Shown: piece after piece, positions 1-18,169 of the stretch
How positions within the stretch are numbered: position 1 is the stretch's first letter
Layout: every line of letters starts with the position of its first letter
Source: an uncultured archaeon
GTDB taxonomy: Archaea > Asgardarchaeota > Lokiarchaeia > Sigyniarchaeales > SOKP01
Reading direction: 5' to 3'
Assembly: GCA_964583985.1 (NCBI GenBank)
Contig: CAZOYD010000065.1
Coordinates: forward strand, 1 to 18,169
DNA: 18,169 nucleotides
Position numbers and translations under genes: made by a program
The notes under the pieces: generated by a model
What the model saw: the letters and a program-made list of their open reading frames with translations, nothing else
Told to the model about the DNA's origin: nothing
Database searches by the model: none

Positions 1-786
1 CTCGATAACATCTTGAGTCAAACCCAAGCGATCAGTGAAATATGTAAATAGGCGCGATCCATCGCCAACCGTGATTACTCTATCTGGACAAATAGTCACG
101 CAGTGCATGCATGTAATGCACAATTTTCTGTTAGTTTCTCCTACATTAGCATTAAATGCTCCCGTTGGGCATTCTTTTTCACAAAGATAACACATGGTGC
201 AGTCTCTATTCTCTCTCGAGGGGTATAATTCTGCCCAAATACCCTTACTTTCTTTAAATTTTTTGGGTTTATAAGAAAATCCTGTTAAGTCAATTTTGAA
301 ATCAACAGATTTTTGAAATCGATTAATTGATTGCAATGCGAAATCCGTAGCTACTTCGAAATCTAATTGATTAGGTCGATCTTTTGCGATTGACCAACCT
401 TCTGCAACGTTAAATGAATGGCTTCCAATGAATTCTGCCGAAAGAACTACCCGAAAATTTGCTCGAGTTAATAAATAGTAGGTAACTTGATGTGCCCATT
501 CTAAATCTCGCGCTCCATAAGTAAAAAACATGGAACATTTTTGATTCCTCCCATTTAGCGTGCTCATCCATTCCTCGGCAACACTGGGGGGTCTTCCTCC
601 GAAAACGGGGAATCCAAAAATACAGGCATCAAACTCTGAGAAATTATATTGAACTTGTCGCTTTTCTGGTGTAATTATGTTTATCAAGTTTATAGAGTTT
701 CCCCCCGATTCTAAAATCGAAGCAATGTGCCTTGAAACCATTCCAGTTATTCCTGTTGCAGAGAAATAAAAGATTGCAATATTCAT
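1..786 (-). CDS. EFR1-family flavodoxin-ferredoxin fusion (N-terminal flavodoxin fold + two 4Fe-4S motifs), 3' end truncated by window edge
   Basis: Missing from the ORF track; I translated it from ATG at 786 and it is open to position 1: MNIAIFYFSATGITGMVS...IFGFPVFGGRPP...FFTYGARD...SAEFIGSHSF...CTMCYLCEKECPTGA...CITCMHCVTICPD. It has a flavodoxin-like YFSxTG start and two CxxCxxCxxxCP motifs. Confidence 0.88.
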   Translation of the reverse strand, partial: MNIAIFYFSATGITGMVSRHIASILESGGNSINLINIITPEKRQVQYNFSEFDACIFGFPVFGGRPPSVAEEWMSTLNGRNQKCSMFFTYGARDLEWAHQVTYYLLTRANFRVVLSAEFIGSHSFNVAEGWSIAKDRPNQLDFEVATDFALQSINRFQKSVDFKIDLTGFSYKPKKFKESKGIWAELYPSRENRDCTMCYLCEKECPTGAFNANVGETNRKLCITCMHCVTICPDRVITVGDGSRLFTYFTDRLGLTQDVIE

Positions 787-900
787 TATATTAATATCCC
801 TTGACAATTAGTTCTATTAAGGGTAGATATAAATAAAAACATTGTTAGTTAACTTTCAATACTTGGATGAAAATCTTGATAAATACCCAACTTTCATCGT

Positions 901-1161
901 TCATAACATTTGTAAAATCTCGAAAGACGATATGGCCGGATCAGAAACTTCTTTCATCTTTAATCGGAATCCTTCACGAGCCATTACTGATTTAAATTTA
1001 TTGGATCTAAAATAGTTCTTTAGAACTTGTCCGTGTTTGTATCCATGGATGATAATGATTTCCGCATCACCGTTTAATTTACATTCTTCTAAAGCACTTA
1101 ATACTTCATCAACAGCGCTCCATAGTTCATGTCCGTGTACGTTTATCTCCATTAAACTCAC
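901..1161 (-). CDS. Stand-alone Smr (MutS2 C-terminal-like) domain protein
   Basis: EINVHG...A...IIIIHGYKHGQVLK matches the Smr pattern DLHG...IIHGxG.G.L. GTG start at 1161, alternative ATG at 1152. Confidence 0.75.
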   Translation of the reverse strand: MSLMEINVHGHELWSAVDEVLSALEECKLNGDAEIIIIHGYKHGQVLKNYFRSNKFKSVMAREGFRLKMKEVSDPAISSFEILQML

Positions 1162-1430
1162 GAAATTTTCATTCAGAATTAACTTTTTCCATTTTCCATT
1201 CTTTAATAATCTTTTTTCTACTAATAATAAAAATAAATTGATAGTTTGGATGGTTTACGTACCCTAAAAAAATAAAACAATTCCATTATGGCATATTAAT
1301 TATTTTCTCGCTCTTGGTTAAGGAAATATATCTTTAAAACTGTGATAATCACGTGGAAATGAATCCTTGATTTAACACTTGCTATTTACGAGTGTATAAT
1401 ATAGATATTATATTCGTTTTTTTGACATGC

Positions 1431-1448
1431 AAGGATAAATATTTATAA
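1431..1448 (+). promoter_or_regulatory. Putative archaeal BRE/TATA element for the OB-HIRAN gene
   Basis: Purine-rich AAGGATAAATA followed by TTTATAA (1442-1448), about 60 nt upstream of the ATG at 1509. Weak in this AT-rich background. Confidence 0.3.
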
Positions 1449-1508
1449 GATATTACTCTATTAATAAAATACGACAAAAATACATTTCGATATTTAAAGG
1501 CTTGCAGC

Positions 1509-2603
1509 ATGAAGATTAAAGATCTGAAGCCCAATTCAAATGTAAGCGTTCGAGTTCGGGTTTGTTCAAAAGGAACTGAAAGAACCGTCGCAAAAAATCG
1601 CTATAATCCCTTAAGAGTCTGTGAGTTTAAAGTAGGAGATGATAGTGGAGTTGTGGTATTAATAATGTTCAATGATGCTATTGATAAGTTAACTCGTGTT
1701 ATGGGGAGTGTGATTGATATTCAAGATGGGTGGTCAAAAAAATGGCAAGGTAAAATGCAACTTTCGATGGGGAAAGGTGGATCGTGGGATGTTGTCAATG
1801 ATAAAAACTTTCCGACGTCACAAGCAATTCTTCAAGGAAATGGAAGCGCGTCAGCATCAATCAAAAAGGCGATACCATCTGTAGGCACAAAAATAAAAGA
1901 TTTAAAACCAGATTCGAATGCGAATCTTAAATTAAGAATCTGTGCGAAAGCAGAAGAGAGAGTCCTTTCAAAGAACCGGACCGTACCTTTACGTGTATGT
2001 AATTTCACGGTAGGTGATGATTCCGGACATGTTAATTTAACCTTGTTTAATGATGAGATTGACAGGTTTTCTTCTCTTATGGGACAGGTTGTTGAGTTAA
2101 GAGATGGATGGGCTAAAATGTGGCAAGGAGACCTTCAATTATCGATGGGTAGATCGGGGTCTTTGGAAATAATTAACGACAAGAACTTTCCATCTATCAA
2201 TCAAATCTTACCTAGTATTCCCAATCAAACCGTGAAACTTGATTCCAGTACTCTTCAAGCTGATATTTTAGATTTTGGCACTAACACTCCATCCTTAGTG
2301 AAAGTTTCCGAGATCATCCCAAACATGAATATTTCTACCAAGGTAAGGGTATGCGAGCAAAGTGCCATAAAATACGTGAATCAGCGTGATGGGTCCAAGT
2401 TACGGGTTCGAGATTTTTTGATTGGCGACGAAACGGGATTAATTCCGTTTACGGCTTTTAATGGAGAAATCAAAGAAATAGGGGCTTTTACGGGGAACGT
2501 GATAAATTTAGAAAATTGTTGGGCGAAATTCTGGAATAAAACTCTTCAAGTCTCGAAGGGACAAAATGGAAGTTGGAAACTTGCTGACGATAGAGGATTT
2601 CCC
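1509..2603 (+). repeat. Intragenic triplication of the OB-fold unit (approx. 1509-1814, 1887-2192, 2298-2603)
   Basis: Units 1 and 2 are closest (KIKDLKPNSN/KIKDLKPDSN, PLRVC, VGDDSG, QLSMG, NDKNFP). Unit 3 is more diverged (IGDETG, LQVSKG, DDRGFP). Confidence 0.85.
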
Positions 2604-3047
2604 ACCAAAGAGGAACTTTTAGATAATTATAAAAAGTTGCAACTTGAGACACTCTCCGAATTATCCCATGGTATGGTTTATTATTCATCGATCAAAGGCA
2701 TACGGTTCCAAGAACATGGAAAAACGATTTATAAACAAGATGCCATGACTGAGTTGGAATTAATACCCGAGCCAGAAAATCCATATGATAATAAAGCGGT
2801 TGGAGTATGGTTAGACGGTAAGCAAATGGGGTATATCCCACGAACGCAAAACAAGGCAATTTTTAAGGCTTTAGAGGATGATGATCCTCAAATAAAATGC
2901 ATACTCGGCATTTTCAAGCCCGCTCTTAACACGGGGTATAATTTGCCACATCATGTAAAAGACATGCCGATAACGATTTCGACACATGTTCAAGTAATTG
3001 ATTGGCGTCCTGTTATATTATTGCCTGAAGATGCAATGGCATTTTAA
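1509..3047 (+). CDS. ssDNA-binding protein: three tandem SSB-type OB folds + HIRAN domain + conserved WRP..PED..AF C-terminal tail
   Basis: Three ~100-aa repeats (KIKDLKP...VGDDSG...F...GW...WQG..QLS.G...FP) resemble Sulfolobus SSB/hSSB1 OB folds. From aa ~389, IKGIRF...LELIPEPENPYDNKAVGVWLDGKQMGYIPR is the HIRAN signature (EPxNxYDxxAV...GYxPR). Confidence 0.85.
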   Translation: MKIKDLKPNSNVSVRVRVCSKGTERTVAKNRYNPLRVCEFKVGDDSGVVVLIMFNDAIDKLTRVMGSVIDIQDGWSKKWQGKMQLSMGKGGSWDVVNDKNFPTSQAILQGNGSASASIKKAIPSVGTKIKDLKPDSNANLKLRICAKAEERVLSKNRTVPLRVCNFTVGDDSGHVNLTLFNDEIDRFSSLMGQVVELRDGWAKMWQGDLQLSMGRSGSLEIINDKNFPSINQILPSIPNQTVKLDSSTLQADILDFGTNTPSLVKVSEIIPNMNISTKVRVCEQSAIKYVNQRDGSKLRVRDFLIGDETGLIPFTAFNGEIKEIGAFTGNVINLENCWAKFWNKTLQVSKGQNGSWKLADDRGFPTKEELLDNYKKLQLETLSELSHGMVYYSSIKGIRFQEHGKTIYKQDAMTELELIPEPENPYDNKAVGVWLDGKQMGYIPRTQNKAIFKALEDDDPQIKCILGIFKPALNTGYNLPHHVKDMPITISTHVQVIDWRPVILLPEDAMAF

Positions 3048-3056
3048 TTCTCTTTT

Positions 3057-4454
3057 TTATAACATAAGCTTTGCGATTATTTCAGGAAGATTATTTGGTG
3101 TAGATGCGAGTACATCAATTCCCAAAGTATTCATGAATTTAGCGTAGTTCCGATCAAACATTGGTTCATTATTATAATCCAATGCGGCTACTCCAAGTAT
3201 TTTTGTTTGACCTTCTAATACTTTCTTGAGCGTGTCAGTTAATCGGTCATATCCGCCTCCTTCATAAAAATCACTTATAATTACCATAATAGTCTTTTTA
3301 GGATTTTTAATTAATGATTGAGCATATTGTACAGCCCTCGCAATGTTAGTTCCACCTCCTAATTGAACGGTCATTAAAACCTCCACAGGATCGTCAATCT
3401 TATCGGAAAGATCGACAACTTGAGTATCAAAAATTATTAGATTTGTATGAACTGCGGGAAGGGTTGCAAAAATCGATGCAATCACCACGGAGAAAATTAT
3501 TGAATTCGTCATAGAACCACTTTCATCTATTAAAATTACTATTTGCCATGGTTTCTTCTTCTTTTCGGCACAATAAAACCGAGGTTCTGCCATGATTATT
3601 TTTTTTAGAGTAGGATCATAATGTTTTAAATTTCGACGAATGCTATCCTTCCAGTCAATATTTCGAAAAACCTTGATGGGGGTGTGCATATCGCGTTTGA
3701 TTGCCCCAATGATGTGCTTTTCAACATCATCTTTAAATTTATCCTTTAAATTTTCAACCACTTTTCTAACAACATTACGTGCAATATCCTTGACATCATT
3801 TGGAAGCATATTCTTTAAACTAATAATTGTTTTAACCATCTCTAAACTTGGTTCTACCTTTTCAAACAATTCAGGATTAGCTATAATATCTCTTATATCT
3901 GATCGTTCGATCAGATCTTTTTCTAATACTTCTTTCGTATCAGTTGGGAATAATTCCTTTACATTTTCGATCCAATCTGGAATTGAGAGATTGCTTGGAC
4001 CTAAACCAGCAGTTCTTCTCTGGTCTTGTGTCCCTCCATATACTAAGTCTAATGTCTCATCCATTTTTTTTAATTTATCTTTGTCAAATCCTTCTTGTCG
4101 AACTCCACTCGATTTCCCACTCGTACCCTTACCTCTAACACTATTCCCTTTTCCTGCGACTTTACTCTTTCCGGTGCCAGTACCTTTGCTACTCTTACCT
4201 TTTCCTGCTTTATCATCCTTATTCTCCTCACCCTCTCCTTTGCTCTCGCCTTCATCCTCGCTTTTCTCTTGATCTTCTCCCTCACCCTCTCCTTCATCTT
4301 GATTATCCTGATCATGTGATGCGTCATCTGAAAAATTTATATCCTGCTCTTCTGCTTTTTTACCTAAAATCAATCTCCACCTATCCATTGCTTCTCTTTG
4401 ATCTTCCGGTAATCTTGTGAACTTATCTTCATCAAAAATTTGGTTAGGACCCAT
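3057..4454 (-). CDS. VWA (CoxE/YehP-like) domain protein
   Basis: N-terminal RWRLILG motif, IDWKDSIRRNL, MIDAS DESGSM, QLGGGTNIARA and ISDFYEGG. Last gene of a MoxR operon. Confidence 0.9.
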   Translation of the reverse strand: MGPNQIFDEDKFTRLPEDQREAMDRWRLILGKKAEEQDINFSDDASHDQDNQDEGEGEGEDQEKSEDEGESKGEGEENKDDKAGKGKSSKGTGTGKSKVAGKGNSVRGKGTSGKSSGVRQEGFDKDKLKKMDETLDLVYGGTQDQRRTAGLGPSNLSIPDWIENVKELFPTDTKEVLEKDLIERSDIRDIIANPELFEKVEPSLEMVKTIISLKNMLPNDVKDIARNVVRKVVENLKDKFKDDVEKHIIGAIKRDMHTPIKVFRNIDWKDSIRRNLKHYDPTLKKIIMAEPRFYCAEKKKKPWQIVILIDESGSMTNSIIFSVVIASIFATLPAVHTNLIIFDTQVVDLSDKIDDPVEVLMTVQLGGGTNIARAVQYAQSLIKNPKKTIMVIISDFYEGGGYDRLTDTLKKVLEGQTKILGVAALDYNNEPMFDRNYAKFMNTLGIDVLASTPNNLPEIIAKLML

Positions 4455-4459
4455 TCAAT

Positions 4460-6943
4460 TCACACCTTTCCAAACCATTCTTCAAATATTTTGCGTAATT
4501 TATCGTCTACATTCTTAAAGAAGGTTTTAATGTCTTTTTCAATAAATTCTTTTAATTCTACATGTTTTTTTTTAATAAGACCATAATGCTCTGCAAGTTT
4601 TTCCACGAATATTTCATACTGTGTCGGGTGAAGTTCAGAAAAACTTTTTCTCATGGCAGGTAATATAGCAGAGAAAACATCCCAACTTACAGTTCCAACA
4701 ACTTCAGCCAATAACTTCACAATTTCTTGATTGATTAGTATTTTTATTTGACAAACATAAATGAGACCATAAATCAATGTACCAATTTTTACTCGGATTG
4801 AATCTATGCTATTCAGATATTCATAAATAATAATTTCGATATCAGAAACACTCAAATAATTCAATAAATATAGAATTCCGATGGAACCTCCCTTGATAAA
4901 TTCATTACTAGTATTTTCAATACAAGTGTTCATGCTTTCAATGTATACATTCAAATCGAGATCGATATTTTGTATCGAAATTAAAGTATTACCTAGCATT
5001 TTCATCGCATCAATATATTTTACCTCATCTGCTTCTGGAGGATTTGCGAAATTGGGTATAGAAAAACAACAAGTATAGTAAGTTCTCTGAATTAATTTTT
5101 CCATGAGTGCCAAATTTGACTTCTGGCTTTCCATCATTGACATGAACTGGAAAATCATGATCAAATTAAAAAATCCTTCTGTTAAGCTCAAAAATTCATT
5201 ATCTTCTTCAAGAGAGTTTAAACATTCATCAAATAGATCTTGAAAATGATCACTATACCCCATTGAGAGACTCTGAAACAATATATTCGTGATAAGGCTA
5301 AAATGTTTAACATTTTTTTTAGTTTCTTCAACCAGCTTGTTCTTACTTGCTTCCTCCAAGGTTGAGCCATAAGTACTCAATTCAACTAATTGCACGTCAA
5401 TATTTGGATTCCACCTTAATCTCCATTTTTCAGTGAATGTCCCAGTAATTCCATTCAAGACATCTGGACCTCGCAAGCGTTCAACGTAATTTATCCCCAA
5501 GAATTTAATTTTCCAAAACAATTGAGAAATCTTGGATTCTGCGTCCTCACGTAAGTTTAGATTTTTAGTCTGGTTTTTATCCTCGGGCTTTATACCGTTG
5601 GTTTCTAGTTGAAGATAAAAATCTCTTTGAAGTGGTAATTTGCCAATATCAGGAGTTACTTTCCCTATTTTGTAACCAATGGTTTTGTTTTGGATTAAGG
5701 ATTCTAAATATTTTCCTTCTATTTCTGGATTTCCCTTAATGAGCACCATGTAGATTGAATCAACGATATCTTTGAGATCTGGTTCTTCTCGTCGCCGTAA
5801 CATTGCAAGCATCTTGGCTCCTTGAAAAGAGTTTATGGAATCAGAAACTGAGACGATGATGCTTTTTTCTCTAGCTTCTTTGAAAATGTCGGTAATAAAG
5901 TCTAATGCAACAGCTTCATACGGATGATCTTGTTTGGAAGAGAATTTTCGCCAGACCATGTCGTAAAATTGAGGAGATTTATTTCCTGATAAATACCCTG
6001 AGTTTTGACTAATTCGATAATAAGAGAAAGGAATTAATGAGTTAATTAAGTTTTTTGTTGGAAAGTTAAAATTCTGGGATTCGCTATCTATTAATGCAAT
6101 AGAATGTATACCCCCGGTTATCACCAGCACGTCTTTTTCCTTGACTTTATATTTTTTTATGTAATTCTCAATATTATATTTCATGTACGATTCTCTTGCG
6201 AATGTACCATTTGCCTCAAGTAATTTATCATCAATTGTTTGTCGAAGGTAAGCACAAAAAAGTAACATGCTTTCTCTTAATTGATCGATATCAGATTTAT
6301 TAGCACCAATTTCAAATAGAGTCTCCCATGCTTCATTAAAATCTTCAAAATCAAAAACTTGAGCAAATTTATTATAAAAACCACTTAATGAATAAAACTT
6401 TTCTCCTTGCAACTGAAAAAGTTCCGGATCTTTAGTTGGATCCTTCAAATTTGCAGATTTATACGAAATCAACCCCGTAAGAGGTAGATCTATAAAGTGA
6501 ATAGGAATCTTTCTTTTTATAGATTCAGAAAGCGCAACAAACTCAGGAGAATATGAAACGAATGGATAATATGCTTCAAATTTAGCTGGTATTGAACTGT
6601 CGGGACTAAAAATTCCATTTAAACCAAAAGTATTATTTAGATCCGCATAAAGTGAGAGAATTGCAACTGGAGGGATAGTCTTCTTGTCAATCAAGTATTT
6701 TATTAAGTCATCCGCTAAAACTGGACCTTCTACCAAAATTAATTTTGGTTCGTATTTCTCAATCCATTTTTGAACTAAAATGGTAGAGCCTGGTGAGTGA
6801 TGACGAATTGGCAAATATTTAACTTTAGAATTCTTTACACGTGAAACCTTGGAATCAATTATTGAATTGTCAATACCCATTGATGTTCCTATCTCAAAAA
6901 GTATCTTTTTGAGGTTAGCAGCGTTTAAATAAGTATCACTCAT
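4460..6943 (-). CDS. DUF5682 family (YehM-like) protein
   Basis: PIRHHSPG, ILVEGP, YSPE, FIDLP, RESYM, VITGGIH, LIPFSYYRISQNSGYLSG, LVELSTYGSTLEEA and LPAMRKSFS motifs. It lies between the MoxR ATPase and the VWA gene, as in yehL-yehM-yehP. Confidence 0.85.
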   Translation of the reverse strand: MSDTYLNAANLKKILFEIGTSMGIDNSIIDSKVSRVKNSKVKYLPIRHHSPGSTILVQKWIEKYEPKLILVEGPVLADDLIKYLIDKKTIPPVAILSLYADLNNTFGLNGIFSPDSSIPAKFEAYYPFVSYSPEFVALSESIKRKIPIHFIDLPLTGLISYKSANLKDPTKDPELFQLQGEKFYSLSGFYNKFAQVFDFEDFNEAWETLFEIGANKSDIDQLRESMLLFCAYLRQTIDDKLLEANGTFARESYMKYNIENYIKKYKVKEKDVLVITGGIHSIALIDSESQNFNFPTKNLINSLIPFSYYRISQNSGYLSGNKSPQFYDMVWRKFSSKQDHPYEAVALDFITDIFKEAREKSIIVSVSDSINSFQGAKMLAMLRRREEPDLKDIVDSIYMVLIKGNPEIEGKYLESLIQNKTIGYKIGKVTPDIGKLPLQRDFYLQLETNGIKPEDKNQTKNLNLREDAESKISQLFWKIKFLGINYVERLRGPDVLNGITGTFTEKWRLRWNPNIDVQLVELSTYGSTLEEASKNKLVEETKKNVKHFSLITNILFQSLSMGYSDHFQDLFDECLNSLEEDNEFLSLTEGFFNLIMIFQFMSMMESQKSNLALMEKLIQRTYYTCCFSIPNFANPPEADEVKYIDAMKMLGNTLISIQNIDLDLNVYIESMNTCIENTSNEFIKGGSIGILYLLNYLSVSDIEIIIYEYLNSIDSIRVKIGTLIYGLIYVCQIKILINQEIVKLLAEVVGTVSWDVFSAILPAMRKSFSELHPTQYEIFVEKLAEHYGLIKKKHVELKEFIEKDIKTFFKNVDDKLRKIFEEWFGKV

Positions 6944-6949
6944 GGGAGT

Positions 6950-8227
6950 TTATCTAACTTGATTTTTAAAGGTATCAGCAAACTCTCTCCATGAAGAAGA
7001 GTTGTTTGCCCTTACTCTCGCGACCATATTGAAATATTCTCTTAATTTCGAAAGATTTTCTTTATCATCTTTGACGACTGCATCTATTATATTCATGGCA
7101 ATATGCTTGGGTTCAATCTCTGATTTGCCAAAGAATTTTGCATATATTGCACTATCAAGGAGTAATGAAATCTCTTCCGAAGTCGACATTACCGTTGAAA
7201 TGGGGGTAAATCGACCTCCACTCGTACTACGACCAGTTCTTAATTCTTGAAACACTGTAATCAATAAATCTAACGTATCTTCGGGAATCTGAATTTTAAA
7301 TCCTATCTTTTTTAGCAATGCATCGGTTCGCTGTGTCACGATTTTGCGTTCTAGATCTTTATCTTGAATAACCGGAATGTAGATAAAGTTGAAACGACGT
7401 TTTAATGCAGCGCTCATCTCGTTTACACCTCGATCTCTATCGTTAGCACTTGCGATTACATTGAATCCTGGAATTCCAAATACCATGTGTTCGGAACCTA
7501 ATTCAGGAAGTGGGACGACTTTTTCAGATAAAATAGATATCATACTATCCTGAATTTCTTGCGGACATCGCGTCAATTCTTCAAATCGTAAAATTTTACC
7601 TTCTCTCATTGCATTTATGGTAGGAGAGGGTACTAATGCTTCTTGACTAGGCCCATCTGAAACGAGTAATGCATAATTCCACGAATATCTAATTTGATCC
7701 TCGGTAGTTCCTGCAGTTCCTTGAATCAGATAGGTACTTTTACCACAAATTGCGGCGGCAAGGTGTTCTGAAAGCCACGATTTCGCTGTTCCAGGCTCTC
7801 CAATTAACATGAGCGCTCTTTCACTGGCTAAAGTAACAATAGATTTTTGAATCAGATCCCGTTGCCCATAGAATTTCGTGGAAATTTTAATTTTTTTCTC
7901 AGATCCATTTACTTTTAGGTTAAATTCCTCATCCGAACCAGTAATAAACAATTCAACCATCTTGGGGGATAATGTCCAATTAGGTGGTTTTGGATAGGTA
8001 TCATTTTGAGCTAAAGCCATTAATTCTTCAACATGCAATTCTTCAACAGGAAAGCGAATCTTTTCGATTTGTTTGCTACTGAGTTTTTGATCAGATCCAA
8101 GATCAATCTTATTAATTTTTGGTAGTGTCGCCTTTTGTACCGCAGGAGCTTTAGGTTTAGTTACTGGTGACTTTGCGGTAGTAGCTTTAGATGCAGGTAA
8201 TTTCTGTGGAGCTTTTTTTTTTGCCAT
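6950..8227 (-). CDS. MoxR-family AAA+ ATPase, YehL-like subfamily
   Basis: Walker A GEPGTAKS, IQGTAGTTEDQIRYSWNYA, Walker B LRFEELTR, and ANDRDRGVNEMSAALKRRF (sensor 1/Arg finger). Confidence 0.93.
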   Translation of the reverse strand: MAKKKAPQKLPASKATTAKSPVTKPKAPAVQKATLPKINKIDLGSDQKLSSKQIEKIRFPVEELHVEELMALAQNDTYPKPPNWTLSPKMVELFITGSDEEFNLKVNGSEKKIKISTKFYGQRDLIQKSIVTLASERALMLIGEPGTAKSWLSEHLAAAICGKSTYLIQGTAGTTEDQIRYSWNYALLVSDGPSQEALVPSPTINAMREGKILRFEELTRCPQEIQDSMISILSEKVVPLPELGSEHMVFGIPGFNVIASANDRDRGVNEMSAALKRRFNFIYIPVIQDKDLERKIVTQRTDALLKKIGFKIQIPEDTLDLLITVFQELRTGRSTSGGRFTPISTVMSTSEEISLLLDSAIYAKFFGKSEIEPKHIAMNIIDAVVKDDKENLSKLREYFNMVARVRANNSSSWREFADTFKNQVR

Positions 8228-8254
8228 AATCGACCCTTTTTTTAAATTTTAATT

Positions 8255-9397
8255 TTATTTGACTTTATATACTGATTTTAATAATTCTCTATTACTTACA
8301 GCACTTTTTGATAAATTTGGATATGAAAATTGATTATCAGAAACAATACCAAGAGGATATAAATTAAGTTGCCCATTTTCTAGGATAAGTTTACAAAATA
8401 TCCCCTCAATTGGTTTCTTCCTACCCTTGTAATTTTTAAATTCTTCAATTAATTTTAAATTCCCTTTCTTTTCAGGTATTCTTATAATCAAGGGATAATC
8501 TTCCTTATGAGTAAGTTCAAAAACAATCATTGGAGTGATGTCTCCTTCTTGACCTTCTTTATGAAACTCAATGATATTTACCTCTTTTACGTATAAATAA
8601 TCAATAAAACTTGCAGGTAAGTCAAAAGGGGTTATTTCATGATCTTTGACAATTTTCTGATATATTTCTTTGGAATTATAATAAAATTTATCTAATTTTG
8701 AGATGGAAACATGGGTATCTTCTGAAGATTCTTCGTCAATATATATTTTTGATTCGGGATTTTTTTCTAAGAAGATAAGGTCATCTTTTTCATTACATGG
8801 AATTTGATCGCCTTCAATATATTTTAAAAGTATTGACGAAACCGGACATGTAGGAACTGAATTAGGTAGATCAAGGTGTAGTAAAGCCTCTGCAGTCACT
8901 CCTGATTTGTATGGAAGCATTAAATGCCATTTCAATATTTTTCCTCTTGTCTTTCCAAACAATGAAAGGAAATAAAACACAAATCCAACGATCGATCCTT
9001 CTAAATGTATTTTTTCTGTTCCAACCACTTTGAGAATTAGTTTGCTTTTTATCTCTGCCTCTAATGGTGTACCCATTAATCTATCAAATATGATAGGTTT
9101 TTCATCCATCAAGCCTTCCTGTAAAGAAAAAGCTCGGCTTAAAAGCCAACAGTTACTAAGAAAGAACACATACCGTTCAATATTGAATGCATCACGATTT
9201 TCAAGAAATCTTTTTAACTCTATATGTAAGTACCTTAAAGATGCAGCCAATCGATAGGCTTTTAATTGGGAGGTGCTCTGCAAAAAAAACTCTATGTTTT
9301 TAATATTCTCTTTCGAGACAAAATTCAATCCACTATATGCTAAACTTTCAATATAATCCTTTACTTGGACAGCAACATTTCCTAATTGAAGACTCAA
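8255..9397 (-). CDS. Uncharacterised protein in the MoxR operon (N-terminal helical bundle, beta-rich C-terminal part)
   Basis: 380-aa ORF with TTG start, preceded by a GAGGAG Shine-Dalgarno-like site at the end of the upstream gene (4-nt gap). No family recognised with certainty. Confidence 0.8.
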   Translation of the reverse strand: MSLQLGNVAVQVKDYIESLAYSGLNFVSKENIKNIEFFLQSTSQLKAYRLAASLRYLHIELKRFLENRDAFNIERYVFFLSNCWLLSRAFSLQEGLMDEKPIIFDRLMGTPLEAEIKSKLILKVVGTEKIHLEGSIVGFVFYFLSLFGKTRGKILKWHLMLPYKSGVTAEALLHLDLPNSVPTCPVSSILLKYIEGDQIPCNEKDDLIFLEKNPESKIYIDEESSEDTHVSISKLDKFYYNSKEIYQKIVKDHEITPFDLPASFIDYLYVKEVNIIEFHKEGQEGDITPMIVFELTHKEDYPLIIRIPEKKGNLKLIEEFKNYKGRKKPIEGIFCKLILENGQLNLYPLGIVSDNQFSYPNLSKSAVSNRELLKSVYKVK

Positions 9398-9401
9398 TTA
9401 T

Positions 9402-9743
9402 TTACTCCTCTTCTTTTAAAGTATTTTTAACACTCTCTACTGTCATGATCTTCTCAAGCATTCTGGTTACTGCTATTATACGTAAAATCTCGATCGATAT
9501 CTCTTTTTTTAAATTGATAGGAATAGGTTTATGAGTCAAATTTTGTATTTTTTCTAAAAATGATTCTAAAAGCTCACTCAGTGTCGTAAAATTCATCTCC
9601 TTTAGCCTGTCTTTTAAATCCACGAGATCGGAGCTGTTTTCGTAACTTACACTGTCTATTCCTTTGATTATAATTTCATTTAACTTGATTTTAATAATAT
9701 CCAGAATATGGAAGCTTTCTCTTATTTGTTCATCTTGTGCCAC
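9402..9743 (-). CDS. Small helical protein in the MoxR operon
   Basis: 113-aa ORF with GTG start, tightly packed in the operon. Amphipathic helical pattern with a GIDSVSYEN motif. Confidence 0.75.
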   Translation of the reverse strand: MAQDEQIRESFHILDIIKIKLNEIIIKGIDSVSYENSSDLVDLKDRLKEMNFTTLSELLESFLEKIQNLTHKPIPINLKKEISIEILRIIAVTRMLEKIMTVESVKNTLKEEE

Positions 9744-9762
9744 TTTTCTCTACCCATCTTGA

Positions 9763-10257
9763 TTAAAAAGCAAAAAAATCCTCTGGTAATATTTCAACGG
9801 GGCGCCATTCAATCACGCCTTCTAAAGCATTTTGATATTTTAAAAAAATCCCTGTAGCTTCGTTTTTATCGAAATATGGCTTATTTAGCTTTGTTTTATC
9901 CACCCATTTTATCATTTCATCAATTGTTCCTTGATTTGTCTTTATGACCGCAATCAACGCCAATATAATATGCTTGCAAATTTTCCCCCTAAGACCACCG
10001 CAAGGATGAAGATTTTGAGTACCGCAAAAAAAATTCCCCTTGGATGAAAGTTTTACGGCATATTCTAAACTTTCTGGATGGGTCTGTGATTTAATAACTG
10101 CTTTAAACGATTCAGCATTTTTGTCAATATAAAGGAGATTTATTTCTTTTTTGTACATATTTATAGCTTTATCAATCCGAGGAGGAATCGTATCATCTTT
10201 TATTGATGAATTGAGCTGTTTTACAAATTTTAAGATACTATTATCTGTTATACTCAT
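9763..10257 (-). CDS. SWIM-like zinc-finger protein with WRP..PED..AF C-terminal tail; first gene of the operon
   Basis: AVIKSQT....EYAVKL....FFCGTQNLHPCGGLRGKICKHIILAL contains the SWIM-type CxH followed by a hydrophobic helix. Ligand spacing is C-x7-C-x7-C-x-H. Confidence 0.8.
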   Translation of the reverse strand: MSITDNSILKFVKQLNSSIKDDTIPPRIDKAINMYKKEINLLYIDKNAESFKAVIKSQTHPESLEYAVKLSSKGNFFCGTQNLHPCGGLRGKICKHIILALIAVIKTNQGTIDEMIKWVDKTKLNKPYFDKNEATGIFLKYQNALEGVIEWRPVEILPEDFFAF

Positions 10258-10406
10258 ATTAATCCCTAGACTTTTTTGTATTTATTATAAATAGATAAAT
10301 ACTTATTAAAAACTAACGATTTTTTTTTGCCTAAGAAAGCAGTTAGACTTATGAAAGAATTTTGCATATATCATTATAAATCACTATCTAAAAATCCAAA
10401 ACGACA
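10258..10406. promoter_or_regulatory. Divergent promoter region with TATA-like boxes on both strands
   Basis: Minus-strand TTTATAAT (10284-10291) lies about 26 nt upstream of the ATG at 10257. Plus-strand TTATAAA (10374-10380) lies 26 nt upstream of the ATG at 10407. Both spacings fit archaeal leaderless or short-leader transcripts. Confidence 0.45.
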
Positions 10407-11030
10407 ATGAATAAAACTCAACTTCCTACTACTTGTCCGAATTGTGGGAAACCACTTCGTGAGCGAAAGGGGAAATATGGACCGTTTTTAGGTTGTATGG
10501 GTTATCCGGAGTGTAACTTTACATTTGATCTATCAGAACAATCAAGGATCACATGTCCAATATGCGATAAAAAGTTAAAAATACGCCTTGGAAGAATTAA
10601 CAAGTACTTAAGTTGTAGCGGTTATCCCGAATGTACATTTAATTATTTCCCAGATAGCGAGGAACAAGAATTCGTCCTCTCTTGTCCCGATTGTAAAAAT
10701 GATCTTTTTACAGATAAACACCGAAATTTACAAATTTTATGTAAAGGATGTAAATTTACGTTGAGCATGAACCGAGATGATATGATTCTCTGTCCAAATT
10801 GTAATAAACCATTAACGGTTAGAACGGGAACATATGGAAGATTTCTTGGATGTACGGGGTATCCCGACTGCCGATTTGCTAGCAATCTAGAACGTTCCTA
10901 TACAGGGAAACAAAAAAAAGTGTACTGTTCAAAATGCGGAAGTGCATTGGAATTAATATCTGCAAGTTCTGGAGATTTTCTTCGATGTACATCACATCCA
11001 AAATGTGATTTCACTTATATTCTTGAATAA
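10407..11030 (+). CDS. Stand-alone topoisomerase I-type C4 zinc-ribbon repeat protein (YrdD-like)
   Basis: Repeats CPNCGKPL..RKGKYGPFLGCMGYPEC, CPICDKKL...GRINKYLSCSGYPEC, a shortened CPDC...CKGC, CPNC...GTYGRFLGCTGYPDC and CSKC...GDFLRCTSHPKC. No catalytic domain. Confidence 0.9.
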   Translation: MNKTQLPTTCPNCGKPLRERKGKYGPFLGCMGYPECNFTFDLSEQSRITCPICDKKLKIRLGRINKYLSCSGYPECTFNYFPDSEEQEFVLSCPDCKNDLFTDKHRNLQILCKGCKFTLSMNRDDMILCPNCNKPLTVRTGTYGRFLGCTGYPDCRFASNLERSYTGKQKKVYCSKCGSALELISASSGDFLRCTSHPKCDFTYILE

Positions 11031-11147
11031 ATTTTTTAAGATTGGCATTAAAATTTGTTTGATTACAGTGATCCTTTTATTCCATTACCATTTAGGTGAA
11101 TTGAAACAAAAATTGGAATATTTTTTATTTAAATAGATGAAATTAAG

Positions 11148-11159
11148 AAAAAAAAAAAA
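11148..11159 (-). terminator. Oligo(T) archaeal-type terminator after the BAR-like gene
   Basis: A12 on plus (T12 on minus), 4 nt after the stop codon at 11164. Confidence 0.55.
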
Positions 11160-11163
11160 TAGG

Positions 11164-11796
11164 TTACATTTTTGATTCTTCTACCACTTTGATCGCATCG
11201 GCCTTTACTTTTACTGTTGCTACGGAATCAAGGATTTTTTTATGCCAAATAGTTTGAATATCTACCATATTTTTTAGAAGAACTTGCATTTTTTCTAATT
11301 TAACTTTATTAAAGTCCTCAGTTGCTACTTTTACAACGTTTTGTTCTTTGGCAGCGTTGTCTTTCGCAGTTTTTAATGCTGTTTCAGCCGTTTCTATTTC
11401 GTTTGGCTTTAATTTTTCTTTTGGTTTGCTTTGGATTTTAGTTAGATGCTTTTCAGCTTTTTCTAATTCTTTTGTAGCCTTTTCAGCTTCATTTTGTTCA
11501 GTTTGGAGTTTTTGTAGACCAATTAAAAGATCATTTAGTGGTGCAATGTATTCTTCTCGGAGTCTCTTGATTTTCTCCGCGCTTTCTTTTTCAATCATTT
11601 CAAATGTCGAAGCTAATGAATTTATTGCTTGTCCTAAAGAAGGAGTCTCTGTTTCAGCATAAGCTTTTAACGCATTGGAAGTCTTTTTAATTTCCCTTGT
11701 GACATTTTCCTCTGCATTAATATATTGATTACTTTCTTTAATCAACTCACTAATTTTATTGCTCGTAATTCCTAAAGCATTTGTCAAGTTATCCAT
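11164..11796 (-). CDS. BAR-domain-like all-helical protein (resembles FAM92/CIBAR-type BAR)
   Basis: 210 aa with three long amphipathic helices. AYAETETPSLGQAINSLA...RLREEYIAPL...FNKVKLEKMQVLLKNMVDIQTIWHKKILD recalls BAR-domain helix signatures. Confidence 0.65.
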   Translation of the reverse strand: MDNLTNALGITSNKISELIKESNQYINAEENVTREIKKTSNALKAYAETETPSLGQAINSLASTFEMIEKESAEKIKRLREEYIAPLNDLLIGLQKLQTEQNEAEKATKELEKAEKHLTKIQSKPKEKLKPNEIETAETALKTAKDNAAKEQNVVKVATEDFNKVKLEKMQVLLKNMVDIQTIWHKKILDSVATVKVKADAIKVVEESKM

Positions 11797-12029
11797 AAAT
11801 TTCTTAAACGTTTTTAAACACCTATTTTATTATTTGAGATCTAAATTATAAAAGAGTTTATAACGTTATTGTTTATAAAAAATCAATCATAATTCTTAAT
11901 ATAACATTTTCAACCAAACTCAGAAATAATTAAGTGTTGCTTTATTAAAAATGGTAAAAAACGAATAAAATCTTTAGAAATACCAATATCTTACAAATTC
12001 ATTGAAAAAATAATGTTTATATTTAAATA

Positions 12030-13544
12030 TTAATCATATTTACATGATTTAATCAATTTCCCTTTCTCTGATAAATTCAGTACAATAACTTTTGGTCTAC
12101 TCATTGCTTCAATCGAATATTTTATTCCTTGTGTTCCTAACCCTGATGATTTAGTTCCCAAAAATGGAAAATGATCGGGACCTCTTTCACTTTTTCCATT
12201 TATTTGTACAGTACCCACTTCCAATTCCTGCGCAATATTAAAAGCTAAATCGATATTTTCTGTGAAAATCATGCCTTGCAGGCCATATTCTGACTTATTT
12301 GATATTTCTATTGCTTCTTCAGCACTTTTAACTCTTAAAAAAGGTAATATAGGGCCAAAAGGTTCTTCCCAAGCGATTTTCATGTCAATTGTAACGTTAT
12401 CAACCAATGTAGGCCACATGATGTTACCTTCCCTTTTATTTCCGCACAGCAGAGTGCCTCTCTTTTCTAAAGCATCGTCTATCAGTCCTTGAACAAAATC
12501 ACAATGTTCCGAGCTTATGAGGGGTCCAATGTTTGCATTTTTTTCAGGATCTCCAATGGATAAATTCAAAGTCTTCTTTTTGACCAATTCTATTAATTTA
12601 TCAGCAATTCCGGGCATTGGAAGAACCCTTTTCACTGCAGTACATCTTTGCCCACTATAAGAAAATGCTCCCGAGACAATTGCTTCTGCCGTTAATTCTA
12701 AATCTGCATCGTTTAAAACGATGGCGGCATCTTTACCTCCTAATTCTAATAACAAAGGTTTCATTCCGACAATACTAGCAAGATGCTTTCCCGTTTCAGA
12801 GGACCCGGTGAAACACACCATATCAACGAGGGGATGTTGTACTAAATAATCACCAATTTCAGATCCCTTTCCAGTGATTATATTAATAACTCCAGGAGGA
12901 ACTCCTGCTTTTTCCAAAATCAATCCAAAAAATAAAGGACTAATGGCTCCTTGGGAAGGTGGTTTTACCACAACAGTATTTCCTGCCATTAATGCAGGAG
13001 CTATTTTCGATCCTGTAAGATTAAAGGGATAATTAAAGGGACCTATGCAAAGAATCACCCCCAAGGGAACCCGATACGTAATTGACATTTTATTTTTGCC
13101 GAAACCTTTAAAAGATTCACCGTAAATGGCTTCCCCTTCTTGTTGCAAACCTGCTTCTGCTGTGGCTTCAAAAAGTTCAGCTGTTCGTGTTATTTCAGAT
13201 ACAGCACTTTTTAGTGGCTTACCTATCTCTTTCATCATTATATACCCTAAAGGATTAGCCCATTCTTTCATTAATTCAGCAGCTTTTTTTAGTATTTCAG
13301 CTCTTTCTTTCTGAGTTTTTTCTTCCCAACACTCCAAACTTTCTTTTGCAACGGTTATGACATTATTAGCTTCTTCAATGGAACATGCCTGCACAGTCCC
13401 TACTATCTCATCATCAAAAGGATTCTTAATGATTATGGTTTTTCCCGAAGATGACTTTTTCCATGTACCAGATACATAATATTTAAAATCTAAATTATCT
13501 CTCATTACAATCGAATTAGGAATTTTTTCGATTTCTTCTAACAT
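12030..13544 (-). CDS. gapN: NADP-dependent non-phosphorylating glyceraldehyde-3-phosphate dehydrogenase (ALDH superfamily)
   Basis: PFNYPFNLTGSKIAPALMAGNTVVVKPPSQG, FTGS, LELGGKDA, FSYSGQRCTAVKRV, WEEPFGP, RGPDHFPFLGTKSSGLGTQG. Confidence 0.88.
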   Translation of the reverse strand: MLEEIEKIPNSIVMRDNLDFKYYVSGTWKKSSSGKTIIIKNPFDDEIVGTVQACSIEEANNVITVAKESLECWEEKTQKERAEILKKAAELMKEWANPLGYIMMKEIGKPLKSAVSEITRTAELFEATAEAGLQQEGEAIYGESFKGFGKNKMSITYRVPLGVILCIGPFNYPFNLTGSKIAPALMAGNTVVVKPPSQGAISPLFFGLILEKAGVPPGVINIITGKGSEIGDYLVQHPLVDMVCFTGSSETGKHLASIVGMKPLLLELGGKDAAIVLNDADLELTAEAIVSGAFSYSGQRCTAVKRVLPMPGIADKLIELVKKKTLNLSIGDPEKNANIGPLISSEHCDFVQGLIDDALEKRGTLLCGNKREGNIMWPTLVDNVTIDMKIAWEEPFGPILPFLRVKSAEEAIEISNKSEYGLQGMIFTENIDLAFNIAQELEVGTVQINGKSERGPDHFPFLGTKSSGLGTQGIKYSIEAMSRPKVIVLNLSEKGKLIKSCKYD

Positions 13545-13660
13545 GATTTTCTTCTTTCTAACTATTGCATTTTTATAAATAAATGTTCTTAGAAATCTTA
13601 GAACAATATCATTTTTATATTTATTAATTATAATTCAAATGTCGGAAGAAATCTAAAAGT

Positions 13661-13670
13661 AAAAAAAAAA
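13661..13670 (-). terminator. Oligo(T) terminator after the beta-propeller gene
   Basis: A10 on plus (T10 on minus), 9 nt after the stop codon at 13680. Confidence 0.5.
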
Positions 13671-13679
13671 TGAAGGAAT

Positions 13680-14969
13680 TTAATTTTTAATTGAGAGATG
13701 CAAGTGCTTCTTTTTAATTGTTATTATAGAGATAATAGATATTATAGCAATTAAGATAAAGAAGTTTCCAAGTGGAATAGCGATGGGAAGAACTGGAATT
13801 TCTTGATAAAACAAATAAACTTGCATGTCTTTTGATCCGGCTACAATATGACTCCCATCTGCGGAAATAGTCACACAATTTATATCATCACCCGTAGTAT
13901 AATTCCATAAAGGCGTTGAACTTGATTTTGCGAATAAATACACCCTGTTATCATAACTTCCCATTGCAATGTAATTTCCATTATCCGAGAGTGCTATACA
14001 TCTTGGAAAATTATGATCTCCAATTTGATCACCTGCGGAATAATTCCATAATGGAATTGGACTTGATCTTTCAAATAGATAAAGTTTACCTTCGTCTCCC
14101 CCAGCCGCCATATAGTTACCATCAGAATCTATCGCAACATTATATATGAACCCTGCTGTTGTATAATTCCATAAAGGAATTGAGCTTGATCGATGAAAGA
14201 GAGTGACCTTGTCATCTGCTGCTCCTGAGATGATATAATTCCCATCAGATGAAATTGCAACCGAATATACATCCCCTCCTGCAGTATAATTCCATAACGG
14301 TGTAGAACTTTCTTTATTAAATAGATATAAATGATTATTTTGACTCACCGTAGCGATATAGCTTCCATCAGCAGATATTGCAACGGAAAATCCTCCCTCT
14401 CCCATATCATATGTCCACATCTCGGTTTTAGGACTTGAAATGGAGTCATTAAGTAAGAAAATTACACCAGAATCTGTCGCTGCAACAATATATTTGCCAT
14501 CCAAAGAAATCGCAACGTCGTTCATTAGATCTCCTGTTGGAAAATAATCCCAAATTGGTAATTTGGGCGAACTTACTGAATTATTCAAAAAGAAGATATG
14601 ACCCCCATCATTTACTGCTGCGATATGACTTCCATCTGATGAAATTGCGGCAGCATATACGTTATTAGACGTTAAAAACCTCCAAAGTGGTGTTTTCATT
14701 GTAGAACTAGTTTGATTAAATAAATAAATACTGCTATCTGGCGAGGAACTACTTGCTGTAATAAAATTTCCTTGCGATGAAATATCAACAGATCTGATTT
14801 CATCAGTAGTAGTATAATTCCAGAGAAGATCTCCTGAATTAGCACTTATATGTATATTAGATTGTTCTTCGTCTTGTTGATTATTCATCGGAATCTTAAA
14901 TGAAATAAAAATAAAAACCAAGAGGAAAGATAACAATATCAGATTGAAATAATTTGATTTTTTTTTCAT
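13680..14969 (-). CDS. Secreted/membrane-anchored 8-bladed WD40/PQQ-like beta-propeller protein
   Basis: N-terminal MKKK plus hydrophobic segment; eight repeats of PLWNYT...VAISxDGxYI......LYLF; C-terminal IPLGNFFILIAIISIISIITIKKK transmembrane anchor with basic tail. Confidence 0.88.
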   Translation of the reverse strand: MKKKSNYFNLILLSFLLVFIFISFKIPMNNQQDEEQSNIHISANSGDLLWNYTTTDEIRSVDISSQGNFITASSSSPDSSIYLFNQTSSTMKTPLWRFLTSNNVYAAAISSDGSHIAAVNDGGHIFFLNNSVSSPKLPIWDYFPTGDLMNDVAISLDGKYIVAATDSGVIFLLNDSISSPKTEMWTYDMGEGGFSVAISADGSYIATVSQNNHLYLFNKESSTPLWNYTAGGDVYSVAISSDGNYIISGAADDKVTLFHRSSSIPLWNYTTAGFIYNVAIDSDGNYMAAGGDEGKLYLFERSSPIPLWNYSAGDQIGDHNFPRCIALSDNGNYIAMGSYDNRVYLFAKSSSTPLWNYTTGDDINCVTISADGSHIVAGSKDMQVYLFYQEIPVLPIAIPLGNFFILIAIISIISIITIKKKHLHLSIKN

Positions 14970-15061
14970 AGAATTTCAATACCTCATATATTTGTATTAG
15001 TGATGCATTATTTAGTTATAATTCTTTTTATTCAGAGAATTCATCATATAAAATTTTAAAC

Positions 15062-16432
15062 TCATTTCTCATAATCTGTGAATTGAGGTATAAATCCTTC
15101 TTTCATTAATAATCTGAATTGTCCTTGAGAATTATCAATTATTTTCTTAGATTTGGAGATTAGTTCTTCCTCAGAGAGATTAATTTTTGCAATTCCTTGC
15201 TCAATTGCTTTCAGTCCTACAGCAGAAGCTTGCGTAACAAACGCATTTTCATATTGCATGTTAGGGAGAATACAATTATCCACGAGACACCCTTCAATCT
15301 CATCTACTAATTTTGCGAGAGCATGCGCCGCTGCAATGCACATTTCATCAGTTATGGTTTTAGCACGTACATCTAAGGTTCCCCTAAATATTCCGGGAAA
15401 ACAAAGTGAATTATTAACCTGATTTGGAAAATCAGAGCGGCCAGTTGCGACAATTCGAGCTCCAGCTTCTTTAGCATCCCATGGAAAAATCTCCGGAATT
15501 GGATTCGCTAGGGCAAAAACTATTGCATCATCGGCCATTTTTGAAATCCATTCTTTTTTTATAACATTTGGTCCTGGAATGCTTGAAGAAATGAGAATAT
15601 CCGCACCTTCTAAAGCTTTACTACAATCTCCCATAACTTGTTCTTTATTACTTATTTTAGCGACTTCACATTTATAATCTTGAGGACATTGTAGATCTGG
15701 TCGCTCTTTATATAAGATTCCATTACTATCAACAAATATTGAGTCCGTAATGTTAAATTCGTCAGTTTTTAATAAGCGATAAATCCCAAAATTAGCAGCA
15801 CCTATTCCATTGAAAACGATCTTAACTTGTTCTTTTTTCTTTCCAACAATTCGTAGAGAATTCATTAATCCTGCAAGAGTGACACAAGCCGTACCCTGTT
15901 GATCATCATGCCAAACAGGAATATTGATGTCTGGATCACTGCGCAATTTATCTAAAACGGTAAAACATTTTGGATTGCTAATATCTTCTAAATTGATTCC
16001 ACCAAATGTAGGTTGAACCATCTTTACAAACTCTATAATATCTTCGGCTTTACAACATTTTTTTTTACCGATACACAATGGAAACGCATCCACTCCTCCT
16101 AAATATTTAAATAGTAAAGCTTTACCTTCCATTACCGGCATTGCTGCTTCAGGACCAATATTTCCAAGACCTAACACTCTACTTCCATCACTTACGACCG
16201 CGACAAAATTCCACTTACTCGTATAATCATAAACTTTTTCTTTATTCTGAAAGATTTCAGATGAGGGTGCGGCTACTCCAGGAGAATACCAAATTCCAAA
16301 ATCATCATAATTTCGAACTTGACAACGTGAAATAACTTGAATCTTTCCTCTGTAGAACTTATGCATTTTAATTGCATTTATTCCCGGTTTTTTTGCACTT
16401 TTAAGGAGTTGTTCTTTAGTTTTTTTTTCCAT
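15062..16432 (-). CDS. NAD(P)-dependent malic enzyme
   Basis: YSPGVA, VVSDGSRVLGLGNIGPEAAMPVMEGKALLFK, NLEDI, WHDDQQGT, GIGAA, ALANP, ATGRSDFPNQVNN. Confidence 0.93.
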   Translation of the reverse strand: MEKKTKEQLLKSAKKPGINAIKMHKFYRGKIQVISRCQVRNYDDFGIWYSPGVAAPSSEIFQNKEKVYDYTSKWNFVAVVSDGSRVLGLGNIGPEAAMPVMEGKALLFKYLGGVDAFPLCIGKKKCCKAEDIIEFVKMVQPTFGGINLEDISNPKCFTVLDKLRSDPDINIPVWHDDQQGTACVTLAGLMNSLRIVGKKKEQVKIVFNGIGAANFGIYRLLKTDEFNITDSIFVDSNGILYKERPDLQCPQDYKCEVAKISNKEQVMGDCSKALEGADILISSSIPGPNVIKKEWISKMADDAIVFALANPIPEIFPWDAKEAGARIVATGRSDFPNQVNNSLCFPGIFRGTLDVRAKTITDEMCIAAAHALAKLVDEIEGCLVDNCILPNMQYENAFVTQASAVGLKAIEQGIAKINLSEEELISKSKKIIDNSQGQFRLLMKEGFIPQFTDYEK

Positions 16433-16620
16433 GATAAATATTAAACGAAATAATATTAAAATTGAATTGTCATTAGACCATAAAACAAAACCTTATTAAT
16501 AAACAATCAACTGAGCTATATAATAAATTTAAAGCATAACCAATTGAAAATGAAGCTGCTACTCGTATTGTCCATACTTCAGAACAGGAAATTACAGTAT
16601 TGATAACGTAGATGAATGAA

Positions 16621-17133
16621 TTAAGCTCTATTTAACATCAATTTTGCTAGTTTCTTAAAAGATTTTTCGACATTTTCTCCTGTCTTGCTGGAACATTCAA
16701 GAAATAAATTTAACCTCATTTTCCTAGCGAGTTCGCTCCCTTCTTCTGGATTAACTTTTCTCATGTATTCTAAATCTGATTTGGCTCCGAGTAACAAAAT
16801 AGGAAAGGACTTTTTAGCTCCATTTACGATTGATAGCCAATTTGCCACATGTAAAAAGGAAGAGTAATCTGTAATATCGTACATCAATATACCGCCTCTG
16901 GCGCCTGCGATATAATGAGGAAACATGAATCGAAATCTTTCTTCACCAGCAAAATCCCATATCATTAATTTTACTCTCTGATTATCGACAATTACAGATT
17001 TGTATTCAAAATCTACCCCAATAGTCATACATCTATCTGGAATAAAAGCTTTAGTCAAAAAACGCTTCGCTAAGGATGTTTTTCCTGAACCGGCATCTCC
17101 AAAAATGACTACTTTAAAGATTTTGCCACTCAT
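16621..17133 (-). CDS. Rab-like small GTPase (Ras superfamily, Asgard type)
   Basis: G1 GDAGSGKTS, G2 TIGVDF, G3 WDFAGEERF, G4 GAKSD, G5 CSSK. RabF-like motifs IGVDF, KLMIW, YIAGA and LMYDIT. No C-terminal cysteine prenylation motif. Confidence 0.92.
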   Translation of the reverse strand: MSGKIFKVVIFGDAGSGKTSLAKRFLTKAFIPDRCMTIGVDFEYKSVIVDNQRVKLMIWDFAGEERFRFMFPHYIAGARGGILMYDITDYSSFLHVANWLSIVNGAKKSFPILLLGAKSDLEYMRKVNPEEGSELARKMRLNLFLECSSKTGENVEKSFKKLAKLMLNRA

Positions 17134-17502
17134 TTTTATAATTTCTTTTTTTCGTTTTAATTATAGTGATCATTAAATGTGAATTTCAAGGGTATACCTA
17201 CCCATTAAACGCACATGCATACAGACCCTCTTAAGTTTAGATATAATTTTTCCATTTTTGTAAAAAATATATCAAATTTACAAATAGCACTGTTCCTATT
17301 TAAATCTTTTCAATCTATATTTCCAATTAACTAAAAATTTGCAATATTTTAGCTGAAACTCAATATCAAGAAAGAATTGGAGATCTTTTTCATTTCTGTT
17401 CTATGAATAAAGAGTGAAATTGTCACTATAACTGCATCAGAAACCATATTTTGGTAATTCTAATTTAGAAATCAATTTTTTTTTTAGTATAGTTTTCCCC
17501 GC

Positions 17503-17922
17503 TCAGGTTGGTGGATCAGGGGGTTTTTCAGGAAATGGTGATTGGGATCCATAATCAGCACCAAATTTGTCAGGATTTTTTAATATTTCTTTTATTTTGG
17601 AAATTAAATCTATTCTTAATCCTGAACTAGTAGAAACAGCTAATACATCTTTTGGTCCTGCTTGTAAAATTAATAAGTAACCATTGCTTCCTTTAGCAAA
17701 AAACGTATCGAATTTATCCATATTTATCTCTTCTACCGCGCTTTTAGATAAGGAAAGTAAAGCTGCAATTATCGCTGAAATTTTCGTCTCATCAACACCT
17801 TGTGGGAGCACTGACGCGATATGAGATCCTTCAAAAGTTACAATCGCAGCATATTCTACTTCGGGAGCTAGCGTTAAAATTGATTGCAAAATGCCATCAG
17901 TTAATGGTCTCATATAAGTCAC
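17503..17922 (-). CDS. Roadblock/LC7 (MglB-like) domain protein with Pro-rich tail
   Basis: EVEYAAIVTFEGSHIASVLP..VDETKISAIIAALLSLS...KGSNGYLLILQAGPKDVLAV. GTG start at 17922 or ATG at 17913. Confidence 0.88.
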   Translation of the reverse strand: MTYMRPLTDGILQSILTLAPEVEYAAIVTFEGSHIASVLPQGVDETKISAIIAALLSLSKSAVEEINMDKFDTFFAKGSNGYLLILQAGPKDVLAVSTSSGLRIDLISKIKEILKNPDKFGADYGSQSPFPEKPPDPPT

Positions 17923-18169
17923 GTTTTAGTTACTTTTTATTAATATATGGATTAGCATATTAATTAATATACATATTTGTATATATGATTTTATTTTATC
18001 CCATTTTATCATTTTCTCAGTAAAATTACATAATGCTTGCTCAATTTTGTCCAACTTGTCATTTTAAGAAATATTTAATACTTTGAGAATATTAAAACCA
18101 TAAATATCAAGGATGAAAAGCGTAGGAAAGATACGTGAACTCTCTTTATTTTTCATGATCTATGGTCAT

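Follow-up and report, generated by a model that had tools for sequence, protein, structure and literature searches.

The window, that is the whole stretch of 18,169 nucleotides analysed here, carries a six-gene operon on the minus strand. The layout given in the original prediction was exact when compared with the ORF list, with gaps of 19, 4, 27, 6 and 5 nt between the genes. The gene for a 3xOB-HIRAN protein was correctly described as convergent, its stop lying 9 nt from the VWA stop. The genes and their features are:

9763..10257, minus strand: SWIM-like zinc-finger subunit, 164 aa, first operon gene
9402..9743, minus strand: small protein of 113 aa, no family match
8255..9397, minus strand: subunit of 380 aa, no family match
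6950..8227, minus strand: YehL-type MoxR AAA+ ATPase (AAA_5 PF07728, 3.3e-37)
4460..6943, minus strand: DUF5682 (YehM-like) subunit, 827 aa (PF18934, 7.9e-92, 309 bits)
3057..4454, minus strand: VWA_CoxE (YehP-like) adaptor (PF05762, 8.7e-43)
1509..3047, plus strand: 3xOB-HIRAN protein with C-terminal tail, 512 aa (Pfam Ssb-like_OB in three stretches, HIRAN)
10407-11030: Zn-ribbon gene (Pfam Zn_ribbon_Top1, four copies)

Assignment of the core to a YehL-type MoxR-DUF5682-VWA machine was supported by comparison with E. coli. The ATPase was 43% identical to YehL (2e-96), with GEPGTAKS as Walker A. The VWA_CoxE protein was 38% identical to YehP (7e-94), and its DxSxS metal-site motif is intact (DESGS, aligned with DQSGS in YehP). 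The DUF5682 gene directly follows the ATPase gene, and the PF18934 model also matched the E. coli control genome. For this subunit, no solved relative was found by sequence, and one of eight orthologues had a faint match to the Tiki/ChaN superfamily (E 0.06). Compared with their E. coli counterparts, the archaeal ATPase and VWA proteins have extra low-complexity segments. In the VWA protein this is an inserted linker of about 90 residues, and in the ATPase an N-terminal extension of about 55 residues, rich in Lys, Pro and Ala. The basic extension occurs in most Asgard copies (weakly in G026), and not in YehL.

For the 164-aa zinc-finger protein, 430 representative proteins proved homologous over their C-terminal ~140 residues, and its C-x7-C-x7-C-x-H pattern is invariant (C78, C86, C94, H96). 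The "SWIM" label proposed earlier is somewhat too firm. The Cys/His pattern is SWIM-like, and the AF2 model (pLDDT 91) had ZSWIM8 as its best structural match, a modest likeness (Z 6.3, under the caution line of Z 8 for such comparisons; rmsd 3.2 over 94 residues; next match Z 3.7). However, Pfam SWIM (PF04434) matched neither the window protein nor 81 homologous modules at E 0.01. In the six long homologues checked, the zinc-finger module and its tail are fused to pentapeptide repeats, and in two of them also to BRCT. No Pfam family matched the 113-aa and 380-aa proteins. The 113-aa protein keeps its position in G243, G047, G232, G026 and L003. In L099, which has the same six-gene order as the window, a 109-aa gene takes this position, and the tail of the first gene matches the consensus of the long homologues with pentapeptide repeats. 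Orthologues of the 380-aa subunit are 34-83% identical; it had no match to E. coli YehQ, and its AF2 model was poor (pLDDT 47).

The 512-aa protein matched two Pfam profiles, Ssb-like_OB (PF21473; 67.2 bits, cut-off 24) in three stretches and HIRAN (PF08797; 34.4 bits, cut-off 24.7) at residues about 403-462. The internal OB repeats are 41% and 34% identical. Shorter HIRAN relatives of 137 aa scored 40.8-46.2 bits against PF08797. The 3xOB-HIRAN gene with the tail is the single such gene in its genome. Across 11 HIRAN proteins with the tail, an NxYD stretch has invariant N and D, and Y in at least 90% of the rows. This Y may correspond to Y93 of HLTF, judged by the published pocket and not by structural alignment. 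In the HIRAN domain of HLTF, Y72 and Y93 flank the pocket that takes up ssDNA (PMC4666394). The likeness to the HIRAN domains of the fork-remodelling enzymes HLTF and Rad5 lies in the above-cut-off Pfam match and the conserved NxYD stretch. In HLTF, HIRAN and an SNF2 motor share one chain, whereas the archaeal HIRAN has a protein of its own, either with OB folds or without them, which appears to be joined by its tail to an unrelated AAA+ motor.

The zinc-finger and OB-HIRAN proteins have a common end of 17 residues, VI[DE]WRPVxxLPEDxxAF followed by the stop. In the zinc-finger protein it reads VIEWRPVEILPEDFFAF (coding positions 9766-9816, minus strand) and in the OB-HIRAN protein VIDWRPVILLPEDAMAF (coding positions 2994-3044, plus strand). 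The two tails are identical in 12 of 17 residues, at the extreme C-termini. They are exclusive to these two proteins among the 25,419 ORFs of at least 40 aa in the 3.8-Mb genome. The DNA pattern of the tail was present in 13 of 300 genomes of the phylum, all 13 within the window's own order, and a reversed control pattern had no match in 340 genomes. We dismiss a chance origin; the tail is real. Synonymous sites differ between the two window tails, which indicates conservation at the protein level and not a recent DNA copy. Among the best 150 homologues of the zinc-finger subunit, 144 end in the tail, always at the free C-terminus. In the AF2 monomer, it folds back on the zinc-finger domain as a short strand with a turn (pLDDT 75-95), and on this model could be an intramolecular element.

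The original prediction held that the tail links the OB-HIRAN gene to the operon by more than adjacency, and the orthologues agree. All 11 of these, 35-84% identical, retain the tail (one has two extra residues behind it), even where the gene is not beside the operon. The WRP and PED residues are invariant in the alignment of HIRAN proteins with the tail described above. The tail is also portable. Other carriers include a UDG-superfamily protein and, with no evident link to DNA, an LRR protein and several unknowns, and two viral contigs have small ORFs ending in DWRPxxxxPEDYYA[IS]. No publication describing the tail was found in the literature.

The tail co-occurs with the zinc-finger gene, which is the first operon gene in most genomes, and mostly with the operon. 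Genes for HIRAN with the tail adjoin the operon in three different arrangements, each with a 137-aa product: convergent to the operon in G243, as seventh gene 7 nt after VWA in G026, and as first gene in G036. HIRAN homologues without the tail were found in genomes without detected DUF5682, including Promethearchaeum syntrophicum MK-D1. Tail conservation and co-occurrence together support a link between the OB-HIRAN protein and the machine. DUF5682 itself is patchily distributed. G243, of the same genus as the window, carries the operon; a search of 23 further genomes of this genus yielded no DUF5682, and 4 to 5 of 40 relatives had it. Two genomes of the same family, G198 (99% complete) and G237 (96%), have intact genes for both tail proteins, but neither DUF5682 nor a 380-aa gene was detected there. 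Either these bins lack the core, or the two tail proteins are able to work without it. In G047, neither tail gene is linked to the core. G036 keeps HIRAN with the tail, yet its zinc-finger gene is truncated and its operon locus has no 380-aa gene.

The yehL-yehM-yehP(-yehQ) cluster of E. coli is the type locus of the YehL subfamily of MoxR AAA+ ATPases. Its MoxR, DUF5682 and VWA_CoxE proteins are homologous to the archaeal ones and encoded in the same order, and a zinc-finger protein accompanies both cores. Unlike the archaeal operon, the E. coli cluster has no 113-aa or 380-aa gene, and no annotated E. coli product, YehQ included, has the tail. A profile comparison of the zinc-finger subunit with YehQ aligned only the CxC..CxH zinc motif (E 0.032, probability 1.6%). 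E. coli also has YehI (DUF4132), whereas DUF4132 (YehI/MolR, PF13569) was not found in the whole archaeal genome, although controls matched. Other MoxR-VWA pairs resemble the archaeal machine in combining a MoxR ATPase with a VWA adaptor whose metal-site motif is intact. In CbbQ-CbbO, NorQ-NorD and CoxD-CoxE, the client is held by the VWA domain. The same was reported for RavA-ViaA (PMC3893208). The clients of all four pairs are metabolic enzymes, whereas the proteins associated here are predicted DNA binders, and the archaeal machine has four extra subunits.

A connection of this operon type with DNA damage comes from the five-gene ddrTUVWX operon of Deinococcus deserti (Deide_18730 to Deide_18690), whose expression rises more than 10-fold on radiation as part of the IrrE/DdrO regulon (PMC5552922). 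Its first gene is annotated as SWIM and its last as VWA CoxE-like, with "conserved proteins" between them (PMC5552922); homology to the archaeal operon is suggested by annotation and gene order. The Deinococcus operon is bacterial, has five genes instead of six, and no HIRAN partner was reported for it. D. radiodurans lacks ddrTUVWX (PMC5552922), and no DUF5682 was found in our D. radiodurans control genome, so that the two results are mutually consistent. The search for defence systems that had been proposed was run with PADLOC-DB 2.0, and the operon matched no defence model. Five of the six operon proteins had no match, and MoxR matched only IetA and REase_II (E 0.003-0.007). The HIRAN part weakly matched the candidate PDC-M03B (1e-7).

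Portable C-terminal docking peptides are known from the bacterial SSB tip (DDDIPF-COOH) and from Hsp70/Hsp90 (EEVD-COOH, bound by TPR clamps). The tail resembles these as a short, acidic-then-hydrophobic C-terminal peptide on a DNA-binding protein. The analogy is functional only, since the tail has an unrelated and longer sequence, with a WRP block and a PED block. We consider docking to be the best explanation of the whole, and on balance a probable one. Under it, the window holds one complete copy of a tail-bearing branch of the YehL-type MoxR machine, and the zinc-finger subunit is the ancestral carrier of the C-terminal [IV][DE]WRPxxxxPEDxxA[FYL]-COOH. From there the tail would have passed to HIRAN proteins in Promethearchaeota, in this genome to one with three OB folds fused to it, and the 3xOB-HIRAN protein would be a dedicated accessory beside the machine.

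Through the tail, the zinc-finger subunit and the HIRAN protein would share one binding site, either on the core or within the SWIM-like module. With its OB and HIRAN domains, the accessory protein would hold single-stranded DNA that has a free 3' end. By this route the ATPase and the VWA adaptor could reach DNA ends at stalled or broken forks or at damage, where the motor might act by remodelling or removing something. What we infer here is the physical docking and its receptor, the binding of DNA ends and the action of the motor. The sensing of ssDNA or 3' ends proposed originally, with subsequent loading or stripping of tagged proteins, would likewise fit the domains. The tail link offers a first clue to what this long-unexplained, YehLMP-related six-protein machine acts on. 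As counterpoints to docking, G198 and G237 keep both tail genes without a detected core, the modelled tail folds back on its own domain, G036 has HIRAN with the tail despite a truncated zinc-finger gene, and the LRR protein and unknowns carry the tail without an evident DNA link.

The tail proteins could instead be clients, and the tail a handle or degron for the AAA+ motor, the VWA protein and possibly a hydrolase domain in DUF5682. The motor would then unfold or process these zinc-finger and HIRAN proteins, or remove them from DNA. C-terminal tags are read by other AAA+ machines, as with ssrA and with the RbcL tail for CbbX, and the tail is always at a free C-terminus. OB and HIRAN proteins grip DNA ends tightly and could need active removal, and the faint Tiki/ChaN match of one DUF5682 orthologue points the same way, but sequence matches do not establish a hydrolase. 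We regard this reading as unlikely. The near-universal presence of the zinc-finger protein with its tail in the operon and its strongly conserved fold fit a subunit better than a substrate, and pore-threaded tags rarely need 16 conserved residues. Rather improbable, in our view, is that the SWIM-like module itself binds the tail, in cis within the zinc-finger protein and in trans when HIRAN or another protein carries it. The zinc-finger and HIRAN proteins would then make up a separate pair, with a secondary connection to the MoxR core. The confident AF2 folding of the tail onto the zinc-finger domain, the two genomes with both tail genes and no core found, and the unlinked tail genes of G047 speak for such a pair. 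The predicted contact, however, comes solely from the DSSP strand assignment of the model, HIRAN with the tail lies beside the core in G036 despite the truncated zinc-finger gene, and the zinc-finger gene leads the operon in most genomes. An antiviral conflict system, in which HIRAN and OB domains sense viral DNA ends and viruses answer with tail-bearing decoys, would suit the patchy distribution of DUF5682 among same-genus genomes and relatives, the weak PDC-M03B match, one related locus beside Mrr and ParDE genes, and the small viral ORFs with tail-like ends, which are predicted from sequence. Yet the six operon proteins had no meaningful PADLOC match, the Deinococcus operon belongs to a radiation regulon, and no effector domain such as a nuclease or pore-former is evident; we hold this reading, too, to be quite doubtful.

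Very improbable is a wider system that also includes the Smr and Zn-ribbon neighbours, which the original prediction had counted in. Both are adjacent in the window and have predicted nucleic-acid-binding domains, although Smr (PF01713) scored 24.2 bits, just under the cut-off of 25.7, over profile positions 1-47 of 77. In a close relative (about 80% identical) the genes are on two contigs, the Zn-ribbon gene beside the operon in L003 and Smr in L004. The neighbourhood check on the flanking genes came out divided: HIRAN with the tail recurs beside the operon, but neither Smr nor Zn-ribbon adjoins it in the more distant G243, G026, G036, G047 and G232. Neither product carries the tail. Membership of both was abandoned, since both families occur in same-genus genomes without a detected operon and are absent beside distant operons. 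Smr is a genus-wide gene of 83-86 aa, with copies 78-87% identical in at least seven same-genus genomes, and no operon was found in those of them searched for DUF5682. A Zn-ribbon paralogue lies on contig C44 of the window's genome, and G023 and G006, both without a detected operon, have homologues of the family. In two genomes without a detected operon, a Zn-ribbon paralogue lies directly upstream of Smr, and the two may form a pair of their own.

The window comprised the complete 18.2-kb contig (C65) of a 3.8-Mb Promethearchaeota (Asgard) genome bin. Its operon consisted of six genes on the minus strand, separated by gaps of 19, 4, 27, 6 and 5 nt. The gene for OB-HIRAN, a protein with three SSB-like OB folds and a HIRAN domain, was convergent with the operon, its stop codon 9 nt from that of the VWA gene. 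This layout was exactly as claimed in the original prediction. The products were, in operon order, a 164-aa zinc-finger protein, a 113-aa protein, a 380-aa protein, a MoxR AAA_5 ATPase, a DUF5682 protein and a VWA_CoxE protein. The order of the last three corresponds to yehL-yehM-yehP of E. coli. The MoxR ATPase was 43% identical to YehL, with an intact Walker A motif, and the VWA_CoxE protein was 38% identical to YehP, with an intact DxSxS metal-site motif. The operon is real, and it is a variant of an already known, uncharacterised operon type, found in E. coli, Bacteroides and Asgard archaea. A full-text literature search returned no paper on the function of YehL-type operons, and no functional study on DUF5682, yehLMPQ, PafBC with SWIM, or SWIM with MoxR and VWA in DNA damage. 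Two stretches of the core set it apart from E. coli:

8063-8227: N-terminal extension of the MoxR ATPase, basic and rich in Lys, Pro, Ala and Thr
about 4080-4350: low-complexity linker of the VWA protein, acidic and then Gly/Lys-rich

A basic N-terminal extension of 45-70 residues was present on most Asgard MoxR copies and is lacking in E. coli YehL; the copy of the related genome G026 was not markedly basic. The VWA insert, 90-200 residues long, separates two motifs that adjoin in YehP. The two promoter regions had no motif in common apart from a single 9-mer, as AT-rich sequence would be expected to give.

The predicted domain labels held in part. The Smr gene scored just under the Pfam cut-off, and the protein called SWIM was only SWIM-like, based on an invariant C-x7-C-x7-C-x-H and a modest structural match to ZSWIM8 (Z 6.3). 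The Pfam SWIM model matched neither the 164-aa protein nor any of 81 homologues, and Foldseek with the zinc-finger model found nothing. The 380-aa protein matched no Pfam family, nor did a profile comparison connect it with YehQ, and its AF2 model (pLDDT 47) was too poor for a structure search. Sequence searches with DUF5682 and the zinc-finger protein gave no relative with a solved structure. For a possible TraB/TIKI-type hydrolase in DUF5682, eight orthologues gave only a single faint ChaN/Tiki match (E 0.06).

The zinc-finger protein and OB-HIRAN both ended in VI[DE]WRPVxxLPEDxxAF-stop. No third ORF among the 25,419 in the genome had this ending. The two tails used different synonymous codons, so the conserved thing is the protein. 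Across 1.8 billion representative proteins, a full HMMER scan turned up 430 that are related to the 164-aa protein. In nearly all of them the match lies at the extreme C-terminus of a longer protein, and of the 150 best, 144 ended in [IV]DWRPTET[IV]PEDYYA[FYL]. Judged from these alignments, the zinc-finger subunit carried the tail at its end ancestrally. YehQ of E. coli has no tail. In all six long homologues checked (P0035, P0041, P0045, P0050, P0055 and P0067), pentapeptide repeats preceded the zinc-finger and tail module, and two of them (P0055 and P0067) additionally had a BRCT domain. Pentapeptide repeats adopt a DNA-mimic fold. The tail was also carried by a UDG-superfamily protein (G027), an LRR protein (G036), unknown proteins of 329 aa and 508 aa (G026), and, in G232 and G298, an unknown protein of 317-319 aa whose gene is divergent from that of the zinc-finger protein. 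The loci of these carriers, preceded by one with the operon order of the window, were:

L099: pentapeptide-zinc finger-tail protein, followed by 109-aa, 370-aa, AAA_5, DUF5682 and VWA_CoxE proteins, the six-gene order of the window
L019:1501-2310, minus strand: tail carrier
L023:229-1545, plus strand: tail carrier
L035:1501-2460, minus strand: tail carrier
L045:1501-2454, minus strand: tail carrier
L026 and L027: tail carriers

No paper on the tail was found in full-text literature. A sorting signal of the PEP-CTERM/PGF-CTERM type was rejected because PED is not followed by a hydrophobic helix, and a proteasomal HbYX motif because the penultimate residue is Ala instead of Tyr.

The tail was kept in all 11 orthologues of OB-HIRAN, which had 35-84% identity and either two or three OB folds; two of these 11 genes did not adjoin the operon. 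When 300 genomes of the phylum were scanned with a DNA pattern of the tail, 13 matched, every one of them from the same order as the window, and the reversed pattern, used as a control, had zero matches. The usual tail-positive genome had one zinc-finger gene with the tail and one gene for a 137-aa HIRAN protein with the tail (HIRAN+tail), the latter placed as follows:

G243 (same genus as the window): convergent with the operon, in the position held by OB-HIRAN in the window
G026: seventh operon gene, 7 nt past VWA
G036, contig C129 (L029/L072): first gene of a reduced operon, followed by a 72-aa N-terminal zinc-finger fragment, a 140-aa protein, a 480-aa MoxR, DUF5682 and VWA
G047, G232 and G298: unlinked to the operon
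G115, L064:10427-10987: adjoining a 186-aa VWA-gene remnant, with no further operon gene in the genome

The G115 site looks like a decayed copy of the operon locus. In the HIRAN+tail alignment, WRP and PED were invariant, as were N and D in the NxYD stretch of the HIRAN domain, with Y in at least 90% of rows. HIRAN homologues from genomes where DUF5682 was not found were 268-562 aa long. The tail was absent from all three Promethearchaeum HIRAN proteins whose ends were read, P. syntrophicum MK-D1 included; the remaining homologues from such genomes matched the query by their HIRAN part only. The original prediction had tied OB-HIRAN to the operon by the shared tail, and its presence in 11/11 orthologues and absence from the HIRAN controls whose ends were read support that tie. 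A word-based search for short HIRAN+tail proteins returned two fragments only, and the contig motif scan for HIRAN used Asgard-subfamily motifs and says nothing on HIRAN+tail in bacteria.

Two further neighbours had been included by adjacency, a Zn-ribbon gene and an Smr-like gene:

901-1161, minus strand: small Smr-like gene with a GTG start and relatives at L089-L095

Copies of the Smr-like gene (83-86 aa, 78-87% identical) occurred in at least seven same-genus genomes, sometimes in several copies (three places in G016), and no operon was found in those of them that were covered by the DUF5682 search. Apparent in-frame stops in Smr homologues were merely natural stop codons three residues earlier. 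The Zn-ribbon protein had a paralogue on contig C44 of the window's genome, and homologues 47% identical to it occurred in genomes where no operon was found. Neither protein carried the tail, and neither gene adjoined the operon in G243, G026, G036, G047 or G232. Their inclusion is thus unsupported. They may form a two-gene module of their own, since a Zn-ribbon_Top1 paralogue lay directly upstream of Smr in G009 and G022, with no operon found in either. What stands of the core idea is a putative DNA-end binder linked to the machine by the tail; the wider circle with Smr and Zn-ribbon is not supported. The coupling of this predicted DNA-end binder to the MoxR machine via the common tail is supported by the sequence comparisons.

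In a first sample, 23 other genomes of the genus gave no DUF5682 match. Among 40 relatives there were four full matches and one faint one. G243, of the same genus as the window, did have DUF5682. As DUF5682 is patchy across relatives, the operon module is accessory.

We favour, with moderate confidence, a model in which the tail is a docking peptide. Through it, zinc-finger subunit and HIRAN protein would share a single site; ssDNA bearing a free 3' end would be bound by the OB and HIRAN domains, and the ATPase and VWA adaptor would then act there. This model is supported by the repeated fusion or tagging of DNA-related domains in the zinc-finger/tail family and by the basic extension of most Asgard MoxR proteins. 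It also draws support from ddrTUVWX, a SWIM-to-VWA operon of Deinococcus that radiation induces (PMC5552922) and that is likened to the window's operon by annotation and gene order, and from ssDNA binding of the HLTF HIRAN domain (PMC4666394). Counting against docking are two genomes of the same family, G198 (99% complete; L038, L047/L060) and G237 (96% complete; L041, L048), in which the zinc-finger+tail and HIRAN+tail genes are intact and a same-genus query detected neither DUF5682 nor a 380-aa gene. G047, of their genus, had the core on a third contig. The G036 operon locus also counts against it, as HIRAN+tail was kept there without the 380-aa gene or an intact zinc-finger gene. A rival reading makes the zinc-finger and HIRAN proteins a pair independent of the core; another makes tail-bearing proteins clients of the machine, or the tail a degron. 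A further point against docking comes from the zinc-finger protein's confident AF2 model (pLDDT 91), where the tail doubles back on its own domain, forming a strand and a turn, so the SWIM-like module itself may be the tail receptor, in cis and in trans. A complex prediction of the 380-aa, 113-aa and HIRAN+tail proteins (score 0.14 against a mark of 0.32) was uninformative either way.

The module could also be an antiviral system. The patchy distribution of the operon and the Mrr and ParDE neighbours at one related locus speak for this, as do small tail-bearing ORFs on two viral contigs:

L076:687-1133, plus strand: ORF of 148 aa on an IMG/VR contig, no Pfam match, ending in DWRPSESLPEDYYAI
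L078:2699-2974, minus strand: ORF of 91 aa on an IMG/VR contig, no Pfam match, ending in DWRPDSVIPEDYYAS

Both ends resemble the consensus tail of the long homologues, and such proteins could be decoys or cargo. PADLOC models, proposed earlier as a check for defence membership, gave no meaningful match to any of the six operon proteins (0/6); only the HIRAN part matched a candidate family.

The HIRAN, OB, UDG-like, BRCT and pentapeptide carriers and the Deinococcus operon's response to radiation both suggest that the site of action is DNA ends or damaged DNA. A reading that we hold tentatively, and consider rather unlikely, is a modular machine, in which interchangeable sensors of DNA lesions or ends plug into one MoxR-VWA-DUF5682 core through the common C-terminal peptide. 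In Asgard archaea, HIRAN, OB-HIRAN and the UDG-like protein would serve as sensors, and in the long homologues the zinc-finger module fused to BRCT and pentapeptide repeats. Powered by ATP, the core would remove or remodel proteins trapped at stalled forks or damaged DNA. If true, prokaryotes would have an equivalent of eukaryotic motor-plus-adaptor repair systems that is made of unrelated components, and the YehL family of MoxR ATPases, whose operons have so far had no known client or function, would gain its first function. The portable tail, kept between Asgard archaea and hundreds of distant homologues, is a concrete experimental handle, usable as a pull-down peptide for the receptor and as a residue-level mutation target to break the link. 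The window's predicted DNA-end binder, with three OB folds and HIRAN, was the most elaborate seen, which makes it a good candidate for biochemistry.

A WD40 gene also lay near the operon, and three other genes of the window were:

11164-11796, minus strand: BAR/FAM92-like protein
16621-17133, minus strand: Ras-family GTPase
17503-17922, minus strand: Roadblock/LC7 protein

These three are eukaryote-like signatures typical of Asgard archaea.

Follow-up and report, generated by a model that had tools for sequence, protein, structure and literature searches.

A shared C-terminal tail on a SWIM zinc-finger subunit and an OB-HIRAN protein as a candidate docking peptide of a YehL/YehM/YehP-type operon in Lokiarchaeia

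The window analyzed here, an 18,169-nucleotide stretch of contig CAZOYD010000065.1 from an uncultured Lokiarchaeia archaeon, carries an operon of six genes on the reverse strand in the order SWIM, p113, p380, AAA, DUF5682, and VWA, with the SWIM protein encoded as a separate gene. This first gene (9763..10257, -) specifies a SWIM-type zinc-finger subunit of 164 aa, whose C..C..CxH pattern is invariant in the alignment of its homologues (A1). The genes of a small helical protein, p113 (9402..9743, -), and of p380 (8255..9397, -), the counterpart of the non-SWIM part of YehQ-like proteins, come next, followed by those of a YehL-like MoxR-type AAA+ ATPase (6950..8227, -; Pfam AAA_5, 3.3e-37), an adjoining YehM-like DUF5682 protein (4460..6943, -; Pfam PF18934, 7.9e-92), and a YehP-like VWA_CoxE protein (3057..4454, -; Pfam PF05762, 8.7e-43). 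The MIDAS of the latter is intact: D310, S312, and S314 (DxSxS) as well as D395 are invariant in alignments A6 (12 rows) and A9 (18 rows), and T369 does not vary in A6 and hardly varies in A9. A forward-strand gene (1509..3047, +), convergent with the operon at its VWA end, encodes a 512-aa OB-HIRAN protein with three stretches matching Pfam Ssb-like_OB (1.5e-18), a HIRAN match (1.9e-08), and an NCBIfam assignment as single-stranded DNA-binding protein.

The SWIM protein, p113, and p380 are not covered by any Pfam or NCBIfam model (p113 belongs to no Pfam family, and the Pfam SWIM model stays below threshold on the SWIM protein), and the Pfam bpMoxR model reaches 22.8 bits, short of its cut-off of 27. 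None of the six operon proteins matches a defence-system model of PADLOC-DB; the HIRAN region of the convergent gene product matches its candidate family PDC-M03B. The p113 and p380 genes always follow the tail-bearing SWIM gene, and p113 keeps this position in Asgard and bacterial loci. Likewise, p380 is conserved in bacterial loci, and its profile (A8) spans residues 155-501 and 168-517 of fused SWIM+p380 proteins in type-a operons. The p113 profile matches the N-termini of p380-like and of 602/775-aa operon proteins. That p113 and the N-terminal module of p380 are paralogues was considered and set aside, as hhalign gave this weak support (probability 20%, E 1e-3).

The same four families (a MoxR ATPase of the YehL subfamily, DUF5682, VWA, and SWIM) make up yehL-yehM-yehP-yehQ of E. 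coli. There, YehQ unites two SWIM fingers and a p380-like region in a single 614-aa protein; its gene comes last (L-M-P-Q), and the protein has no WRP-PED tail of the kind described below. In contrast, the window operon begins with a separate SWIM protein of 164 aa, continues with p113 and p380, and comes with extra tail proteins. It is a variant of the YehL/M/P type and not the E. coli form. The profile of the window SWIM family (A1) matches the second SWIM region of YehQ (E 4e-05), and PF18934 also matches in the E. coli control genome. The YehQ segment EEWDPAIWLEEL was inspected as a counterpart of the tail, the resemblance being too weak to use. A literature search returned no paper on DUF5682 and no functional paper on yehLMPQ.

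The two proteins bracketing the operon end alike. According to the translations, the OB-HIRAN protein terminates with VIDWRPVILLPEDAMAF followed by the stop codon (2994..3047, +) and the SWIM protein with VIEWRPVEILPEDFFAF and stop (9763..9816, -), i.e., with ...LPEDAMAF and ...LPEDFFAF, respectively, and WRP upstream. BLASTP between both proteins gave a single ungapped segment of 17 residues (12/17 identical, E 8e-06); the next-best segment had an E of 4.9, thus there is no similarity outside the tail. This confirms the starting observation of the earlier note, that two otherwise unrelated proteins share one C-terminal tail. Its list of synonymous codon differences, affecting 7 of the 12 identical residues, was recovered pair by pair, with a nucleotide identity of 35/51. 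The tail can be written as [ED]WRP-x4-PED-x4-COOH or, more fully, as roughly [ILV][ED]-W-R-P-x4-P-E-D-x-h-[AVS]-h-COOH (h being hydrophobic). No model in Pfam or NCBIfam covers it, and a literature search found no paper describing it.

Within the whole 3.8-Mb genome, the regular expression W[RK]P..P[ED][ED]..$ matched no third protein among 15,336 stop-to-stop ORFs of at least 50 aa, and both copies fall in this one locus. A back-translated 30-nt tail pattern occurred twice in the window and in 0/200 shuffles. Owing to this uniqueness and the shuffles, the resemblance is beyond chance. Selection at the protein level, as proposed from the codon differences, is borne out by the orthologues: the tail is kept in all full-length SWIM homologues (A1) and in every orthologue of the OB-HIRAN protein (nine, having one to three OB folds), while the remainder of both proteins drops to 42-60% identity. 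The two kinds of tail differ systematically at one position, the residue after WRP[VI] being Glu in SWIM proteins and hydrophobic or polar in accessory proteins.

Extension of the search to 399 Asgard genomes detected tail-ending genes in 22 of them, each with exactly four residues between PED and the stop. The cargo comprises at least 10 unrelated types, namely SWIM, OB-HIRAN, HIRAN alone, UDG-like, LRR, Cdc6-lid, zinc-ribbon, and unknown proteins. In a scan of 1.84 billion proteins, the tail profile yielded 36 matches, 32 of them at the extreme C-terminus. Almost all cargo is DNA-related (OB, HIRAN, UDG, Cdc6_lid, BRCT, pentapeptide DNA mimics, and zinc ribbons). The proteome search suggested in the earlier note found the tail on diverse cargo, at a fixed distance to the stop, usually in genomes with, and often adjoining, operons of the form SWIM-p113-p380-MoxR-DUF5682-VWA. 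Alternatively, the tail could be a structural part integral to each protein, or the resemblance could be due to chance. The bacterial tail is contiguous with a SWIM module, and the first half of the tail has a moderate pLDDT of 75 in the AlphaFold2 (AF2) model of the SWIM protein; both would suit an integral element. However, the same 17 residues end more than 10 unrelated folds, which largely refutes it, and model confidence drops along the tail in both proteins; chance is excluded by the genome-wide search with the regular expression, the shuffles, and the profile search. We regard this explanation as very improbable.

The proposed link of the tail to the MoxR-DUF5682-VWA operon holds both by adjacency and by co-occurrence in genomes. 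A second tail gene adjoins the operon in the window and in eight other loci (L094, L092, L082, L085, L095, L077, L074, and L127). Strong DUF5682 matches are present in 13 of the 22 tail genomes vs 6 of the 377 other Asgard genomes; five of these six carry another type of operon, and the contig of the sixth breaks off at the SWIM gene. The remaining nine tail genomes have no DUF5682, and five of them, although 95-99% complete, are also devoid of p113 and p380. Two of them (G183 and G209) are very near an operon-bearing species (dS 0.03-0.13), and one other genome, G240, shows a deletion scar joining SWIM to VWA. Bins of metagenome-assembled genomes can miss accessory islands. The dN/dS of tail genes is 0.24-0.33 in operon-less genomes vs 0.11-0.49 elsewhere, at a divergence too low to reveal relaxed selection. 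Among metagenome loci of at least 8 kb, 10/24 show no operon gene on the stretch covered. Together with a DUF5682-less genome in which giant proteins hold internal, non-terminal copies of the motif, these cases indicate that neither the operon nor a free C-terminus is required everywhere.

Such cases, along with the almost entirely DNA-related cargo, could be accommodated if the tail docked to a host factor outside the operon, e.g., a DNA-replication or repair hub, with the operon linkage reflecting shared biology. Yet the patchy spread (22/399 Asgard genomes; 3/41 within the window's own genus) tracks the operon and not a universal factor, tail genes lie next to the operon in lineages ranging from Myxococcota-like bacteria to Asgard archaea, and the motif fits neither of two known hub-binding peptides. 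An archaeal PIP box (Qxx[LIM]xx[FYW][FYW]) was rejected, the required Gln being absent in 24/24 tails, and so was an SSB C-terminal tip, as the tail has no acidic run ending in IPF and also occurs on non-SSB proteins. We therefore consider an external factor improbable.

The tail is also found in high-GC bacteria, in loci with the same order: one or several tail genes, a gene of ~105 aa, a p380-like gene, YehL, YehM, and YehP. The window AAA (~1e-115) and E. coli YehL (~1e-80) match the same ORFs there (local phmmer), and E. coli YehL/M/P match operon proteins of these bacterial tail-type loci. The bacterial consensus, DWRPTETIPEDYYA[LFM]-COOH, is present in 119/120 small SWIM homologues and comes with the whole SWIM module in 94/124 ORFs. 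As it is nearly always found with the whole module, the bacterial tail could simply be a part of the latter. In this operon family the tail is the ancestral C-terminus of the SWIM subunit, in bacteria as well as in archaea, and it was grafted secondarily onto non-SWIM proteins, mainly in Lokiarchaeia. The earlier view of a portable tag is thereby retained in part: portability is evident from the at least 10 cargo types, but a free-standing tag placed on two proteins gives way to an ancestral SWIM end.

Taken as a whole, these data make it moderately likely that the tail serves one YehL/YehM/YehP-type family (MoxR AAA+ ATPase, DUF5682, and VWA) as a portable docking peptide at the C-terminus of alternative DNA-binding subunits. 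A near-invariant end of the SWIM subunit that has been copied onto many Asgard DNA-binding proteins is probably a plug attaching them to the MoxR machine. On this reading, the tail originates at the C-terminus of the small SWIM zinc-finger subunit and has in Lokiarchaeia moved onto other, mostly DNA-binding, proteins, here the triple-OB HIRAN protein as a presumed accessory tail-bearing subunit. Grafted proteins may occupy the machine site of the SWIM tail, as alternative subunits or as competitors in DNA sensing or targeting, and the machine may act on DNA-bound complexes.

Docking would require an operon product to bind the tail. In addition to the VWA, DUF5682, and the AAA pore named in the earlier note, the candidate receptors should include p113 and p380, encoded directly after the SWIM gene; we would rank the helical p113/p380 modules first, followed by the VWA MIDAS and then DUF5682 or the AAA ring. 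A co-fold of p113, p380, and the VWA (residues 130-465) with a fragment of HIRAN plus tail as partner gave ipSAE values of 0.12 and 0.01 (mark 0.32), which speak neither for nor against contact. The AF2 model of the SWIM protein has a mean pLDDT of 86, with the tail at 75 falling to 59; in the OB-HIRAN model the tail falls from 63 to 44. In both models confidence is thus lowest in the tail, which follows a confidently modelled domain; this would fit a peptide ordering only on binding, and both models draw a 3-residue strand in it. A Foldseek search of the SWIM model against the PDB returned nothing at E <= 0.001.

That strand, the same element on a core subunit and its variable partners, and giant proteins with 2-6 copies would be compatible with homotypic pairing, in which tails bind strand-to-strand and bridge the SWIM subunit and an accessory protein, much as effector-associated domains reportedly do in other MoxR-vWA conflict systems. 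However, operon-bearing genomes hold one to four tail genes; some, G153 and G163, show a single one and others three to four. Moreover, the SWIM and accessory tails differ systematically after WRP[VI], and 17 residues are short for a specific homotypic contact. Pairing of this kind seems to us a poor prospect.

A different use of the same machine is conceivable, the tail being a substrate or degron tag by which the MoxR ring and VWA/MIDAS grip the C-terminus and pull a DNA-binding client off DNA or unfold it. Parallels are provided by Rea1/Mdn1, which removes Ytm1 and Rsa4, and by ClpX, which handles ssrA-tagged proteins. The strictly C-terminal position, with PED always four residues from the stop in operon-linked cases of archaea and bacteria, the hydrophobic last residues, conserved acidic residues suiting an intact MIDAS, and the presence of several different tail-bearing proteins per genome would agree with it. 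Against this stands the SWIM protein itself, a fixed operon member that is translated first and conserved like a subunit and not like a client, and internal copies in giant proteins cannot thread from a free end. The tag reading is unlikely, and docking remains the one we prefer.

The motif extends to viral sequences. Small tail-ending proteins are encoded on three IMG/VR contigs, and the giant proteins, which hold 2-6 internal copies of DWRPxExIPEDxYA, comprise a 1695-aa ORF on a 104-kb viral contig as well as P0093 and P0094, located amid unannotated small ORFs. Neighbors of the latter two have no PHROGs match, and the viral origin of both is putative. A speculative, rather doubtful idea is that of viral imitation of the tail, by which the machine would be jammed or hijacked, these proteins being decoys or sponges for the tail receptor. 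If true, this mimicry would cast the YehLMP-type machine as an antiviral or DNA-surveillance system, with its sensor-docking site a target of counter-defence.

Several known systems resemble parts of this arrangement. The MIDAS domain of Rea1/Mdn1 binds the UBL domains of Ytm1 and Rsa4; there, a dynein-like AAA_5 ATPase with a MIDAS module recognizes one and the same small element, with a key acidic residue, on two otherwise different proteins. Its element is a folded domain of ~90 residues, and ATPase and MIDAS reside in one eukaryotic polypeptide, in contrast to a 17-residue C-terminal peptide and a VWA that is only a candidate receptor. C-terminal docking tips are known from bacterial SSB (DDDIPF), from proteasomal ATPases (HbYX motif), and as archaeal PIP boxes, each recruiting different proteins to one hub. 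They share with the present tail a short length, conservation, and a place at the very C-terminus, and are often acidic with an aromatic or hydrophobic end. The tail differs in its consensus, WRP-x4-PED-x4, and its spread is limited to carriers of one accessory operon and is not universal. In ternary MoxR-vWA conflict systems, effector-associated domains, reportedly described by Kaur et al. in eLife in 2020, likewise place one small module on a core component and on its variable partners. They are, by difference, folded, roughly 80-100 residues long, and found in systems with VMAP proteins, in place of which the window operon has DUF5682, p113, p380, and SWIM. These domains are mentioned in PMC10910872.

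In Deinococcus, ddrTUVWX consists of five genes with a SWIM zinc-finger protein first and a VWA CoxE-like protein last; irradiation induces the operon under IrrE/DdrO control, and no function has been assigned to it (PMC5552922; PMC6300522). By its published description, the SWIM-first, VWA-last layout is shared with the window operon, and by analogy the induction would fit a DNA-damage-related role for the machine.

MoxR machines of the YehL/M/P family are widespread, occurring in E. coli K-12, many soil bacteria, Asgard archaea, and probably as Deinococcus ddrTUVWX, and no function or substrate has yet been assigned to them. The tail provides an experimental handle on this family, both as a pull-down peptide and by truncation in one step. 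Its presence on ssDNA-binding, 3'-end-binding, uracil-DNA-glycosylase-like, origin-protein-like, and DNA-mimicking proteins strongly hints at DNA-bound complexes as the targets of the machine. We know of no earlier example of a peptide tag assigning interchangeable adaptors to a MoxR-VWA system; if the docking reading is true, the tail would be the first such adaptor tag known to us.

The operon of the window is encoded on the minus strand and comprises, in the order of transcription, a SWIM protein of 164 aa (9763-10257), p113 (9402-9743), p380 (8255-9397), a MoxR AAA_5 ATPase (6950-8227), a DUF5682 protein (4460-6943), and a VWA_CoxE protein (3057-4454) with all five MIDAS residues kept. Convergent with the VWA end lies the plus-strand gene of a 512-aa OB-HIRAN protein (1509-3047), composed of three Ssb-like OB folds and a HIRAN domain. 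The C-termini of these two outer proteins, OB-HIRAN and SWIM, read VIDWRPVILLPEDAMAF and VIEWRPVEILPEDFFAF, respectively. The proposal of the earlier note that both carry the same 17-residue tail was confirmed by BLASTP, which aligned no other stretch of the two proteins and gave 12 identical residues (E 8e-06). A recount agreed that seven of these 12 identities use differing codons, at a nucleotide identity of 35/51. Of the 15,336 ORFs of the 3.8-Mb assembly (138 contigs, 31.7% GC), only two terminate in W[RK]P..P[ED][ED].., both located in the window. The tail match is thus not a product of chance.

Further features of the locus were recorded. Within residues 1-130 of the VWA protein (3057-4454, minus strand), the N-terminal motif DRWRLILGKKAE is conserved; a long low-complexity linker of very variable length, acidic at first and then Lys/Gly-rich, separates it from the helical and VWA regions, both conserved. 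Divergent from the SWIM gene, a tail-less protein of four topoisomerase-I-type C4 zinc ribbons is encoded (10407-11030, plus strand); homologues occur near the operon in two more Asgard loci (L092:17829-18494 and L107:6879-8354), in the latter directly 3' of the VWA gene. A 210-aa helical protein (11164-11796, minus strand) matches FAM92, a eukaryotic BAR-domain family (E 8.1e-06; 25.9 bits, Pfam cut-off 23.6), and more weakly BAR_3; it is an Asgard BAR-like protein.

Absence of the tail from orthologues had been named as an argument against a functional tag; instead, the tail is kept in the orthologues of both proteins. All full-length SWIM homologues (67 clusters, all named ones from Asgard archaea) end in [IL][ED]WRP[VI]E[ILVM][LYFM]PED[FL]x[AS][FLVW], which represents their best-conserved stretch. 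Likewise, EWRPV[IVM][LI][LFY]PEDxM[AV]x forms the end of all nine OB-HIRAN homologues, whose OB folds number one to three. SWIM tails invariably have Glu at the position following WRP[VI], where accessory tails have a hydrophobic or polar residue.

The tail is not specific to Asgard archaea. A metagenome scan yielded at least 118 stretches with the tail pattern; among the matches listed, high-GC bacterial genes account for about 110 and end in [LIV][RKQ]YKGA[EQ]AGE[VI]DWRPTET[IVM]PED[YF]YA[LMFY]-stop. The bacterial loci harbor the same operon, i.e., one or more tail genes, a p113 homologue of ~105 aa, a p380-like gene, YehL, YehM, and YehP. Small (165-206 aa) and large (380-945 aa) tail proteins are often adjacent, the large ones uniting BRCT and pentapeptide repeats with a tailed SWIM module at the C-terminus; in one locus (L127), each operon end carries one tail protein, as in the window. 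Among the 120 listed small bacterial SWIM homologues (of 825 clusters, named ones Myxococcota), 119 end in the tail, and most of their last 24 positions are 86-100% invariant. The tail is thus the ancestral C-terminus of SWIM in this operon family. Its transfer to non-SWIM proteins is frequent in Lokiarchaeia, with few bacterial cases (L201, L213, L165). A divergent Asgard operon (AAA, ~900-980-aa DUF5682 protein, SWIM, ~440-aa protein, VWA) encodes small SWIM proteins ending in E-x-[IF]-P-E-M-x-W-F (L110:12662-13141, L111:15299-15769). Its alignment with the E-x-L-P-E-D residues of the tail suggests that an acidic-aromatic end is older than the tail itself.

Search of the Asgard phylum for diverse cargo, as put forward in the earlier note, was successful. 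A back-translated pattern search detected tail-coding genes in 22/399 genomes, always ending exactly four residues past PED. Matches in six further genomes (G049, G050, G331, G340, G381, G394) were chance-like and none of them a tail, and one tail genome (G170) held one extra match. The cargo comprises SWIM, OB-HIRAN, HIRAN alone (137-149 aa), a UDG-superfamily protein, an LRR protein, a Cdc6_lid protein, and several families without a Pfam match. A profile of 24 tails, run against 1.84 billion representative proteins, added zinc-ribbon proteins of 720-790 aa and more OB proteins, with 32 of 36 matches at the extreme C-terminus. All identifiable cargo is DNA-related. Another locus (L155:1875-9300, minus strand) holds three tandem genes whose products of 793-840 aa each unite BRCT and pentapeptide repeats with a SWIM module and the tail; the 10-kb stretch examined there contained none of the operon genes.

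The expected co-occurrence with the operon held in part. A strong DUF5682 match was found in 13 of the 22 tail genomes vs 6 of the 377 tail-less ones, and was missing from the other nine tail genomes. Five of the six tail-less genomes with a match carry another operon type lacking the small SWIM gene (AAA-DUF5682-VWA, then either a p380-like protein or a SWIM+p380 fusion); the contig of the sixth is broken exactly at the expected SWIM site. The window and seven further loci (L094, L092, L082, L085, L095, L077, L074) each have a second tail gene immediately next to the operon, and operon-bearing genomes contain one to four tail genes, some unlinked (G170, G280, G144). Within the window's own genus, only 3/41 genomes possess the system. 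One of these three (G240) retains the HIRAN-tail gene beside a 186-aa chimeric ORF (L093:10059-10619, minus strand) matching both the SWIM (9e-39) and VWA (3e-44) proteins; joining a SWIM N-terminus to a VWA C-terminus, it is a deletion scar left by the removal of p113 through most of VWA. In five of the nine DUF5682-less tail genomes (95-99% complete), p113 and p380 were likewise absent. For two of them (G183, G209), dS relative to the operon-bearing G179 is just 0.03-0.13; recent loss, incomplete binning, or true independence may all account for this, and a receptor outside the operon may exist.

Internal copies reading DWRPxExIPEDxYA occur in giant proteins: four in P0093 (L117:10001-14440, 1479 aa), which has a C-terminal PI3/PI4-kinase-like domain; six in P0094 (L118:10001-14524, 1507 aa), encoded in a 60%-GC genome without DUF5682 and surrounded by small ORFs that lack annotation; and two exact plus one variant copy in a 1695-aa ORF (L242:2844-7931) on a 104-kb IMG/VR contig. 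Three viral contigs of IMG/VR, one also encoding a phage primase, carry small tail-ending proteins (91-148 aa) of no family. Tail mimicry by mobile elements is possible.

The operon belongs, as a variant, to the uncharacterised yehLMPQ family of E. coli, where the tail-less YehQ, encoded last in the cluster, fuses two SWIM fingers to a p380-like region. In Deinococcus deserti, irradiation induces a possibly related operon, with a SWIM protein first and a CoxE-like VWA protein last, more than five- to ten-fold under the control of IrrE/DdrO (PMC5552922, PMC6300522). No model in Pfam, NCBIfam, or PADLOC covers the tail, and literature text searches returned no description of it. In its mode of action, it would resemble C-terminal docking tips and the shared MIDAS-binding element of Rea1 clients, matching the consensus of neither; a client or degron role may also apply.

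AF2 models of the SWIM protein (mean pLDDT 86) and of the HIRAN domain with tail (mean pLDDT 76) both place the tail as a three-residue strand and a short helical turn, its pLDDT falling from 75 to 59 and from 63 to 44, respectively. The most conserved segment is therefore the least confidently placed, which would fit a peptide ordering upon binding; homotypic pairing of tails may be considered as well. For a docking peptide, p113/p380 would be the first candidate receptor, because their genes always follow the tailed SWIM gene from Myxococcota-like bacteria to Asgard archaea, p113 is confined to operons with SWIM as a separate tailed protein, and SWIM is covalently joined to a p380-like part in other operon types. 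The VWA MIDAS site would rank second, given the invariant Glu-Asp and fixed free carboxylate of the tail. On the favoured reading, the tail is such a docking peptide, through which a single site of the machine would accept alternative subunits that bind or mimic DNA.
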